Positions 1 to 64,000 of a stretch of 64,000 nucleotides of DNA are shown in pieces (position 1 is the first letter of the stretch; each line of letters starts with the position of its first letter). The position numbers and the translations under genes were made by a program. Location of the stretch: positions 18,165 to 82,164 of IMG/VR virus record IMGVR_UViG_2867134129_000001; one strand, 5' to 3'. This DNA comes from a virus (taxonomy: Duplodnaviria; Caudoviricetes). The notes under the pieces are model-generated. The model searched no databases. It was not told the DNA's origin and saw nothing but the letters and a program-made list of their open reading frames with translations.

Positions 1-1
1 G

Positions 2-124
2 GCGACCCTCGACGACACCTGGCCCATCCTGCAAATGATCACAGCATGGGACAAGGTCACCAGCCGAAAACGCCACCGCGCCGACTACCTCGCAATGGCC
101 GACCGCATCCTCGCCCAGCTATAA
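2..124 (+). CDS. C-terminal fragment of a hypothetical protein (truncated by window edge)
   Basis: Open frame ATLDDTWPILQ...RILAQL* with GC3-rich codons, followed by a GC hairpin at about 136-158. Confidence 0.5.
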   Translation, partial: ATLDDTWPILQMITAWDKVTSRKRHRADYLAMADRILAQL

Positions 125-167
125 CAACACCAGCGGCCCCCGCCGGAAGGGGGGGGCGCAGCCAATC

Positions 168-629
168 TCAACGTTTCGTGGGCCAGATTTCATGCCGAGC
201 ATCCCACCACACCACATGAAAGACGTTCCCGACCAAAAAACCCCAGAGCCGGCCAGCGCTCCCGATCCGCAACTTCCAGATCTGCGTCATGTCGGATAAA
301 CCCAACGCGTCAAGCCGGGCCAGCGCGACCCTATTCGGCAAAGTATGAACATCGTGACGCTTCCCAGGCCATTCGCCCTGATGGAACAGCTCGTGCATCG
401 TCTGGCTCTCGAACTTCGCCATATCCTGAAGCAACGCCATCAAACGCTCATGATCCAGCGACACGAGCCCCCACGGGCCATCCAAGTCCAAATGGCTGAA
501 CCGCCAGCACACCCGCTCCTCAGACGTCCTGCTGCTCGGCAGGAGCAAGGCCGGATCCCCAGTGCGCTTCTCGTCCGAGATAGACCCGGGCGGGACGCTG
601 ACCTTCTTCCCCTTCCCCCCTTTGCCCAT
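168..629 (-). CDS. Putative toxin partner (PanT-like, possibly RelE-like RNase)
   Basis: Start overlaps the stop of the Panacea gene; C-terminal 'WKLRIGSAGRLWGFLVGNVFHVVWWD..H' resembles RelE-like RNase toxins. Confidence 0.6.
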   Translation of the reverse strand: MGKGGKGKKVSVPPGSISDEKRTGDPALLLPSSRTSEERVCWRFSHLDLDGPWGLVSLDHERLMALLQDMAKFESQTMHELFHQGEWPGKRHDVHTLPNRVALARLDALGLSDMTQIWKLRIGSAGRLWGFLVGNVFHVVWWDARHEIWPTKR

Positions 630-1087
630 CAGTCTTCGCGGCCCGCCAACGCACCGAAGAAGTCGGCGATCTCCTCATCCCGCAGCTCTTCGTTGCTGCG
701 CTGGAGGTCGTCCTCCAGGCCCGCCCGCCGCCGGGCATCCAGCCAAGGGCCGGGCCGATGCGTCATCGCGGACAGCTCATGGGCAGAAAACGCCTTGAAA
801 CTCTCCAGCACGGCGTCGATCGACTCACGCTCGCCCACATCCAGCTTCGACGGGTCGCCGTGAATATCGCCGCTCTCAAGTCGGAACTGGCCGCGGTGCT
901 CGGCGTACAACTCGTACACCACCGGCCCGTTCGCCCACGCCTCGAAACGCTCCGGGAACAGCTGCCGGTCCTCCCAGGCCAGGTGGTACCCGTAGGCGAA
1001 ATAGCAGAGCTTCTGCAACTTCATCGCGGACATCGGACTGTCCTTGCGCAGTATGTACGCGGCCACGTCCTGAACGCTCGCTGTCAT
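629..1087 (-). CDS. Panacea/SocA (DUF4065, GepA-like) antitoxin
   Basis: Motifs 'MKLQKLCYFAYG', 'FEAWANGPV', 'LSAMTH..GPW'. Confidence 0.9.
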   Translation of the reverse strand: MTASVQDVAAYILRKDSPMSAMKLQKLCYFAYGYHLAWEDRQLFPERFEAWANGPVVYELYAEHRGQFRLESGDIHGDPSKLDVGERESIDAVLESFKAFSAHELSAMTHRPGPWLDARRRAGLEDDLQRSNEELRDEEIADFFGALAGRED

Positions 1088-1249
1088 GGTGTCCCCTCTG
1101 GTGCCTGTTCCTCACCGTAGATGAGTCCTCTCCGGGTGCGACTCGGCGGGTCTACGGGCAGGACGGCACATCCCCCAGACAGCCCACCGTAGCGACTGGA
1201 GCTGGCACCGGTAAGAGGCAGGGTGAAGGTCTGGACAACCCATGACGTG

Positions 1250-1265
1250 TCGATCGCACGTTCGA
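1250..1265. promoter_or_regulatory. Candidate LexA (SOS) box upstream of the TA operon
   Basis: TCGATC-GCAC-GTTCGA, one mismatch to actinobacterial TCGAAC-N4-GTTCGA. Confidence 0.45.
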
Positions 1266-1411
1266 ATAACTGGTGGGAGGAGTCCACCCAGAGGCCCAAT
1301 CGTCCAGCCCCACGGAACCGCGTGACGAACGGGCCCGAACACGCCGCGACCCCCATCAATCGGTGGAGGTCACGGCGCACGTGCGCCTTCGGGGACCACG
1401 AGGGCACAGGG

Positions 1412-1831
1412 TCACGACGCCTCACCCTCCTGCGGCGGGTAGGCGATGGCGAGCCCCGGCACCTCCTGCGCAATCCGGGCAACAACCGCCCGGTGCCAGG
1501 AAGCCGGGAACGGAACCTCGGGGTGCGCTGCGTGGTACTCGGCATCCGTCCGGTACGTGAACACCCCAGGCCCTGGGAGGTCAAGAAGCTTGCTGACGGC
1601 GCCAGCCACGAACTCACCGGTACGGGCCTCCAGGCTCTCCATCTCCAAACGCACCCCGTCAGGGACGGCGTACTTGCCCTGCTCCCAGTGCCGCACCGTG
1701 CGGGGGGACACCCCGAGGTGGGCGGCGAGCCAGTCCCCGGTCAGGCCGAGCCAGTCCCGGACCACACGGAACTCGGCGTCCGTCATCCGCTCATCGTCGG
1801 ACATCCCGGGAGGGTCGGTGTGCTCAGTCAT
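1412..1831 (-). CDS. HTH regulator, DUF1870/YdiL/Aca2-like
   Basis: 'EFRVVRDWLGLTGDWLAAHLGVSPRTVRHWEQGKYAVPDGV' HTH plus C-terminal 'PASWHRAVVAR'. Confidence 0.75.
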   Translation of the reverse strand: MTEHTDPPGMSDDERMTDAEFRVVRDWLGLTGDWLAAHLGVSPRTVRHWEQGKYAVPDGVRLEMESLEARTGEFVAGAVSKLLDLPGPGVFTYRTDAEYHAAHPEVPFPASWHRAVVARIAQEVPGLAIAYPPQEGEAS

Positions 1832-1886
1832 GCTGGGGCCTCCAGGCCGTAAGCCCCGGCGGTATCCGCCGGGGCTGGGGTGGCCG

Positions 1887-2222
1887 TCAGTTGTCGACGT
1901 CGTGCTTCTGGATGATCGTCCACAGGTCGACGTCCTGGATCGCTTCGCGGATGTCGAAGTCGCCGATCTCGTCGGTGTAGTCGGGGTCGGTGTGGTGCAG
2001 GCCGATGAACTCGTTGCCCGCGATGGAGATGCCGGCGGGGAGGGCGTCTTCGATGGCGTCGCGGTAGTCGGAGGCGATGAGGTCGAGGGCGCCGCTGCTC
2101 TCCATGCGCTCCTGCCAGTCGCTGGGGCCGCCGTTGATGGCGTCCACGATGCTGGCCTCGACGGACAGGTTGCCGCTGTCGCCGTGGTTGTTCCAGGTGC
2201 CGTAGCTGGTGGTGACGTTCAT
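1887..2222 (-). CDS. Small, highly acidic hypothetical protein (anti-defence candidate)
   Basis: 111 aa, 23 D/E vs 4 K/R; GAAGGA RBS; upstream of the Aca2-like HTH gene. Confidence 0.75.
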   Translation of the reverse strand: MNVTTSYGTWNNHGDSGNLSVEASIVDAINGGPSDWQERMESSGALDLIASDYRDAIEDALPAGISIAGNEFIGLHHTDPDYTDEIGDFDIREAIQDVDLWTIIQKHDVDN

Positions 2223-2275
2223 GGCCGGGTCCTTCCGGTGGAGTCTGGGGCTGTTCCCCTGACCTCATGACGACA

Positions 2276-2304
2276 ACATTAGCTTCCTGTTTTAGGAAGC
2301 GCAA
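2276..2304 (-). promoter_or_regulatory. Sigma70-type promoter with an inverted-repeat operator in the spacer
   Basis: TTGCGC-17 bp-TAATGT on minus; IR GCTTCCT-N5-AGGAAGC at 2282-2300. Confidence 0.75.
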
Positions 2305-2347
2305 GGGGTGTCGCGCAGAAGAGTGAGAACCCATCAGAAACCCCAGC

Positions 2348-3493
2348 TCAGAAACGCATCGCCGGATGGCACCGCTGGCACAGGGTGGTCGTCGGCAACC
2401 CGTCATGGCCGGTCGCATCCCGCCGGCGGGTCACCTCGCCGCAGTCCGGGTCCCCGCAGTGCGGTACCGTCTCCCACCCTTGAGGCCGCGACCCGTTCCG
2501 GCCTTCCTCCTCCAGGCGCCCCCACGAGTCCTGGTACGGCCTGTGCGGGCCCGAACGCCCGGCAAGCTGCATCCACCCATCCACGACCGCATCCGTGCCC
2601 TCCAGGGGCCGTCTCGCAGCCTCACGGAACGCCACCGGGTCCGGCAGCTCATCCGCAGCCAGCCGGTGCACGTACACTGCCGCAGCAGAGTTCACCGCGG
2701 CACCACCGAGGTCGAGGTACGTCTTCAAGTCCTGCTCGACCCAACCGGCGTCCAGGGCGGCAGCGACAAGGCCGACCAACCGTCCGCGCTGCTTCGACCC
2801 CGGCGGGCGACCACGGAAGTCCAGCGCGGACACGAAGGGCTCGGCCTGCGGGTGCAGTTCCGGCGTACCAGTGGCGGTACCTCGGTCTTCGTCTTGATGA
2901 AGGAAATCGCCACCGCCTCCTCCCTGCCCAGCCGGCTCATCACCTGCAGACGGCAGCGGGCCGGAGGAGGAGGGAGAGTCTTGAGGAGAAGCAAGGAGAA
3001 GAACAGGAGAAGGGGGCCCAACGGTGGTTGGCCCTTCACCCACCACGGTTGGGCCTTCGCCCACTGTGGTTGGGCCTTCCGCAACCACGGTTGGGCCTTC
3101 AGGCGTCAAAGGCCCAACCGTGGTTGGCCCTTCCGGCTCACAAGGTCCAACGCTGGTTGGGGCTTCGAAATCCGGCACCCGGAACTGCATCGCCACACCC
3201 GGCACCGCATACAACGGACGGCCATCCCGGCCCGTACCGATCGGCAACCGGAACTCCCAGCCCGCCACCGCAAGCCGACGCAGCATCTCCCGGACGCTCA
3301 GCTCATCCTTCGCACCCGTCCACCGCACCAAGTCCGCCAAGCGCACCTTGCTGCGCCTGCCCCGGGCCGCGTCGAACCGCCACTCGTCGTCATACCGGGC
3401 GTCATCCGCGATCTCCAACGCCACCGCCCGCTGCAAACCCTTGATCTCCGGCCCCAACGCCTCACGCAACTCACGGCGCAACTCGCTACTCAT
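2348..3493 (-). CDS. Putative replication initiator (phage O-like organisation)
   Basis: Start MSSELRR after GGAGG; N-terminal helical domain, internal EGPTxVG repeats, C-terminal Cys pairs; last gene of the Bro-N operon. Confidence 0.6.
   Translation of the reverse strand: MSSELRRELREALGPEIKGLQRAVALEIADDARYDDEWRFDAARGRRSKVRLADLVRWTGAKDELSVREMLRRLAVAGWEFRLPIGTGRDGRPLYAVPGVAMQFRVPDFEAPTSVGPCEPEGPTTVGPLTPEGPTVVAEGPTTVGEGPTVVGEGPTTVGPPSPVLLLASPQDSPSSSGPLPSAGDEPAGQGGGGGDFLHQDEDRGTATGTPELHPQAEPFVSALDFRGRPPGSKQRGRLVGLVAAALDAGWVEQDLKTYLDLGGAAVNSAAAVYVHRLAADELPDPVAFREAARRPLEGTDAVVDGWMQLAGRSGPHRPYQDSWGRLEEEGRNGSRPQGWETVPHCGDPDCGEVTRRRDATGHDGLPTTTLCQRCHPAMRF
3018..3166. repeat. Six iteron-like repeats ending GGTTGG(G/C)CCTTC inside the rep gene
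   Basis: Units at 3018, 3039, 3060, 3081 (21-bp period), then 3114, 3147 (33-bp period). Confidence 0.85.
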
Positions 3494-3578
3494 CACAACC
3501 TCCACCGCACCGACCAACGCCGAGCAGCACAAACACAGCACTCCTGAGGGAACGCGGGACCCGCCCGCCGATCTGGAA

Positions 3579-3608
3579 ACGGCCGGGCAGCTGGTGCTGC
3601 CCGGCCGT
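3579..3608. terminator. 13-bp perfect stem-loop between the bro and rep genes
   Basis: ACGGCCGGGCAGC-TGGT-GCTGCCCGGCCGT. Confidence 0.5.
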
Positions 3609-3623
3609 AAGGAACCGCAGGGG

Positions 3624-4391
3624 TCAGGCGCTAAGGGCGACCTGGCCGCCCGACTCGAACATGCCGATCTCGTCGGCGATCTCCGCGTACACCTGCTCCA
3701 GCAGCGGGCGGTCGTCCTCGACGTATGCGACGACCTTGTCGATCCGCGAACCGGCAGGCCCCGGGATCTTCTCCGGGCGCTTCCCATGCACCTTCAGGTA
3801 CCGGTTTGAAACCCGGACCCCGAACCCCGACTGGAACTTCGCCACGGTCGCCGGCTTGTGCCCCTTCTCCGCGAGGAACGTCGACGCGTACAGAGGCGTC
3901 TCCGCGGAGTCGAGCTCGGGCCGCTCGCCCATCGCCCGCGCCATGATGACCTTGCCGGTCGCCGCCGCGTAGGACTCCGGCAGGACGTGCCGCAGGATCG
4001 CGAGCACCTCGGCCTGCTCCCGGTACGGAAGGGGCCCAGCCGCCGTAGTGACCTCCCGCACCGGCTCCGCCTCGAACCGCCCGGTCTCCCGGATCTCGCG
4101 CAGGATTGCCTTGACGCGCTTCTTGATCTCTTTCGCGCCAGGGAGGGTGCTGCGGAAGATCAGCTCCCACATGCCGTCCTCGTAGATGACGTTCAAGCGC
4201 TGCGGACCGCCGGGGGTCAGCACGATTTGCTGACCCTTTTCGTCATCACCCAGGAGGCGCGTTGCGTCGCTCGCCTGCCCGTACCCCATGGCCTTCGCGT
4301 AGTCCGATGCCACGGCGTAGGGGGTGCCGTGCTCGGTGACACCGAAACGGATGTCCGACCCCGAGACGTTGAACAACTGCACTGCGCTCAT
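3624..4391 (-). CDS. Bro-N domain antirepressor-like protein
   Basis: 'TPGGPQRLNVIYEDGMWELIFRSTLPGAKEIKKRV..ILREIRETGRF'. Confidence 0.9.
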   Translation of the reverse strand: MSAVQLFNVSGSDIRFGVTEHGTPYAVASDYAKAMGYGQASDATRLLGDDEKGQQIVLTPGGPQRLNVIYEDGMWELIFRSTLPGAKEIKKRVKAILREIRETGRFEAEPVREVTTAAGPLPYREQAEVLAILRHVLPESYAAATGKVIMARAMGERPELDSAETPLYASTFLAEKGHKPATVAKFQSGFGVRVSNRYLKVHGKRPEKIPGPAGSRIDKVVAYVEDDRPLLEQVYAEIADEIGMFESGGQVALSA

Positions 4392-4765
4392 CAGATGGCG
4401 TCCATCTGCCGGCGAAGCACGCGCAGGGTGTCGACGAACGCCTGCATCTGTGCGATGAGGATGTCGGCGCCATTCTTGTCGACCTCGGCGTCGGTCTCGC
4501 CGCTCAGGTACATGACGAGCGTGTCATCGTCCGGCGTGCGGTCGATCTTGAGGAGCTGAGCCTTGATGAGAGCGTCAGCCACATCGCCGTCGAGCGGATC
4601 GGGGTTTGCCACGCTGTGCTCTGCCGAGAGGTGGACGGTCATGCGCATGGTGGCGCATGCCGCCGCCTGGTGGCTTTCGCGGCACCAGGCCGGGCAGAGG
4701 GTGGGGTGCGCGGCGTGGGTGTCACCCTCAGGCGCATCTACGGATCCGGGCAGTAGAGTAGTCAC
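4391..4765 (-). CDS. Hypothetical protein (DUF6907-like)
   Basis: 'CPAWC..H' N-terminus and helical C-terminus; coupled to bro. Confidence 0.65.
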   Translation of the reverse strand: MTTLLPGSVDAPEGDTHAAHPTLCPAWCRESHQAAACATMRMTVHLSAEHSVANPDPLDGDVADALIKAQLLKIDRTPDDDTLVMYLSGETDAEVDKNGADILIAQMQAFVDTLRVLRRQMDAI

Positions 4766-4866
4766 GTGGACTTCCTCTCTTCGCAGGGAAGGGTCTCCGA
4801 TCAGCGAGGTGCAACTCGCTGTGCGAACCGGCCGAGGCGTTTGAGCGCCTCGGCCGTTCTCGTCTC

Positions 4867-4895
4867 AAGCTAAGCCCATTCTGAGCCGAAGGCAA
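4867..4895 (-). promoter_or_regulatory. Promoter of the antirepressor/rep operon, divergent from the repressor
   Basis: TTGCCT-17 bp-TAGCTT on minus; adjacent palindrome GCCTA-GT-TAGGC at 4896-4907. Confidence 0.55.
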
Positions 4896-4961
4896 GCCTA
4901 GTTAGGCATTCGGTGTGCGTCGGGGGTGGCGCCCACGGCTCTACCTGTGCATGATGTGCCT

Positions 4962-5363
4962 ATGAGTGAGGACTACGAGGCGCTAGGGAGGGCCGTAAGG
5001 GAGGCCCGGATCCGCCAAGGCATGACGCAGACCCAGTTGGCCGAGGTGGCTGGAGTGTCGCGAGCCACGCTTCAAAATTTGGAGCGCGGCGGAAGGCTGC
5101 GGAGCCTCAACCTAGTGAAGATCGAGTCGGTGCTGGGGTGGGCCCCAGGATCCGTCCAAGCTCTCCTCGAAGGGGGCGCCCCCAGCCCGATAGAGGAGAT
5201 GCCGGAAGCGGTCGGGGCCTCCTCGGTCACCCTCTCCGAAGAGGAGCTTGCGCAGGCAGTCACCAGCGCCATGGTCGCCACGGTCGACACTGTAACCGCC
5301 GCAGAAATCCGCGAGGTCGCGCGGAGGATGGTTGAGGATCTTAAGCAACGCGGAATCCTCTGA
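4962..5363 (+). CDS. XRE-family HTH repressor, probably leaderless
   Basis: 'GMTQTQLAEVAGVSRATLQNLERG'; CATGAT -10-like hexamer 6 nt before ATG. Confidence 0.85.
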   Translation: MSEDYEALGRAVREARIRQGMTQTQLAEVAGVSRATLQNLERGGRLRSLNLVKIESVLGWAPGSVQALLEGGAPSPIEEMPEAVGASSVTLSEEELAQAVTSAMVATVDTVTAAEIREVARRMVEDLKQRGIL

Positions 5364-5386
5364 GTCCTCCGCATCCTGGGCGCAAG

Positions 5387-5411
5387 AAGGCCCCGCCAGT
5401 GGCGGGGCCTT
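5387..5411. terminator. Bidirectional intrinsic terminator
   Basis: AAGGCCCCGCCA-G-TGGCGGGGCCTT between convergent genes. Confidence 0.8.
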
Positions 5412-5425
5412 TCGATTGTCCTGGT

Positions 5426-5833
5426 CTAGCGGCGGAGCGCCTCATCCAGGTACTCCTGCACGGGCCCAAACAGCCCCCACGGCACGTACTTCGCGATCTC
5501 CTCGTGCCTGATCCATTCCACTGCGGCGATCTCTTCGGCGTCCCCGACGATGGCGTCTCCGGAGATCAGCTCGCACGCCACATACGTCATTGGCACCCCT
5601 GTCTGCGGGTGGACCCGGTCACCGAGGACTCGGACGGCCTTGACCTCCAGGCCGACCTCCTCCGCGGTCTCCCGCACCGCGGCCTGCTCCGGGGACTCGC
5701 CGGCCTCGATGCCGCCGCCGGGGAACGCCCACAGCAGCTTCCCCTCCCGCTGCTGCCGCCGGATCATCAGCACCTTCCCTCTGTCGACGATGATCGCCGT
5801 GGAGACGGGGGGCTGGACACTCTGCTCGGTCAC
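5426..5833 (-). CDS. NUDIX hydrolase
   Basis: Nudix box 'GGGIEAGESPEQAAVRETAEEVG'. Confidence 0.92.
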   Translation of the reverse strand: MTEQSVQPPVSTAIIVDRGKVLMIRRQQREGKLLWAFPGGGIEAGESPEQAAVRETAEEVGLEVKAVRVLGDRVHPQTGVPMTYVACELISGDAIVGDAEEIAAVEWIRHEEIAKYVPWGLFGPVQEYLDEALRR

Positions 5834-6468
5834 GCTGCCTCCAAGGCACTCAAGATCGGCGGGTAGATGTTCTCGGCAGGGATGAAACGGGTCAGGGCGG
5901 CGAGGGGCACCCAAGCGACGTCCATGTTCTCGACCGCGTCCAGGTTGCTGGCCTCGCCGGCGAGATAGTCGCAGAGGACGTAGCTGGCCAGCACCCCGGT
6001 TTTCGGGTGAACCCGGGTGCCGAGCTCCTCGCGGACCGCAACGTGGACCCCGGTCTCCGCGTGGGTCTCCTGCACCGCCACCGACGCCACGGCGGCGCCC
6101 GGCTTGCACATCCCGGCCGGGAACTGCCAACTGAGCGCGTCATCGCCGCGGCGGCACACGAGGAGCACCTCGGCCCCGCGCAGCACCACGGCGATAGCGA
6201 CCCGGAGCACCTGCGCCTCAGCCTGGGCGGGCTCCTCGGGCGGGCGGGACAGAAGGGTGAAGCGGCGTCTCACGTGCTCGGTAGCCCTCTCGTAGGTGGT
6301 GTCGAGGGCCTGCTGCATCTCGGTGCGCGGCACGATCTCCGGGTTTTTGTGCCAGCCGGCGACCGTGCGAACCGCAACCCCGAGCTTCGCGGCGAAGCTC
6401 TCGTTCGTCATGCGGAGTGCGGCCTGCAACGCGCAGGCGGTGCGGCCGGTCCACGTGGTGACGTTCAC
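5830..6468 (-). CDS. HTH-NUDIX fusion protein
   Basis: N-terminal HTH 'MTNESFAAKLGVAVRTVAGW'; degenerate Nudix box 'GMCKPGAAVASVAVQETHAETG'. Confidence 0.85.
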   Translation of the reverse strand: MNVTTWTGRTACALQAALRMTNESFAAKLGVAVRTVAGWHKNPEIVPRTEMQQALDTTYERATEHVRRRFTLLSRPPEEPAQAEAQVLRVAIAVVLRGAEVLLVCRRGDDALSWQFPAGMCKPGAAVASVAVQETHAETGVHVAVREELGTRVHPKTGVLASYVLCDYLAGEASNLDAVENMDVAWVPLAALTRFIPAENIYPPILSALEAA

Positions 6469-6621
6469 TATCCGGCTCCCCGGGTCGTGGCGTTGCGGGT
6501 TCTGCATCACTGCTGCACTGCTACTGCACTGCGGGCCGATCCGGTGCACTGCCACCGCACTGGAAGCTCATCGCCCGGTAAGCCGGCCGCCGGTTGACTT
6601 GAAGGCATGGAGATCAGCCGT

Positions 6622-6861
6622 TCACCTGGAAGCCCGCGAGATTTGCTCCGCTCTGGAGCCGGTCACGCCAAGCAGGTCGCCGACCTGTTGCCAGGAGCGT
6701 CCTTCGTGGAGGTTCCGGGCGATCTCGGCTTTGACGTCCTTGAGATTGGCGTCGAGTTGCGCTTCGAGGTTCTTGACCGCCTGGTACCGCTCGACGTCGT
6801 CGCTGATCTCTTTGATGGCCGCGATCAGCGACGTCGCGCGGGCTTCCAGGGTGTCGGTCAT
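6622..6861 (-). CDS. Small HTH protein, probable repressor of the transfer operon
   Basis: 'GRSWQQVGDLLGVTGSRAEQI'; divergent from the tra operon; TACTCT hexamer 6 nt before ATG. Confidence 0.75.
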   Translation of the reverse strand: MTDTLEARATSLIAAIKEISDDVERYQAVKNLEAQLDANLKDVKAEIARNLHEGRSWQQVGDLLGVTGSRAEQISRASR

Positions 6862-6892
6862 GGAATGAGAGTAGGGGCCGATCCGGGCCACT

Positions 6893-6961
6893 TCAAGCAG
6901 TTGCTTGACGCGGGCCGGGTGCAGGTCTACTGTCTAACTCAGCACTCCAAGCACCGCTTGA
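6893..6961 (+). promoter_or_regulatory. Promoter of the spd/tra operon with two palindromic operators
   Basis: TTGACG(6905)-17 bp-TACTGT(6928); TCAAGCA-GT-TGCTTGA at 6893-6908 and CAAGC-ACC-GCTTG at 6948-6960. Confidence 0.8.
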
Positions 6962-7086
6962 AGCGCCGTTCACTCCTACCGGGCATGCCCGCGAACGGTG
7001 CGACAACGAAAACGGGCCGGATGCCAGCGACTCCTACATCGCGCAGCATCCGACCCTCACCGCCAAGGTCTATGAAGGAGACCCCG

Positions 7087-7356
7087 ATGGCTGTGCAGAA
7101 CTCTACCGTCGAGCGCCCCGCGCTCAGCGACCTATCCCCGGCCGACATCGCCGCCCACGAGGCTGGCTCGTATGTCCGCCGCGAGACAGTCTCGTACACC
7201 GACCTCGCCCGTGCTCGGCACGACCAGGACTGCGCCCGGTGCCGCACTCTCACCGAGGAGAGCGACGCCCGCGCTGCGGCTTACGGCGAGTCCATTCGTC
7301 GCCGCGACCGCCAGCAGCTCGGCCTCCAGCGTGTGATCGCCGGGAGCATCCGGTGA
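7087..7356 (+). CDS. Hypothetical protein
   Basis: AAGGAG RBS; first gene after the promoter. Confidence 0.6.
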   Translation: MAVQNSTVERPALSDLSPADIAAHEAGSYVRRETVSYTDLARARHDQDCARCRTLTEESDARAAAYGESIRRRDRQQLGLQRVIAGSIR

Positions 7357-7719
7357 TCGCCCCGATGTCTGCGGCGGACCGCAAGGCTCACGTGAAGGCG
7401 TCGCACCGCCGCCTGGCCCGGGTTTCCCAGGAGTCCCCGACCCCGCCCTCGGATCCGGCTGCTCGCCGCCGGTTCATCGCGCAGCGGCAGTGGTGACTGG
7501 CTGTGTTCGGGTCTGCTGACTTGTGTTCCGCTGACCGTGACACTCGTCTCCGCTTGGACCGCATCAATCGGGCTGCGGTGGCTGCCGAGGCTGCGAAGGC
7601 GAAGCGGGAAGCCGCCGCGAAGGCGCGTACCGCCCACTGACTTCCGCGCCCCTGTCGGCGAACTCCCCCGGTCGGCCGGGGTGCGGCTCTCCACCCTCAC
7701 CCACCCTGGAAGGACAGTC

Positions 7720-7959
7720 ATGCCCAGTCTCGACATTCCTGACGTGCACGTGCTGCTGGCCGCCGAGGGGACTCTGCTCCTCGATCGCCCGCAGAGTGAA
7801 GCCGACGTGTCGGCCGCAGTCGCCCAGGCGCTGGAGGCGGTGACCCAGGCGTACCGGGTTGCTTACGCCCACGCCGGTGGTGACGACGAGGACGACACGG
7901 TTGACGGCCTCGACATGGCGTTCCACCTGCTCCGCAGCATCGCCAACGACCTGAAGTAA
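7720..7959 (+). CDS. Hypothetical protein
   Basis: GAAGGA RBS, GC3-biased codons. Confidence 0.6.
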   Translation: MPSLDIPDVHVLLAAEGTLLLDRPQSEADVSAAVAQALEAVTQAYRVAYAHAGGDDEDDTVDGLDMAFHLLRSIANDLK

Positions 7960-8002
7960 CCCCCACCCCAACACCCCACTTCACCACTCGAAGGGCACCT
8001 CC

Positions 8003-8302
8003 ATGTCTCCGTACCTGATGAACGCTGCTGACCTCGCTGTCTTGTCTGATGCGGACACGGCGACCGTTTCCTCGCTGGCTGCCCGCCGCCGGTCGCAGAT
8101 CACCGTTGCTCAGGCCGAGCAGCTGGCTGCTGACCGCCTCGCAGTGTCCCTGTTGTCGGAGTTCCGGGCGGCGTGGTCGGTCGGTGACCACGACCAGATG
8201 ACGGCTGTGGTGCTTGCCGCGATTGACCTGGATCAGGCCGCCCCGGGTTCGCCGCGGTTGATGGATGAGATTCGCGGGCTGAACACCCCGGCCGCGGCCT
8301 GA
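8003..8302 (+). CDS. Hypothetical protein
   Basis: ORF with RBS in the operon. Confidence 0.6.
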   Translation: MSPYLMNAADLAVLSDADTATVSSLAARRRSQITVAQAEQLAADRLAVSLLSEFRAAWSVGDHDQMTAVVLAAIDLDQAAPGSPRLMDEIRGLNTPAAA

Positions 8303-8388
8303 CCCGCGCAGCCGTCCCGGAGCACCATCCCTGCGAGGTTCGGCCGAGCCGACAGACCGGACCCCGCCCCACTCCGAAAGGACCCGCC

Positions 8389-8649
8389 ATGACCACGCAG
8401 ACCGAGACCGCCACCGCCGCCGAGCCGCAGGAGGTGTTCGTCGAGCTCGTCACCATCGACGGCACCCGCTACACCAAGGGCGAGCCCGCCCCGCACGGCA
8501 CCCTCACCACGTACTCCGGCACGAACATGCCCCTCAGGGTCCAGGACTACCGCCACCGCGGCGACTGGGTCGAGATCGGCCTGTCCGACGGCTACGCCCT
8601 GCGCGTCCCCGAGGCGCAGGTCGCCCGTCTCGTGCTCCGCACCTGCTGA
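8389..8649 (+). CDS. Hypothetical protein
   Basis: AAAGGA RBS, strong GC3 bias. Confidence 0.65.
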   Translation: MTTQTETATAAEPQEVFVELVTIDGTRYTKGEPAPHGTLTTYSGTNMPLRVQDYRHRGDWVEIGLSDGYALRVPEAQVARLVLRTC

Positions 8650-8745
8650 CCCCGGCCCGCCCTGTCGCCCCAGCCCCGGACCTCGGTGGCTGGTGGCGGT
8701 GGAGAGGCCCGGAACAGCCCGAGCCCATACCCATGGAGGACCCCC

Positions 8746-8916
8746 GTGTTCGGACGCAAGACGGACAAGCAGTGCGCCCAGCAGGCCGTTGCCGCCGCGA
8801 TCGTCACCGGCACCCAGACCGGCACCGAGCGGGCCGTCGCCGAATCCCTCACCCGCGAGGAGATGCAGCGCGCGAAGGCGTACCTGGAGTCCGGCAAGCC
8901 CCTCACCGGCCGCTGA
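8746..8916 (+). CDS. Small hypothetical protein (MFGRKTDK...)
   Basis: GGAGGA RBS and GTG start. Confidence 0.55.
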   Translation: MFGRKTDKQCAQQAVAAAIVTGTQTGTERAVAESLTREEMQRAKAYLESGKPLTGR

Positions 8917-8949
8917 CCAACCACTCGCTGATCCAGAAGGGACCGCACC

Positions 8950-10302
8950 GTGACGACCAGCCCGCCCCAGGTGAACGGCCGCCCCCGCACTCTGCCCGTC
9001 CTGGGGGAGTGGCAGGCCATCACCAAAGCCACCGAATGGCCCGCCCTCACCGAGCCGGCCGAACCTGCCGGGCCGAAGTCGGACCTGATCGCCGAAGCCG
9101 AAGCCGAAGCGGTAAGGGCCAGGGCGCACGCCGAGGCGGAAGAGCGCCGCCTCAAGGCCCAAGCCGAAGCCGAAGCGGTACGCATCAAGGCCGCCGAGGA
9201 GGCCCGGAAGCTCAAGCTGGCCAACGACAAAGCCGAAGCCCGCGCCATCGAAGAGCAGGCTGCCCGGGATGCCCGCATCGCCGAGTCCGAGCGGAAGAGG
9301 GCAGCAGCCGAGCGCGGCCAGCAGGACGACGAGCGCGCCCACTGCGAGCAGCAGCAGAACGAGGCCACCGCCGAAGCCGAGATTGCTAAGGCGGCCAGCA
9401 CCTGGCGGTTCTACGCGGTCATGTTCTACGCCGTGTGCGCGGTCGTTGCCCTGCCGGTTCAGATCGCTGCGTTCTGGGACCCGAACGCCTGGTGGCTGGT
9501 GATCGCCCCGCTCATGCTCGAAGGCGCCGCGCTCGTCGTCACCAAGGGCGCCGCCGCAGCTGTCGCGGCGAACCGGCCGCACTGGCACTACCGCACCGTC
9601 GCCTGGCTGTTCGCGGCCATCGCCGCCGGGATCAACCTCAAGCACGGGTTGGACGCCTTCGACCCGGCCACCGCGATCGGCACCGCTTTCGCATCGCTCG
9701 CCGGCCCCGGTGTGTGGGACCTTCACGAGCACGGGCGGATCCGGCGGCGTGACGGGGTGCTCACCCGGCGGGAGCGTCGCGCGGCGAAGAAGGCCGCGAA
9801 GCGAGCGGCTGCCGAGCAGGTCACGGCGAAGCTGCACGAAGCCGAGCGGCAGGCCCATCTGGAGAACGCCGCACGCAAAACCGCCAGCAAGCTGGACGCC
9901 GACCGCAAGCAGATGTTCCCCCAGGTCCACGAGCACGCCCTGAAGCTCGCCGCGGACCTCGGCGAGACGGCCATCACCCCGGCGATCTGGCGGCAGGCTA
10001 AGCGCAACGTTGAGGGCACCGACCCGGGCGAGTCAGCCGACACGATCCGCATGCGCAACGCGGCCGAGATGAGGGTCGAAGCCGCCCGTCTCAAGAAGCC
10101 CGTCAGCACCCTCAGCAAGACCACGAATGCGCAGCGTGCCGCCCATCTCCCCCCTGCCTCCACGAAGCCCCGCCCGAAGCCCATTCCCCCCCGCCGGAAG
10201 CGTGGCGACAGCACCCCGTTCCATCCGGCCGCGAAGCGTCTTGCGGCCGACACCGCACGCCGGTCCATGACTGTCCGCATCAACGATGAGGAGAACCGAT
10301 GA
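8950..10302 (+). CDS. Spd-like (DUF2637-like) coiled-coil, multi-TM plasmid spreading protein
   Basis: Coiled coil, about 4 hydrophobic segments, basic C-terminus; upstream of traA/traB. Confidence 0.7.
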   Translation: MTTSPPQVNGRPRTLPVLGEWQAITKATEWPALTEPAEPAGPKSDLIAEAEAEAVRARAHAEAEERRLKAQAEAEAVRIKAAEEARKLKLANDKAEARAIEEQAARDARIAESERKRAAAERGQQDDERAHCEQQQNEATAEAEIAKAASTWRFYAVMFYAVCAVVALPVQIAAFWDPNAWWLVIAPLMLEGAALVVTKGAAAAVAANRPHWHYRTVAWLFAAIAAGINLKHGLDAFDPATAIGTAFASLAGPGVWDLHEHGRIRRRDGVLTRRERRAAKKAAKRAAAEQVTAKLHEAERQAHLENAARKTASKLDADRKQMFPQVHEHALKLAADLGETAITPAIWRQAKRNVEGTDPGESADTIRMRNAAEMRVEAARLKKPVSTLSKTTNAQRAAHLPPASTKPRPKPIPPRRKRGDSTPFHPAAKRLAADTARRSMTVRINDEENR

Positions 10303-10811
10303 ACACCCCGCCCCGTCCCCGCACCGCACCCACGAACGGTGCCGTCCACAACAGCAAGACGCGCACCGGCGGAGGCTTCAACCCGTCGCTCGGATTTTCC
10401 GTGAACAAGACCGTCATGCAGGGCGGTACGGGGGCTGGCGCAGGAGCTGCCGGCAAAACCGGCGGGAAGGTCCCCGGCTCCGACTTCATGTCCAACGAGG
10501 ACATCCGTGCGTTCTGCGAGTACCTCCGCAAGGAGTCCCGGAACCGGGCCACCGAGCGGGCCATGGACGCCGACCACCTCGAAGCCGTCCTCCGCACCAT
10601 CCCCGACGCCGGCGGCAGCCTCCACGGCTCCCGGGCCCGGGCCCGCCGTGTGTCCCGGTGGCTGAAGAAGGTCGCCGCTGCGGAGAAAGCAATCCAGAAG
10701 TACTCCGCGATGGTGTACGGCACGTTCGAGCGCGAGTACGAGTCCGACCTGCGAAAGGTCGGCAAGGGCCGCAACCAGCCCCCGCGCACCAGCAAGTTCG
10801 GCTGGCGCTAA
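10299..10811 (+). CDS. traA: Plasmid transfer protein TraA-like
   Basis: Gly-rich N-terminus, 'DFMSNEDIRAFCE', 'SRARARRVSRWLKK'; position before traB. Confidence 0.6.
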   Translation: MNTPPRPRTAPTNGAVHNSKTRTGGGFNPSLGFSVNKTVMQGGTGAGAGAAGKTGGKVPGSDFMSNEDIRAFCEYLRKESRNRATERAMDADHLEAVLRTIPDAGGSLHGSRARARRVSRWLKKVAAAEKAIQKYSAMVYGTFEREYESDLRKVGKGRNQPPRTSKFGWR

Positions 10812-10853
10812 ACCCCACCCGTACACCCCATCACCCGCTGAAAGGCCACACCC

Positions 10854-11081
10854 ATGAAGCAGACCTGGACCGCAACAACCATCGCCGAAGCCCTCAACCT
10901 CCTCGACGCGGCGACGAAGCAGCTCGAAGCGCAGGCGCTCGCCCTGGAGCCCGGCAGCTTCCACGAGCGTAAGGAAGCCGAGCGCGCCACCCCGATCCAC
11001 CTCGTCATCGACTTCGACCTCACCGACCTCATCCAGCGGACCACCGACAAGCACTTGACCCGACAGACCAGCCACGGCTGA
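10854..11081 (+). CDS. Hypothetical protein
   Basis: AAAGG RBS, in operon. Confidence 0.55.
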   Translation: MKQTWTATTIAEALNLLDAATKQLEAQALALEPGSFHERKEAERATPIHLVIDFDLTDLIQRTTDKHLTRQTSHG

Positions 11082-11115
11082 TCGCCCAACTCGAAGAAAT
11101 TAGGAGAACACCCCC

Positions 11116-13119
11116 GTGGCTGACAGCCCCAAGGCCAACCTGTGGAAGGCCACCACGCACCCCCGCATGAGGCCCTGGCTGACAGTCGCCGCCGAGGTCC
11201 CCGCCACCTTCGCCGCCCACCACTACTGGGGCGACTCCGTACCCGCAGCAATCGGCCTCACCGTCGCAGCCGGAGTACTGACCGCCGCAACCTGGTGGGC
11301 GGGGGAGGGGACCCGGCCCGGACGCCGGATCCACGCCACCCTGTCCACCGGCCTCGGCACCTCCTACCTCGTCGTCGGAACCGCCGTCGGCCCGTTCGAC
11401 CCCGCCCTGGCCTCAACCCTCGTCATCGGCGGCGCCGTGGCCGCAGGGTCGTGGAACATCCGCCAGGCGCTGCGCGTCAACGTCGACCCCCAGAAGTCCG
11501 GCGGCAGCGCCGAGACCGGGATCCTCGTCAAGGCCATCGGCGACGCCAAGGTCGCCCTCCGCGGCAAGCCGAAAATCGAACCCAACAAGGTCACCGTGCC
11601 CCTGCAACTGGCCGCCGGGCAGGTCACCTCCGACGACCTCGGCAACCGCATCAAGCACATCGCCGGCGAGCTCGGCGTCTCCCCGAACAGCATCCGCGTC
11701 ATCCCCGACCCCGACGACGCAGCCCGCGCCACCCTCGTCGTTGTACCCAAGGACGAACTGAAGACCAGCACCATCTGGCCTGGCCCGTCCAACCCGGGCG
11801 GCAGCATCACTGACCCGATCGCCATCGGGATCTACGAGGACGGCGAAGTGGCCGTCCTGTGGTTCCCCTTCGACTCGCACACCAAGAGGAACGCCACCCA
11901 CTTTCTGGCCGCGGGCATGAACGGCTCCGCGAAGTCCACCGGCATCAGCGTCGCCATGGCCGAAGTGCTGACCAAGCCCGACGCCATTGTTTGGGCCGTC
12001 GACCCCTCCAAGGGGCAGCAGACCTTCGCCCCGTTCCTGCCCCACCTCGACTGGGTCGAGATGACCGAAGCCGGCGGCAACGAGATGATCGACGCCCTGT
12101 CCCAGGTCATCACCGCCCGCGCCAACCACCTTGGCCAACACGGCTACAAGAACTGGACCCCGGACGCGTTCGACCAGCTCGGCATGCCTTACATGATCGT
12201 GTGGATCGAGGAAGCCGCGAAATTCTTCCGCAACGGCACCGAAATGGAAGGTCTGGTCATGGAGGCCCGATCCGCCGGGATCAGCGTCATCATCAGCCTC
12301 CAACGCCCCTCCGCCACCAGCATGCCCACCGACGTCCGCGAGCAGCTCGGCGGCGTCCTGTGCTTCGGCGTGAAGGGCTCCACCACCGCCGACATGGCCC
12401 TCCCTGACGACGTCCGCGACGCCGGGGCCCGCCCTGAGGCATGGGAGAACCGCAAGCCCGGCTACGCCTACCTCGTCGCCCCCGGCGTCGACGAGGAGCG
12501 CTACGCCACCCCCCTGCGCACCTACCTCATCGACGACGACCAGATCACCGGGGCCCTTTCCATCCTGCCCCGCACCCCCATCGACCCCGTCACCGCCGCC
12601 GCAGCCGGTGACGCCTACGCCAACCGCACCCGATACGACGCTGACACGCCCCTGACCAGCAGTGACAGCACCCGACAGGAGACAACCGTCATGTCGAACA
12701 ACGAGAACGAACAGGCCGAGAAGGCGCTGCTGGAAAAGCAGGTCGACCGGGAGATCGACGCCATGGTCGGCGACGACCCCGACGACGACGGGTCCGTACC
12801 CGACGTCGACGCCGAACAGGAGATTCCCGCCCCGACCGAGACATGGTCGTTCGGGCAGGCACCGGCGCCGTCTGTAGAGAACACGCCGCAGGCTGGCATG
12901 GAGGCGCTGATGGCCATGCTCGACGAGTTCCGGACCGAGGAGAAGGAGTTCATCGGGCCGCGGGACTTCGGCCCGTTCGGCAAGGGGGAGCGCATCGGAA
13001 GGTCCCGATCCTGGGTGTCAATGCAGCTGGGAGACCTATCAGACGCTGGAGTTCACCTCCAGGAGACCGAGCAGCCGGGCGTCTACCGGCTGCTCTACCC
13101 GGAGCTGGCGGCGGTCTGA
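11116..13119 (+). CDS. traB: TraB FtsK/SpoIIIE-family conjugative dsDNA translocase
   Basis: N-terminal TM segments, Walker A 'AGMNGSAKS', Walker B 'IVWIEEAA', 'ARSAGISVIISLQRP', C-terminal wHTH. Confidence 0.9.
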   Translation: MADSPKANLWKATTHPRMRPWLTVAAEVPATFAAHHYWGDSVPAAIGLTVAAGVLTAATWWAGEGTRPGRRIHATLSTGLGTSYLVVGTAVGPFDPALASTLVIGGAVAAGSWNIRQALRVNVDPQKSGGSAETGILVKAIGDAKVALRGKPKIEPNKVTVPLQLAAGQVTSDDLGNRIKHIAGELGVSPNSIRVIPDPDDAARATLVVVPKDELKTSTIWPGPSNPGGSITDPIAIGIYEDGEVAVLWFPFDSHTKRNATHFLAAGMNGSAKSTGISVAMAEVLTKPDAIVWAVDPSKGQQTFAPFLPHLDWVEMTEAGGNEMIDALSQVITARANHLGQHGYKNWTPDAFDQLGMPYMIVWIEEAAKFFRNGTEMEGLVMEARSAGISVIISLQRPSATSMPTDVREQLGGVLCFGVKGSTTADMALPDDVRDAGARPEAWENRKPGYAYLVAPGVDEERYATPLRTYLIDDDQITGALSILPRTPIDPVTAAAAGDAYANRTRYDADTPLTSSDSTRQETTVMSNNENEQAEKALLEKQVDREIDAMVGDDPDDDGSVPDVDAEQEIPAPTETWSFGQAPAPSVENTPQAGMEALMAMLDEFRTEEKEFIGPRDFGPFGKGERIGRSRSWVSMQLGDLSDAGVHLQETEQPGVYRLLYPELAAV

Positions 13120-13226
13120 CACCTAGGTGTCAGAAGCTAACACCCCTTCTGACCTGCGGTAACACCGGATTCACACCTGAATTCCATGATCATTTGTCGA
13201 TGGAGGTGTGAATCCGGGGTGTTAGC
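13115..13226. repeat. clt-like locus (candidate TraB recognition repeats)
   Basis: 20-bp palindrome TCTGACACCTAGGTGTCAGA, nested IRs and seven ACACC/GGTGT cores immediately after traB. Confidence 0.7.
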
Positions 13227-13333
13227 GCCCTCGCGAGGGTCGATCTCTTAGGTCATGCGCGTGCGCGCGCGAAGTTGGCACCTTCTGGCACCTTGGCTCT
13301 GTCAATCTGCATAAAAGGTAAGGAAGTTCTCAA

Positions 13334-14159
13334 ATGGGTCAGCCTCTCGGCTCGTCCTCCTTCGCACCGCAGTGCGCGGCCACCGCAGGCGAGAAGCCAT
13401 GCCGCGAGGCACCCTCGATCGGCTACCCGGTGCCTCTGTGCGAACCGCACCGCCTTCGAGTCGCCCTCGACGCAGTCCCGGCTGTGCTCGGACGCGCGTT
13501 GGGGAGCGTGGCAAGCCCCGTCGCTGGCCTTGACCTCAATATGGAGACCGGACGGGTGCTGAACGCACCGCCCGCGACATTCAACGAAGGCTTCATACGC
13601 GGGCGGCACGAAGCCGTCGTCTACTTCCTCCTCAACGGAAGTCGCGTGAAGATCGGCTATCCAGTCACTCACCGCACGCCTTCGCGCCCTTGCCCTGAGC
13701 GACACGGCAGTCGTGCTCCTCCTGAGCGGAGGAAGGCTCCTGGAAAGGGCGCTGCACGTCAAGTTCGCTGCGTCTCGGGTCAAGGGAACCGAGTGGTTCG
13801 AGATCACTGCCGACCTTCTGCGATACATCGGGGATCGGCTGGCCCGGCCGGCGGTGAGTGTTCAGGCGATTGCTTCAAGTGCGGCCACCAACGAGGAACC
13901 TGACCTCAAGGCCAAAAATTCTCCCCGACCACAGATGAACGATGCGCGACAAGCGCTCCTGCGCCTCATTGACCAAGCCCAAGCAGAGGGGCAGGACTGC
14001 GTCAGCCCACGTCACCTCTGGGGGAAACATCAGCACACCCTGCGCCGAAGCCGCCCGTGGGTGAGCGCCGAGCTCTCCCGACTGGCCGACGAGGGAGTTA
14101 TCTGCCGGACAGAAGAAGCTGGCATCTACTCCTTCACCCCAGAAAGGACAAACTCGTGA
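13334..14159 (+). pseudogene. GIY-YIG/T5orf172-like nuclease fused to a TraB-like wHTH, frameshifted near 13660
   Basis: 'VVYFLLNGSRVKIGY' in one frame continues as 'SLTARLRAL...ERALHVKFAASRVKGTEWF' in the +1 frame. Confidence 0.75.
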
Positions 14160-14587
14160 AAAGACCCGAAGCGGACGGAGGTCGAGCGAAAGTTCTAGCC
14201 GCCGCACTCCGCACCTGGACCACCGTCGACAACGACCCCGAACCCACCGTTGCACGCCTCGAAATCCGCTACCCACCCCACTGGGCGTTCACCTCCACCA
14301 ACAACATCACCGCCAGGCAGCAGGGCCGCCTTCTCGCGTTCCTTCGCGACGACCTCGCCGAGAACCGGCCCTCCCACTCCACCCCCGAACGCGCCTCCGC
14401 CGTCATCCACGGCCTCCTCGCCGAGCATGCCGCGGCCGGCCGTGACCGCATCACCACTGCCGATCTCACCGAAGCCGCACCCCGGATCGGCCGCTCCCGC
14501 ACCTGGATTGCAGCCCACGTCACCGACCTCATCGACGCCGGGGTGCTCCATGAAACCCGGCGCCCCGACACCTTCCGCATCAACTAG
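14156..14587 (+). CDS. Protein with a TraB-like C-terminal wHTH
   Basis: GTGA overlap, AAAGGA RBS; 'RIGRSRTWIAAHVTDLIDAGVLHET'. Confidence 0.75.
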   Translation: MKRPEADGGRAKVLAAALRTWTTVDNDPEPTVARLEIRYPPHWAFTSTNNITARQQGRLLAFLRDDLAENRPSHSTPERASAVIHGLLAEHAAAGRDRITTADLTEAAPRIGRSRTWIAAHVTDLIDAGVLHETRRPDTFRIN

Positions 14588-14596
14588 GAGGCCCTC

Positions 14597-14791
14597 GTGT
14601 TCACCGGAACCCCTGCCGAGCTTCGCCGCCGTGAGACACGGGCTGCCGAGCACGCCGCCCAGGTTGCCGAGCTGCTCAACGCCATCGGCGACCTAGGCAT
14701 CGGCGTGATCGTTCCCGCGTCGAACCGGGTCATTGGCCCCGGCTTCACCATCCGCCCCGTGAACGGCCGCTGGGCCGTCGACAACCACTAG
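14597..14791 (+). CDS. Hypothetical protein
   Basis: AGGAGG RBS. Confidence 0.6.
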   Translation: MFTGTPAELRRRETRAAEHAAQVAELLNAIGDLGIGVIVPASNRVIGPGFTIRPVNGRWAVDNH

Positions 14792-14800
14792 GAGTTCACC

Positions 14801-15277
14801 GTGCAGCTGCCCGAGCAGCCCGTCGCCGGGCAGCCCGACCCCGCCATCCGCCGCAACGCCGACCAACTCATGGCCGCCATCAACGAGATCCAGGTCGAGG
14901 AGGCCACCTCGTACCGAGACGACACCCCGCTCCCCGCGGTCGGCCTCACCCCGCCCGTGCCGCAGCCGGGCCCGCCCCCGATGTCGCAGTGGGCCATCGA
15001 CAGCAGCGGAGTTCTCAAAGGCCTCAGCGTCGCGTCCCTCCCGGTCGGGGTTGCGGTGTGGCTCGTCGGCCAGGTCGACCCGCTGACCCTCGGCATCATC
15101 CTCGGATCGCCGACTGCCGTAGCCCTCGCCGTGGCCCGTCTGGTTGCGAAGGTCAAGGACGCCAACCGGGACGCCCAGCCCGTCGTTCAGCACTACCACG
15201 GGCCCGTCACCCACGACGAGCGGACCATCAACGCCGACGCCCGCGGGGTTTGGGCCCGCACCTCTAACAATCTCTAG
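14801..15277 (+). CDS. Membrane protein (Spd-like)
   Basis: Pro-rich N-terminus and two hydrophobic helices; AGGAG RBS. Confidence 0.65.
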   Translation: MQLPEQPVAGQPDPAIRRNADQLMAAINEIQVEEATSYRDDTPLPAVGLTPPVPQPGPPPMSQWAIDSSGVLKGLSVASLPVGVAVWLVGQVDPLTLGIILGSPTAVALAVARLVAKVKDANRDAQPVVQHYHGPVTHDERTINADARGVWARTSNNL

Positions 15278-15417
15278 ACCGCCCCACCAGTCACACCAGC
15301 CTCAAGTTTCGACAATCCGCTACGCGCCTGCACTCGTCTGGACTCCACTGGTCTGGGCGGAAGTAAGGCGACCACCACGAACAAGGCCAAGCGCCTTGGC
15401 CGCTGAAGGGGACGAGA

Positions 15418-15717
15418 ATGCCGACCGAGACCGAGACCGATGATGCCTGGATCGGCCCGTATGGCCGCCGACTGCCCTCACCTCCGACGAAGATTGTGAA
15501 CGGCCGTGTCCTGCGACGGCGCTGGGGCGTTGTCGGTCAACGCCGGCACATGCTCGGCGACGCGGAGATCGAGTGCGCCTACATCCTCGACGACGGGCAG
15601 CCTGACGTGGAGCACCACTGGAATCGGTCACCCGGCATGCCCTCGTACCTGTGTGTTACCGGCTGGACTCTGCCCGCCTGTTTCGCTGAGTTCAAGCGGG
15701 CGTGGGGTGCACGCTGA
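15418..15717 (+). CDS. Hypothetical protein
   Basis: AAGGGG RBS. Confidence 0.5.
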   Translation: MPTETETDDAWIGPYGRRLPSPPTKIVNGRVLRRRWGVVGQRRHMLGDAEIECAYILDDGQPDVEHHWNRSPGMPSYLCVTGWTLPACFAEFKRAWGAR

Positions 15718-15783
15718 ACGCTGAACGCCCACCGCAGTCGCCATCCGAACCCCGTGCACCAGCCGACCTGAGAGGGCCTACCA

Positions 15784-16236
15784 GTGACCGATGATCGAAC
15801 CTATGCGTGGCGAATCACCGACCAGACCCCGGAACGTGCAGTTCTGGCCGCAGGTTTCACGTCGTTCGACGAGCCCTTGGCCGAGTGGGATGCGGCCGGG
15901 CCGATCGTGGCCAGCTTCCGTAAGGAGCACCCTGATGTTGGGGCGGTGGACATCTGGGTGTGGATCAAAGATTCGCCGTTCAACGCCGCAGACGATCACC
16001 TGATCCCCTGGGTGTCCGACCGAGACCCGCACGGCAATGACCCTGTACCGTCCGATGCCGCCCGGTACTCCTATGGCCCGACCGTTGGCGAAGATCCTGC
16101 CGGCCGCGCCAGGGCCGACGTTCTGGCCGCGGCACTCAGCAGGTACGACGCCGCCCTCGGCCACGTCGCCGCACGGACAGCGCTCAACGTGGCCGCCCGG
16201 CTCGCCGACCTCGCCGAACGGCGCACGTCGCAGTGA
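15784..16236 (+). CDS. Hypothetical protein
   Basis: GAGAGG RBS, protein-like composition. Confidence 0.55.
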   Translation: MTDDRTYAWRITDQTPERAVLAAGFTSFDEPLAEWDAAGPIVASFRKEHPDVGAVDIWVWIKDSPFNAADDHLIPWVSDRDPHGNDPVPSDAARYSYGPTVGEDPAGRARADVLAAALSRYDAALGHVAARTALNVAARLADLAERRTSQ

Positions 16237-16275
16237 ACGCCTGACTGGGCGCCTGAGCTCCGGCAAGATGATCGC

Positions 16276-16458
16276 ATGGCACTCAGCTTGAGCTTCACTG
16301 GTGAAGGCAAGGACATGACGTTCGACGAGCTCGAAGAGTTCGTCAGGCAGGCCCGCGAAGGCGGGGTACAGGGGGACCGTAACGTGTACGCGGAGCTCAG
16401 CAGCTCGGGGAAGGTGAAGGAGATGCGGGTGCGGCTTGGTGAAGAAGGCGACGATTAG
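16276..16458 (+). CDS. Small acidic hypothetical protein
   Basis: Followed by a 12-bp hairpin at 16472-16499. Confidence 0.55.
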   Translation: MALSLSFTGEGKDMTFDELEEFVRQAREGGVQGDRNVYAELSSSGKVKEMRVRLGEEGDD

Positions 16459-16644
16459 TCACCGCACGACGAAGCCCCGGACCTGGTGGTCCGGGGCTTT
16501 TCTATGTTCCACGCGCGCGATCCAGGATCCGCCCAGTCGATCCGTCGGGAGCAGAGTCACCGTGACGTCCAGCAGCCGGCGCAGCTCATCCAGGGCGTCC
16601 TGGCACTCCTGCCGGGACGCGCCGTGGACCGTGTACCTCGCCAT
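16459..16644 (-). CDS. Small hypothetical protein
   Basis: CAGAAT hexamer 6 nt before ATG (leaderless-type start). Confidence 0.45.
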   Translation of the reverse strand: MARYTVHGASRQECQDALDELRRLLDVTVTLLPTDRLGGSWIARVEHRKAPDHQVRGFVVR

Positions 16645-16692
16645 GCAGGCATTCTGCCGGGGGAGTCGGGATGGTGGGGGAGATCGGTGGAA

Positions 16693-17190
16693 CTAGCCCC
16701 CGGTCAGCGCCTCCTCGTATCCGGGGTGGTCGCTGTACGGCAGGGCGAGGAGTTCCAGGGTGCGGCGAACCCGGGCGTCCCGGCCACAGGACTCCCAGCA
16801 CTCCGGCTCGACGCCGTCCTCGTGGCGGCGCTCCTCGTTGAGATCTTCGAGCGCGGCTGCGGTGCTCGCATCGAGCCCGTCGACTGCTGTTGCGCGAGGG
16901 CACGTCTCGTACTGGTCGGCGCTCACGTGATGCCGGTCAGACAGCGCGCCGTCGATCAGCTGCCGTTTCGCTTCGACTTCCCGCAGGGTGCGGGCCGGGT
17001 CCTGGCGGGCGATGTGGGCTCCCTCGTCTGCCCAGGTGTGCCGCGCTACGGGAGCTCCGTCGCCAGCGCGAACAGACGCCCCTTCCAGCCTCCAAGAGGC
17101 GCCACCTTGCTCGCGGCTGGCTGCCTTGCGCGCGGCCTGGGCGTCGTCATCGAGGCGGGCCTTGAGGAAGGCCACCAAGGCGTCGGTCAT
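16693..17190 (-). CDS. DUF6221-family protein
   Basis: 'LVAFLKARLDDD', 'HIARQDPARTLREVEAKRQLI', 'LLALPYSDHPGY'. Confidence 0.85.
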   Translation of the reverse strand: MTDALVAFLKARLDDDAQAARKAASREQGGASWRLEGASVRAGDGAPVARHTWADEGAHIARQDPARTLREVEAKRQLIDGALSDRHHVSADQYETCPRATAVDGLDASTAAALEDLNEERRHEDGVEPECWESCGRDARVRRTLELLALPYSDHPGYEEALTGG

Positions 17191-17711
17191 GAGGGGTTCC
17201 CTTGTTTCTGCCGTTCGCGGAGTTCGTCGAGCAGCGACGGGTTGACGATCCTGACGATGGTCTCGATGTCACGGTCTTCGGCGGCGGGCCGCAGGATGTC
17301 CCGGGCCGCCCGGTACTTCGCGGCCAGCCGGGTGCGCTGCTCCTCGGACAGCTGTGCTGCCCGGTCGGGGTGGCTGTTGTGCGCGTTGTCCGCGATCTTG
17401 AGGAGGACCGCGTCACGCCCTTGCCCGGCGATGCGGGCGATCTTCTCCTCGTAGGGGACGCCCCGCTCGTTCGTGACCGCCTCGACAAGCGCGACGACGT
17501 AGTCCGGGACGCCAGCTCCACGCAGCTGGTCTGCGGTCCAGTCGGTGTCCTCGGTGACGTCATGCAGCAGCCCCGCCATCACCAGCTCGTCCCCGAACGG
17601 GGCCAGCCCGGCAGCCACGGCACGCACGTGCTCGATGTACGGGACGCCAATCTTGTCGAACTGGCTGGCGTGCACGGCGGTAGCGAGAACGTCCACCTCG
17701 GCGACGTTCAT
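17187..17711 (-). CDS. HD-domain hydrolase, RelA/SpoT HD (small alarmone hydrolase/Mesh1-like)
   Basis: 'H..Q.DK.G.PYIEH', 'AGLLHDVTEDT', 'KIADNAHN'. Confidence 0.85.
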   Translation of the reverse strand: MNVAEVDVLATAVHASQFDKIGVPYIEHVRAVAAGLAPFGDELVMAGLLHDVTEDTDWTADQLRGAGVPDYVVALVEAVTNERGVPYEEKIARIAGQGRDAVLLKIADNAHNSHPDRAAQLSEEQRTRLAAKYRAARDILRPAAEDRDIETIVRIVNPSLLDELRERQKQGNPS

Positions 17712-17971
17712 GAGGCGTCTCCTTCGGGCTTGAGCTTGCCGACGGTGGGTGGGCGAAGGCGTTCGACACCGAGGTCGCGGGCCATGCGTCGAAAGACCTC
17801 CGGGGTGAGCCCGGTGGCTTTGGCGAGCTGACCAACGGTGGCACCGGCCTTGAGTTCGTTGGCGGCGTGTTCGCGCATGGCGGGCTTGAGTTCCCGCTCG
17901 CCTTCGTAGTGCTCCTTGTACTGGGCGAAGACGTCGGCTGCGTCTGGGCTGGGTCGGTAGTCGGTGGCCAT
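17708..17971 (-). CDS. Small HTH regulator
   Basis: 'GATVGQLAKATGLTPEVFRRMAR'. Confidence 0.75.
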   Translation of the reverse strand: MATDYRPSPDAADVFAQYKEHYEGERELKPAMREHAANELKAGATVGQLAKATGLTPEVFRRMARDLGVERLRPPTVGKLKPEGDAS

Positions 17972-17991
17972 GCCCTCATTTTGACACACGA

Positions 17992-18066
17992 GTAGCCCTA
18001 CGGTAAGGCCAACCGTATGCCCTGCACGTAGCCCTATTGACAGGGCTACGCGTAGGGCTACATGAT
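17992..18066 (+). promoter_or_regulatory. Divergent promoter with four GTAGCCCT operator boxes
   Basis: TTGACA(18037)-18 bp-CATGAT; GTAGCCCT at 17992 and 18028, AGGGCTAC at 18042 and 18054. Confidence 0.8.
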
Positions 18067-18108
18067 GGAGTCATCGCCAAGCCGCACAGCACCACCCGAG
18101 GGGGACCC

Positions 18109-18513
18109 GTGATCGCCAGCAACCGCACCCGCCGCGCCGCACTTCGCACCATCGCCCGCATCCACCAGGCCGCCCGCCGGGTCAGCAAGGCCCTCGCCTA
18201 CCGCACCCGCTCCGGCCTCATCGCCGCCGCCGTCGACCAGGGCACCCTCATCCGCACCGGCGACCTCCTCGACCGGCTCGGCGCCGACCTGAAGGACGGG
18301 CAGCGCTCCTGGTACGGCCGGCACACCGCCAAGGCATACCGGGCCGCCCACCTTGGTGCCGACGCCGTCAAGGTGTGGGCGCAGCACCGCACCACCGGCA
18401 AGTGGATCCACGTCCACGTCTACGCCCCGACCGACCCCGCCCTGTACGCCGCGCTCACCGCCTACAAGGCCACCCGGTACCTCTCCCAGGCCGACTTCGC
18501 GGAGGTCGCCTAG
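18109..18513 (+). CDS. Basic hypothetical protein
   Basis: GAGGGGG RBS, strong GC3 bias. Confidence 0.65.
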   Translation: MIASNRTRRAALRTIARIHQAARRVSKALAYRTRSGLIAAAVDQGTLIRTGDLLDRLGADLKDGQRSWYGRHTAKAYRAAHLGADAVKVWAQHRTTGKWIHVHVYAPTDPALYAALTAYKATRYLSQADFAEVA

Positions 18514-18570
18514 ACCAACTTCACGGCGCACCAGGCAACCATCACCGGCAACCCGAGCAGGGAGCACCAC

Positions 18571-19068
18571 GTGATCGACACCCTCGGCTTCCACACCGAC
18601 AACGACCTCCACGCCGAACTCGCCACCATCAACCGCGAGATCACCGCCCTCGTCGGCCGCCTCGACATCGGGAACTTTTACTCCTGGGAGGCCCGATACA
18701 ACACCGAGTCCCAGCTCGCCAACCTTCAGGGCCGGGCGAACCAGCTCTCCGCCGAGATCGCAGTGGCCGACGCGGACACCGACAGGCTCCTCGCCGCGAT
18801 CCGCCTCGTCGGCGACGTCGACCTCGGGTTCATCGCCTACGTCGTCTACGGGCCGGCCGTGCTGCCCGTCCCGCCGCTGCACGAGGTACGCCTGATCGAG
18901 CGTGAAGGTGGCTACACCGTCCCCGGCACCGTCCGTCGCCGTGTGCCGGCCGACCAGGTCGCGGCGGTGGAGCGGGAGCTGCTGACCGGTGTGATTGCCC
19001 CGGGCGGTCACGCCCGCATCTGGGGGCGGACGATCCGCTCCTACCGCATCCAGGTCACCGCGTACTGA
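18571..19068 (+). CDS. Hypothetical protein
   Basis: GGGAG RBS. Confidence 0.65.
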   Translation: MIDTLGFHTDNDLHAELATINREITALVGRLDIGNFYSWEARYNTESQLANLQGRANQLSAEIAVADADTDRLLAAIRLVGDVDLGFIAYVVYGPAVLPVPPLHEVRLIEREGGYTVPGTVRRRVPADQVAAVERELLTGVIAPGGHARIWGRTIRSYRIQVTAY

Positions 19069-19138
19069 CCACGCCCACCGGCCCGCCGCTGCCCATCCTG
19101 CGGCGGGCCGACCCCGCCCTGTCTCCGGAAGGACCCCG

Positions 19139-19501
19139 ATGAAGAAGTCCGCGAAGATCAACGGCCGTGCCACGATCACCCCGCCCGTCAGCCCGTACTG
19201 GACAACGGCGGACTACGCGCACGAGACGGACGTCCTCCGCACCGAGGTGTGGCCCGCCGTGCAGAAGTTCCTTGCCGAGAACTGGCCGGGCTTCTCCGCC
19301 GCGTTTACGGCCGACGACATCGTGCTGTGCACGCTCTGCTGGTCGGAGTTCGAGGCGCTGACCGCCGACGAGGCGGCCGACCTCTCGACTCGCACGGACG
19401 AGCACAGCATCGAGGGCGAGCCGACGTGCTGCCGGGCCGCGCTCGACGAGTTCCGCACCGAGCGCGGCATCCCCGCCGCACAGCGGGGCGGTGCCCGATG
19501 A
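19139..19501 (+). CDS. Hypothetical protein
   Basis: GAAGGA RBS; ATGA overlap with the next gene. Confidence 0.6.
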   Translation: MKKSAKINGRATITPPVSPYWTTADYAHETDVLRTEVWPAVQKFLAENWPGFSAAFTADDIVLCTLCWSEFEALTADEAADLSTRTDEHSIEGEPTCCRAALDEFRTERGIPAAQRGGAR

Positions 19502-20055
19502 CCGACACCCCGATGACCCCGGAGCGCGAGCGCACCATCCGGATCTGGCACGAGGAACTGCACGGCCTGACGGATCGCACCGCCGTAGCGCGACGCGAAG
19601 CCCTTGGAGACCTGCTGGCCGAGGTCGACCGACTCCGTGGAGAGCTGTCCGACGCGACGGCCGAGCTGGCGGAGAACGCACGAGCCATGAACGTGCTCTG
19701 CCGCCACCGGGAGACCGCCGAGGCCCGGGTTGCCGAGCTGGAGGCGTTGAAGCCGGCCCGGTTCCAGGACTGCCAGGCATGCGGGGCCAGCTACGAGTAC
19801 GGACACCCGTGCTCGGCCTGCGAGTTCAAGAAGCAGATGGCCGACGTGCAGGCCGGGATCAGGGACGCCTTGCCCTGCGCCCTCTCCCCGGAACAGGCGC
19901 GCCGTATCGAGCAGGAGCGCCCGGAGACGAACACCGCCCACGACTGCAACCTCCCGCTGGTCCGCCGCCTCGACTGCGGCCACTGCCCGCACGAGATCTG
20001 CCAGGACTGCGACCGGAGCCCGCACACCTGCCGGTGCGCCGAGGGGGGCACGTGA
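19498..20055 (+). CDS. Coiled-coil protein with Cys-rich zinc-binding motifs
   Basis: 'LLAEVDRLR', several CxxC motifs. Confidence 0.65.
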   Translation: MTDTPMTPERERTIRIWHEELHGLTDRTAVARREALGDLLAEVDRLRGELSDATAELAENARAMNVLCRHRETAEARVAELEALKPARFQDCQACGASYEYGHPCSACEFKKQMADVQAGIRDALPCALSPEQARRIEQERPETNTAHDCNLPLVRRLDCGHCPHEICQDCDRSPHTCRCAEGGT

Positions 20056-20492
20056 AGGTCATCCGTCACCAGACCGCCCCGAACCCGGACGGGTGCCGGT
20101 GGTGCGGCTACGACAACCCGCACGGCTGGCAGTACCTGCCCGGCAAGGGCGGCCACCAGTGGGAGCAGCCCACCAACGCCCAACGCCTCGCCCGCATGAG
20201 GGCCCGGCGTGCAGCCCGGAAGGCCGTGTGCCGCTGCCCGCAGGGCGACTACCTGACGCCGTTCGCCCCGGTCTTCGACCCGTATGCGTGCGAGGCCGAC
20301 GACTGCACCCACGCCTTCTCCGAGCTGAACCCTTTCGGGTCGGGCGCACGGTCGGTCAACGTCGCCAGTGCCGAGGTCTCCCGGAAGTGCGGCATGTGCG
20401 GATGGACCACGTCGGTGTGGCACGTCAACGACGGGTCGGCCGAGCAGGAGCTGTACCGCCACATCGCCCGCGAACACGGCGGCACCCCGTGA
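20052..20492 (+). CDS. Cys/His-rich hypothetical protein
   Basis: 'PDGCRWCG', 'HQWEQPTNAQRLARMRARR'; GTGA overlaps. Confidence 0.65.
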   Translation: MKVIRHQTAPNPDGCRWCGYDNPHGWQYLPGKGGHQWEQPTNAQRLARMRARRAARKAVCRCPQGDYLTPFAPVFDPYACEADDCTHAFSELNPFGSGARSVNVASAEVSRKCGMCGWTTSVWHVNDGSAEQELYRHIAREHGGTP

Positions 20493-20609
20493 CCCCGCCG
20501 CCTGCCCCGGCCCCGTTGCCGCCGTGGGAGGACACCGCACGCGAAGTCGCCCGCCGTGACCGCGAATGGTTCGAGCGGGACTATGACAACGACAACGAGG
20601 AGTAGACCG

Positions 20610-20825
20610 ATGGCGAAGACGCAGAACTACTTCTGGTTCATGACCATCCAGACCCCCAACGGCGCAGGCTTCCTGATCAGCTCTTACCAAGGGCAGATGC
20701 CGCTTGTGTCGGGCACGACGCGGCTGGGCTTCTTCAACGAGATCCGGGAAGAGATCGCCCGGCGCAACCCACTGGCGCAAGGAGGGTGCGTCATCGCCTT
20801 CGACATCCAGCCCAACAACCTCTGA
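20610..20825 (+). CDS. Hypothetical protein
   Basis: GAGGAG RBS. Confidence 0.6.
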   Translation: MAKTQNYFWFMTIQTPNGAGFLISSYQGQMPLVSGTTRLGFFNEIREEIARRNPLAQGGCVIAFDIQPNNL

Positions 20826-20879
20826 CCGCCTCTGGGCTGCTTGTGTACGGCACGGCGGCCCACAACCCGAAGGAGCATC

Positions 20880-21125
20880 ATGCTCGCCGTTTCTGAACGC
20901 GTCTCTGGCCTCAACGGCACCCCCGACCAGACCGTCTGGCACAAGCCCGTCGGCCGCATCGTTGACGAATGGCAGAACATCGCCTGCAGCACCACCGAAG
21001 GAATCCTCAGCCCACGGGCCAAGGAAGACGTTCCGATCCGGCTGGACAGGGAGAACGAGGCGTGGTGCACCGACTGCCTCAACCTCCACCGGGAGCAGCG
21101 CGCCACCCAGGAGCCCCCGCGATGA
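20880..21125 (+). CDS. Hypothetical protein
   Basis: AAGGAG RBS. Confidence 0.6.
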   Translation: MLAVSERVSGLNGTPDQTVWHKPVGRIVDEWQNIACSTTEGILSPRAKEDVPIRLDRENEAWCTDCLNLHREQRATQEPPR

Positions 21126-21382
21126 TCCAGCCCGGACAGACCTACCGCAGCCTCAGCAACCGCCACCACCCCGCCGACGGGCCCACCCGCATCCGGATCA
21201 CCAGGGCACCGCTCGGCACCGCCGACCTGGACGGCATGCGGAAAGTGCAGGTCGTCACTCTCACTTGGGACGGGCGCGAGATCCGCCCTCGCTGGATGCG
21301 GGCCGACCGGCTCCACGCCACGGCCACCACCCGCGACGGGACACCCCGCCGTGCCGGATATGTACTGGAGCACCAGTCATGA
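21122..21382 (+). CDS. Small beta-rich protein, paralog 1
   Basis: 'IQPGQTYRS...TTRDGTPRRAGYVLE'. Confidence 0.7.
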   Translation: MIQPGQTYRSLSNRHHPADGPTRIRITRAPLGTADLDGMRKVQVVTLTWDGREIRPRWMRADRLHATATTRDGTPRRAGYVLEHQS

Positions 21383-21600
21383 CCATTCAACCTGGACAGA
21401 TCTACCGGTCCGCAGACCCCCGCGACACCCACCGTGAGCCCATCCGCATCACCGCCTACGACGGCACCAACCGGGCCGACGTTGTCGACGCCTACAGCGG
21501 CAAGAAGCCCCGCTCCATCCTCATCAACAGCCTCCACACCAGCCCGACCACGAAAAGCGGGACACCCCGCCGCACCGGATACGTCCTGGAGGACACGTGA
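21379..21600 (+). CDS. Small beta-rich protein, paralog 2
   Basis: 'IQPGQIYRS...TTKSGTPRRTGYVLE'. Confidence 0.7.
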   Translation: MTIQPGQIYRSADPRDTHREPIRITAYDGTNRADVVDAYSGKKPRSILINSLHTSPTTKSGTPRRTGYVLEDT

Positions 21601-21836
21601 CGATCACTCGCTACGCCTGGTGCTTCCACCACGGCGTGATCCACACCTTCCGTGAAGGCGATACCCCCTGGTGCACCGCCACCTGGATCGCCTTCACCGC
21701 TACCACCAGAACCGACGCCCTGGCCGCCAAGCATGCCGCCTACGGCGACGCCCGGTTCCTCGACGAACTCCCCGTCGAGAAGCAGGTCGAGGTCATCGAG
21801 ATCTCAGATGCCCGAACTGGGGGGCCGCCCCGATAG
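21597..21836 (+). CDS. Hypothetical protein
   Basis: GTGA overlap, GGAGG RBS. Confidence 0.6.
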   Translation: MTITRYAWCFHHGVIHTFREGDTPWCTATWIAFTATTRTDALAAKHAAYGDARFLDELPVEKQVEVIEISDARTGGPPR

Positions 21837-21851
21837 CGCCAACCCCCACCC

Positions 21852-21882
21852 TGGGCCCGTCCTGAACCATCAGGCGGGCCCA
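21852..21882. terminator. Stem-loop between convergent operons
   Basis: TGGGCCCG(T)CCTGA...TCAGGCGGGCCCA. Confidence 0.6.
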
Positions 21883-21906
21883 AGGCGTTGAGACAGCTCG
21901 CCGCCG

Positions 21907-23598
21907 CTAAGCCGCCAACTCGGGCCGCGAAGCCCCGCCCGCTGGCTCCTCCTCGACCTCCTGGCCCTCATCGAAGCCCGGCTCAACGTCGTCGTCCGGC
22001 TCCACCTCCTCGGGCTCCTCGACGCCGCCCGTGTTGAACGGATCCCCAGCCGGAATCTGCTGCGCCTTGTCGTCCCGAATCCGCCGCACCTCCGCCAAGA
22101 CCTCCGGCTCGTCCAGCTCAGGGCTCCGCATCTTCACCTTCATGTACGTGCTGATCGCCCCCGCCGACTCCAGCAGCGACAGCGAGCGCGCCGTCGCCTC
22201 CGGATCCGGCTGCACCGCCTGAGGCCACGACGCCGTCAACTCCGCCGCCGGGTCCACGCCCTTCGCCCCGCAGTGCGTCACGTCGACCATCGTCAGAGTC
22301 GTCAGATGCTCCAGCAGCGCCGGCCGCTGGTAGAGGATCTTCAAGCCCCGGGTCGTGAGGCTCTCCTCCTTCCGGGCCGCTACCTCCGTAGCCGTCACCG
22401 CCACCGCCCCCTCCTCGCCATACGACTGGGCGGAGTAGCCGGCCGACGCAAGGATTTGACGACGCAACGCCTTCGCAGTCCGCTCATGGTCATCAACACG
22501 GATCGCGAACTGAATCTCGGTGATCGAGTCCTTCAGAGAAGACTCGTCGCCCAGGAACCCGCTCACCGACACGAACAGCTCCCTATCCAGGTCGAACGAG
22601 GAACCACCACCCGGACCGCTGGTGTCGAGCATCTCCTGTGGCACCACCACCCGGGCCTTCCCCAGACGTAGGTCCCGCATCCAGGACGACCACGTCTCAT
22701 CGAGCCCATCCATCATCGGCTCAATGCCCGCGAAGTCGGAGCGCCCCAGCGGGGCCGTGTCCGGCACCCCGTCCCACACACGGTTCGGGAGGACGTTCGG
22801 CAGGTGCGTGATCAGCAGCCGGTCTATGCCCGTCGCCTGACGCCCCCGGCTGTCAGTGCGACTCGCCAGGAACTCGGACTCATGGTGGTCCGAGAACTCC
22901 ATCAGCATGCCGAGCGTCGCGTGATCGCCCTTGTACACCCCGTACTCGATCAACCCAGGAGTGTGGTACTCCAAAAGCCGCCACACCCCACCAGCGTCAT
23001 CCAGCGGCTCCAGCTCCCGCCACACCGTCGCCGCCGCCAGCATGCCCCACCGCCACTCGGGAACCACGGCGTTCGCGAGGATCACGTCCGACCACGGGCG
23101 CGGGCGCAGCGTCGTGTCCCACACAGCCCGCAGATACACGTTGGACAGCCCGGCCGTCAGCTCGGCCGCCTCCCTCATCTTCGCGTGGCCCCTGTCGTCC
23201 AGGTACCGGCCGATCTGCGCCTGCGTCGACGCGGCCGTGGCCTTGTCCGTCGAGTCCACGTCGACCGTCACCGTGGGAACGTCCGACCACAGCAGGTTCG
23301 CGGACATCTCCGCAATGTCCCCGCCGATCGGGATATGGAGTTTCGCCGCCTGCTGCCCCGGCGACGGATCCTGCCCCCAGAACATGCGCAGCTCATCACC
23401 ACCGGTCGCGCGCCGCTTGTCGACGTCGAAGAACGCGCGCGCGATGCCGTTCCGGGTGTAGCTGGCCGGCCCGCCGTACACCTGCGCCAAATGTCCGGTG
23501 TCGCCCGCGTACCAGGCCCGCCACATGTCCATGTCGGCGTGCGGGATATTCAGCTTCGGCGGAGGCCAAGGGGTGTTCCCAGACGGAGGCAGCGGCAT
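21907..23598 (-). CDS. Phage portal protein
   Basis: Follows TerL; 'LGRSDFAGIEPMMDGLDETWSSWMRDLRLGKAR', 'QFAIRVDDH', 'TATEV'. Confidence 0.9.
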   Translation of the reverse strand: MPLPPSGNTPWPPPKLNIPHADMDMWRAWYAGDTGHLAQVYGGPASYTRNGIARAFFDVDKRRATGGDELRMFWGQDPSPGQQAAKLHIPIGGDIAEMSANLLWSDVPTVTVDVDSTDKATAASTQAQIGRYLDDRGHAKMREAAELTAGLSNVYLRAVWDTTLRPRPWSDVILANAVVPEWRWGMLAAATVWRELEPLDDAGGVWRLLEYHTPGLIEYGVYKGDHATLGMLMEFSDHHESEFLASRTDSRGRQATGIDRLLITHLPNVLPNRVWDGVPDTAPLGRSDFAGIEPMMDGLDETWSSWMRDLRLGKARVVVPQEMLDTSGPGGGSSFDLDRELFVSVSGFLGDESSLKDSITEIQFAIRVDDHERTAKALRRQILASAGYSAQSYGEEGAVAVTATEVAARKEESLTTRGLKILYQRPALLEHLTTLTMVDVTHCGAKGVDPAAELTASWPQAVQPDPEATARSLSLLESAGAISTYMKVKMRSPELDEPEVLAEVRRIRDDKAQQIPAGDPFNTGGVEEPEEVEPDDDVEPGFDEGQEVEEEPAGGASRPELAA

Positions 23599-23613
23599 GA
23601 CAGATCCTTTCGG

Positions 23614-24876
23614 TCAGGCGGCCAGGGCGAGCTGGCGCTGCCACAGGGCACGGGTCGTGAATAGGGCATAGCGGGCCGAGTCGATTCCATGATCGGCAAC
23701 CTTGATCGGGCGGTCCTCGCCCTTCTCGGCCGCCTTGTCGTCCCAGGCGTAGCCGGGCATCTCGCCGATCAGGGCCCTGCACGATGCGTGGACGAGGAGC
23801 CTCCCGGATGCCAAGAGGCTTGCCATCGTGCGGATGCCGTCCAAGACGTCGTTCTTCGCTGGCGTCGGCGTCAGCTTGTCCCGGCGCAGCTGCGCACTGA
23901 AGCTCGCCGCGGACGGGTCCACCGTCACGAACTGCGGACGCACCGGACCAATCCCCGGCACGTCACCAAGCCAGCCACGCATCCGCTCCGAGTACTCGGC
24001 ATCCGTCAACTGGCGGCGCTGGTGCCGTCCGTCGTACCGCCACTCCGACGCCACATACAGGCGCCGATCCGTTCCCAGCCCCAGCAGCGTCGCGTGGAAC
24101 GGGTTACTCGTTCCATAGTCAACGCCCACAGAGAGCCAGCGATGCATTCGCGGCAGGGCGTCGACAACATGGCGTTCGTCATCCCACATATCGAATACGG
24201 CACCCTCGGCGGCAATCCACTTGCCCTCGATAAACCGCTTAAAGAAGAGCGTGCCTTCCCCGTACTCAGCCTTAATCGACTCCGTGTATTCGAGAGTGAG
24301 AGACGGGTTGTCGTCGAGTGTGAAGTGCCAGTGCCCGATGCCCAGCTCAAGAGCTCGATCGATGAAGTCGCGCTTCAACCAGTGCGCAGAGCTATCAGGG
24401 TTCGTTGTGCCAAGCAGGCGGGCGCCCGGCACAGAGAGCCGGCCGAGGAGCTGCTTGAAGAACGCCTCCGGAAGGAGAGTGATCTCGTCCGCCACGGCCA
24501 GGCACACGCTGGCCCCACGTAGCCTCCCCTCTGCCCGGGCATCCGATGCGCCAATGAGGTGCACGGTGCGCCCCAGGATGACCGCAGTCGTCGACCCTCT
24601 GGTGTGAACCACCTGTAGGGACAGCGCTCCAAAAATTGCGGGGTCCTGGAGCGGCTCAATAAGGTTCCGCTCGATCGTCTGAAGCGATCGGCCCGCAATG
24701 ATCACAAGGCCCGTAGACGGAGCCACAGAAAGAGCAATCAGGAAGGCGACCAGGGAGGCGATCGTCTTACCTGAACGAATCGCCCCCGACCAGATCGCAA
24801 TCCGGTGCCGTGCAGACTGTGCAATAGAGCGCAGCTGCTTACGCGACATCGGAAGCGACGACAGGTTCACGACCAC
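23614..24876 (-). CDS. terL: Terminase large subunit (PBSX-like)
   Basis: Walker A 'GAIRSGKT', Walker B 'AVADEIT', 'TTNPD', nuclease motifs 'GVDYG', 'DPSA', 'DHGIDSARY'. Confidence 0.95.
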   Translation of the reverse strand: MVVNLSSLPMSRKQLRSIAQSARHRIAIWSGAIRSGKTIASLVAFLIALSVAPSTGLVIIAGRSLQTIERNLIEPLQDPAIFGALSLQVVHTRGSTTAVILGRTVHLIGASDARAEGRLRGASVCLAVADEITLLPEAFFKQLLGRLSVPGARLLGTTNPDSSAHWLKRDFIDRALELGIGHWHFTLDDNPSLTLEYTESIKAEYGEGTLFFKRFIEGKWIAAEGAVFDMWDDERHVVDALPRMHRWLSVGVDYGTSNPFHATLLGLGTDRRLYVASEWRYDGRHQRRQLTDAEYSERMRGWLGDVPGIGPVRPQFVTVDPSAASFSAQLRRDKLTPTPAKNDVLDGIRTMASLLASGRLLVHASCRALIGEMPGYAWDDKAAEKGEDRPIKVADHGIDSARYALFTTRALWQRQLALAA

Positions 24877-26044
24877 CTCCGCTCACCAACTGGAACCAGG
24901 TTCCACAGCGGGCCCACTTGGACTTGTTGCAGGCCTCGCAGGCTCGCACCAAGTTCCACCAGTGATCCGTGCCCCCCTTGGCGAGAGGGAAGAAGTGGTC
25001 AACGCTTACGGCTTCCCTCCCACAGTAGAAGCACGGGTCGTTTGCAATGGCGCGACGATAGTCAGCAGACAAGGCTCGATCGAGAGCGTCCATGTTCGCG
25101 TCCACGCGTTGGCGACGGCGATGCGTCCTTGCGTAGTACTCCTCGCGGTTAGCGAGGTAGTGCTCCCGCATCCGGGCGTTGCGCTCAGCTCTGTTATTCA
25201 GGTGGTACGCCGCAGCCCAGTGGCGTTGGCACAACCCCTTCCTCTCGGACCCGAGTTCGCACCCGTTGTGGCTGCAAGTCAAGGACTGTTGTGGGGTCCA
25301 GATTCGAAGCACCGTGCGAGGGTCGCCGTGTCTCTTCCAGCGCGTGTAGTGCGTGGTGCACATCTCGCGCCGGTCGACCTGCTTGCCGCAGCCATCCACT
25401 GTGCATCCGCGATCCGCATGGACTGCCTTGACCGGGTCTGCGGTGCTGCCGGTCCTTCGGAGTCGCATGTAGTGCTTCCGGCAGAGTCCCTTCCCGACTG
25501 TCAGTTCGGACCCACAGTCGTCTACGGTGCAGACCGCAGGCTGGCGCTCGGGCTCCCAGAGCGGATCACCGTGCGCCGCCCAGCGCTGGTAGTGCATTCC
25601 ACACCAACCGCGCTTCAGGTTGTCGCCGCGGTCGCAGCCATGCACTTGGCACTCGGTCGTAACGCCGCGGGCCTCGATGGGGATGTCGGCACGCACATCT
25701 CCGTAGGTCCGGACGCGGGCGTAATGCGCTGCACACAGGCCGCGGACGAGTCGACCGCCCTTTGAGCAGGTGTCGACTCGGCAGCTTGCGCTGCTTGCCG
25801 ACCTAGCTGGGAGGTCAAGAGAGCCGTGGAGGCGCATCCGCCGGTAGTGCATGTGGCACCAACCGTGACCACCCTTTGCGGGGGTCGAACAGTCTTCGAC
25901 TGAACACTTCAGGTCGGAAGCCTTGACGTGGACCGGGAGATCGGTGCCCCCGTATTTCTTCACGCGCTGGTAGTGCATCGTGCACAGGTTTCGGGCACGG
26001 GCGGGCTTGGCGCATTCGGGCACGTCGCAGGTACGCTTGGTCAT
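24839..26044 (-). CDS. HNH endonuclease with seven tandem C-x4-C...C-x2-H zinc-finger repeats
   Basis: C-terminal 'CFYCG....VDHFFPLAKGGTDHWWNLVRACEACNKSK'; GAGGAG RBS. Confidence 0.9.
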   Translation of the reverse strand: MTKRTCDVPECAKPARARNLCTMHYQRVKKYGGTDLPVHVKASDLKCSVEDCSTPAKGGHGWCHMHYRRMRLHGSLDLPARSASSASCRVDTCSKGGRLVRGLCAAHYARVRTYGDVRADIPIEARGVTTECQVHGCDRGDNLKRGWCGMHYQRWAAHGDPLWEPERQPAVCTVDDCGSELTVGKGLCRKHYMRLRRTGSTADPVKAVHADRGCTVDGCGKQVDRREMCTTHYTRWKRHGDPRTVLRIWTPQQSLTCSHNGCELGSERKGLCQRHWAAAYHLNNRAERNARMREHYLANREEYYARTHRRRQRVDANMDALDRALSADYRRAIANDPCFYCGREAVSVDHFFPLAKGGTDHWWNLVRACEACNKSKWARCGTWFQLVSGGGREPVVASDVA

Positions 26045-26169
26045 GTCGGCACTCCTCGTAAGTGTCGGCCGCGCCCCCGGACGGTTCCAGCCGTCGCGGG
26101 GGTCCTGTATGTAGCTTGACCTGCTAATTCTACCAATTTTGGGGCGACTTGGGGCTGTCGCGAGCCTCG

Positions 26170-26691
26170 TCACTGCTCGCTCTCAAGGGGTGTTTCGTCG
26201 GGCTGGTTGGCGATCTCTGCGATGCCCTGGGCGAGCTTCCCGAGCATCGACTTGGCGTCATCCGCTCCGCTACCACTACTCTCCGCCGGTGCGAGCTTGA
26301 GTGACTTGTCGATGGCTATACCGGCGGTGCTCATGAGGGAGCGTTTATCGGCGGGCGGCGGCTCGTCGACGGGCTCGCTGTTGTAGATGTTCTGCGCCCC
26401 GCCGAAGGCGTAAACGACGGTCGGCTCCCACAGCTTCTTCCGCAGGCGTTCGGCGTCGCTGGTGAGCTGTTCGGCGAGGATGCTGCGCCGCTCGGCAAGG
26501 TCGGCGAGCCGCGCGGCTGTGGCGGCTTCGATGCGCGACCGGTCGAAGGTCACGCCGAGGTGTTCGGCGGTGCGGGAGACGACTGCGGCGGTGAGCCCCA
26601 TTTCGCGGCAGATCGCGTTCCGGCCGAGCCCTTCCGTGTGGAGTTCGAGGAACCGCTCGAACTTGTCCTCGCCCATGGTCCCTTTAGGCAT
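26170..26691 (-). CDS. terS: Terminase small subunit (HTH)
   Basis: 'LHTEGLGRNAICREMG' HTH, C-terminal 'DAKSMLGKL'; upstream of TerL. Confidence 0.75.
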   Translation of the reverse strand: MPKGTMGEDKFERFLELHTEGLGRNAICREMGLTAAVVSRTAEHLGVTFDRSRIEAATAARLADLAERRSILAEQLTSDAERLRKKLWEPTVVYAFGGAQNIYNSEPVDEPPPADKRSLMSTAGIAIDKSLKLAPAESSGSGADDAKSMLGKLAQGIAEIANQPDETPLESEQ

Positions 26692-27566
26692 CAGGCCCTC
26701 CGTTCTGCTTGCGCGTACTGGCGTAGGAGTCGCGGCAACGCCGTGCCGTCGACGGTCCAGGTGGGGGCGTAGGGGATGGTCCAGCACCTGCAGGACGGGT
26801 GCAGCGGGGGCCCTTTGAGGGCGGTGGCGAACACGGTGCGTCGCGGGTCGAGGGAGAGGGCGGCAGGAAACCGTCGGCCGGCGGCGACGCTGCGTCCGGC
26901 GTAGGCGGCACATGCAGCGCAGGCGCCGGGTTCGGCGACCCATAGGAGCCGGGTGGTGGGCCCGATGGCGCGGGCGACTGCAGCAGCGGCGTGTGCGGCG
27001 GCGCTGGTGACGGCGACGGCGGCATGGCGGGCGATGCGGGTGACGGCGCGCCGGGCCCGGTTGAACACCCCTGTGACGCCTGCGAATCCGAGGGCGGTGA
27101 GGCTGGCCGCGGTAAGGAGCGCCAGCGCGTGGTGGTGCTCCTCGTCGACAGCGGCGGGTACGGCGTCTGCTGCGGCGGCGGCCTCGGGGCCGATGACGGG
27201 CTGGACCGGTGGCGACGGGGCTTCCCGCATCGCGGCGGCGAGCGCGGACGCTTGCCGGGTACTGAGCTGCGCCGAGTTGAAGGCGGCGATGCGGATGCTG
27301 TCGGCCGCCAGCTTGCCCTTGCCGCGGAACGCTTCGGTCAGCAGCTGCTTGATAGCGGCGATGAGCCGGTCCAGGGCGCTGGGTGACGGGAGGGTTTGCC
27401 GGTCGGTGGCGTGGAGCCATTGCCGGGTGGCTACCTGCTGGGCGCCGGTGAGCGCGCGGGCGAGGGGGGCTGCTGCGTCGTGGGCGGCTTGCTGTTCGAT
27501 GCGGCGGAGTGCGGCGGGGAGTTGCCGTGCCGTGTCGGCTATACGGTTGCTGCTGACCATCACCAC
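26691..27566 (-). CDS. Minor head protein (Mu gpF-like)
   Basis: 'ACAAC...PPLHPSCRC' motif. Confidence 0.75.
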   Translation of the reverse strand: MVMVSSNRIADTARQLPAALRRIEQQAAHDAAAPLARALTGAQQVATRQWLHATDRQTLPSPSALDRLIAAIKQLLTEAFRGKGKLAADSIRIAAFNSAQLSTRQASALAAAMREAPSPPVQPVIGPEAAAAADAVPAAVDEEHHHALALLTAASLTALGFAGVTGVFNRARRAVTRIARHAAVAVTSAAAHAAAAVARAIGPTTRLLWVAEPGACAACAAYAGRSVAAGRRFPAALSLDPRRTVFATALKGPPLHPSCRCWTIPYAPTWTVDGTALPRLLRQYAQAERRA

Positions 27567-27716
27567 CCACCCCCTTGATCCTTGGATTCTAAGGACATCT
27601 TGCGCTATGGCCTTTGATTGTGCAGCATTGTGGTGGGTTCAGGGTTAACATCTGGGCTAACACGCCAGCGGACAAGGCGCCGCCGACGCGTGTAGGCCGC
27701 CCAAGGAGGCACCGAG

Positions 27717-28490
27717 ATGAGCACCCCCGCCCCCGCCACACCCGAGGGAACGACACCGGACCCCGGCACCCAGCCGGCCACCCCGCCTGCACCCCCGGCC
27801 GCACCGACTCCGCCAGAGTCGGCCGCACCCACCACCGAACCGGTAGAGCCCGCCACCGAACCCAAGGGGAAGTCCCCGACGTTCGAAGGCGACTTCGACC
27901 CGGCCAAGTTCCAGAAGCTCGTCGAGAACCTCCGTGGTGACGTCGAAGCCGAGAAGGCCAAGCGAACCGCCGCAGAGAAGAAAGCCGCAGACGATCAGGC
28001 CGCCTTCATGAAGAAGGTCGCCGGAGCGTTCGGCATCGAGACCGACGAGCAGAAGCCGCCCACCCCTGAAGAGCTCAGCGCGCAGCTGGCTGAGGCGCAG
28101 ACCCGGACCAAGGCGTCCGACGATCGCGCCCGCCAGACGCAGGTGGAGCTCGCCGTCTACAAGACGGCCGGGAAGCACGGCGGCGACCCCGACGCACTCC
28201 TCGACTCACGCTCCTTCGCCAAGGCCATCGAAAAGCTCGACCCGTTCGACGACGGGTTCGGTGAAGCGGTCGCCAAGGCGGTGAAGGCGGCAGTCGACAG
28301 CAACTCCAAGCTCGCGGCCAAGGCGCCGAAGCGGGAGCCGGAGCCCACCCCCGCAGGTGGCGCACCGATGGACGGGGCCGGGAACGGCAAGCGGCAGCTG
28401 GGTGCAGCGGACGTGGCGCGCATGACCGCCGAAGAGATCACCAAGGCCGTGCAGGAGGGAAGGCTCAACGCCTACCTCGGCAGCGGCTGA
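27717..28490 (+). CDS. Capsid scaffolding protein
   Basis: Pro-rich N-terminus, coiled coil, 'ALLDSRSF'; directly upstream of the capsid gene. Confidence 0.8.
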   Translation: MSTPAPATPEGTTPDPGTQPATPPAPPAAPTPPESAAPTTEPVEPATEPKGKSPTFEGDFDPAKFQKLVENLRGDVEAEKAKRTAAEKKAADDQAAFMKKVAGAFGIETDEQKPPTPEELSAQLAEAQTRTKASDDRARQTQVELAVYKTAGKHGGDPDALLDSRSFAKAIEKLDPFDDGFGEAVAKAVKAAVDSNSKLAAKAPKREPEPTPAGGAPMDGAGNGKRQLGAADVARMTAEEITKAVQEGRLNAYLGSG

Positions 28491-28510
28491 TGCCTCCCTA
28501 GGAGCCTCCG

Positions 28511-29362
28511 TTGTCCATCAACAACTTCAAGCCCGAGATCTGGTCGGCGCAGCTGCTGACCGCCCTCCGCGCCTCCCTCGTCTACGCCCAGCCGCAGCTC
28601 GTCAACACCAACTACGAGGGCGAGATCTCCTCGCGCGGCCAGTCGCTGCACATCACCACCATCGGCGACCCGACGATCTTCGACTATGACGCGGGCGACA
28701 CCCTCAACTACGAGGACGTCGAGACCGCAGGCGTGGACCTGGTCATCGACCAGGGCAAGGCGTTCGCCTTCAAGCTCGACGACGTCGACAAGGCGCAGGC
28801 CCTCGTCAACCCCATGGGGCAGATGGCGCAGAACGCCGCCTACGGCCTCCGGGACCGGGCCGACGCCTACGTCGCCTCCCTGTACACCGGGGTGGCCAGT
28901 GCGAACACCGTCGGGTCGACCGGCTCCCCGATCTCTCTGAGCACCGCCACGGACGCCTACGACAAGGTCCTCGTGCCGCTCCGCACCAAGCTCGACCGGG
29001 CCAACGTCCCCACCGAGGGCAGGTACTTCGTCGGGTCCCCGGAATTCGAGGGCGCCCTCCTCCGCGACGACCGCTTCGTCCGCGTCGACGCCTCCGGTGG
29101 CGAGCAGGGCCTCCGCAACGGCATGACCGGCCGGGCCGCCGGCTTCGACATCCTGAAGTCGAACAACACCCCCAACCCGACCGGCAACGTGCAGGTCATG
29201 CAGGCCGGCTACCCGGGTGCGATCACCTACGCCGAGCAGATCCTGGAGACCGAGGCGCTGCGCCTCCAGTCGACGATCGCCGACGCGATCCGTGGTCTCC
29301 ACGTGTACGGCGCGAAGCTCCTGCGGCCCACCGGGATCGCGGTCGCCTTCGTCACTCCGTGA
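28511..29362 (+). CDS. Major capsid protein (P22 gp5-like)
   Basis: 'NFKPEIWSAQLL', 'NYEGEI', 'DAIRGLHVYGAKLLRP'. Confidence 0.92.
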   Translation: MSINNFKPEIWSAQLLTALRASLVYAQPQLVNTNYEGEISSRGQSLHITTIGDPTIFDYDAGDTLNYEDVETAGVDLVIDQGKAFAFKLDDVDKAQALVNPMGQMAQNAAYGLRDRADAYVASLYTGVASANTVGSTGSPISLSTATDAYDKVLVPLRTKLDRANVPTEGRYFVGSPEFEGALLRDDRFVRVDASGGEQGLRNGMTGRAAGFDILKSNNTPNPTGNVQVMQAGYPGAITYAEQILETEALRLQSTIADAIRGLHVYGAKLLRPTGIAVAFVTP

Positions 29363-29394
29363 TCCGTCGACCCATCTGACCTGGGAGTTTCCCC

Positions 29395-29772
29395 ATGCCT
29401 CGCACCGCAGTTCCGTACACCCAGTTCGTTCCGAACGGCCACCTGACCGACGTCGCCGGAACCACGATCGATTCCACGCTCGTGACCAACGGCGTAGTCA
29501 TCAACGACGTCGACCCCGAGCGCACCCTCATCCGCGTCACGAACACCGCCGGGGCTACGAAGGCCATCACCGTGAAGGCGGGCACCGGCACGCAGTCGTG
29601 GATGGCTGGGCAGGGCGATTCCGTGACGACCGCAGCGGCAACCAGCGGTGTGGAGTGGCTCGGCCCGTTCACTTCCGCCCGGTTCCAGCAGCGCGGTTCG
29701 AAGCTCTTCGTCGACTTCGCCAGCGGCACCACCGGCACGATCACGGTGTTCAAGCTCCCGAAGGCGTACTGA
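29395..29772 (+). CDS. Virion structural protein (possible capsid decoration)
   Basis: Thr/Gly beta-rich protein directly after the capsid gene. Confidence 0.6.
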   Translation: MPRTAVPYTQFVPNGHLTDVAGTTIDSTLVTNGVVINDVDPERTLIRVTNTAGATKAITVKAGTGTQSWMAGQGDSVTTAAATSGVEWLGPFTSARFQQRGSKLFVDFASGTTGTITVFKLPKAY

Positions 29773-29773
29773 C

Positions 29774-30361
29774 ATGGGGCGCCGCGAGTACATCGGCACA
29801 GGTGGGCTTCGGCTCCACCTGGACGACCCGCCGACCGGGGAGATGGCCAAGCAGGTCGCCCGCGGCCACCTGGTCCCCGTCTCCGGGAGCGCCCCAGACG
29901 TCCCGGACGGCGACAAGTCGCTCGTCGTCGTGGACGGGGCTGAGGCGACCACGGCGGACCGTATCGGTACGAAGCCCCCGGTGGGCGAGAAGCCGGGCGA
30001 CGACGGTACGGCGAAGGAGTGGGCGACCTACGCGGTCACCCTCGGCCTCCTCGCCGACCACGCCTACTCCCTCACGCTCACCCAGCTTCAGGAGTGGGTG
30101 ACCGCCCACGAGAAGGGGCTCGGCGAGGGCACCCCGGCGCCGGTTCCGAACCTGGATCCGGAGTCGCCGGCCACACCCGCCACCGAGGTGCCGGACCGGC
30201 CTGCGGCGAACGCGAAGGTCGCCGACTGGCGGGAGTACGCCATCGCCCTGGGCATGGACCCGGACCAGGCGAAGGACGCCACCAAGTCCGACTGCCAGGA
30301 CTACGCCCAGGTCGTCGAGGACTCCCGCGAGTCCGCCGTAGACCCCGAGGGCCAGGAGTAG
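29774..30361 (+). CDS. Hypothetical protein with two small helical repeats
   Basis: 'KEWATYAVTLG' and 'ADWREYAIALG' repeats. Confidence 0.7.
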   Translation: MGRREYIGTGGLRLHLDDPPTGEMAKQVARGHLVPVSGSAPDVPDGDKSLVVVDGAEATTADRIGTKPPVGEKPGDDGTAKEWATYAVTLGLLADHAYSLTLTQLQEWVTAHEKGLGEGTPAPVPNLDPESPATPATEVPDRPAANAKVADWREYAIALGMDPDQAKDATKSDCQDYAQVVEDSRESAVDPEGQE

Positions 30362-30364
30362 CCG

Positions 30365-30736
30365 GTGCCCTACGCGACTGTCCCCGATCTCGCGGCGTGG
30401 CTGGCCCCCGAGCCGGCCCCGTCGAACGCTGTGCGCCTGTTGACGTTGGCGTCGCAGCGTGTCGACCGTGCCCTGCTCGGGGCGTGGTATGACCGCGACG
30501 ACGCCGAGGTGCTGGAGGTGCTGCGGCAGGCGACGGTCCAGCAGGTGCATTGGATGCTGGAGCGCGGTGACGAGACCGAGGCCGAGTCGGATCTTCAGTC
30601 GATGTCGACGGGGCAACGGTCTTTCTCGAAGCGGGCGCTCCGGGATGGGGAGCAGCCTCAGCGGCTCGCCTCGGCCGTGGGTGACCTGCTGCGCACCTGC
30701 GGCTTGTTCCGGTTCGATCCGCTGGTGGTGGGCTGA
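30365..30736 (+). CDS. Head-tail adaptor
   Basis: 'YATVPDL...LLTLASQRVD'; synteny. Confidence 0.75.
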   Translation: MPYATVPDLAAWLAPEPAPSNAVRLLTLASQRVDRALLGAWYDRDDAEVLEVLRQATVQQVHWMLERGDETEAESDLQSMSTGQRSFSKRALRDGEQPQRLASAVGDLLRTCGLFRFDPLVVG

Positions 30737-31074
30737 TGCCGGGCCCCATCGGACGCCAGACGGTTGTGCTCGTTGACGCACCGCTGGTCAACGGGGACTA
30801 CAACACTGAGGTTCGGGACTGGGCGCACGTCACTCGTACCCCCGTGTACGGGTGCACCGTCGACTATGTGTCGTCGTCGGAGGCCCATGAGGCGCGCGAC
30901 CAGACGGTCACAGCCGCCCAGTTGGATATGCCGCGCCGCGCCCCCCGGGTGTCGGAGTGGTCCCGGGTCGAGTGGGACGGCCGCACCTGGGAGGTCGACG
31001 GGGTGCCTCGTGACGTTCAGGAGGCCGGTCCGCTGTCGGGGCAGACGGTGCGGCTGCTGGAGGTGGCCGGATGA
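30736..31074 (+). CDS. Head-tail stopper/closure protein
   Basis: 'RVEWDGRTWEVDGVP'; synteny. Confidence 0.75.
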   Translation: MPGPIGRQTVVLVDAPLVNGDYNTEVRDWAHVTRTPVYGCTVDYVSSSEAHEARDQTVTAAQLDMPRRAPRVSEWSRVEWDGRTWEVDGVPRDVQEAGPLSGQTVRLLEVAG

Positions 31075-31397
31075 ACGACATGCGCATTGACCTCGATGAG
31101 GACGCCATCGCCGGACTGGTACTGCATCCCGATGTGCAGACCGATCTTCGAGGCCGAATGAAGAAGGTCGAGGAGGTCGCGATCGCGACAGCCCCGGTCT
31201 ACACGGGCGAGTTCCAGGAGTCGATCCACCTCGTCGACCACTCCGACGCGGACGGCACTTGGCACGTCGATGCGGACGCCCCGCACTCGTACTTCGTGGA
31301 GCACGGGACCCGGCAGACGGACCGCAACGGCCGTTCGATTCACCCGCCCCGCTACACGATGTCCCACGCTCTCGACGCCGCAGGAGGCGACCACTGA
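31071..31397 (+). CDS. HK97 gp10-like neck protein
   Basis: 'APVYTGEFQESI', 'FVEHGT'. Confidence 0.8.
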   Translation: MNDMRIDLDEDAIAGLVLHPDVQTDLRGRMKKVEEVAIATAPVYTGEFQESIHLVDHSDADGTWHVDADAPHSYFVEHGTRQTDRNGRSIHPPRYTMSHALDAAGGDH

Positions 31398-31696
31398 TGA
31401 AGGAAAACTCGACGCCGGACCGACCGGAGATCGGGGAGGCCGTTCACTACCTGGACGGTGTGCTCGACGAGCAGCACTTGACCTGCCGCCGGGCCGTCGT
31501 CTGCGCCGTGCCCGAGCAGCTCCTGGCCGGGGACCACTTCGGAAGCTTGAACGGCACCGACGGCGAGTGGGCGGCCGACCTTGAGGTGACCGATCCGACC
31601 ACCACGTTCCTCAACGTCTTGTGCGCTGAGGATTCGCCGAGGCGGGGCACCTGGCACCGCGCCGAGGCCCCCAGTGAGGAGGCTTCCAATGTCTGA
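31397..31696 (+). CDS. Hypothetical protein
   Basis: 'PEIGEAVHY...GTWH'; coupled to neighbours. Confidence 0.6.
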   Translation: MKENSTPDRPEIGEAVHYLDGVLDEQHLTCRRAVVCAVPEQLLAGDHFGSLNGTDGEWAADLEVTDPTTTFLNVLCAEDSPRRGTWHRAEAPSEEASNV

Positions 31697-31904
31697 CTGC
31701 AGCACCGTGAAGATGCGCTTGACGTTCCCCCGGGGCAAGCAGCAGCCCGGCGAGATCGTCGAGGTCGCCTCCGACGAGGTCCACCGCTGGAAGGGCTTCG
31801 CCGAGCTGGTCAAGGACGACCCGAAGGCCGACGAGGTCGTCAAGACGGCAGGCGACAAGAACCCGACGACCGGCAGCGTGCCGCAGAAGGCCGCAGGCAA
31901 GTAG
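31689..31904 (+). CDS. Small hypothetical protein
   Basis: GAGGAGG RBS. Confidence 0.6.
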   Translation: MSDCSTVKMRLTFPRGKQQPGEIVEVASDEVHRWKGFAELVKDDPKADEVVKTAGDKNPTTGSVPQKAAGK

Positions 31905-31906
31905 CC

Positions 31907-32338
31907 ATGGTCACCCCGCTGGTCCTCCCTGACGGCAAGAAGGTCGCCATCGACCTGCTGAGCGCCGGCATGCCCGGTGTCCTTGTGACGTCGAAGCTCC
32001 CCGAGGGCAAGGCGCTGACCGCGGCGCTCCCCGTGGTCAGGGTCCTGCGGATCGGCGGCACCAGCACCATGCGCGGCTGGTCCGACCCGGCCACCACCGA
32101 CCGGCCCCGGTTCTCGATCGACTGCTACGCCCCCGACGAGGGCGCGGCCATGCGCCTCGCGCTGCGGGTGTGTGCCGCGTGGGAACTGTTCCCTGGACGC
32201 TCCACGGGGGACGCCACCGTCAGCGCCATCTCGCAGGAGACCGGCCCGCAAGACCGACCAGAAGAGCCCAACACCGGCATCGCCCGTGTCGGCATGATCC
32301 TGGGGATGAGCGTCCGCCCACCCCTCCCGAACAGCTAG
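31907..32338 (+). CDS. Tail terminator
   Basis: 'LPVVRVLRIGG...DRPRFSIDCYA'; before the major tail gene. Confidence 0.75.
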   Translation: MVTPLVLPDGKKVAIDLLSAGMPGVLVTSKLPEGKALTAALPVVRVLRIGGTSTMRGWSDPATTDRPRFSIDCYAPDEGAAMRLALRVCAAWELFPGRSTGDATVSAISQETGPQDRPEEPNTGIARVGMILGMSVRPPLPNS

Positions 32339-32348
32339 GAGGCCCGTC

Positions 32349-32936
32349 GTGGGCGACTCTGCGAACATCATCGTCGGCACAGCGGGCAAGGCGTATGCGG
32401 CCCCCGTCGGGACCACGTTCCCCACCGGACCGGAGGTCGCCTGGCCGGCTGGGTTCGCCGACATGGGGTTCATCACCCCGGACGGTCTCGAAGAGGCCCT
32501 GGCGGAGGAGCGCACCCAGCTCGACGCGTGGGGTGAGGACGCGCCCGTCGTCGACTTGGCGAAGAAGCGCACCCAGACGTTCAAGCTGGTCTTCCGGGAG
32601 ACGACTGCCCAGCTGCTGTCCCTGTACTACCAGGTGCAGATGGACAACATGACCAGCATCCCGTCGGCGGTGGGGCCGCCGGCGACAAAGCAGTTCCTGT
32701 CCTTCGGGTCCGGGTCGACCCAGGACACGGTGGAGATCGCCCTGGGTCTGGATGTGATCTACGGCGGGAAGCGCCACCGCATCATGATCGCCCGCTGTGG
32801 CGTGTCCGACCGGGGCGCCCGCAAGCACAGCGCGGACGACAGCTCGAACTACGAGCTGACCTTCACCGCCCTGTCCGCACCGGGTGGAGCCCAGTCCGTC
32901 CAGCACATGATCACCGAGGTCACCCTCCCCGCCTGA
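32349..32936 (+). CDS. Major tail protein
   Basis: 'APVGT..P....F.DMGFITPDG', 'YELTFTAL'. Confidence 0.85.
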   Translation: MGDSANIIVGTAGKAYAAPVGTTFPTGPEVAWPAGFADMGFITPDGLEEALAEERTQLDAWGEDAPVVDLAKKRTQTFKLVFRETTAQLLSLYYQVQMDNMTSIPSAVGPPATKQFLSFGSGSTQDTVEIALGLDVIYGGKRHRIMIARCGVSDRGARKHSADDSSNYELTFTALSAPGGAQSVQHMITEVTLPA

Positions 32937-33038
32937 CCCCTGACTGGTGATCCGTCGCGCCCAATCCCTGGCGGGGGCGGCACGGCGGATCACCTGCAAA
33001 GCCCCCGCCTGCCCCCGCCTGAGTAAGGAACCCGGACC

Positions 33039-33467
33039 ATGTCCAAGCCGAACCGCAAGGTTATCCGCCTCCAGGAGATGCGCGCCCAGATCGCGCAGAA
33101 GGCCGGGGTCAAGCACGTCGACCTCGTCTTCGAGGTCCCCGGCGACACCGAGGGCGAGGTCAACGAGCGCACCTGCTCGTTCCTCACCCAGGACTACTGG
33201 CCCCTCGCCGTTGTCAAGGCCGTCGAAGCGGAAGGCGACAGCAACAACCTCGGCGTCCTCCGGAAGATCGCGACCCCGCCCGAGGCGTTCGACCAGCTCA
33301 TCGAGACCGCCCAGCTCACCGTCGGTGAACTCACCGAACTACTCAAGGACATCAGCGGGGAGGCGGGCACCGACACGGGGGAAGGCTCCGGCTCCTCCAG
33401 CTCCTCGAAGAGCACTCCGGAGCCCTCCGCGCCGACCTCATCCGCTACTACCCCGGTCGCCGCCTAG
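33039..33467 (+). CDS. Tail assembly chaperone (G)
   Basis: Between the major tail and tape measure genes; contains a slippery site. Confidence 0.8.
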   Translation: MSKPNRKVIRLQEMRAQIAQKAGVKHVDLVFEVPGDTEGEVNERTCSFLTQDYWPLAVVKAVEAEGDSNNLGVLRKIATPPEAFDQLIETAQLTVGELTELLKDISGEAGTDTGEGSGSSSSSKSTPEPSAPTSSATTPVAA

Positions 33468-33874
33468 ACGAGTTCTGGGCCATGTCTTGGGGCGAGGGGT
33501 CCATGAACTGGGCTGAACTCCGGGACCTGGTCGAGCACCTGCCGGAGGACTCCGCAACGAAGGCGGCAACGGCTGGGGACGTGGACGGGAGGCGGTGGAC
33601 GCAGGGCACCTACTTGCAGGCCGCCCAGTACAACGCCCTCCTCCTCATGATCCGCGTCCTGTGGGCCGCCCATCTCAAGGGCGAACCACCGGACATGCCC
33701 CCGGTCGAATCCCCGGCCACCGAGGTCGACGAGCGGCAAGCCGAACTCGAAGCCGCCGGGGCTGCGTACAGCGAGGCAGTCCTCAACCAGTTTTCACCCA
33801 GCACCACCCAGACCGATCAAGCGGAGATCGACCACTGGGCCAGCAAGCTCCGCGAACTCGAAGCAGCACCGTAG
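33377..33874 (+). CDS. Tail assembly chaperone GT extension via -1 frameshift
   Basis: G GGG GAA at 33377-33383; -1 frame reads 'EHSGALRADLIRYY...LVEHLPEDSAT'. Confidence 0.85.
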   Translation, partial: GGRLRLLQLLEEHSGALRADLIRYYPGRRLDEFWAMSWGEGSMNWAELRDLVEHLPEDSATKAATAGDVDGRRWTQGTYLQAAQYNALLLMIRVLWAAHLKGEPPDMPPVESPATEVDERQAELEAAGAAYSEAVLNQFSPSTTQTDQAEIDHWASKLRELEAAP

Positions 33875-33888
33875 GAGGGGAGGGCAGC

Positions 33889-36800
33889 ATGGCCGAGCCG
33901 ACACTTGTCGGATCGACCCGGGTATCGCTCATCCCGGACACGACCCAGTTCGGCGACCGGCTTCGCGTCGAGCTGCCCTCCGCGATCCGCCAGCCCGCCA
34001 AGCTCGCCGGGGAAGTCGCCGGCGACCAGATCCTCGACGGGATCCGCCGGAAGCTCGCCGCAGCCACCCCCACCGTGCGGGTCGGCGTCGACCTCCTGCC
34101 AACGGTCGCCGAGGCCAAGCTCACCAAGCTCACCAAGGCCCGCACGATCAAGCTCACAGCGGAAGTCGACGAGAAGGCCGCAACCACCGCCCTGGCCCGG
34201 CTCACCCGCGACCGCACGGTGAAGGTCCGGGCCGAGCTGGACGACACCGCAGCCCGCACCGGGCTGGGCAGGCTCACGGACCAGCGCACCGTCAAGGTCA
34301 CCGCTCAACTCGATGACACCGCGGCGAAGACGGCTCTCAGGAAGCTGAACGCCGACCGCACCGTGAAGATCACAGCGCAGGTCGACGACACCGCGGCCAA
34401 GACGAAGCTCGCCGGGTTCGGGCAGACCACCGTCGACATCGTCGCCAAGATCAACGATGCGGCATACAAGCGGGTCGAGAAGGCCCTCGACAAGCTCACC
34501 GCCGACCGCTTCGTACAGCTCCGCGCCACCCTCGACACCCGCGTTGCCGCCAACGAACTCCGCGGCCTCACCCAACGCCAGCGGGTCCGCATCGGTGTCG
34601 ACGTTGACACCCGGGTCGCCGCCGACGACATCAACAACCTCACCCGCAGGCGCACCGTCCGCGTCGCAGCCCGAGCCGACACCACCGCGGCGAACACCGC
34701 CCTCAATCATGTGGCACGCGACCGAACCGTCAACATCCGCACCCGCCTTTCCGGACTCGCCGGAATCACCTCGGCGCTCGGAAGTTTCGGTGGCAGCGGC
34801 GGCAGCGCATCCGCCCAGGCCGGGCTTCTCTCCGGCCGGATAGCGAAGATTGCTGCCGCCGCGCTCCTGGCTACACCGCAGCTGTCGGCGATGGGCTCGG
34901 CAATCGGGCAGCTCGGCCCGCTCGCCGCCGTTGCAGCACCCGGCATCCTCACCCTCGTTTCCGCGTTCGCCGCGATCAAGCTCGGCACCTCGGGGGTCGG
35001 CGACGCCATCAAGGCAGCCTTCACCCCGGCACCGGCGGAAGCGAAGGCGGCGGTGACCGCTGCGCGGCAGGTGGAGTCGGCGCAGCGGTCCCTCGCCAAC
35101 GCCCACCGGGGTGTCGCCGATGCCGAACGGAACCTGTCCCAAGCTCAGCGGACCGCCCGCCAAGCGCAGCAGGAGCTGTCCGCCGCCCGACGCCAGGCCA
35201 TCCGCGACCTGGAGGACATGAACCAGCGCCTCCGCCAAGGCGCCCTCGACCAGAAGCAAGCCGCGCTTGACATCGAGCAGGCCGAACTCGACCTCGCCAA
35301 GATCCGTTCCGACCCGACCGCCACCCAGCTCCAGATCCAGCAGGCAGACCTTGCCGTACAGCGGGCGCGAGCAGCAGCCGACGAGCAGGCCCGGCAGCAC
35401 AAGCGCCAGCAGGTCGAAACCGCAGCAGCGAACAAGGCAGGGGTCGCCGGATCCGACGCGGTCGTGCAGGCACAGGAACGCATCCGGGCGGCAAGCGAGC
35501 AAGTCGCCGACCAGGAACGCGGCCTCGCCGACGCCCACCGAGCGGTCGCCGACGCGGCCCGTGCCGTGGCGGACGCCCAGACGAACGCTGCCACGCAGAC
35601 CACGAAGCTCAACGACGCCATCAGCAAGCTGTCACCGAACGCCCGCGGCTTCGTCGGCATCCTTCAGGAGATGGCACCCGCGTGGCGGGCCATGAAACTG
35701 GACGTCCAGGACAGCCTGTTCGCCGGGCTCGGCACCCGCCTCCAGGAGGTCGGTAGCCGCATCCTGCCCACCGTCCGGGCCGGTTTCGTCGGGGCCGCCA
35801 TCGAGCTCAACGCCATGGCGAAGAGCGCCCTTACCGCGGTCGACACCTTGGAGCGGACCGGGCAGCTGAAGGGCACCTTTGACGTCATCCGTGACGGGCT
35901 CGGGACCCTTGTACAGGTCCCGGGCCAGATCGTCACAGGCCTGTCCCAGCTCACCATCGCCGCCGGTCCCGCCTGGTACCGCATCACGGCCGGTGCGGGC
36001 GACGCCATGGACCGGGTCATGGGCCGGCTCGCCACCAGCCTGGAGAACGGGCGCCTCGAAGAGGCCATCAACACCGCCCTCGACGTCGCGGTCAGCTTTG
36101 GTGGGGTGCTGGCGGACCTTGGCGGCATCATCAAGAACGTCTTCGGGGCCGCCGCCGACGGGGGTGGCGACTTCTTCGCCATCATCGGATCCGCCCTGGC
36201 AGAGATCCGCCGGGTCACCGCCCTGCCTGAGGTGCAAGCCTCACTGAAGGCGATCTTCTCCGCCGTTCAGGCAGTGGCCGGCCTCCTTGCTGGGGCACTC
36301 GGCGACGCCATACAGGCAGTCCTGCCGGTCCTCGCCGCCCTGGCGCCCTCGGTGACGCAGGTTGCGAAGCTTCTCGGTCCCGCCGTCTCCGACCTGTTCG
36401 CAACACTGGGGGAGGCGCTCCTCCCTGTCGCGGAGGCCCTGGGCCCGGTGCTGATGGTGGCCGCCCAAGCGATCATCGCCCTAGTCAAGGCCGTGTCGCC
36501 ACTCCTCCCAGTTCTCGGCCAGCTGATCGCCGACCTCCTGCCACTGGTCATACCGATCTTCGACACGCTGATCATCGTCTTCAACCAGTTGGCCCCGGTC
36601 ATCGCCCAGATCGCCGGGATCCTCGGCCCGGTCCTCAGCCCCATCATCAAGGGCCTGTCCGCCGTCATAGCCGAGCTGGCCGGGCAGTACGCGGCGGCGT
36701 TCATGCGGGTCCTGCAGCAGCTGCTGCCGATCATCCCGATGCTCGTGCCGCCGCTCATGCAGCTCGGGAAGAGCATCGGAGACATCCTCCTCGCCCTGGC

Positions 36801-39753
36801 CCCGCTGCTGCCGCAGTTGGCGCTACTGGGCACCGAGTTCCTGATCCAGCTGCTGCCCGCGATTATGCCGTTGCTGCCGCCGCTGATCCAGTTCTCCATG
36901 CTGATGACCCAGTTGGCCACGGCGATCATCTTGCGGGTTGTCATCCCGGCGCTGAAGCTGTTCATCAAGTCGATGACGGATCTCCGCAAGGACATCCAGC
37001 CCGGCGTCGACGCCGTGAAGTGGCTGACCAACGCCATCGCCAAGGCCTTCCGGTGGCTGTACGACGTCCTCCTCGGACACAGCATCATCCCGGACATCGT
37101 CAACGGGGCGATCCGCTGGTTCACCAGCCTCCGCGACCGGGCTGTCGTGATCTTCAACTGGATCAAGGACAAGGTATCCGGGGCCTGGAGCAGCCTCTGG
37201 ACGAACGTCAAGTCCACCGCGACTGACGCCTGGGGTTCCGTCCGCCGCGGCTTCAGCAACTTCGCCGAGAAGCTGTCCGGCGCGTTCGAGACCCTGAAGA
37301 AGGGCCTCGGGAAGATCTGGGCCGGCCTGAAGGACTTGGTGAAGGCCCCGATCAAGTTCTGGATCGACGTCGTCTACAACAAGGGCATCGTCGCCGTCTG
37401 GAACAAGACCGCCGCTAAAATCCCCGGGGTCCCCGACCTCAAGCCCATGGGCATGCCTAAGGGTTTCGCCCGCGGCGGGATCCTCCCCGGCCAGTCATCG
37501 TGGCGGCAGGGCGACGACCAGCTTGTCCCCATGCGCCGCGGCGAGGGCGTGTACGTCTCCGAGGCTATGCAGGACCCGTATGAGCGGGCTCGGCTCCACG
37601 CTGTGAACCAGGCCGCCATGCGCGGCCAGTCCCTCCGAGCCTTCCGCGGCTTCGCTGAGGGCGGCATCTTCGACGGCATTACCAGCGCCGTCGGCAGCGT
37701 CCTCTCCAAGGGCGCCGACGTCGCCCGGGGCGGACTCGCCGACCTTGCCGAATCGGCGTTCTCCCCGGTCAAGAAGGGCATCACGAAAGCCCTTGGGAAG
37801 AACAAGGGCACCTGGCCCGGCATGATCGGGCAGGCACCCATCGGGCTCATCAACAAGGCCATCGACTACATCCGCGGCAAGGACATCGTCGAGGGCACCG
37901 GCCAGTGGCTCAAGCCCGTGTCCGCTTCCTACGGCACCCCGTTCGGCAAGGCCGGGCTCATGTGGTCCAGCGGCCGGCACACAGGCCTGGACTTCCCCGC
38001 GAAGACCGGCACGCCGATCCGGGCGGTCGACTCCGGCATCGTCCGCCAGGCCATCGACTCGGGGCCCTACGGCAAGCACATCGAGATCAACCACGGCAGC
38101 GGCCTGTCCTCCCTGTACGCGCACATGTCGGCGATGCTCTCGAAGGCGTCGGACACGGTGAAGCGCGGCCAGCAGATCGGCCGCGTCGGAGCCACCGGCA
38201 ACACCACCGGCCCCCACCTCCACCTCGAAGCACGCATCAACGGCAAGACCATCGACCCGATGCGGTACCTCGAAGGGGGCACCGGCGGGGACGCCGGTGC
38301 TGGCGTCGAGCGGTTCCGGGGTGTCGTCACTCAGGCCCTCGGGCAGGTCGGCCAGTCTCTGTCCCTGGTGAACACGACGCTCCGCCGGATGAACCAGGAG
38401 AGTGGCGGTAACCCCAAGGCCGTCAACCGCAACGACATCAACTGGATCAACGGCACCCCGTCCGTCGGGCTGATGCAGGTCATCCGGCCCACGTTCGACG
38501 CCTACGCCGGGAAGTACCGCGAGACCGGGCCCAAGCTCTACGGGGTGTCCGTGGACCCGATGGCAAACATCTACGCCTCCATGCGATACGCCCTCAGCCG
38601 TTACGGCTCGCTGTCGGCGGCGTACAACCGGATCGGAGGCTACGCCCAAGGCGGCATCGTCGGCGGCGGGGTTCAGATCAACACCGGGTTCCGCCGCAGC
38701 ACCGGCTATGCCACCGGCGGCGTCATCCGGGTTGGCGGGAAGAATATCGACACCGGGCCCATAGCAGCCAGCGTCGGGGCGAACTTCCTGAAGGCCCTGG
38801 CCGGGACGGCGTCCGCGATCGACAAGGCCATGACCCAGGTCGCCACCGCCGTGAAGAACGCGTTCAAGGGCGTCAAGACCACTCTCGACGACAAGCTGAT
38901 ACGACAGCTCACCACACAGAACAAGGCACTCCAGACCCTGGCGAAGCAGCGAGGCATGATCGCCGCGAAGATCGCCCAGGCCAAGGCGTTCGCCACTGAG
39001 ACGACCGCCAACGCGAGCGGCTTCGCGTCTCTGACCGGTCTGCCAAACAGTGGGCTGCCTTTCGGTGCGGACGGAATCCTCAACGGGCTCCAGGTTCGCC
39101 TCGGTCAGCTCCAGGCGTTCTCGAAGAACCTGGAGATCCTGGGCAAGCGCGGCCTGTCCAAGGACCTGATCGGGCAGATCATCCAAGCAGGCCCGGACCA
39201 GGGCGCACCCTACGCCGCAGCGTTGGTGAAGGCGACCGACGCCCAGCTCAAGAGCATCAACGCCACCCAGGTCCAGATCGGGAAGGCTGCCACCGCCTAC
39301 GGGCAGTCTGCCGCTGACGTCATGTACGACGCCGGGGCCATGTCCGGCAAGGGGTTCCTGACCGGCCTGGTCGCCCAAGAAAAATCGATCATCAAGGCTC
39401 TTGCTGACCTGGCGAAGAAGATCCAGAAGACCCTGCGGGTCGAGCTGAAAATTTTCAGCCCGTCGAAGGTCGCCGACCAGTTGGGCCGGTTCTTCGGCGG
39501 CGGCTTCGAGGGCGGTATCCGGGCCAGCATCCCCGGGGCAGCCGACGCGGCGGCAGCCATGGCCCGCACCGTCCGCTCGTCTGCGGCGGCCACCATGTCA
39601 CGCACCGAAACCCGCACCGTCAACAACACCAGCGGAGACCGGGTCCTCAACTACAACGCCCGCGTCACCGAGGTCGCCTCGAAGCGAAGCATCCTCGACG
39701 CCCTCGCCGCTGACGAAATGCTCCACGCCCCCGTCATGAGCGGAGCCGGCTGA
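33889..39753 (+). CDS. Tape measure protein with M23 peptidase and lytic transglycosylase domains
   Basis: About 1950 aa; 'HTGLDF...YAHMS...TGPHLHLE' (M23); 'QESGGNP...GLMQVI..TF' (SLT). Confidence 0.95.
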   Translation: MAEPTLVGSTRVSLIPDTTQFGDRLRVELPSAIRQPAKLAGEVAGDQILDGIRRKLAAATPTVRVGVDLLPTVAEAKLTKLTKARTIKLTAEVDEKAATTALARLTRDRTVKVRAELDDTAARTGLGRLTDQRTVKVTAQLDDTAAKTALRKLNADRTVKITAQVDDTAAKTKLAGFGQTTVDIVAKINDAAYKRVEKALDKLTADRFVQLRATLDTRVAANELRGLTQRQRVRIGVDVDTRVAADDINNLTRRRTVRVAARADTTAANTALNHVARDRTVNIRTRLSGLAGITSALGSFGGSGGSASAQAGLLSGRIAKIAAAALLATPQLSAMGSAIGQLGPLAAVAAPGILTLVSAFAAIKLGTSGVGDAIKAAFTPAPAEAKAAVTAARQVESAQRSLANAHRGVADAERNLSQAQRTARQAQQELSAARRQAIRDLEDMNQRLRQGALDQKQAALDIEQAELDLAKIRSDPTATQLQIQQADLAVQRARAAADEQARQHKRQQVETAAANKAGVAGSDAVVQAQERIRAASEQVADQERGLADAHRAVADAARAVADAQTNAATQTTKLNDAISKLSPNARGFVGILQEMAPAWRAMKLDVQDSLFAGLGTRLQEVGSRILPTVRAGFVGAAIELNAMAKSALTAVDTLERTGQLKGTFDVIRDGLGTLVQVPGQIVTGLSQLTIAAGPAWYRITAGAGDAMDRVMGRLATSLENGRLEEAINTALDVAVSFGGVLADLGGIIKNVFGAAADGGGDFFAIIGSALAEIRRVTALPEVQASLKAIFSAVQAVAGLLAGALGDAIQAVLPVLAALAPSVTQVAKLLGPAVSDLFATLGEALLPVAEALGPVLMVAAQAIIALVKAVSPLLPVLGQLIADLLPLVIPIFDTLIIVFNQLAPVIAQIAGILGPVLSPIIKGLSAVIAELAGQYAAAFMRVLQQLLPIIPMLVPPLMQLGKSIGDILLALAPLLPQLALLGTEFLIQLLPAIMPLLPPLIQFSMLMTQLATAIILRVVIPALKLFIKSMTDLRKDIQPGVDAVKWLTNAIAKAFRWLYDVLLGHSIIPDIVNGAIRWFTSLRDRAVVIFNWIKDKVSGAWSSLWTNVKSTATDAWGSVRRGFSNFAEKLSGAFETLKKGLGKIWAGLKDLVKAPIKFWIDVVYNKGIVAVWNKTAAKIPGVPDLKPMGMPKGFARGGILPGQSSWRQGDDQLVPMRRGEGVYVSEAMQDPYERARLHAVNQAAMRGQSLRAFRGFAEGGIFDGITSAVGSVLSKGADVARGGLADLAESAFSPVKKGITKALGKNKGTWPGMIGQAPIGLINKAIDYIRGKDIVEGTGQWLKPVSASYGTPFGKAGLMWSSGRHTGLDFPAKTGTPIRAVDSGIVRQAIDSGPYGKHIEINHGSGLSSLYAHMSAMLSKASDTVKRGQQIGRVGATGNTTGPHLHLEARINGKTIDPMRYLEGGTGGDAGAGVERFRGVVTQALGQVGQSLSLVNTTLRRMNQESGGNPKAVNRNDINWINGTPSVGLMQVIRPTFDAYAGKYRETGPKLYGVSVDPMANIYASMRYALSRYGSLSAAYNRIGGYAQGGIVGGGVQINTGFRRSTGYATGGVIRVGGKNIDTGPIAASVGANFLKALAGTASAIDKAMTQVATAVKNAFKGVKTTLDDKLIRQLTTQNKALQTLAKQRGMIAAKIAQAKAFATETTANASGFASLTGLPNSGLPFGADGILNGLQVRLGQLQAFSKNLEILGKRGLSKDLIGQIIQAGPDQGAPYAAALVKATDAQLKSINATQVQIGKAATAYGQSAADVMYDAGAMSGKGFLTGLVAQEKSIIKALADLAKKIQKTLRVELKIFSPSKVADQLGRFFGGGFEGGIRASIPGAADAAAAMARTVRSSAAATMSRTETRTVNNTSGDRVLNYNARVTEVASKRSILDALAADEMLHAPVMSGAG

Positions 39754-40688
39754 TGCCGATCCTCGTAGCCTCAGCCCCAGTAGAGCCGCAGCCGCCGTGG
39801 GAGTGGCCGCAACGCCTTGTCGAAATGCCCCTGGTGTCCTTCACGGACCCGGGTGGTGTGACGACGCTCCTCACCGACTGGGAGCGCGGCTGGGTAGTCC
39901 AGCATGGCGCCAAGGGCCTGGACATGCCTGGGTACGCCATGGCGACCGACGAGTCCCCCGGGATCGACGGGTACGAGGTGCGGCAGGTCCGCGCCGAAGG
40001 CAAGACGATCACCCTGCCGATCGCGTTCTGGGCCAACGACTCCCGGGCCGCATACAAAGCCCGCCGTCGGGCGTTCATCCGCTCCCTCAACCCCAAGAGA
40101 GGCCAGGGGACCCTCACCCTTACCGAGCCCGACGGGGCGCAGCGCAGCATCGGTGTCCTCTACCAGGACGGGATGGAAGGGGACGAGTCCCGCGATGCCG
40201 CCGGCGCCCGCTGGTGCATCAGCGCCCTGGTGTTCGCCGTCCCGTCCCCGTACTGGTCCGGGGGAGAGGTAACCACCACCTGGAGGACGGACCCGGGCGG
40301 GGATTTCTTCCCGTTCCTGCCGCTCGTTGTCGGCGACTCCCAGGTGCTCGGTGCGGTCACCGTCGACAACGACGGAGACGATGACGCCTTCCCCGTGTGG
40401 ACCATCACCGGGCCGGCCACCACCGTCACCCTCACCAATGTGACGACCGGGCAGACCTTGGTCCTGGCCCGCACGATCACCGGCGTCGACACGATCGTCA
40501 TCGACACCCGGGAACGGCAGCAGACCGCCCTGCTCAACGGGATCACCAACCTGTGGCCGGACCTCTCCGACGACTCCGCCCTGTGGCCACTGGAGACCGG
40601 CATCAACGAACTCACCCTCACCGTCGCCGGATCCACCACGGACACCTCAGTGCGGATGACGTACCAGCCCCGCTACCTGGCCGCCTGA
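39753..40688 (+). CDS. Distal tail protein (Dit)
   Basis: After the tape measure; 'NDGDDDAFPVWTITGP', 'LWPLETGIN'. Confidence 0.85.
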   Translation: MPILVASAPVEPQPPWEWPQRLVEMPLVSFTDPGGVTTLLTDWERGWVVQHGAKGLDMPGYAMATDESPGIDGYEVRQVRAEGKTITLPIAFWANDSRAAYKARRRAFIRSLNPKRGQGTLTLTEPDGAQRSIGVLYQDGMEGDESRDAAGARWCISALVFAVPSPYWSGGEVTTTWRTDPGGDFFPFLPLVVGDSQVLGAVTVDNDGDDDAFPVWTITGPATTVTLTNVTTGQTLVLARTITGVDTIVIDTRERQQTALLNGITNLWPDLSDDSALWPLETGINELTLTVAGSTTDTSVRMTYQPRYLAA

Positions 40689-40700
40689 GAGGAGGACCCC

Positions 40701-41870
40701 ATGAGCACCGCACTTCGCGTCTACGTCCGCAACCCCGCCCTGGAACGCATCGGGCAGATCGACGACTACACCAGCCTCACCGTCATCCCCCGCTACAACG
40801 CAATCGGGTCCTTCGTCCTGGAGATCTCCGCAGACTCAGGGAAGGCGAACTTGCTGGCCGAGGGCAACGGACTGATTATCCGTACCGCTGACGGCACACT
40901 CGTCGACTCTGGGCCGATCCGTACCGTCGACTGGTCCCGATCCAAGGACGACTCCGGCGCCGGCAAGCTCACTGTCGGCGGGGTGTCCGACACCGAGCTA
41001 CTGGCCCGCTACACCTGCTGGCCCGCCCCGGGCAGCGCCATCGGGTCACAGGCGGACACGGTGTACAAGATCAGCGGCGCAGTCACCGAAACCGCCATGC
41101 GCACCCTCGTCAACGTCAATGCCGGTCCTGGGGCGCTGGCGTCCCGGAGGAACCCGCTGCTCACCCTCGCAGCGAACGGCCTGCACGGTCCGACCGTCAC
41201 CAGGCAGCTCAACCAGTTCGAGGGTCTCCTCGCCGTCCTCACCGAGCTGGCCAACACGGCCGGGCTCGGTTTCCGCGTCGTCCAGGTGGGCTCAGGGCTG
41301 CAGTTTCAGGTGTACGAGCCCACCGACCGCAGCGGCACCGCCCGGTTCGCTTTCCGGCGGGGGAACCTCACCGACGCCAGCTACACCACCACGCCACCCA
41401 CCTGCACCCGGGCCCTCGTCGTCGCCGGCGGGCAGTCCACGCCGCGGGCCTGTAAAACCGTCGACCGGGCCGACCCCCTGTTCCCCGGGCTGGTCATCGA
41501 GCAGTTCGTCGACCTCACCTCCGTCGACACCGCGTCCGTCGACCTGGTGGCACAGATGGACCAGGCCGCCGAGGAAGCCCTCACGTCGGGGGCCGGGCAA
41601 GGCTCGCTGTCGATCAGTCCGATCGATATTCCGCAGCTCCGCTACGGGCGGGACTACCAGGTCGGCGACACCGTGTCCGCGATGGTCCGCGAATCGTGGA
41701 TGACCGACGTCGTCCGCGAGGTCACCCTCACCTGCACCGCCGGTGACGGCACCACCGTGAAAGCTGCCGTCGGGTCGAGCGACGGCGACGGCACCGTGGC
41801 CCGCATCTACAAGTACCTCGCCCAGGTCAAGAAGGACGTTGGGCGCCTGAAGACAAGGAAGGCCGCCTGA
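40701..41870 (+). CDS. Minor tail / baseplate hub protein (ReqiPepy6 gp37-like)
   Basis: 'YGRDYQVGDTVS'; synteny. Confidence 0.85.
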   Translation: MSTALRVYVRNPALERIGQIDDYTSLTVIPRYNAIGSFVLEISADSGKANLLAEGNGLIIRTADGTLVDSGPIRTVDWSRSKDDSGAGKLTVGGVSDTELLARYTCWPAPGSAIGSQADTVYKISGAVTETAMRTLVNVNAGPGALASRRNPLLTLAANGLHGPTVTRQLNQFEGLLAVLTELANTAGLGFRVVQVGSGLQFQVYEPTDRSGTARFAFRRGNLTDASYTTTPPTCTRALVVAGGQSTPRACKTVDRADPLFPGLVIEQFVDLTSVDTASVDLVAQMDQAAEEALTSGAGQGSLSISPIDIPQLRYGRDYQVGDTVSAMVRESWMTDVVREVTLTCTAGDGTTVKAAVGSSDGDGTVARIYKYLAQVKKDVGRLKTRKAA

Positions 41871-42883
41871 TGGCCGAGTTCAGCGCACCGTTCGACGGCT
41901 CTCCGATCGCCACGCAGTCCCAGTGGTCCCGCATGGCCCGCCGGTGGGGGCTCGACGGTGTTCACGCCTCCGACCCCGCTGACGCGGCACTGAAGGTCAC
42001 CGGAAACGGCAGCGGCAACGTCACCCTGTCCGCCGGCGAGGCGTTCGTGAACGGGTTCTACTACAAGAACGACGCTACGAAGACCATCGCCATCACCGCG
42101 AACGGCGGAGCCGCAGCCCGAATCGACATGGTCGTTCTCCGGGCAAGCATGAGCGCGAAAACCGTCACCGCCGTGTACAAGACCGGCGGCACCAGCGCCC
42201 CGACCCTCTCCGCCGACGAGAGCGGCGAATATGAGATGCCGCTCGCTCAGTGCACGATCGCCGCCGGATCCTCCGTCGTTACTGCAGTGAATGTTGCGGA
42301 CCGCCGGTGGTTTACCGACCGTGGCGCAATGCCTAGCCTCCCCGGTACGCGCAGGCCCAGCATCACAGGCCAGCTCCTAGTAGAGGGGTCCACCCTGTAT
42401 GTGGGCGACGGAATCGGGTGGCAGTGGTTGGCGTCACCAGGGATTGAGGATGGGACCTACACCCCTCAGTGGTCGTCTGGTTCCGCGAACTTCCACTGGG
42501 GAACTGCGGCCACCAATATCGGCCGGTACATCGTCCGTGGTAAGCGCGTCGATCTGCTCATTCATGTTGTGGCGACAGCGAACCCCCCGGCCTACAGCGA
42601 CCCAATCATGGTGTCACTGCCCCCGGGATTTCCTGCTGCAGTTGCGCACCGGTCGATTCTCAACTGGACGTACACCAGCGCCAACGAGGAGGGCGGCGGG
42701 ATCGGGAGCGCCGTCATCTACCCCACATCGTCCACAACGAAAATTGCCCGTCTGCGGTACGCAATGAGTAACAGCGTGTCCAGCACAGGCGTCCCCAACG
42801 CGTTCTCCGTATACACGAACAAGCCGTGGAACATCCGTGCCGGAGACATTCTGACCATCGACGGCTCCTACTGGCTGGCCTGA
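41870..42883 (+). CDS. Minor tail protein
   Basis: 'GEAFVNGFYY', 'RIDMVVLR', 'YEMPLA'. Confidence 0.8.
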   Translation: MAEFSAPFDGSPIATQSQWSRMARRWGLDGVHASDPADAALKVTGNGSGNVTLSAGEAFVNGFYYKNDATKTIAITANGGAAARIDMVVLRASMSAKTVTAVYKTGGTSAPTLSADESGEYEMPLAQCTIAAGSSVVTAVNVADRRWFTDRGAMPSLPGTRRPSITGQLLVEGSTLYVGDGIGWQWLASPGIEDGTYTPQWSSGSANFHWGTAATNIGRYIVRGKRVDLLIHVVATANPPAYSDPIMVSLPPGFPAAVAHRSILNWTYTSANEEGGGIGSAVIYPTSSTTKIARLRYAMSNSVSSTGVPNAFSVYTNKPWNIRAGDILTIDGSYWLA

Positions 42884-42904
42884 CCCCGAGTAAAGGAATT
42901 CATC

Positions 42905-44680
42905 ATGCGGCACCTCTTCGGGGGCACCACCTCTGATTACGCCATGCAGCAGGTCGGAAACCAACTGCTGCTACGCCCTGCGGTCAACGGCACCGTGTGG
43001 GACGCGGTCGTTGGCGGCGTTCAACTCACCGATCTGACCGACACCAGCGGCGTGCCGATTACGAGCGTCGTCTCAGCCTCCGACGGGTCCGTCACGTTCT
43101 ACGGCCCGGAGGAAGTCACCGCCTGTTACGTCGATTTCGGATTCGGACGCCGATACACGATGATCGCCTCCGACATCGCAAGCACCGTCTCGGCGAAACT
43201 CAGCGGACTCGTCGCCGCCGCCGGCGACGACGCGACAGCCAAGGCGAACGCGGCGCAGGATGCCGCCATTGCGAGCGCCGCAGTCTCCGCCGCAGCCTTG
43301 TATCTACCCAACGCCATCACGACAGTGGATTCCCTCATCGGCGCAGCAACCCCGGTCGCTCCGAGATTTTTTGCTCACCGCGGGGGAGGAATGGTCCGCC
43401 CTGAACACACCCTCATCGGATACCGAAACTCGGCCGCCATGGGCTTCCCCCTGGAGGTGTCCGTCAACGTCGACGCCAGCGGCGAGCTGTGGTGCATACA
43501 CGACGTCACTCTGGACCGCACCACGAACCGCACCGGCGCCCTCAATACGTACACGACGGAGGAGGTCGGGCAGCAGGTTCTGACGAACAGTCGGCCGATG
43601 CTCGGAGCGGGATGGGCTGAGCAGCGACTGGTACCGCTCCGGCAAGTTCTGGACGAATTCCTGGGTAAGGTGCCGATTCTGCTGGAGCCCAAGGGCAACG
43701 ATTCTGTAGTGCCGACTCAGCAGATGCTGGACGCCTCATATCCGCACGCGCCGAGGTCGGTGATCTGGAAAGCTCACATCGGAACGGCCAGCCTGCCGTG
43801 GGCGAAGAGCCGCGGGTATCGCACCTGGGTCTACCTGGATGCCGGGACCTCTGATGCGGCGATTGACGCCAAGGACCAGTACATCGACTACTACGGGGTC
43901 CAGACCACGTTCACGGACCTGCGCGTGCAGCAGATCGTCGCCCGCGGGAAGCCCGTCTTCTGCTGGCCCGTCTACCGGCGTTCCCAGGTTGCTCGTGTGA
44001 CCGGGCTCGGCGTGGTCGGCATCATGGCCTCTGACCCGCGGTACGTGTCGACGTCGGCCCCGCAGCGCACTGCGTCCCGGTGGGATCTGCAGATCAAGGA
44101 GTCGGGGGGGACGCCGACGATCGACTACGACAACACGTATGCCCTGGCGTTCGCCCCGGCCCCGGACGTTGGCTGGGTGAGCATCGCCGCAGTTCCGAAC
44201 CAGTCGTTCGGGCTGGGGACGTACTGCCCGATCAGTCCTGGTGCGGGCGGGTACCGGATCTCGTTCGACATGAAGTTCAAGGTGCTGCCCGCGAGCACGC
44301 TGCACGGCGGCATCTACTTCGGGAAGCAAAGCGACGACGCCTACCGGTTCGGGACGGCGAACGCCACGGGCGGGTACCACCTGGTGCTGCGGGCGAATGG
44401 GCAGATGCAGCTGAACAAGCACGCGGCCGGCTCGACGACGGGTACGCAGATCGGGTCGACGATCGCAACGTCTGTGCCGGTCGCGGACGCGGCGATGAGT
44501 TTCCAGGTGGATGTGACGCCGACGACGGTGGAAGTTCGGCGGACGGATGGGTCGGGGTGGACGACGGGTCCGGTGGCCGATACGGCTTTCCGGGGCGGCT
44601 ACTTTGGGCTGTCCAACGGGTCGGTCACTGATGTGGCGACCCGCCCGTACTGGCGGAATCTGGTGGTGACCCAGCTGTGA
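42905..44680 (+). CDS. Tail protein with a glycerophosphodiester phosphodiesterase (GDPD) domain and a C-terminal beta-sandwich
   Basis: Virion-anchor N-terminus 'MRHLFGG..DY'; 'AHRGG...PEHT', 'HDVTLDRTT', 'LLEPK', 'GIMASDP'. Confidence 0.85.
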   Translation: MRHLFGGTTSDYAMQQVGNQLLLRPAVNGTVWDAVVGGVQLTDLTDTSGVPITSVVSASDGSVTFYGPEEVTACYVDFGFGRRYTMIASDIASTVSAKLSGLVAAAGDDATAKANAAQDAAIASAAVSAAALYLPNAITTVDSLIGAATPVAPRFFAHRGGGMVRPEHTLIGYRNSAAMGFPLEVSVNVDASGELWCIHDVTLDRTTNRTGALNTYTTEEVGQQVLTNSRPMLGAGWAEQRLVPLRQVLDEFLGKVPILLEPKGNDSVVPTQQMLDASYPHAPRSVIWKAHIGTASLPWAKSRGYRTWVYLDAGTSDAAIDAKDQYIDYYGVQTTFTDLRVQQIVARGKPVFCWPVYRRSQVARVTGLGVVGIMASDPRYVSTSAPQRTASRWDLQIKESGGTPTIDYDNTYALAFAPAPDVGWVSIAAVPNQSFGLGTYCPISPGAGGYRISFDMKFKVLPASTLHGGIYFGKQSDDAYRFGTANATGGYHLVLRANGQMQLNKHAAGSTTGTQIGSTIATSVPVADAAMSFQVDVTPTTVEVRRTDGSGWTTGPVADTAFRGGYFGLSNGSVTDVATRPYWRNLVVTQL

Positions 44681-44939
44681 TCCCAGGTGCTGTCGTGGGG
44701 ATGGTTCCGGCGTTCGCTGGGCTGCGGGCGGACGTGACGGCCGCCCGGGGTTCGGAGACGGCTGGGGTGCCGGGCGGGGGAGTGGTGGTGGGCTGGGTGC
44801 TGGTCACGGACGAGCAGGCGATAGGCGGAGCCCGGGTCGATCCTCTCGCGGCGGGTCGGGCGTGGACACCGGACCAGTTCCGGCAGGAGCACGGGCAGCG
44901 CCTCGGCGTGCTGGTGGGCGAGGAGGATCCCGAGGCCGG

Positions 44940-45260
44940 TCACAGGTGGTCCCGCCAGTTCAGGCCGGGCGGGAGTGTCGCAGGGTCTCCGTCCGATCGG
45001 GGCACGTCCGGAGTCTCGTACTGCACGACGGTGAGCGTCATGCCGTCGCCGGTGCGGTCCACGCCGGTGACCTTGCCTGCTGCGAGGACTCTGCCGGTGT
45101 TCGGGTCCGTGAAGGCGACGAGTCGGCCGACGAGTGGGTCAGGGTCGGGTTCGGCACGCCAGGTGCAGTCGCACACCTCGCCGTTGATCAGGAGCCGCTG
45201 GCAGTCCGGCTTGGGGCAGCTGATGGCCGACTGGATGGGGTCGCCCAGGCGGAAGCTCAC
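44940..45260 (-). CDS. Hypothetical protein
   Basis: GAGGAGG RBS; part of a chain of coupled ORFs. Confidence 0.55.
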   Translation of the reverse strand: MSFRLGDPIQSAISCPKPDCQRLLINGEVCDCTWRAEPDPDPLVGRLVAFTDPNTGRVLAAGKVTGVDRTGDGMTLTVVQYETPDVPRSDGDPATLPPGLNWRDHL

Positions 45261-45454
45261 GGGGCCTCCTCGTGGTGATGGAGCCTGGCGATGACGAGGT
45301 TTGATCCCCAGGCTGTGAGCTCGTCGTACTCGCCGGTGCAGCCCTTCAAGAGGCACACCTTGTCGGGGCGGAGGCGAGGCTTGTGCGGTGCTTCGGCGAG
45401 ACCAAGTTCGCGCTCCAGGTGGGCGATGCGCTCATAGTCGGGCTTCACGGTCAC
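45257..45454 (-). CDS. Hypothetical protein
   Basis: GTGA overlaps, GGAG RBS. Confidence 0.55.
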   Translation of the reverse strand: MTVKPDYERIAHLERELGLAEAPHKPRLRPDKVCLLKGCTGEYDELTAWGSNLVIARLHHHEEAP

Positions 45455-45771
45455 GGGGTCTCCTCCGTCGCTGCTGTCGGTGGTTCGCCACGGTACTCGG
45501 CGAGGGCTTCGCGGACTCGGTCTTCGCTCCAGTCGCTGGAGTCCCACCACTCGACGGCTTTCCACACGGCGGTGAGGCGCTGCATGCGCGTGGCGGCCCG
45601 GACCTCCCACTGGCGCAGCAGGAGGAGGAGCTCCTCCGTCTCACGGGCTGCATCCTGGGCGTAGCCAAGCCCCGCAAGGCGAGCCGCCATCTGTTCGAGG
45701 TCGTACCTGTGCGAGTTGATGTCCTCAAGATCAGACGAGTGGCACAGGTAGTTGTAGCTGCCGCCGCTCAT
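45451..45771 (-). CDS. Hypothetical phage protein (MSGGSYNY...)
   Basis: GGAGG RBS; 'VWKAVEWWDSSDW'. Confidence 0.7.
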   Translation of the reverse strand: MSGGSYNYLCHSSDLEDINSHRYDLEQMAARLAGLGYAQDAARETEELLLLLRQWEVRAATRMQRLTAVWKAVEWWDSSDWSEDRVREALAEYRGEPPTAATEETP

Positions 45772-46016
45772 GTTCCCTCCGGGTCGATGAGGTCGGCGGC
45801 GGTAGCCACGCCTCGGCAGAAGTCGCACCCTGCGGAGCAGTGCGCTTTGACGGGTGCGTTGCCGACGCCGAAGTGGGCTCGCTGCTTGTTGGCGAGGTAC
45901 CGGGCGTGCTGTTCGAGGACAGTTTTGGCCGCGTGCTCGGCCTGTTCCGGCGCATGACGGACGGAGAAGAGCCCCACGAGAATCGGGTGGGGGTCGGGCG
46001 CGGAGGTGCCGCTCAC
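45768..46016 (-). CDS. Hypothetical protein
   Basis: Coupled ORF; 'CDFCRGVATAADLIDP'. Confidence 0.55.
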   Translation of the reverse strand: MSGTSAPDPHPILVGLFSVRHAPEQAEHAAKTVLEQHARYLANKQRAHFGVGNAPVKAHCSAGCDFCRGVATAADLIDPEGT

Positions 46017-46405
46017 GGTCGTTCCCTCGCTTCGTCTTCGATGCCGAGTGAGCCTCGGAGCCGGTGGAGGCGTTCCTGGGGCCAGCAAGTGAACCGGCCT
46101 TGCCGCACCGCGTCGGCAACCTTCGGGTCCGCCGACGTGTACGCCCGCGACAGCATCCGCAGCCACTGAACCTCCACCCACCGCACATCCGAGTGGTAGC
46201 AGCGCGGCCCGGATCCGCGAGAGGTAGCTGGCGGGCAGCCGATCTCGACTGGTCCGCCGGAGACTTCCTCGATGACGAGGTCGCATCCGGGGTGGAGGGT
46301 GCTTCCGGTCTTGATGGTGTCGGCGGCGTCTCCGCCTGCCCTGTGCTCGGTGCTCAGGATTGCCGGGTCGTGGGACACGCAGAGGACGTAGAAGTTGCTG
46401 CTCAT
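46013..46405 (-). CDS. Hypothetical protein (MSSNFYVLCVSHDP...)
   Basis: AAGGA RBS. Confidence 0.65.
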   Translation of the reverse strand: MSSNFYVLCVSHDPAILSTEHRAGGDAADTIKTGSTLHPGCDLVIEEVSGGPVEIGCPPATSRGSGPRCYHSDVRWVEVQWLRMLSRAYTSADPKVADAVRQGRFTCWPQERLHRLRGSLGIEDEARERP

Positions 46406-46513
46406 GGGTTCCTTCCTGTGCTGAGCCATGCCGCTTTCTGAAGGGTCAGCCGCCCGTCGGCCAGCCGCTCCCACCAGTACTGCTTGCCGAACAGCCACAC
46501 GGTGCGCAGGTTG

Positions 46514-46780
46514 TCAGTCGTCATCGGCTGCCGCCATGGCTCGCATGCGGGTCTGCACGAAGTCGAGGAGCCCCATCACCCGGTGGTGGGGGATCGCGCC
46601 GCCTCCGCTGGGGAGGAGGGTGCCGACCTGGGTGATGCCGTCGCCGTCCTCGTCGTACCGCTGGGACGCGGCGATGACCACCCACTCGGTCAGGACACCC
46701 TGGTAGCCCTCCAGGCGGCAGACTTCCTCAACCGCTGTTTCGAGCCGCTGGTAGGCGGCCTTCTCCCGGTCGTCAGCCAT
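46514..46780 (-). CDS. Hypothetical phage protein
   Basis: Protein-like ORF with RBS. Confidence 0.65.
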   Translation of the reverse strand: MADDREKAAYQRLETAVEEVCRLEGYQGVLTEWVVIAASQRYDEDGDGITQVGTLLPSGGGAIPHHRVMGLLDFVQTRMRAMAAADDD

Positions 46781-47252
46781 CGTCGGCCCCCTTGCTGCTG
46801 GTGATGCCCGCGAGCCCGAGCGCGTCGGTATCGGCGAGCATCTCGTTGGTGCGGATGAGCTTGGCCAGCTCGGGCCAGTGGGGGAGACGCCTGTACCCCC
46901 TGCCCAGCTCGACGCGCTGGCGGCGGATCCCCCGGAGCTGTTCCGGTCGGGTCACGTGGCGAACCTTCGGGTCGCGTGGGCACCGCTGGTTGTCCCGGCA
47001 CCACGCTTCGAAGTCCCGAACCATCGCGGCGATGACGTGCACCGGGCGCAGGTCTGGGTCCATCTGGTCCGCGAGGCGGCGCAGCAGGGCGGAGTCGTCC
47101 GGGCTCTCTTCCTTGCTCCTGGTGCGGCAGGTCGCGGCGAAGTGGCGGGCGTACTCCATTGCGGCAGGGCGGAAGCCGTTGCCTTGCTGGGCGACGGCGC
47201 GGGCCAGGAACTCCTCGAAGGTGGTGGGCACGCGCCCGGTCGACTCATGCAT
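46773..47252 (-). CDS. Hypothetical protein
   Basis: GAGGAG RBS, overlaps neighbours. Confidence 0.55.
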   Translation of the reverse strand: MHESTGRVPTTFEEFLARAVAQQGNGFRPAAMEYARHFAATCRTRSKEESPDDSALLRRLADQMDPDLRPVHVIAAMVRDFEAWCRDNQRCPRDPKVRHVTRPEQLRGIRRQRVELGRGYRRLPHWPELAKLIRTNEMLADTDALGLAGITSSKGADDG

Positions 47253-47637
47253 CGTCGGTCTCCTCGTCGTCGAGTCCGTAGCCTTCGGCGAGGGCGAGGA
47301 TCGTGGGACAGTTCCCGCGCCCTTCGGTGTCCGTGCCGCCGTATTCGTCTGCGGTGACGTGGCAGGTGATGCACCCGAAGTCGGCTCCCTTAGCCCTATA
47401 GATGGGGCTGACGACTTCGGATGTGTACGGGTGCGCTTCGAGGATCTTGCGGTGGGCGGCACACCACCGGTCCTCCACGGATCCGATCTCGGCGGCGGCC
47501 TGCGCCTTGTCGAGTAGGCCGTTGATCCAGTCATGGAGGCCGGGCGTAACGTCGAACGTCACCTTCCCGTAGTCGAAGTCGGGGTCGTCGTCCGAGAGGC
47601 GCCGGAGGTCGGCCAGGCGCATCTTCCTAGGACTCAT
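47245..47637 (-). CDS. Hypothetical protein (DUF6221-like C-terminus)
   Basis: 'AHRKILEAH...CITC...CPTILALAEGY'. Confidence 0.6.
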   Translation of the reverse strand: MSPRKMRLADLRRLSDDDPDFDYGKVTFDVTPGLHDWINGLLDKAQAAAEIGSVEDRWCAAHRKILEAHPYTSEVVSPIYRAKGADFGCITCHVTADEYGGTDTEGRGNCPTILALAEGYGLDDEETDDA

Positions 47638-48418
47638 GGGGCGCCTCCTTGCGGAGCACGGCCAGTACCGCTGTGGCTACGTGCCCGCCCATGTCGCTGG
47701 GGAGATCCTGGTTCAGCACGGTGCGCACGGCCAGGGCGACGCGGGCGTGTACGGGGTCCCCGTCCTCGTCGAGGGCGGCGTCGATGATGTCGGCTACGGG
47801 GTCCCATGTGCGGGTGGTGGCCCGGATGAAAGCGGAGGCGTCACGTACCCGCCGGATGGTGGCCTCGGCCTCCTCGGCGCGGACCACGGCCTGGGCGCGC
47901 TCGAACTCGGGCAGGTTCGCCGTCGTGGGGGCGGCTACGTCCACGTGGATGCGTGCCGTGGCGACCACGGGCGGCTGCTGGCGTGCGGTGCTTCCGATGG
48001 CGCACTCCGGGTGCGGGTGAACCTCCTCGCCCTGCTCCTCGTAGCAGAAACCGTAGTCGAGCAGGCGGGGTTCCTTACGCTGGAGCGCGGCTAGGAACTT
48101 CCGTGCGGTCTCCCGTTCCGGACCCGGCGCGCCTGTGGTGAACAGGTCGCTGGCGAGGACAGCGACGCGGTGCAGCATCGGTGCTCCCTGGCCGAGCATG
48201 TCGTCGGCGGCATCCGGCGCGGGGCAGTCGATGCGGGCGCAGGTGACGCCACCGCCCTCACCGAGGAACAGGCTGGCGGCACCACACGCCGGGCAACGAC
48301 CCAGCGAGAACTTTTGCCCCATCTCGGCGGCTAGCTCGCTTTGGGTCCAGCCGCGTCGGGCTCGCAGCATCCGCACGTTGGCAGAGACTCGCTCACCGGC
48401 AGTTATGGGATCAGGCAC
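47627..48418 (-). CDS. Mosaic protein with a partial XRE HTH and a zinc ribbon
   Basis: 'NVRMLRARRGWTQSELAAEMG' followed directly by 'CPACG...C..IDC'. Confidence 0.6.
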   Translation of the reverse strand: MPDPITAGERVSANVRMLRARRGWTQSELAAEMGQKFSLGRCPACGAASLFLGEGGGVTCARIDCPAPDAADDMLGQGAPMLHRVAVLASDLFTTGAPGPERETARKFLAALQRKEPRLLDYGFCYEEQGEEVHPHPECAIGSTARQQPPVVATARIHVDVAAPTTANLPEFERAQAVVRAEEAEATIRRVRDASAFIRATTRTWDPVADIIDAALDEDGDPVHARVALAVRTVLNQDLPSDMGGHVATAVLAVLRKEAPHES

Positions 48419-48625
48419 AGGTGCCTCCTCGGCAAGGGGATTGGCAAGGGTGGCGGCGGGCTCGCCCCTTGCCAGAAGGAGCCCGCCGCTGGGTGAACCG
48501 GTGAAGCGGCGACCCGGGGCCAGCATAACCCCTGAACCTTGGAATCGTAGGCATATGCGAATCGAAAGCCTATGATTCAAAGGTCAACGGTCATGCTGAC
48601 GCCTGACGCTACGCAGGAGACCCAC

Positions 48626-49435
48626 ATGAAGCTCGTCACCAGAGCCCAACTCGGCTGGCCCGCCTCCGCCGCGCCGTCGCAGTCCACCGCCCGAGGCGTG
48701 AAGGTCCACTACGAGGGGACACCGGTCAGCACCAAGCTGCTCACCGACCACAACGCGTGCATCACCGAGTGGAAGAACATCCGCAAGTCCCACCTCGCGA
48801 ACAAGACCGAGGGCTACAGCGACGTTGCCTACAACTACGCCGCCTGCCCCCACGGCTACCTCCTCGAAGGACGCGGGCTCCGCAAGCGCACCGGAGCGAA
48901 CGGCAACCAGGCACTCAACCAAACCCACTACGCGATAGTCGGGCTCGTCGGCAGCAGCGGCCTCACGGAGCCGCCGGCCCCGATGCTCTCCGCGATCCGC
49001 GACGGCATCGACCTCCTCCGCGACAACGGAGCGGGCAACGAGATCAAGGGACACCGCGACGGGTACGCCACCGCCTGCCCCGGCGGCCCCCTCTACGCCT
49101 GGGTGAAGAAGGGCGCACCCCGCCCGAACGGCGACGACGAGCCCAGCACCAAGCCCCCCGCCGGCACGCCGAAGTACGAGACGTACCCCGGGGCCAGCTT
49201 CTTCCTCAACGGCAGCCGGCCCGCCCTCGGCAAGAAGTCCCCCATCTTCACCGCCATGGGCAAACGCCTCGTCGCCGTCGGCTGCGGCCGGTACACCGAC
49301 GGCCCCGGCCCCAAGCTCGGCCAGGCCGACGTGAACTCCTACGAAGCCTGGCAGCGCAAGTGCGGCTACACCGGGGCCGCCGCCAAGTGGCCGCCCGGCA
49401 AGACCACCTGGGACAAGCTTCAGGTGCCGAAGTGA
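48626..49435 (+). CDS. Endolysin, N-acetylmuramoyl-L-alanine amidase with a C-terminal cell-wall-binding domain
   Basis: 'VKVHY', 'YSDVAYNY', 'EGRG', 'GHRDGYATACPG'. Confidence 0.92.
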   Translation: MKLVTRAQLGWPASAAPSQSTARGVKVHYEGTPVSTKLLTDHNACITEWKNIRKSHLANKTEGYSDVAYNYAACPHGYLLEGRGLRKRTGANGNQALNQTHYAIVGLVGSSGLTEPPAPMLSAIRDGIDLLRDNGAGNEIKGHRDGYATACPGGPLYAWVKKGAPRPNGDDEPSTKPPAGTPKYETYPGASFFLNGSRPALGKKSPIFTAMGKRLVAVGCGRYTDGPGPKLGQADVNSYEAWQRKCGYTGAAAKWPPGKTTWDKLQVPK

Positions 49436-49773
49436 TCCTCAACCTAACGCCGCACCCCATCCGCCTGTACGCGGACGAACGCGAAGACGGCAGCGACGAC
49501 CTCAAGCCGTTCTTCCGGCTCGCCATCGAACCGGAGGAGACGCCCGCACGCCTCGCCACGATCGAGCTCAGCCGCAGCATCACCTTCGAGCGAGTCGAGT
49601 TTGGGAACGTCCAGAACCTCCCGCCCCAGCGAGACGGCTACCAGTACATCGTGTCCCTCGTCGTCGCCCTCGCCCTCGCAGGCCGACGCAATGACCTGCT
49701 CGTCCCCTACCGCGAGGTCCGCAACGCCTCCGGGACCGTCATCGGCTGCCGCGCACTCGCGCAGCCCATCTGA
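49432..49773 (+). CDS. Hypothetical viral protein with an 'NLTPH' motif
   Basis: 'LNLTPHPI...LPP......YIVS.......RRNDLLVP...R...G.VIGC..L'. Confidence 0.7.
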   Translation: MILNLTPHPIRLYADEREDGSDDLKPFFRLAIEPEETPARLATIELSRSITFERVEFGNVQNLPPQRDGYQYIVSLVVALALAGRRNDLLVPYREVRNASGTVIGCRALAQPI

Positions 49774-49787
49774 GAAACGAGACCACC

Positions 49788-50132
49788 ATGAAGCTCTTCG
49801 GCCGCGAACCCGCCCTGATCATCGCCACCCTCTCCGCCGCCCTGTCCCTCCTCGTCTCCTTCCAGTTCGGACTCGACGCCGAACAGGCCGCTGCGATCGT
49901 CGCCGTCATCAGCGCCGTGTTCGCCGCGGCGACCGCAGCCATAACGCGCCCCATCGCCCCGTCCGCGTTCACCGGACTCGTCGCCGCCGGAGTCGCCCTC
50001 CTCGCCGCCTACGGGCTCAGCGTCTCCGCCGAAACCGTCGGCGCCCTCAACGCCGTCGCCCTCGCCGTCCTCGGCCTCATGACCCGCGGCCAGGTAACCC
50101 CCGCCAAGTCGACGACCCCTGCGGCCGGCTGA
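49788..50132 (+). CDS. Holin
   Basis: 'FGREPA', 3-4 TM helices, 'RGQVTP'; beside the endolysin. Confidence 0.8.
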   Translation: MKLFGREPALIIATLSAALSLLVSFQFGLDAEQAAAIVAVISAVFAAATAAITRPIAPSAFTGLVAAGVALLAAYGLSVSAETVGALNAVALAVLGLMTRGQVTPAKSTTPAAG

Positions 50133-50560
50133 TGCGACAGGCGGCCTGGTGGCTCCGACAACGGCTGGGCCGCCGCGGGCAATGGCTCCTCCTCTGGGCC
50201 CTTGCCTGGATCTTCTGGGGGTACGGCGTCGTAGCCGCCCCTCTCCCCGATGAGCGGCCATTCCGACTGCTCCTCCAGTTCGCCCCCCTCCACTGCCGGG
50301 CCTGGGTCTGGATCAGCGCCGGAGTCATCTGCGCCGGGTGCTCCTTCCTGCGCCCGCCGTGGGACTGGCCAGGCTTCATCGTCGCCCTGCTGCCCCCACT
50401 CGGCTGGGCCATGTCGTACTTCGTAGCGGGTGCTGTCGGCGACTACCAGCGCGGCCTCTACGCCGGCCTGCTCTGGCTAACGATCGTCGCCGCTGTCCTC
50501 CAGTCATCGAGGACGCGAGAGCATTCCGTGCCGCACAGCAGAAAGAGCGGTGCCAGATGA
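50132..50560 (+). CDS. Membrane protein (lysis cassette)
   Basis: 'LGRRG' followed by four hydrophobic helices. Confidence 0.75.
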   Translation: MRQAAWWLRQRLGRRGQWLLLWALAWIFWGYGVVAAPLPDERPFRLLLQFAPLHCRAWVWISAGVICAGCSFLRPPWDWPGFIVALLPPLGWAMSYFVAGAVGDYQRGLYAGLLWLTIVAAVLQSSRTREHSVPHSRKSGAR

Positions 50561-50907
50561 GTGGGAACGCGATTTTCGCGGGGACGCTGTTCACCGGCCT
50601 CATGACGGTGGTCTGCGCGATCATCGCCGCACGAGCGGCCCGCCACGCGGCGGCCGATACCCGCGAAGCGAACCGCCTGTCAGCAGAACCCAACCAGAGA
50701 ACAGCGGACCTGGAGGCATTCCGCGAGATCCGATCGGGGCTGGAAACCCGCCTTGCCAAGGTGGAAGACAGCGACCGGTCAATGCGGTCGCTCGTCCGGG
50801 ACTTCGCGCGCTACGTCAGCGAGCTGACCGCGCTCATGCGGTTGCAGGACATCGAACCTCCGGCCCCGCCGGAGCGGGTCGACGACTACTACCGGACAGG
50901 AGTCTGA
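50557..50907 (+). CDS. Membrane-anchored coiled-coil protein (lysis cassette)
   Basis: N-terminal TM, coiled coil, 'IEPPAPP'. Confidence 0.7.
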   Translation: MSGNAIFAGTLFTGLMTVVCAIIAARAARHAAADTREANRLSAEPNQRTADLEAFREIRSGLETRLAKVEDSDRSMRSLVRDFARYVSELTALMRLQDIEPPAPPERVDDYYRTGV

Positions 50908-50909
50908 CC

Positions 50910-53177
50910 ATGCCGTTCCCCCAGGGCGTACCTTCCGTCCCCGTCCGCTACAGCATCACGTCCCCAGCCGACGGCGGGCCCGGCGAGGGCACCCTCCAGC
51001 TCATGCCGACCGTGCCCGCCATTCGTATCCCTGGGCACCAGGGCGTTTTCACCGGTGGCGGCACGTACCGGTTCGTCGACGGGCAGCTTGACAACGGGGA
51101 CGGCGGGCAGGTTCGCCTGCTTCCCACCAACGTTGACGGCGCCAACCCTGCGGTGTGGGCGTGGCTCGGCATCGAGCAGATCAACGGCCAGCAGCCCCGC
51201 CACTTCCACTTCACCCTCGACGCCGACCAGGAAGAGGTCGACCTCGGGGCCGTTCAGCAGCTCGATCCTGACCGCACCCAGTACGTGGCCGTACCCGGGG
51301 GCTCCGCCTACGACGCATGGATCACAGCAGGCAACGACGGCACCGAAAGCGACTTCCTCAACAGCCTCATCGGACCGCCCGGCCCGCAAGGCGACCCCGG
51401 CCCGGCCGAGCCCATCGACTGGACCATGGTCACCCCGCAGGCCATCGGAGCCGACCCCGCCGGCTCCGCCACCCAGGCCAAGACCGCGGCGGTCGCCACC
51501 GCAGTTGGCCACACGGCCGACGCCATTGCCGCCGTCGTCGAACGCTCCGACACCACCTACGACGCCAAGGGCGCCGCCGACGCTGCGCAGCATGACGCTG
51601 TCGTCACCGCCGAGGCCACCATTGCGCAGGCCGTAGCGAGCGAGAAAGCCCGAGCCGACCAGGCATACGACACCTCAGGAGCTGCAGACGCCGCACTGGA
51701 TGCCGCCCGCAGGTACACCGATGCCGAAGTGAGCGGGGTGATTGCCCGGTCGGACGCCGCATACGAATCCGCAGGCGCGGCCGGGGACGCCCTCCAGCAG
51801 ATTCAGACGCTGGTACAAACGACCATCGCCGCCGAACGGGTACGCGCGGACACCGCATACGAACCGCGTCTATCCGACGGCGAGGCCGGCCCGGAGGTCA
51901 TTACCTACGTCGACACCGCCGTTGCCCAAGAGCGCGCCCGATCAGATACCGCCTACGATCCGGCTGGCGCGGCGGAGACGGCACGGCAGTCCGCAACAAG
52001 CGCCGCCGCGGGGATGATCGCGGAGGAACGGCAGCGTGCCAACGAGGCCTACGAACCTGTCGGTTCAGCACCTCAAGCCCAGCAGGACGCCGTCGCCGAG
52101 GCGGAAGCCTACACAGATGCGCAGGTGCTCGCCGAGCGGCGACGCGCCGACGCCGCCTACGAACGGGCCGGCTCCGGAAGCAGCGCAGTCGACCAGGCGA
52201 AGACCTACATCGACAATCGGGTCACGGCGAGCGCCGCGGCAGAACGGGCAGCATCGGACAACCGGTACGACCCCGCCGGTGCAGCCGCAACAGTGCAGTC
52301 CGCCGCCAGGGAACAGGCAACCGCGGCTGTTGCCGCCTCGGCGGCGACCGAACGTGCCGTATCCAATGACCGCTACGAACCGATGGGGGTCGCCGCAGAT
52401 GCGCTGACCGCGGCCAAGGGGTACACGGACCAGCAAGCCATCACGGAAATGACACGCGCCGACGGCGCCTACGACGCAGCTGGTGCGGCCACCAGAGCAG
52501 CGGGAACAGCGCTCGCCGCCGCGAAAACCTACACCGACCAGCAGAGCGCCGCCGAGAAGACCCGAGCCGACAACGTCTACGAAGGCTCCGGGGCCCTCGC
52601 GGCAAGCAAGGCGTACACGGATACAGCTGTGACCGCCGAGAGAAATCGAGCCGACGGGGCACTCACCACGGCATTGAACGGAGAGCAGGCCCGGGCTGAC
52701 GGAGCCTATGTCAAGGCCGCAGACCCTCGACTTGCGAACGCCCGCAATCCAACTGCGCACGCCACCAGCCACGCAGTAGGCGGCAGCGACGCCTTAACCG
52801 CGGGCGACATCGGGGCCGCATCGGCAAGCGCACTGACCGCGCTCGCAGCCCGGGTCACCGCACTGGAAACCCGGGCGACGATCTTGGAATCCCGCAGACT
52901 CACCGGCGTCACCGGCAAGGCAACGCCCGCGCTCAGCCTCGGAGCGGGTGCCACCACCGCTGTTGCCGTCACCTTCGACTCGCCAATGCCATCCGCGACC
53001 TACCAGGCAATCGTGCAGATCGAGGGTGCACAAAGCCTGCTCGGGAACATCGCATTCCTACCGCCGCTCTCCAACGAAACGCCGACCGGCTGCACGGTGA
53101 CCCTCAAGAACACGGGCCTCCTCACGCTGGCCCAGCCGGTCACCGTGCAGGTCACCGCCATCCAAATGGCCAGCTAG
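50910..53177 (+). CDS. Tail-fibre-like protein with about 12 helical repeats
   Basis: Baseplate-anchor-like N-terminus, 'SAYDAW...G..GTESDFL.SL.GP.G' collagen junction, repeats ER.RAD.AY(D/E)..G.A. Confidence 0.75.
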   Translation: MPFPQGVPSVPVRYSITSPADGGPGEGTLQLMPTVPAIRIPGHQGVFTGGGTYRFVDGQLDNGDGGQVRLLPTNVDGANPAVWAWLGIEQINGQQPRHFHFTLDADQEEVDLGAVQQLDPDRTQYVAVPGGSAYDAWITAGNDGTESDFLNSLIGPPGPQGDPGPAEPIDWTMVTPQAIGADPAGSATQAKTAAVATAVGHTADAIAAVVERSDTTYDAKGAADAAQHDAVVTAEATIAQAVASEKARADQAYDTSGAADAALDAARRYTDAEVSGVIARSDAAYESAGAAGDALQQIQTLVQTTIAAERVRADTAYEPRLSDGEAGPEVITYVDTAVAQERARSDTAYDPAGAAETARQSATSAAAGMIAEERQRANEAYEPVGSAPQAQQDAVAEAEAYTDAQVLAERRRADAAYERAGSGSSAVDQAKTYIDNRVTASAAAERAASDNRYDPAGAAATVQSAAREQATAAVAASAATERAVSNDRYEPMGVAADALTAAKGYTDQQAITEMTRADGAYDAAGAATRAAGTALAAAKTYTDQQSAAEKTRADNVYEGSGALAASKAYTDTAVTAERNRADGALTTALNGEQARADGAYVKAADPRLANARNPTAHATSHAVGGSDALTAGDIGAASASALTALAARVTALETRATILESRRLTGVTGKATPALSLGAGATTAVAVTFDSPMPSATYQAIVQIEGAQSLLGNIAFLPPLSNETPTGCTVTLKNTGLLTLAQPVTVQVTAIQMAS

Positions 53178-53209
53178 ACGGGACTGCCCGCTCTGGCGAT
53201 ACCGCCGGT

Positions 53210-53848
53210 TCAGCAGCTCTCCTCGAACTTCACCGCGGTGAACTCGACCGGCTGCCCGTTCAGTGCGGTCCCGGGGGCGGGGTCCTCGGTGCACACCTGC
53301 CAGTTGGACTCCATCAGCACCATGCGGCCCTGGGCGGCGTCGGTGACGGTGATGGAGGTGCTGGGGTCGAGCGCGTCCCGAGCGACCTTCACGGCTTTCC
53401 CGACGAGGTTCGGCATCTTCCCGCCCGCCGCCTCGGGCTCCTTCGCCTCGGTGGCGGGGCAGTCCTCCTCCAGCTTCACCGTCCCGAAGTCCAGCTTGGT
53501 GTCCGTCGGGACGGTCTTGCCGACGGCCATGTTCTGCGAGCAGACCTTCCAGTTCCGGTCGAATGCCTGCGCCCGGCCTTGCCCTGCACTGTCGTGGGAG
53601 GTGAGGACGAAGAAGCCCTCGGCCTGGGCTGCGTCCTGGGCGGACTGGAGGCCCATGCCGACGAAGTTCGGCACCGCCTTCTTCTCCGCCGGCTTTTCCT
53701 CCTTGGTGGCAGACGGGGCGGGCGCCTTCGCTGCCGACTCGGTTGCGGCCGGCGCGTCCGGTGTCGGCTCGGTGGCTGCCGGGTCGCAGCCGACGAGGGC
53801 CACGGTGGCGATGCATGCGAGCGCGACGGTGAGTGTGCGGGTGTTCAA
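53210..53848 (-). CDS. Lipoprotein with two PASTA-like domains
   Basis: Lipobox LVGC; 'VPNFVGMGLQSAQD...NWKVCSQ' and 'MPNLVGK...NWQVCTE'. Confidence 0.85.
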   Translation of the reverse strand: MNTRTLTVALACIATVALVGCDPAATEPTPDAPAATESAAKAPAPSATKEEKPAEKKAVPNFVGMGLQSAQDAAQAEGFFVLTSHDSAGQGRAQAFDRNWKVCSQNMAVGKTVPTDTKLDFGTVKLEEDCPATEAKEPEAAGGKMPNLVGKAVKVARDALDPSTSITVTDAAQGRMVLMESNWQVCTEDPAPGTALNGQPVEFTAVKFEESC

Positions 53849-54047
53849 CTCGTCCCCCCAGGGATGGTTCGTGGAGGCCCGACCGTAACGAGCCCCGCAC
53901 ACCCCGTGGTGCCACATGTTCCGGTGGTGACGGAGTTGTGACCAAACAGCGGGGGAGGGGTGCGGGCGACCTGCCGCATGGTGGGGTGCCGGGCGCCCCA
54001 AGTCCGTACACTGAAACCAGCGCGGGGCCAGAACAGCTAGGAGCACC

Positions 54048-54593
54048 ATGTTCAAGATCTCCGACCGCGTCGCGGACCTCTTCGGCGACCACGCCATCCG
54101 CGTTGAGTTCCAGCAGGCACTCCTCGCCGCAGGTCAACTCCAGGACCACGAGATGAAGTACCTGGAAGACGGGCCCTTCTCCGAGATCGCCCGCATCACC
54201 TACCGGCGCCTGAAGGACTTCGACCGGACCGCTCTGCCAGAGGAGAAGCGAGAGCTGGTTGCCGGCGCCAAGGCCCTATCGCACCGGCTCATCACCTCCG
54301 GCTACGCAATCGACAAGGCGGCGAGGGCCGACGAGCACGCAGCAGAAGACTGGCCGGAGCTGCTTGCCTTCGTCCAGAGGAAGTGTTCAGCGCGAGTAGG
54401 ACTCCCTGACCATGACGGCTGGGAGCGCTGCTATACCCACATCGTCGGTCGGGCGGAGGCCGCACTACAGACGGGCCGCGCGAGCGAAGACCGGGCCGCC
54501 GGGTACGCCGTGCTCCGACACTTCGCCTACTTCTTCAGCGGGGACGTCGGCTTCGAGCGCCGCTGGTACCTCGAAGTCCCCGAAGCGGGCTGA
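54048..54593 (+). CDS. Hypothetical protein
   Basis: AGGAG RBS; followed by a terminator. Confidence 0.7.
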   Translation: MFKISDRVADLFGDHAIRVEFQQALLAAGQLQDHEMKYLEDGPFSEIARITYRRLKDFDRTALPEEKRELVAGAKALSHRLITSGYAIDKAARADEHAAEDWPELLAFVQRKCSARVGLPDHDGWERCYTHIVGRAEAALQTGRASEDRAAGYAVLRHFAYFFSGDVGFERRWYLEVPEAG

Positions 54594-54607
54594 CCGTCCG
54601 CGCACCC

Positions 54608-54637
54608 GCGCCCCGCTCTCATCCGAGGGCGGGGCGC
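54608..54637 (+). terminator. Intrinsic terminator
   Basis: GCGCCCCGCTCTC-ATCC-GAGGGCGGGGCGC followed by TT. Confidence 0.7.
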
Positions 54638-54793
54638 TTCGTCGTTCAACGGCTGCGGGCGCGCGACCTCTTGGCCGTCTCGACTCTCGATAATATGCCG
54701 TATCACGGGCCCTGCTCCTCTCGGAGTGGGGCCGCTGTCATGTGGAGGGGGGGCACCAACTTCCCCTGAACGGCGGGCCTTACCGGGGGTAGC

Positions 54794-54817
54794 CTCGTAT
54801 AATTTCCCTTATACAAG
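54794..54817. other. lox/dif-like site-specific recombination site candidate
   Basis: CTCGTATAA-TTTCCC-TTATACAAG; overlaps TATAAT; upstream of the operon ending in the tyrosine recombinase. Confidence 0.6.
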
Positions 54818-54835
54818 ACAGACTTGGAGGGGTAG

Positions 54836-55225
54836 ATGAGCGCAGACGTAACGACCACCGAGTACCTGTACGGCATCGACACCAGCGTGCATGACGACGC
54901 CCGGTTCTATCAGCGGCCCCACGCCGTGGCGTTCCCCGTCGTGAAGAAGACCCCGAAGCGGGTCTACTACGAGATCAACGGCCGCACCCGGTTCGTTGAC
55001 CGTCAGCGCCTTGAAGCCGACGGCAAGGTCCAGCGGGTGGGCGGCTGGTGGGAGAGCGACCTCACCGTCTACCTGTCCGAACCCGTCGTTGAGCAACCGA
55101 AGCCTGCCTCTCTAGCAGAGCTGAAGCGGGCCATGGCTGACGCCCACCCCGATCGCGAGAGCGGTAGCCACGAGGCATTCATCGCCGCCCGCGCCCGCTA
55201 CGAGCAAGCACGGGCGGCGGCGTGA
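54836..55225 (+). CDS. Protein with a C-terminal minimal J-domain
   Basis: 'ELKRAMADAHPDRESGSHEAFIAARARYEQA'. Confidence 0.7.
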   Translation: MSADVTTTEYLYGIDTSVHDDARFYQRPHAVAFPVVKKTPKRVYYEINGRTRFVDRQRLEADGKVQRVGGWWESDLTVYLSEPVVEQPKPASLAELKRAMADAHPDRESGSHEAFIAARARYEQARAAA

Positions 55226-55497
55226 ACGAGGCCTACGACCCTCTGCCGGACCTCATCGACCGCGCAGAGAAACGCCACGACGGCATCAGCCAGTTGAAGG
55301 AGGTTGCCCGGCTCGCCCTGCACTGGCACCGACCCGAACTTGGCTGGGCGACGGACAACGTCACCAAGGACCCCGAAACGGGCAAGCTGCTCTGGAAGGC
55401 CACGACGGGCTGCGCCTGTGGCTCCGGCGAGTTCCCCTGCCGGTGGAGGCGTCAGATCACCGCCGTCTTCGGTGTCTCGGAGGAGTATCGCCTGTGA
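55222..55497 (+). CDS. Hypothetical protein
   Basis: GTGA overlaps on both sides. Confidence 0.6.
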   Translation: MNEAYDPLPDLIDRAEKRHDGISQLKEVARLALHWHRPELGWATDNVTKDPETGKLLWKATTGCACGSGEFPCRWRRQITAVFGVSEEYRL

Positions 55498-56669
55498 CCT
55501 ACGAGCCCGATGAGGTGGTCGACGCCGAGCTGGTGGACGACGGCCACCTCCCCGTTCAGCTACCCGAGGTTGACCCTGCCCGGCCGCTCGTCGACCGGCA
55601 CACAATCCTCCGCCCCAACGCGCCCATCCCCACCACCGCCGACCAGCCCACGTACAGCGAAGCCGACTTCCGGATCACCGAGGAAACCGCCAAGCTCCTC
55701 GACCAGTCACCACCCGAGAACACGTCCCGCACCTACAACTCCGCACGGACCCGGTTCGAGACATGGTGCCGCGACAACGGCCGCGTCCACCTGCCGTGCA
55801 CCACCGCCACGTTCGTCGAATACGTCGGACACCTCATCCGGCAGGACAAGTCCCCGTCCACCATCCAAGTCGCCATGTCCGCCATCCGCTCCTGGCACCA
55901 AGACGGCCAGCAGCCCGGCACCAAGGAAGCCAGCGAAGCCGTCCGCAAACACGCGCGCGGATGGGTGCAACGCCGAACCCCCAAGAAGGCCCCCGCGATC
56001 CGCACCGACATGCTCGCCGCCATGGCCGCCACCTGCACCAGCGACACCGACGCCGACTACCCCAAGGCCACCCGCGACGCCGCGCTCCTCACCCTCGGCT
56101 GGGGCATGCTCTCCCGCCGCAGTGAACTCGCCCACCTGCTCATCCCGCAGCTCACCATCGGACCCACCGGCATCCACGTCCTCGTCGCCTTCTCCAAGAC
56201 CGACCAGTCCGCCAAGGGCGCAACCACCTTCGTGCCCGCAAACCCGGACGACCCGGCCACCTGCCCCGTAGTCCGCGTCCGCGCCTGGCTCGAAGAACTC
56301 CGACGACAAGACATCACCGACGGCCCGCTCTTCCGGCACATCAACCGAGGCGGAAAGATCCGCCACAGGGCTGGCGGACCGCAGGAGAACTTCCTCACCC
56401 CTGACGCCATCGGTGCCATCGTCAAGGCCCGCGCCAAGCTCGCGGACCTGCCCGACCCATCGAAGATCACTGCTCACGGACTCCGGCGCGGCCCCGCACA
56501 GGAGATCGCCGAAGCCGGAGAAGACCCCACAGGGCAAGGGCGCTGGAAGCCCGGCTCCCTCACCGTCCAGAAGCACTACGTCGAACCAGCACGGAGCGAA
56601 GCCGACAACACCATCACTGCCATGCGACGCAAGAAGGCCGAGCAGGCGGCGAAGGAAGCCGAAGCCTGA
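55494..56669 (+). CDS. Cre-like tyrosine recombinase/resolvase
   Basis: SAM-like N-terminus 'NTSRTY..ARTRFETWC'; catalytic R 'RRSEL', K 'SKTDQ', 'HGLRRG', W 'GRW', Y 'KHY'. Confidence 0.92.
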   Translation: MTYEPDEVVDAELVDDGHLPVQLPEVDPARPLVDRHTILRPNAPIPTTADQPTYSEADFRITEETAKLLDQSPPENTSRTYNSARTRFETWCRDNGRVHLPCTTATFVEYVGHLIRQDKSPSTIQVAMSAIRSWHQDGQQPGTKEASEAVRKHARGWVQRRTPKKAPAIRTDMLAAMAATCTSDTDADYPKATRDAALLTLGWGMLSRRSELAHLLIPQLTIGPTGIHVLVAFSKTDQSAKGATTFVPANPDDPATCPVVRVRAWLEELRRQDITDGPLFRHINRGGKIRHRAGGPQENFLTPDAIGAIVKARAKLADLPDPSKITAHGLRRGPAQEIAEAGEDPTGQGRWKPGSLTVQKHYVEPARSEADNTITAMRRKKAEQAAKEAEA

Positions 56670-56867
56670 TCAACCGTTTCCGGTCACACGTCTATCCCTG
56701 TGGCCGGTTCGGGTGCATCGTGGTTCTCGCAGCTCCCCATCCCGAGGGTGTGGATCTGCTCAGGCCCCGCCTGTCTGGACACCCGTTCCAGGCGGGGCCT
56801 GCCGCTCCTCCCGGCTGTCCACGGGAGGCCAAGCGGCTGCCCGCGTTCACCTTCAGAGGGACTACTG

Positions 56868-57152
56868 ATGAGCTCCGATGACCTTCCAGACAACGTGGTG
56901 CCGATCCTCTTCAAGGCGCAGCAAGCCGAGGGGCGGCAGCAGATGATGGAGCTCTGGGAGGTCATGTACCTGAAGCAGGGGCAGACGCTCTCTGACGAGA
57001 AGACTGCCGCGTCGCTGCACGTCGCTGTTGACGTGATGACGCTCCTGCTCAACGGGGCTGCAGTGTGCGACGTGATTAGTGAGTCCCAGCGCGATCAGCT
57101 GCTGGCAATCTTCCAGGTCGGGCACGCGGCAGCGGACAACGGGCAGACCTGA
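56868..57152 (+). CDS. Hypothetical protein
   Basis: GAGGG RBS; upstream hairpin at about 56762-56800. Confidence 0.55.
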   Translation: MSSDDLPDNVVPILFKAQQAEGRQQMMELWEVMYLKQGQTLSDEKTAASLHVAVDVMTLLLNGAAVCDVISESQRDQLLAIFQVGHAAADNGQT

Positions 57153-57155
57153 CGG

Positions 57156-57593
57156 CTATGGGGTGACTTGCTGGCCAGGCAGATAGACCATGACCCCACC
57201 GGTGATCGGTACGCACCGTGTGTCGGGCGGAAGTTGAACGACGCCCAGGTTCTCCGCCTCCCCCGCCACGCTGATGCGCTGGAGGTGATCACGGCCGTAC
57301 AGGATGGACCCGGGGTCCTCCATGGTGCCGGTGATGCACAGCACGGGGTCCGGCAGGAACTGCCCGCCGTCGGCACGGGCCACGGCCAGCTCGGCGTCAT
57401 TCGCCTCGGCTGCCGCGTTCTCCAACGGGGTCTGGCACTGCGGGCACAGGATAAGCGCCAGCCGGCCCCCCTCCCACTTTCCGGTCCAGTTCTCAGCGGC
57501 TCTGGACGTGAGGTCTTTCGGCGCATAGCAGCCACACCGGTTGCACCGGAGCCGCTTTCCTATCCGGCTCTCTAGACGCTTCTTTCGACTCAT
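57156..57593 (-). CDS. Hypothetical zinc-ribbon protein
   Basis: 'CNRCG...W.......LCPQCQTPLENAAAE'. Confidence 0.6.
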   Translation of the reverse strand: MSRKKRLESRIGKRLRCNRCGCYAPKDLTSRAAENWTGKWEGGRLALILCPQCQTPLENAAAEANDAELAVARADGGQFLPDPVLCITGTMEDPGSILYGRDHLQRISVAGEAENLGVVQLPPDTRCVPITGGVMVYLPGQQVTP

Positions 57594-57640
57594 GCCAGGT
57601 CAACGACGGCGGGGGTGGACGGTACCGGGGGCGCCAGCGC

Positions 57641-58510
57641 TTACCGCATGCGGTTAACGGTGAGTGTCCCGTGCCTGCCCGAGCCGGCGAGGACTTCGAC
57701 AGTGAGGTCGCTGTCGACTCGGGTGTACGTCTCCCCTTCGGCCCGCCGCTCCCCAACGACGTCGGCCGCGGTGAGCGCGTCGCCGATCCTGCCGGCGAGT
57801 ACAGGGTTGAGCCGCGCGGAGAGACGAATGGGGCCGCCTTCGTCCCCGACTGCGAGCGCGAGCCGGTGGGGTCGACGCCGGGGCCCGAGGTAGCCGACGA
57901 CGAGCGCGTCCTCGGTGTCGGCATGCCTCACCTTGGTCCATCCGCGGCGGCCGGCGGGGTAGCCGGCCGTCCCCTTCTTGCAGACGATGCCCTCGATCCC
58001 CTGCTCCTGGAGCCCTTCGTACCAGGCGACGGCCACCGCACGGTCATCGGTGGCGGGTACGGCTTGGATGGGCGGCGGGATGTCGTGGAGCAGGTCGAGG
58101 AGCAGCTGGCGCCTATCCGTGTAGGGGAGTCCGGTGGTCTGCCCGTAGTCGGGGTGCTCCAGTACGTCCCAGGCGGCGTAGGAGGCGGGGTGCTGTGCGG
58201 CGAGTGCCCGTGCTCGGGTGATGGAGGACGCGGCCCGGGATTGGGCTGCGGCGAAGTCGATGCGCCCGTTTCGCCAGACGACGGCTTCCCCGTCGAGCGT
58301 GGTCCCGGCCGGCAGCTGCATGGCGGCGACGGCGAGGTCCATCCAGTGGCTGGTGACGACCCTGCCTGATCTGGCGTAGAGGATGACCGTGTCCTTGGTG
58401 CGCCGGAGGATCGTCCTGTGCCCGTCGAATTTGGGCTCGTACCACCAGTCCGGCCCGTGGGGGACGACGGGGACGGCTTGGGCGAGGGCGGGTCGGATGG
58501 GGTACTCCAC
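57641..58510 (-). CDS. ATP-dependent DNA ligase (minimal, LigC/LigD-like)
   Basis: 'EPKFDGHR', 'LDGEAV', 'EGIVCK', 'WTKVR'. Confidence 0.92.
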   Translation of the reverse strand: MEYPIRPALAQAVPVVPHGPDWWYEPKFDGHRTILRRTKDTVILYARSGRVVTSHWMDLAVAAMQLPAGTTLDGEAVVWRNGRIDFAAAQSRAASSITRARALAAQHPASYAAWDVLEHPDYGQTTGLPYTDRRQLLLDLLHDIPPPIQAVPATDDRAVAVAWYEGLQEQGIEGIVCKKGTAGYPAGRRGWTKVRHADTEDALVVGYLGPRRRPHRLALAVGDEGGPIRLSARLNPVLAGRIGDALTAADVVGERRAEGETYTRVDSDLTVEVLAGSGRHGTLTVNRMR

Positions 58511-58552
58511 GGGTCCGATCGTGCGCCGGGTTGGGGTGGGCTGCCTGTTGGG

Positions 58553-58881
58553 TTACTCCAGGATGCCGAGGTCTGTGTCGGGTCGGCAGTGGATGCAGGC
58601 TCGGGTGCCGTTTGCGATGGCGTTGACCGCTTGGTCGCGGGTGATGGGCCTGAGTCGTTTCCCTGCCATTCGGCATCCGCCTGCGTGGACTTCTGCTGGT
58701 GGTGCGCCGTCGCCGATGCCGAGTTCATGGTCCAGTCGGGGGTGGCGGGGCGTTGGTTGTGTTGGCGTTGCTGTTCGTGTTGCTCGGCTGCCTGGATGGC
58801 TTGGTCGATGCGTCCGAGCCACATGGCGTACCAGGTGCGGAGGGTTCGGAGGCGGTCGAGGTCGGGCGGCAGATCGTACAT
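58553..58881 (-). pseudogene. DUF6233-like protein, frameshifted near 58730
   Basis: 'MYDLPPDLDRLRTL...PDWT' switches frame to 'ELGIGDG..VHAGGC...ACIHCRPDTDLG'. Confidence 0.75.
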
Positions 58882-58889
58882 GCGTTCGA
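58874..58889. promoter_or_regulatory. LexA box overlapping a leaderless start
   Basis: TCGAAC-GCAT-GTACGA on minus, directly after a TAGACT -10 hexamer. Confidence 0.75.
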
Positions 58890-59017
58890 GTCTAGTGCGG
58901 TCGGCCCCGTTGGTCGTGCGGAGTCAAAACTAACGTGAGTTAACGGCAGACAGATGAGTGGCGTCGCGCTACCCTCATTAGGCAGGTGTTAATTCACGTC
59001 TGCAGAAACGAGGACTG

Positions 59018-59440
59018 GTGAAGATCACGATCGCCGTCGAGCAGCCCACCGAGGACTTCCAGAAGAAGCTCTTGGCCCTGCTCGCCGACCACGCTGCCGA
59101 CATCGAACCCGACACCGCCTGGACCAAGGAGCGAGCCGAGCGCCTCTACTTGGCCCTGCCACCAAATGCGCGCCGCATCATCAAGGAGGCTGCCAACCGT
59201 GGCGGCTACGTCTCCGCCGACGACCTGCGCAGCGGGGAGGACAGCAGCCTGCGCGGCCACAGCGCCGCCATCAAGCGGGCGGTCGACCGTGGGGCACGCG
59301 AAGGCTGGTGGCCGGACACCCTTGAGTCGCCGGTCCAGGCTCAAGGCCCTGGCTTCGGCAAGGTCGTCGGCTACCTCATCCTCGAAGACCTCGTCGAGGT
59401 GTTCAAGCGCGCCGCCAACAAGCCCAGCCAAGACTGGTAG
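59018..59440 (+). CDS. Hypothetical protein (possible wHTH)
   Basis: GAGGA RBS, GC3-biased codons. Confidence 0.7.
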   Translation: MKITIAVEQPTEDFQKKLLALLADHAADIEPDTAWTKERAERLYLALPPNARRIIKEAANRGGYVSADDLRSGEDSSLRGHSAAIKRAVDRGAREGWWPDTLESPVQAQGPGFGKVVGYLILEDLVEVFKRAANKPSQDW

Positions 59441-59451
59441 AGAGAAGAGCT

Positions 59452-59625
59452 ATGACTCCCGAGGAGCATGAGGAGAAGCGTCGCCGCCTGGAAGCCGATG
59501 TGGCGGACGCCAAGAAGACCCTGAACCGCGCTCGCTCTGTGTATGACGGCATCTGCGAGGAACTGCGGAACCTGCGGATCGACTGGAACGAGCAGCGGAA
59601 CGCCAAGCCCATCACCGAACAGTGA
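59452..59625 (+). CDS. Small coiled-coil protein
   Basis: 57-aa ORF MTPEEHEEK... in operon (below the ORF-track cutoff). Confidence 0.5.
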   Translation: MTPEEHEEKRRRLEADVADAKKTLNRARSVYDGICEELRNLRIDWNEQRNAKPITEQ

Positions 59626-59636
59626 GGACCACGACC

Positions 59637-59993
59637 ATGAGCGACAGGAAGCAGGCGCGAGCTATGGATCTACCGGACTTCCCCTGCCCGCCCAGCGTGG
59701 GCGAGATCGCCACCCATGCCGGATCCTGGGGGTGGATCAACCCCGGTCACGTGTCCCAGGACGAGCGGGGATACCTGTGGGTGAAGAGGAATGCAGTCCC
59801 GTCCCCGGCGGCGCGCTCCCCCCAGGACCTACAGGCTCTTGCGGCCTGGTCCGAAGGCGGCATCGCCTTGTACGTCTCCCGCAGGGGCTACCAGCACATC
59901 GATCTCCTTCGCGGCGACGTAGACGAGTCCGCTTGGGCGCCCGTCGCCAGCGTGATGAAGGAGATCCCGGGCTACGCCTCGTTCGAGCAGTAG
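59637..59993 (+). CDS. Hypothetical protein
   Basis: GAGGA RBS; followed by a 15-bp hairpin. Confidence 0.6.
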   Translation: MSDRKQARAMDLPDFPCPPSVGEIATHAGSWGWINPGHVSQDERGYLWVKRNAVPSPAARSPQDLQALAAWSEGGIALYVSRRGYQHIDLLRGDVDESAWAPVASVMKEIPGYASFEQ

Positions 59994-60004
59994 CCCGCAC
60001 AGCA

Positions 60005-60041
60005 CGACGCCCCGGCCAAGGTCTAGTTGGCCGGGGCGTCG
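60005..60041. terminator. Stem-loop terminator
   Basis: CGACGCCCCGGCCAA-N7-TTGGCCGGGGCGTCG. Confidence 0.7.
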
Positions 60042-60555
60042 CCGTGTCAGCGTATCGCCCACCCCACCCCCGCCTGCCCTGCCGCACTGGCAGGGCCCCC
60101 GTCGCCTCCCCCGTCGACGGGGGCACCATTTTGCGCGGGCCCGCAATAAGGTTGCCCGCCACGCCGGGGCTGATCGAGCACGGGTTGTCAGCGCCCATCG
60201 GTACGCTTGTCAGACCAACCCCAGGGCCCACGGGCCCGCGAAACAGGGTGTTGCTTCTGAACCCGCCCCCGCCTGGCTGCTCCCAGGACGGGGGCGGGGC
60301 TGCTTAGAACTCTTCCTGCGCGCAGCCTGACGTGAAGCAATGCCATGCGGCCGAGTACTCAGGGTCGATGCCGCCACCCATGTCCCACTGCGGCTTGCTC
60401 CATCGGGGGCGAACTGCCGCCCCGCACCCAGGGCACCTTCTGACGGGCGCGGTGCGCCTCTCTGAACTGCGGTAGATCCGCTTGATGTTTTCCATGCTTC
60501 GACGGTGGCACGGGAATGCGTTCTTGTCCGGGCTGCCCTTCCCCCGACCCGCCCG

Positions 60556-60825
60556 CTACTCGGAGGTAGGTTCCGGGTGCAGCACGGCCTTCTTCGCCGC
60601 CTGCTCCAGCTTGAACCGGTTGCCGTCCCCGGCCTCCTCGGTCACCGCCTGCTGGAACGCTTCTGCTGCCTCCAGCCACGGCTTCCAGCCCTCGGGGGTG
60701 TACGGCTGGGCTGTCACGGTCTGGTGCGCGTCGACAGCGGCACGGCACAGGTTGATCAGGTTCTCACTCGGATTCGCCACGGGCCGGATCCTAAACGCCA
60801 CCACTGACAACGGGCCGTCTGCCAT
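60556..60825 (-). CDS. Hypothetical protein
   Basis: 'W.EAAEAFQQAVT....NRFKLEQAAKKAVLHP'; true start uncertain. Confidence 0.6.
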   Translation of the reverse strand: MADGPLSVVAFRIRPVANPSENLINLCRAAVDAHQTVTAQPYTPEGWKPWLEAAEAFQQAVTEEAGDGNRFKLEQAAKKAVLHPEPTSE

Positions 60826-61108
60826 GCTGATGCCGTCTGCCGGGATCAGCCGGGTCCGCTGCCAGACCCACCCGTAAGGTGCCCCAGCAGGGGGACGTCC
60901 ACCGAACGGGACAGCGGCCCCCGGAGACGCTCGCCTTACGCCCGCCCTCCACGTGAGGGCGGGCGTTCGTGCGTCGCGCCACCATCCTTCCCACTTGGGA
61001 AAGATGGTCGAGGGGCGACCGACAGCCTGTACGCATCACTCAGTCAGTGGTGGCAAAGTGATGAAACCAGCAGGTCGGGGCGTCACTTTGCGGTCAGCCG
61101 CAAGGCGA

Positions 61109-61285
61109 TCACGCCGCCTCGAACACGTCGCCGCGCACAGCCGCAGCCCACTCCACCAACAGCTCCTCATACCGGCGGCGGCCCTCCACGGACAGCAGCC
61201 CGCCGTTCGAGAGCAGGGCCCGGATCTCCTCGTTCACAGCCGACAGCGAACGGACATGCGGCAGCGAGGCAGGAGGAGTGGGCAT
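61109..61285 (-). CDS. Small hypothetical protein
   Basis: 'RSLSAVNEEIRAL...RRYEELLVEWAAA'. Confidence 0.6.
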   Translation of the reverse strand: MPTPPASLPHVRSLSAVNEEIRALLSNGGLLSVEGRRRYEELLVEWAAAVRGDVFEAA

Positions 61286-61346
61286 GCGAGAAGTGTACGG
61301 GCGGGCACCGACAATCAGCCCGCCCCGCAGCTCGTAGGATGCCCAC

Positions 61347-62009
61347 ATGATTCGTGCAGTCGTGTTCGACGTCGGTGAGTGCCTAGTAGACGAAACCCGG
61401 GAGTACGGCACCTGGGCCGACTGGTTGGGTGTCCCGAGGCATACGTTCGCTGCCATGTTCGGGGCCGTCATCACGCAAGGCCGCGACTACCGGGAGGTCT
61501 TCCAAGAGTTTCAGCCCGGCTTCGACCTAGCCGAGCAGCGCGCCGCCCGTGCCGCCGCCGGCCAGCCCGAACACTTCGACGAAACCGACCTGTACCCCGA
61601 CGTTCGCGACAGCCTCAAGGCCCTTCGCGCTGACGGCCTCTGGCTGGGCATCGCAGGCAACCAGACCGTGCGCGCCGGCGGAATCCTCCGGGAGCTATTC
61701 ACGAACGACGTCGACCTCATCGGCACGTCCGACGACTGGGGCGCCTCCAAGCCCGACCCCGAGTTTTTCGTCCGCGTCGCCCACGTCGTACCCGCCGAGC
61801 CCGACGAGATCCTCTACGTCGGCGACCGCGTCGACAACGACCTCCGCCCCGCTGTCGCTGCGGGCATGCACACCGCGCTCGTCCACCGCGGCCCCTGGGC
61901 CACAATCCAGTGGCACACCGAGGAAGCGAAGAAGCTCCCCACCTTCCGGGTGGAGAGCCTCCTCGAACTATCCCCGCTCATCGCCAGGTTCAACGAGCAA
62001 GAGCGCTGA
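61347..62009 (+). CDS. HAD-family hydrolase
   Basis: 'VFDVGECLVDE', 'SKPDPEFF', 'YVGDRVDND'. Confidence 0.92.
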   Translation: MIRAVVFDVGECLVDETREYGTWADWLGVPRHTFAAMFGAVITQGRDYREVFQEFQPGFDLAEQRAARAAAGQPEHFDETDLYPDVRDSLKALRADGLWLGIAGNQTVRAGGILRELFTNDVDLIGTSDDWGASKPDPEFFVRVAHVVPAEPDEILYVGDRVDNDLRPAVAAGMHTALVHRGPWATIQWHTEEAKKLPTFRVESLLELSPLIARFNEQER

Positions 62010-63225
62010 CGGTCGTCGACCAGCCGTAAAGGCGCTCGTCCAGGTCCCGCACACACTGCTGATGCTGGTGCGGGACCAACGCTCGACGAACATCCCTCAC
62101 GCGGTCCATCCCGGTCGCATACCAGGTCGCCTCCAGCTGATCAAGGGCCTCGCACGCGTACCCGCACGCCGCCTCCGGGTTCCCGGCCGCCACCTCGACC
62201 GCCGACAGGTCCCCGAGGATGACGGACCTCTGCTTCTCCTCCGACGCAGGCAGGCTGTCCAACACGCCCTGGAGGGTGGCCCTAGCCTGCGGAAGATGCC
62301 CGGCCTTCAACTGGGTGTTCCCCTTGAAGGCCGCCAGCCTCACGGGGCTGAACCAGTCCAGCCAAGCCGGCGACTCGTAATCGCCGCCCGCAGCCAGCAC
62401 ATCCTCACCGTGCCCGAGCAGGTGCAGGGCCGTCTGCGTGTTCCCGCACCGGGTCTCGCACTCGGCCTCGACGGCGTCCAGCCACGCCAGCAGCTCCGCC
62501 GAGGCGGGGCCGCGGCGGGCGTAGGTGCGGGCCGCGGTCATGCGCTCAACAGCATTGTCGCGGCGCCCCGTCCAGGCGGGGATGAACGCGCTGTGGGCGA
62601 GGACCGCCGCCCCGAGGAGGCTGTCATCCGCCTCTCCTGCGGCCTGGAGTGACCGGTGCCAGGTGGCCCCAGCACGGTCAGCCTCGCATAGGTCGAAGAA
62701 CTCGATACGGCCGGCGAGCAGCCACGTTTCCGCAAGAGCAGCGGCGACAGCCTGCCGGGTACGCCCCGCAGACTCAGGGAGTAGAGCACACCCGAGGGTG
62801 GCGTGCGCTACTGCGGCCGGGTGGAGGGTAGCTGGGGCGACGGACCAATACAGGCGCCGATGCGATCGGGTGACCGCCTCGTAGTCGGTGGCGACGGACG
62901 CCGGCTGGATGACCGCCGAGGTCTGCGAGGGAACAGCGGCCAGGCCGACGGCGGCAGCGGTGCCGGTGATCAGAGTGCGGCGCACCGGATCATGCCCGGC
63001 AGGCGGGGTGAAGCCGAGCGCTTCAAGGTCTTGACCGAGCACCCGTGTGAGAGCCTGCTGCAGGTCGGGGTGCGGCCATGGCGGGGCCTCGGACTCCCAC
63101 CGGCGAACCTGGCGGACTCCTACACCGAGGGCGTCGGCGAGGGCCTGCTGGGAGTGGTAACCCGCAGCGAGTCGGGCGGACTTGAGTCGGGTGTTGCTTG
63201 TCTTCAGCGGCACGCTGTCCTCCAT
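61990..63225 (-). CDS. XRE HTH regulator with a TPR-like C-terminus
   Basis: 'SQQALADALGVGVRQVRRWES' plus a long helical domain. Confidence 0.88.
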   Translation of the reverse strand: MEDSVPLKTSNTRLKSARLAAGYHSQQALADALGVGVRQVRRWESEAPPWPHPDLQQALTRVLGQDLEALGFTPPAGHDPVRRTLITGTAAAVGLAAVPSQTSAVIQPASVATDYEAVTRSHRRLYWSVAPATLHPAAVAHATLGCALLPESAGRTRQAVAAALAETWLLAGRIEFFDLCEADRAGATWHRSLQAAGEADDSLLGAAVLAHSAFIPAWTGRRDNAVERMTAARTYARRGPASAELLAWLDAVEAECETRCGNTQTALHLLGHGEDVLAAGGDYESPAWLDWFSPVRLAAFKGNTQLKAGHLPQARATLQGVLDSLPASEEKQRSVILGDLSAVEVAAGNPEAACGYACEALDQLEATWYATGMDRVRDVRRALVPHQHQQCVRDLDERLYGWSTTVSALAR

Positions 63226-63398
63226 CGCGACGTGTGCGGCCAGTCTCACAGGAGGCCCCTCGCGAGGCCAGTCGTCGCCCGGAAGGCCGCACAAAAGCCC
63301 TCTTTGGTGCCGCAAAGAGTCCTCTGAAGGCCCTCGGAAATCCTGGTTCAGCGGGCCAATCTTGGGTGACGATCAACCAGCGCATCAGAGGAGGCCCG

Positions 63399-63779
63399 AT
63401 GAGTTCAACAAACACGATCAAGAACTGCCGGTTAGCCGGCGCAGGCGACACCTGGGACGCGGTCCGCGTCCCGAGGAGCGTCGGCTACGACGCGGTCGCC
63501 ATCCTCGGCAGCCGGTCCGGGGCAGCCCTGCAGGACCCCCGTGAAGGGTGCCTGTACTTCTTCATCACCCCGGGCTCCGCAGACTCCTGGGGCAACTCGG
63601 ATGTACCCGGCGCCCGGATCCTCGGTGCGGGCTCGCACATTGTCCTCCCACCCCCGCGTCGCACAACAGGGCCCGGCCCGCACTGGCGTATTTGCCCCGG
63701 CGACAAGGGGCTTCTTACCGACACAGCAGCGCTGCGGGCAGCCCTCGAAGATGCATCCGCAGGGGCGGCCAGGCGATGA
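63399..63779 (+). CDS. Hypothetical protein (degenerate primase-polymerase-like fold possible)
   Basis: 'WDAVRVP...DP....LYFF...G....W...G..LG.G..I.LPP'; divergent from the XRE gene. Confidence 0.65.
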   Translation: MSSTNTIKNCRLAGAGDTWDAVRVPRSVGYDAVAILGSRSGAALQDPREGCLYFFITPGSADSWGNSDVPGARILGAGSHIVLPPPRRTTGPGPHWRICPGDKGLLTDTAALRAALEDASAGAARR

Positions 63780-64000
63780 CAGATGCTCCTGAACCGTCAC
63801 CAATCCGGAAGCTCCCCGGACTCGAATCCCTCACGTGGGACCAGGCCGCCGGCCGGGCCTGCGTCTGGTGCAAGCGGCCCCTGACTGTCGGGGCCCTCCC
63901 GGCAGGGGTCATCCAGGGGTGCGATGGAGTGCATGTCCTGGACACCGAGGTCTGGGCCGGCCCGTGCTGCGCCCTGCCCGAAACTGAATCCAGCCTCTAG
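63776..64000 (+). CDS. Small zinc-binding hypothetical protein
   Basis: ATGA overlap; 'LTWDQAAGRACVWC'. Confidence 0.6.
   Translation: MTDAPEPSPIRKLPGLESLTWDQAAGRACVWCKRPLTVGALPAGVIQGCDGVHVLDTEVWAGPCCALPETESSL

Follow-up and report, generated by a model that had tools for sequence, protein, structure and literature searches.

A putative self-repressing operon of the acr-aca2 kind, with a variable acidic cargo gene, in a Streptomyces prophage

Introduction

The closest described counterpart of the locus reported here is the acrIF8-aca2 operon of Pectobacterium phage ZF40, where Aca2 binds the promoter repeat IR1 with nanomolar affinity and represses the operon, as passages of PMC6765145 describe. 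According to the relevant passages of a 2026 paper (PMC13551039), Aca2 also binds two hairpins in the 5′UTR, blocking the ribosome site. The same passages credit Birkholz et al. (Nature, 2024) with naming the ‘actino-motif’ of aca2 operons, an RNA motif described there as lying upstream of these operons, mainly in Actinobacteria, together with a promoter-spanning DNA motif. Aca2-like proteins exist outside acr contexts too, as part of PMC8434428 indicates.

Here we analyse a window of 64,000 nucleotides (positions 18,165–82,164 of IMG/VR record IMGVR_UViG_2867134129_000001), which is a Streptomyces prophage carrying portal, terminase, tape measure and tail fibre genes. A preliminary description of its left part had named a promoter with an inverted repeat, a gene for a small acidic protein, a hairpin and a gene for an HTH protein. 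All of these features are present, and all lie on the minus strand. We rate the odds as slightly better than even that they form a two-gene, self-repressing operon like the acr-aca2 operons known from Proteobacteria, an estimate that takes in the mechanism and the inhibitory role of the cargo considered below. Direct support exists for the homology and fold of the regulator, for the covariation and conservation of the DNA and RNA elements, and for the acidity and variability of the cargo. The features are, from the promoter onwards:

2299–2304, minus strand: putative −35 hexamer TTGCGC, read from the sequence
2282–2300, minus strand: predicted operator, palindrome GCTTCCTAAAACAGGAAGC, with the family core CTTCCTA-N3-TAGGAAG; it fills the −35/−10 spacer and is the putative binding site of the regulator
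2276–2281, minus strand: putative −10 hexamer TAATGT; nearly all aligned loci have TAnnnT
2242–2264, minus strand: 5′UTR hairpin 1, GGTCAGGGGAACAGCCCCAGACT, from aligned loci and folding
2225–2238, minus strand: 5′UTR hairpin 2, CCGG-AAGGAC-CCGG, whose loop contains the Shine-Dalgarno sequence; the ATG lies 2 nt further on
1887–2222, minus strand: cargo gene for a 111-aa acidic protein (family A), for which no known family or fold was found
1852–1876, minus strand: intercistronic GC hairpin with a perfect 11-bp stem (arms 1852–1862 and 1866–1876) and a 3-nt loop, 20 nt before the start of the aca2-like gene
1412–1831, minus strand: aca2-like gene for a 139-aa HTH regulator of the Aca2/YdiL family, assigned by Pfam, PDB sequences and Foldseek

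Results

The regulator is an Aca2-family protein

Against the Pfam family Aca2_YdiL (PF08965), the regulator scores 22.3 bits, 1.5 below the cut-off of 23.8, over positions 1–93 of the 118 in the profile. A phmmer search of the PDB matched residues 15–106 to the Aca2 chains 8w35, 7vjo and 7b5j with E-values of 2e-7 to 2e-6, and a profile of 11 regulator sequences put four Aca2 entries first (E 3.4e-10 to 1.2e-8), ahead of the next family at 4e-4. The AF2 model (pLDDT 91.5) holds the N-terminal HTH and the C-terminal dimerisation domain of Aca2/YdiL in one fold. Foldseek aligned it with ZF40 Aca2 (7vjp) over 118 columns (118/119 residues) at 30% identity, with a TM-score of 0.81 (by target) and an rmsd of 2.1 Å, and the best 10 matches, all those with E ≤ 0.001, were without exception Aca2, SO3848 or YdiL. 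The HTH protein, which the preliminary description had called Aca2-like, is a true member of the Aca2 family.

The order of the two genes and the palindrome in the promoter also agree with a type II toxin-antitoxin system of MqsRA or HigBA layout, in which a toxin gene comes first, an HTH antitoxin second, and the palindrome serves autoregulation; weak matches of the regulator, confined to the HTH, to the MqsA-family model TIGR03830 (22.2 bits, cut-off 61.8) and to HigA2 point the same way. We nevertheless regard such a system as very improbable. The full-length fold matches are to Aca2/YdiL and not to antitoxins, the cargo is extremely acidic (net charge −19) with no toxin family found for it in Pfam, NCBIfam or PADLOC, and unrelated proteins replace it in sister loci. 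Moreover, the strong hairpin before the second gene would be expected to reduce antitoxin relative to toxin, the opposite of what a toxin-antitoxin pair needs.

A conserved operator and two 5′UTR hairpins

The −35 and −10 hexamers are separated by 17 nt, and transcription is predicted to start near 2267–2270. TTGnnn is kept at the −35 position in 17 of 18 aligned loci, the exception (L041) having CTATCG. A generic scan for E. coli-type sigma-70 promoters returned no promoter-like site between positions 1000 and 5000 of the window; it missed TTGCGC because only three of its six positions agree with TTGACA.

The inverted repeat of the preliminary description, GCTTCCT-N5-AGGAAGC, has its arms at 2282–2288 and 2294–2300. 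Within 4 kb there are 34 inverted pairs of 7 nt or longer, so the repeat by itself is not above chance, and its pattern with up to two mismatches is expected 1.7 times per window and was observed twice. What makes it significant is its conservation across loci. The same palindrome lies at the same place, at most 900 nt from the regulator gene, in 20 of 37 related loci, and 1.0–1.26 kb upstream in seven of 11 further loci examined. It occurs a single time in the 7-Mb genome. In an Amycolatopsis locus (L015), the operator reads CACCCTA-N3-TAGGGTG, with both arms changed. Through this recurrence and covariation, the repeat holds up as a conserved putative operator inside the promoter spacer.

The alignment of the promoter and 5′UTR (18 loci) has a mean column identity of 76% despite differing first genes. 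Hairpin 1 (helix 2 of the alignment) is 92% paired and hairpin 2 (helix 3) is 100% paired, each with two pairs changed on both sides. Over the operator and the two hairpins together, 94.7% of the cells are paired and six pairs have changed on both sides; shuffled alignments gave 1.1 such changes, and none of 500 reached six. When the pairing partners were shifted along the alignment, pairing fell to 57% or less.

Actinobacterial phages and prophages repeatedly carry one cassette made up of the operator, the two-hairpin 5′UTR with its ribosome site, the intercistronic hairpin and the aca2-like gene. A scan of IMG/VR that started from the motif found 20 sites, 18 of them with the whole cassette, and an Aca2-like gene lay further on at all 16 sites with enough downstream DNA, including one (L060) that counts as Aca2-like on its first 19 residues only. 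Neither the operator nor the UTR motif was found at the eight family-A loci that lack an Aca2-like gene. An Rfam search of positions 1000–5000 gave no match at the cassette. The same search returned a sub-threshold match to BjrC68 at 3079–3158, within a repeat-rich ORF.

The intercistronic hairpin

The hairpin between the two genes has a folding energy of −34.7 kcal/mol (z −3.4) and no U-tract. It is kept as a structure in all 28 distinct loci, with variable sequence, and the regulators of these loci are 58–88% identical. The preliminary description had noted a perfect 11-bp hairpin and pointed out that Aca2 binds mRNA stem-loops. The perfect stem is there, but its sequence differs between loci while the regulator is conserved, which makes it an unlikely target for Aca2 to bind by sequence; an attenuator or stabiliser is the more likely role. 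A scan for terminators in positions 1000–5000 reported one unrelated terminator-like site, at 3538–3555.

An acidic cargo protein in a variable slot

The composition given earlier for the 111-aa cargo protein, 23 acidic (D+E) and four basic (K+R) residues, proved correct and gives a net charge of −19. Acidity is common in the window, with a pI below 5 in eight of 14 other proteins sampled. The model has a compact alpha/beta fold (pLDDT 90). No match was found in Pfam, and nothing above noise came from Foldseek against the PDB (best E 1.2), the wide VIA-align search (best Z 4.6) or a cargo profile against PDB sequences (best E 0.37); by sequence, family B likewise had no PDB match above noise. 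PADLOC and NCBIfam placed no cargo protein above cut-off, and the ESM Atlas gave no usable match for the family-A protein. Its best PHROGs match (E 0.0087) is a family of unknown function. In BFVD, the cargo matched orf41 of Thermobifida phage P318 (E 8e-9), an unnamed 100-aa protein (E 0.099, TM 0.65–0.72) and, weakly, Propionibacterium phage proteins.

Surveying the genes upstream of regulator homologues, we found differing small acidic proteins in different phages: the slot between the UTR and the regulator is occupied by at least four sequence-unrelated families, all very acidic. The computed pI of 31 cargo proteins (29 distinct) is 4.05–4.46 throughout, where 4.05 recurs so often that it seems to be the lower limit of the calculation. 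A variable cargo gene before a conserved aca gene is a trait of acr-aca operons, and the architecture, as the preliminary description had proposed, is that of acr-aca2 operons. In Streptomyces phage Gilgamesh, for example, gp87 is 68% identical to the regulator, and its upstream neighbour gp86 stands in a locus with the same operator, UTR and hairpin as the window. Family A compares with family B at E 0.16 by hhalign, with P1312_045 at E 0.28 and with Gilgamesh gp86 at E 0.0034 (probability 9.5%). Families A and C may be distantly related, in which case there would be fewer independent cargo families. Single-linkage BLAST clustering had joined all cargo into one cluster; we rejected this grouping because the link runs through composite proteins and profile comparison splits A from B. 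The three-gene versions of the operon begin with a basic 168-aa HTH_17 protein (pI 9.84), so the promoter does not drive acidic small proteins exclusively.

Cargo modules are also found fused. Family-A fusion proteins have 160–385 aa and join it to other small acidic modules, as with A+B in P0035 and A+B plus further modules in P0072; apart from occasional HTHs, the fused modules match no named Pfam domain. Acidic domains are also joined to DNA-binding domains: family A to an HTH in P0051 and P0099 and to a weak HTH_1 match in L009, and another acidic domain directly to Aca2_YdiL in L061 (27.3 bits, above cut-off). Such repeated joining would suit an acidic protein that is the partner of the regulator, as an anti-repressor, a sensor subunit or a DNA-mimic competitor, the pair forming a switch. 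Loci without Aca2 in which family A is followed by another regulator, such as L011 with a ROS_MUCR protein (E 9.6e-8), add to this. However, regulators that are 58–88% identical and share one operator stand next to sequence-unrelated cargo, which fits poorly with a specific protein interface, and family A is joined to acidic modules without DNA binding as well. Acr-Aca fusions without such a role are known, AcrIF24 (PMC9638941) being an example. We consider a partner of the regulator improbable.

Prophage and host context

Pfam searches of 10 long ORFs in the 12 kb left of the window gave weak HTH matches only and no integrase to mark the prophage end, and megablast of positions 1–8000 against phage records gave no match. 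The cassette adjoins early-region genes (Bro-N/Ant and DUF6907) and a Panacea-type antitoxin pair.

A type I-E CRISPR-Cas locus is present in the host: two arrays flank open frames for cas3, cse1, cse2, cas7, cas5, cas6e and cas1. Part of the sequence around one array reads N, and none of the 18 readable spacers matches the prophage window. One spacer matches the host chromosome perfectly (32/32), in a GNAT-like ORF outside the prophage with the flanks GCC and TTC. The PAM of type I-E systems is AAG. We had taken up this self-targeting spacer as an argument for a resident anti-CRISPR and dropped it: with flanks unlike the type I-E PAM and a target outside the prophage, the match calls for no inhibitor. 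A spacer against the element, as would be expected for an anti-CRISPR operon, was thus not found among those readable in the host despite its type I-E locus.

The same regulation could serve another phage effector that is expressed early or in lysogeny and needs tight dosing, such as an inhibitor of a nucleoid protein, of the transcription machinery or of replication, or a superinfection-exclusion factor. The association with Aca2 is the sole tie of the cargo to defence, and passages of PMC8434428 place Aca2-like regulators in various contexts. The early-region neighbours and antitoxin pair, and a prophage matched by no readable spacer, fit such an effector too. Against it, several unrelated acidic families replace one another at a single slot and fuse into multi-module proteins. 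Swapping and fusing of this sort is a pattern known for counter-defence genes. In addition, the named genes under Aca1 and Aca2 motifs are largely acr genes in the account given by passages of PMC13551039. We regard an effector outside defence as unlikely, with a chance that is still appreciable. By association, it is reasonable to treat the cargo, which the preliminary description had proposed as a new anti-CRISPR or anti-restriction protein, as a candidate new inhibitor of bacterial defence; that it is a DNA mimic is a guess from its composition.

Discussion

For the acr-aca2-like operon that we favour, the ZF40 Aca2 precedent and the conservation of the elements suggest the following course throughout. 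On entry or induction of the phage genome, a housekeeping-type promoter would drive a brief surge of transcription. The Aca2-family dimer would then bind CTTCCTA-N3-TAGGAAG in the −35/−10 spacer and shut the promoter. At a high mRNA level, the dimer would probably also sit on the two 5′UTR hairpins, one of which holds the ribosome site, and block translation of the first gene. The intercistronic GC hairpin most likely cuts read-through into aca2 or shields the 3′ end of the upstream message, so that the cargo would be in excess over the repressor. The cargo itself most likely acts stoichiometrically to inhibit a host defence or another nucleic-acid-binding host factor.

A wider, tentative reading, to which we give well under an even chance, is that the cargo modules are a combinatorial toolkit of small acidic actinophage inhibitors, each directed against a different Streptomyces defence and all dosed by one Aca2-type DNA/RNA switch. 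The modules in question comprise families A and B, the Gilgamesh gp86 type, a short ‘DFDIDAIV...HD’ type, a 56-aa type and a type of about 200 aa. Their targets might be type I-E Cascade/Cas3, Pgl/BREX and restriction enzymes, and the fusions of 160–385 aa might be polyvalent versions. A search of a library of open-access papers found no characterised anti-CRISPR or anti-defence protein of a Streptomyces phage; if the toolkit exists, Streptomyces would gain its first known anti-defence proteins, along with several new inhibitor folds. Streptomyces are the main industrial antibiotic producers, and their defences (type I-E CRISPR-Cas, Pgl/BREX and restriction) limit phage work and genetic manipulation. 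The operator and UTR motif offer a sequence handle to a slot with at least four unrelated acidic families, and with it a short candidate list, and the cassette is predicted to work as a small, self-regulated unit for gene expression in GC-rich hosts. Should the candidates fail, the cassette would still carry the DNA-plus-RNA control scheme of Aca2 into a distant phylum, where an intercistronic hairpin is added to it.

Among known inhibitors, Ocr, ArdA, AcrIF2 and AcrIIA4 are small acidic DNA mimics. The cargo resembles them in small size and strong acidic excess and differs in that it matches no solved chain by fold or sequence. The fusion of family A to acidic modules resembles the polyvalent proteins of phages and conjugative elements (PMC5512222); a difference is that the fused modules here match, beyond the occasional HTH, no named Pfam domain. 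The cassette agrees with the published description of actino-motif operons, and on that description the two 5′UTR hairpins are probably the actino-motif, so that the regulatory part is probably already known; the citing passages of PMC13551039 are silent on the acidic cargo families described here.

Compared with the acrIF8-aca2 operon of ZF40 (PDB 7b5j, 7vjo-q and 8w35), the candidate cargo has no detected relation to any named Acr, as judged from Pfam, PHROGs, NCBIfam and PDB sequences and folds rather than a dedicated Acr library. The two regulators are about 30% identical, and the core of the ZF40 operator is TTCG...CGAA in contrast to CTTCC...GGAAG in the Streptomyces prophage, whose operon also has a GC-rich actinobacterial host and an extra conserved intercistronic hairpin. 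What the two share is a regulator homologous over the HTH and the dimerisation domain, whose gene follows a small cargo gene, a palindromic operator in a promoter with 17-nt spacing, and structured 5′UTR elements that end at the ribosome site.

Locus and promoter layout

The operon is encoded on the minus strand in a Streptomyces chromosome (window G000:C1:5672507-5736506); the nearest named protein comes from S. cyaneofuscatus at 97% identity. Genes for a portal, a large terminase, an HNH endonuclease, a tape measure of 2052 aa and a tail fibre mark the window as a prophage. All features of the preliminary description (promoter, inverted repeat filling the promoter spacer, acidic ORF, hairpin and HTH ORF) were located on this strand, and a recount of the 111-aa protein agrees on 23 acidic and 4 basic residues.

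Features of the operon, in the direction of transcription
2299-2304 (-), -35 element TTGCGC, read from the sequence
2282-2300 (-), operator palindrome GCTTCCTAAAACAGGAAGC, filling the 17-nt spacer, from a repeat scan
2276-2281 (-), -10 element TAATGT, read from the sequence
Between the -10 element and the 111-aa ORF (-), 5'UTR of ~45 nt
2222-1887 (-), 111-aa cargo ORF (family A)
1876-1852 (-), perfect 11-bp intercistronic hairpin, from a repeat scan
1831-1412 (-), 139-aa HTH regulator ORF, preceded by GGAGG

Neither the inverted repeat nor the promoter rises above chance when judged singly; they gain their weight from the comparison with other loci. A 14-nt perfect palindrome, GGCGCACGTGCGCC, at 1374-1387, 25 nt past the regulator stop codon, could be a terminator stem or a further binding site.

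Directly downstream of the operon is a SocA/Panacea-domain protein (629-1087, minus strand; Pfam E 3.7e-16), which overlaps by one base a basic 153-aa ORF without a family (168-629, minus strand; pI 9.25); the pair looks like a prophage-borne Panacea-type antitoxin with a candidate toxin. On the other side, the ORF at 2348-3787 (minus strand), a 479-aa protein with no family, has long direct and inverted repeats clustered at 3015-3128 (arms up to 18-20 nt), which encode GPTTVGEGPTVV-like peptide repeats, and a sub-threshold Rfam BjrC68 match (27 vs 39 bits) falls in and slightly past the cluster at 3079-3158. The same strand encodes, upstream of the operon, a protein of Bro-N/anti-repressor type and one with DUF6907 (3624-4765), faced by a divergent HTH_3 repressor-like gene at 4926-5363 on the plus strand, which together probably form the prophage immunity and early region.

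The regulator is an Aca2 relative

The proposal that the HTH protein is Aca2-like is borne out by PDB-sequence and Foldseek comparisons, and by sequence and predicted structure the 139-aa regulator is a member of the Aca2 family. It scores 1.5 bits below the cut-off of Pfam Aca2_YdiL in an alignment spanning almost the entire profile. Its top PDB-sequence matches are three Aca2 entries (~2e-7), and a profile of 11 homologues retrieves four Aca2 entries at 3.4e-10 to 1.2e-8, far ahead of other families. The AlphaFold model (pLDDT 91.5) superimposes on ZF40 Aca2 with a TM-score of 0.81 (2.1 A, 118 of 119 residues), and all ten Foldseek matches below E 0.001 are Aca2, SO3848 or YdiL; we infer the latter two to be the structural homologues left unnamed in the available text of the Aca2 structure paper (PMC8434428). 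A tblastn search of phage genomes (60 records) found relatives in Streptomyces phage Gilgamesh (68%), Thermobifida phage P1312, many mycobacteriophages and Pectobacterium phages.

Operator and 5'UTR are conserved across loci

Related loci were gathered via the cargo (16 genome loci plus phage P318), via the regulator (28 IMG/VR loci plus four phage records) and via the operator pattern only (20 IMG/VR sites). In 20 of 37 loci, CTTCC-N6/7-GGAAG precedes the regulator by 450-690 nt. In seven of 11 further loci examined the palindrome lies 1.0-1.26 kb upstream, with a third gene inserted. It was not found in L033, L036, L043 or L007, a contig that ends 30 nt before the cargo, nor in the more distant mycobacteriophage-type loci, where the scan reached 900 nt only.

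When 18 promoter/UTR regions were aligned, their mean identity was 76%, exceeding the conservation of the proteins downstream. The common order is TTGnnn, operator, TAnnnT and two hairpins, the first being GGTCAGGGGAACAGCCCCAGAC and the second CCGG-AAGGAA-CCGG, in which the Shine-Dalgarno sequence forms the loop; ATG comes next. The three helices formed by the operator and the two UTR hairpins are paired in 94.7% of cells, with six pairs changed on both sides compared with 1.1 in shuffles (0 of 500 shuffles); control alignments with shifted partners destroyed the pairing. Both arms are altered in Amycolatopsis L015 (CACCCTA-N3-TAGGGTG and GGGA...TCCC), and its regulator recognition helix reads VNPRTVRAW in place of VSPRTVRHW, a single case. 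Folding of the window UTR yields the predicted hairpins (-20.6 kcal/mol, z -2.0) and a predicted outer helix in which CAUG near the predicted 5' end pairs with the start codon.

The operator and both UTR hairpins occur once in the 7-Mb genome. In IMG/VR, 18 of the 20 sites with the operator pattern carry the full cassette, and an Aca2-like gene follows at all 16 with sufficient downstream sequence. Operator and UTR motif are both absent from the eight family-A loci that have no Aca2-like gene (8/8).

In the three-gene operons (L004, L023, L024, L025/L072, L029, L030 and L034), the first gene encodes a basic protein of 168 aa that weakly matches HTH_17; the acidic cargo and then aca2 follow. 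Their operator is mostly CTTCC-N6-GGAAG and not N7, with N7 in L025/L072. Additional UTR-hairpin copies precede the cargo in the three-gene relatives L024, L030 and L033.

A variable acidic cargo occupies the slot

A survey of genes upstream of regulator homologs, as the preliminary description had proposed, found several distinct acidic protein types at the position that follows the UTR and precedes the regulator gene: family A; family B (HFTAWL...AGWxTVGDW); the type of Gilgamesh gp86; a short 'DFDIDAIV...HD' module, by itself or linked to B; singletons of 171, 71 and 56 aa; and an acidic domain of ~200 aa in direct fusion with Aca2_YdiL. Profile comparison indicates that family A is unrelated to family B (E 0.16) and likewise to P1312_045, another cargo type (E 0.28), with a borderline match to gp86 (E 0.0034, probability 9.5%). 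The pI is 4.05-4.46 in every one of the 31 cargo proteins (29 of them distinct, as L047 repeats L002 and L029 repeats L004), and 4.05 appears to be the lowest value that the calculation gives. Acidity is shared by several further prophage proteins, and the first gene product of the three-gene operons is basic.

Family A is well conserved: the alignment of 21 sequences has 19 invariant columns, among them W10, W36, Y53, F72 and H107. A profile search retrieved 375 cluster representatives at E<=0.001 among 1.84 billion. The AlphaFold model of the cargo is a confidently predicted, compact alpha/beta fold (pLDDT 90) that matched none of the solved structures (Foldseek best E 1.2, VIA-align best Z 4.6); its profile had no match among PDB sequences. 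At least 150 aa in length are 77 of the best 150 representatives, in which the domain is usually N-terminal. Among 12 representatives inspected for fusions, family A is joined to family B (P0035), to B and two further modules in an arrangement resembling phage P318 orf41 (P0072), and to HTH domains (P0051, P0099), or is preceded by an HTH-like leader (P0045, P0053). Many fusions of acidic proteins to DNA-binding domains suggest that the acidic protein might be a partner or anti-repressor of the regulator, which is hard to reconcile with the pairing of unrelated cargo with near-identical regulators.

On the IMG/VR contig L061 (4229-5215), one 329-aa protein stands behind the same promoter, operator and UTR; it is a natural cargo-regulator fusion in which an acidic N-terminal part of ~200 aa is joined to Aca2_YdiL (27.3 bits, residues 209-302). 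Where no Aca2-like gene is present, family A is lengthened at the C-terminus by 65-75 aa that match nothing in Pfam (Kitasatospora L012 and L013), with a similar tail in Kitasatospora L014; it has a weak HTH_1 match in Actinocrinis L009, and in Nocardiopsis L011 the next gene encodes a ROS/MucR zinc-finger protein (E 9.6e-8).

The intercistronic hairpin is structurally conserved

A hairpin of 8-18 pairs is present in each of the 28 distinct spacers between cargo and regulator and stops 15-38 nt short of the regulator start, with a median z of -3.3 against mononucleotide shuffles; only in Thermobifida phage P1312 does a T-run follow. The hairpin had been proposed as a specific Aca2 site, which the comparison makes unlikely: stem sequences vary between loci with nearly identical regulators, operators and UTR hairpins, and we therefore read it as generic RNA structure. 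It may act as an attenuator or terminator lacking a U-tract, or as a 3'-end stabilizer of the cargo message, setting the cargo-to-repressor ratio. In the available text of PMC13551039, RNA binding by Aca2 concerns two 5'UTR hairpins, and repeats of the UTR hairpin in intergenic positions are mentioned; the window has no such intergenic copy. A toxin-antitoxin pair fails as an explanation of the operon, as the composition of the upstream protein is unsuitable, no toxin family matched in Pfam, NCBIfam or PADLOC, the cargo is swapped between loci and the hairpin would lower the 'antitoxin'.

Proposed function

We observed regulator homology and fold, a conserved, covarying operator and UTR hairpins, a conserved intercistronic structure and a variable, acidic, modular cargo. 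By analogy with the ZF40 Aca2 operon, as far as the available text of PMC6765145 and PMC13551039 describes it, a regulator dimer would bind the operator in the -35/-10 spacer, thereby blocking RNA polymerase, and the regulator would also bind the two UTR hairpins and block the ribosome site, giving a brief burst of cargo and then shut-off. Judged by association, the cargo is probably a stoichiometric inhibitor of host defence or of another nucleic-acid-binding factor. We give an anti-defence role of any kind about an even chance; a dosed effector with some other role would look the same in sequence.

The host has a type I-E CRISPR-Cas locus (G000:C1:601222-612086) with the cas operon between two arrays (29-nt repeat) and all effector genes in open frames. 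None of the 18 readable host spacers targets the prophage. One of them matches the chromosome perfectly (32/32) at C1:3953906-3953937, inside a GNAT-like ORF, and is self-targeting with its target outside any element examined. The flanks there are GCC and TTC, which lack the type I-E PAM (AAG). Because no spacer hits the prophage and the self-match lies elsewhere without that PAM, an anti-CRISPR role is possible but not indicated, and we regard it as unlikely.

Comparison with known systems

Among the open-access papers searched on Aca2 or anti-CRISPRs in Streptomyces and Actinobacteria, none characterizes such proteins, and the available portions of the published Aca2 work make no mention of a conserved intercistronic hairpin or a catalogue of acidic cargo modules. 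The uncharacterised cargo family is a good, if unproven, anti-defence candidate. The regulatory kind itself is already known: the accessible text of PMC13551039 (2026) describes an RNA 'actino-motif' upstream of aca2 operons, named in 2024, and the UTR hairpins found here are likely this published motif.
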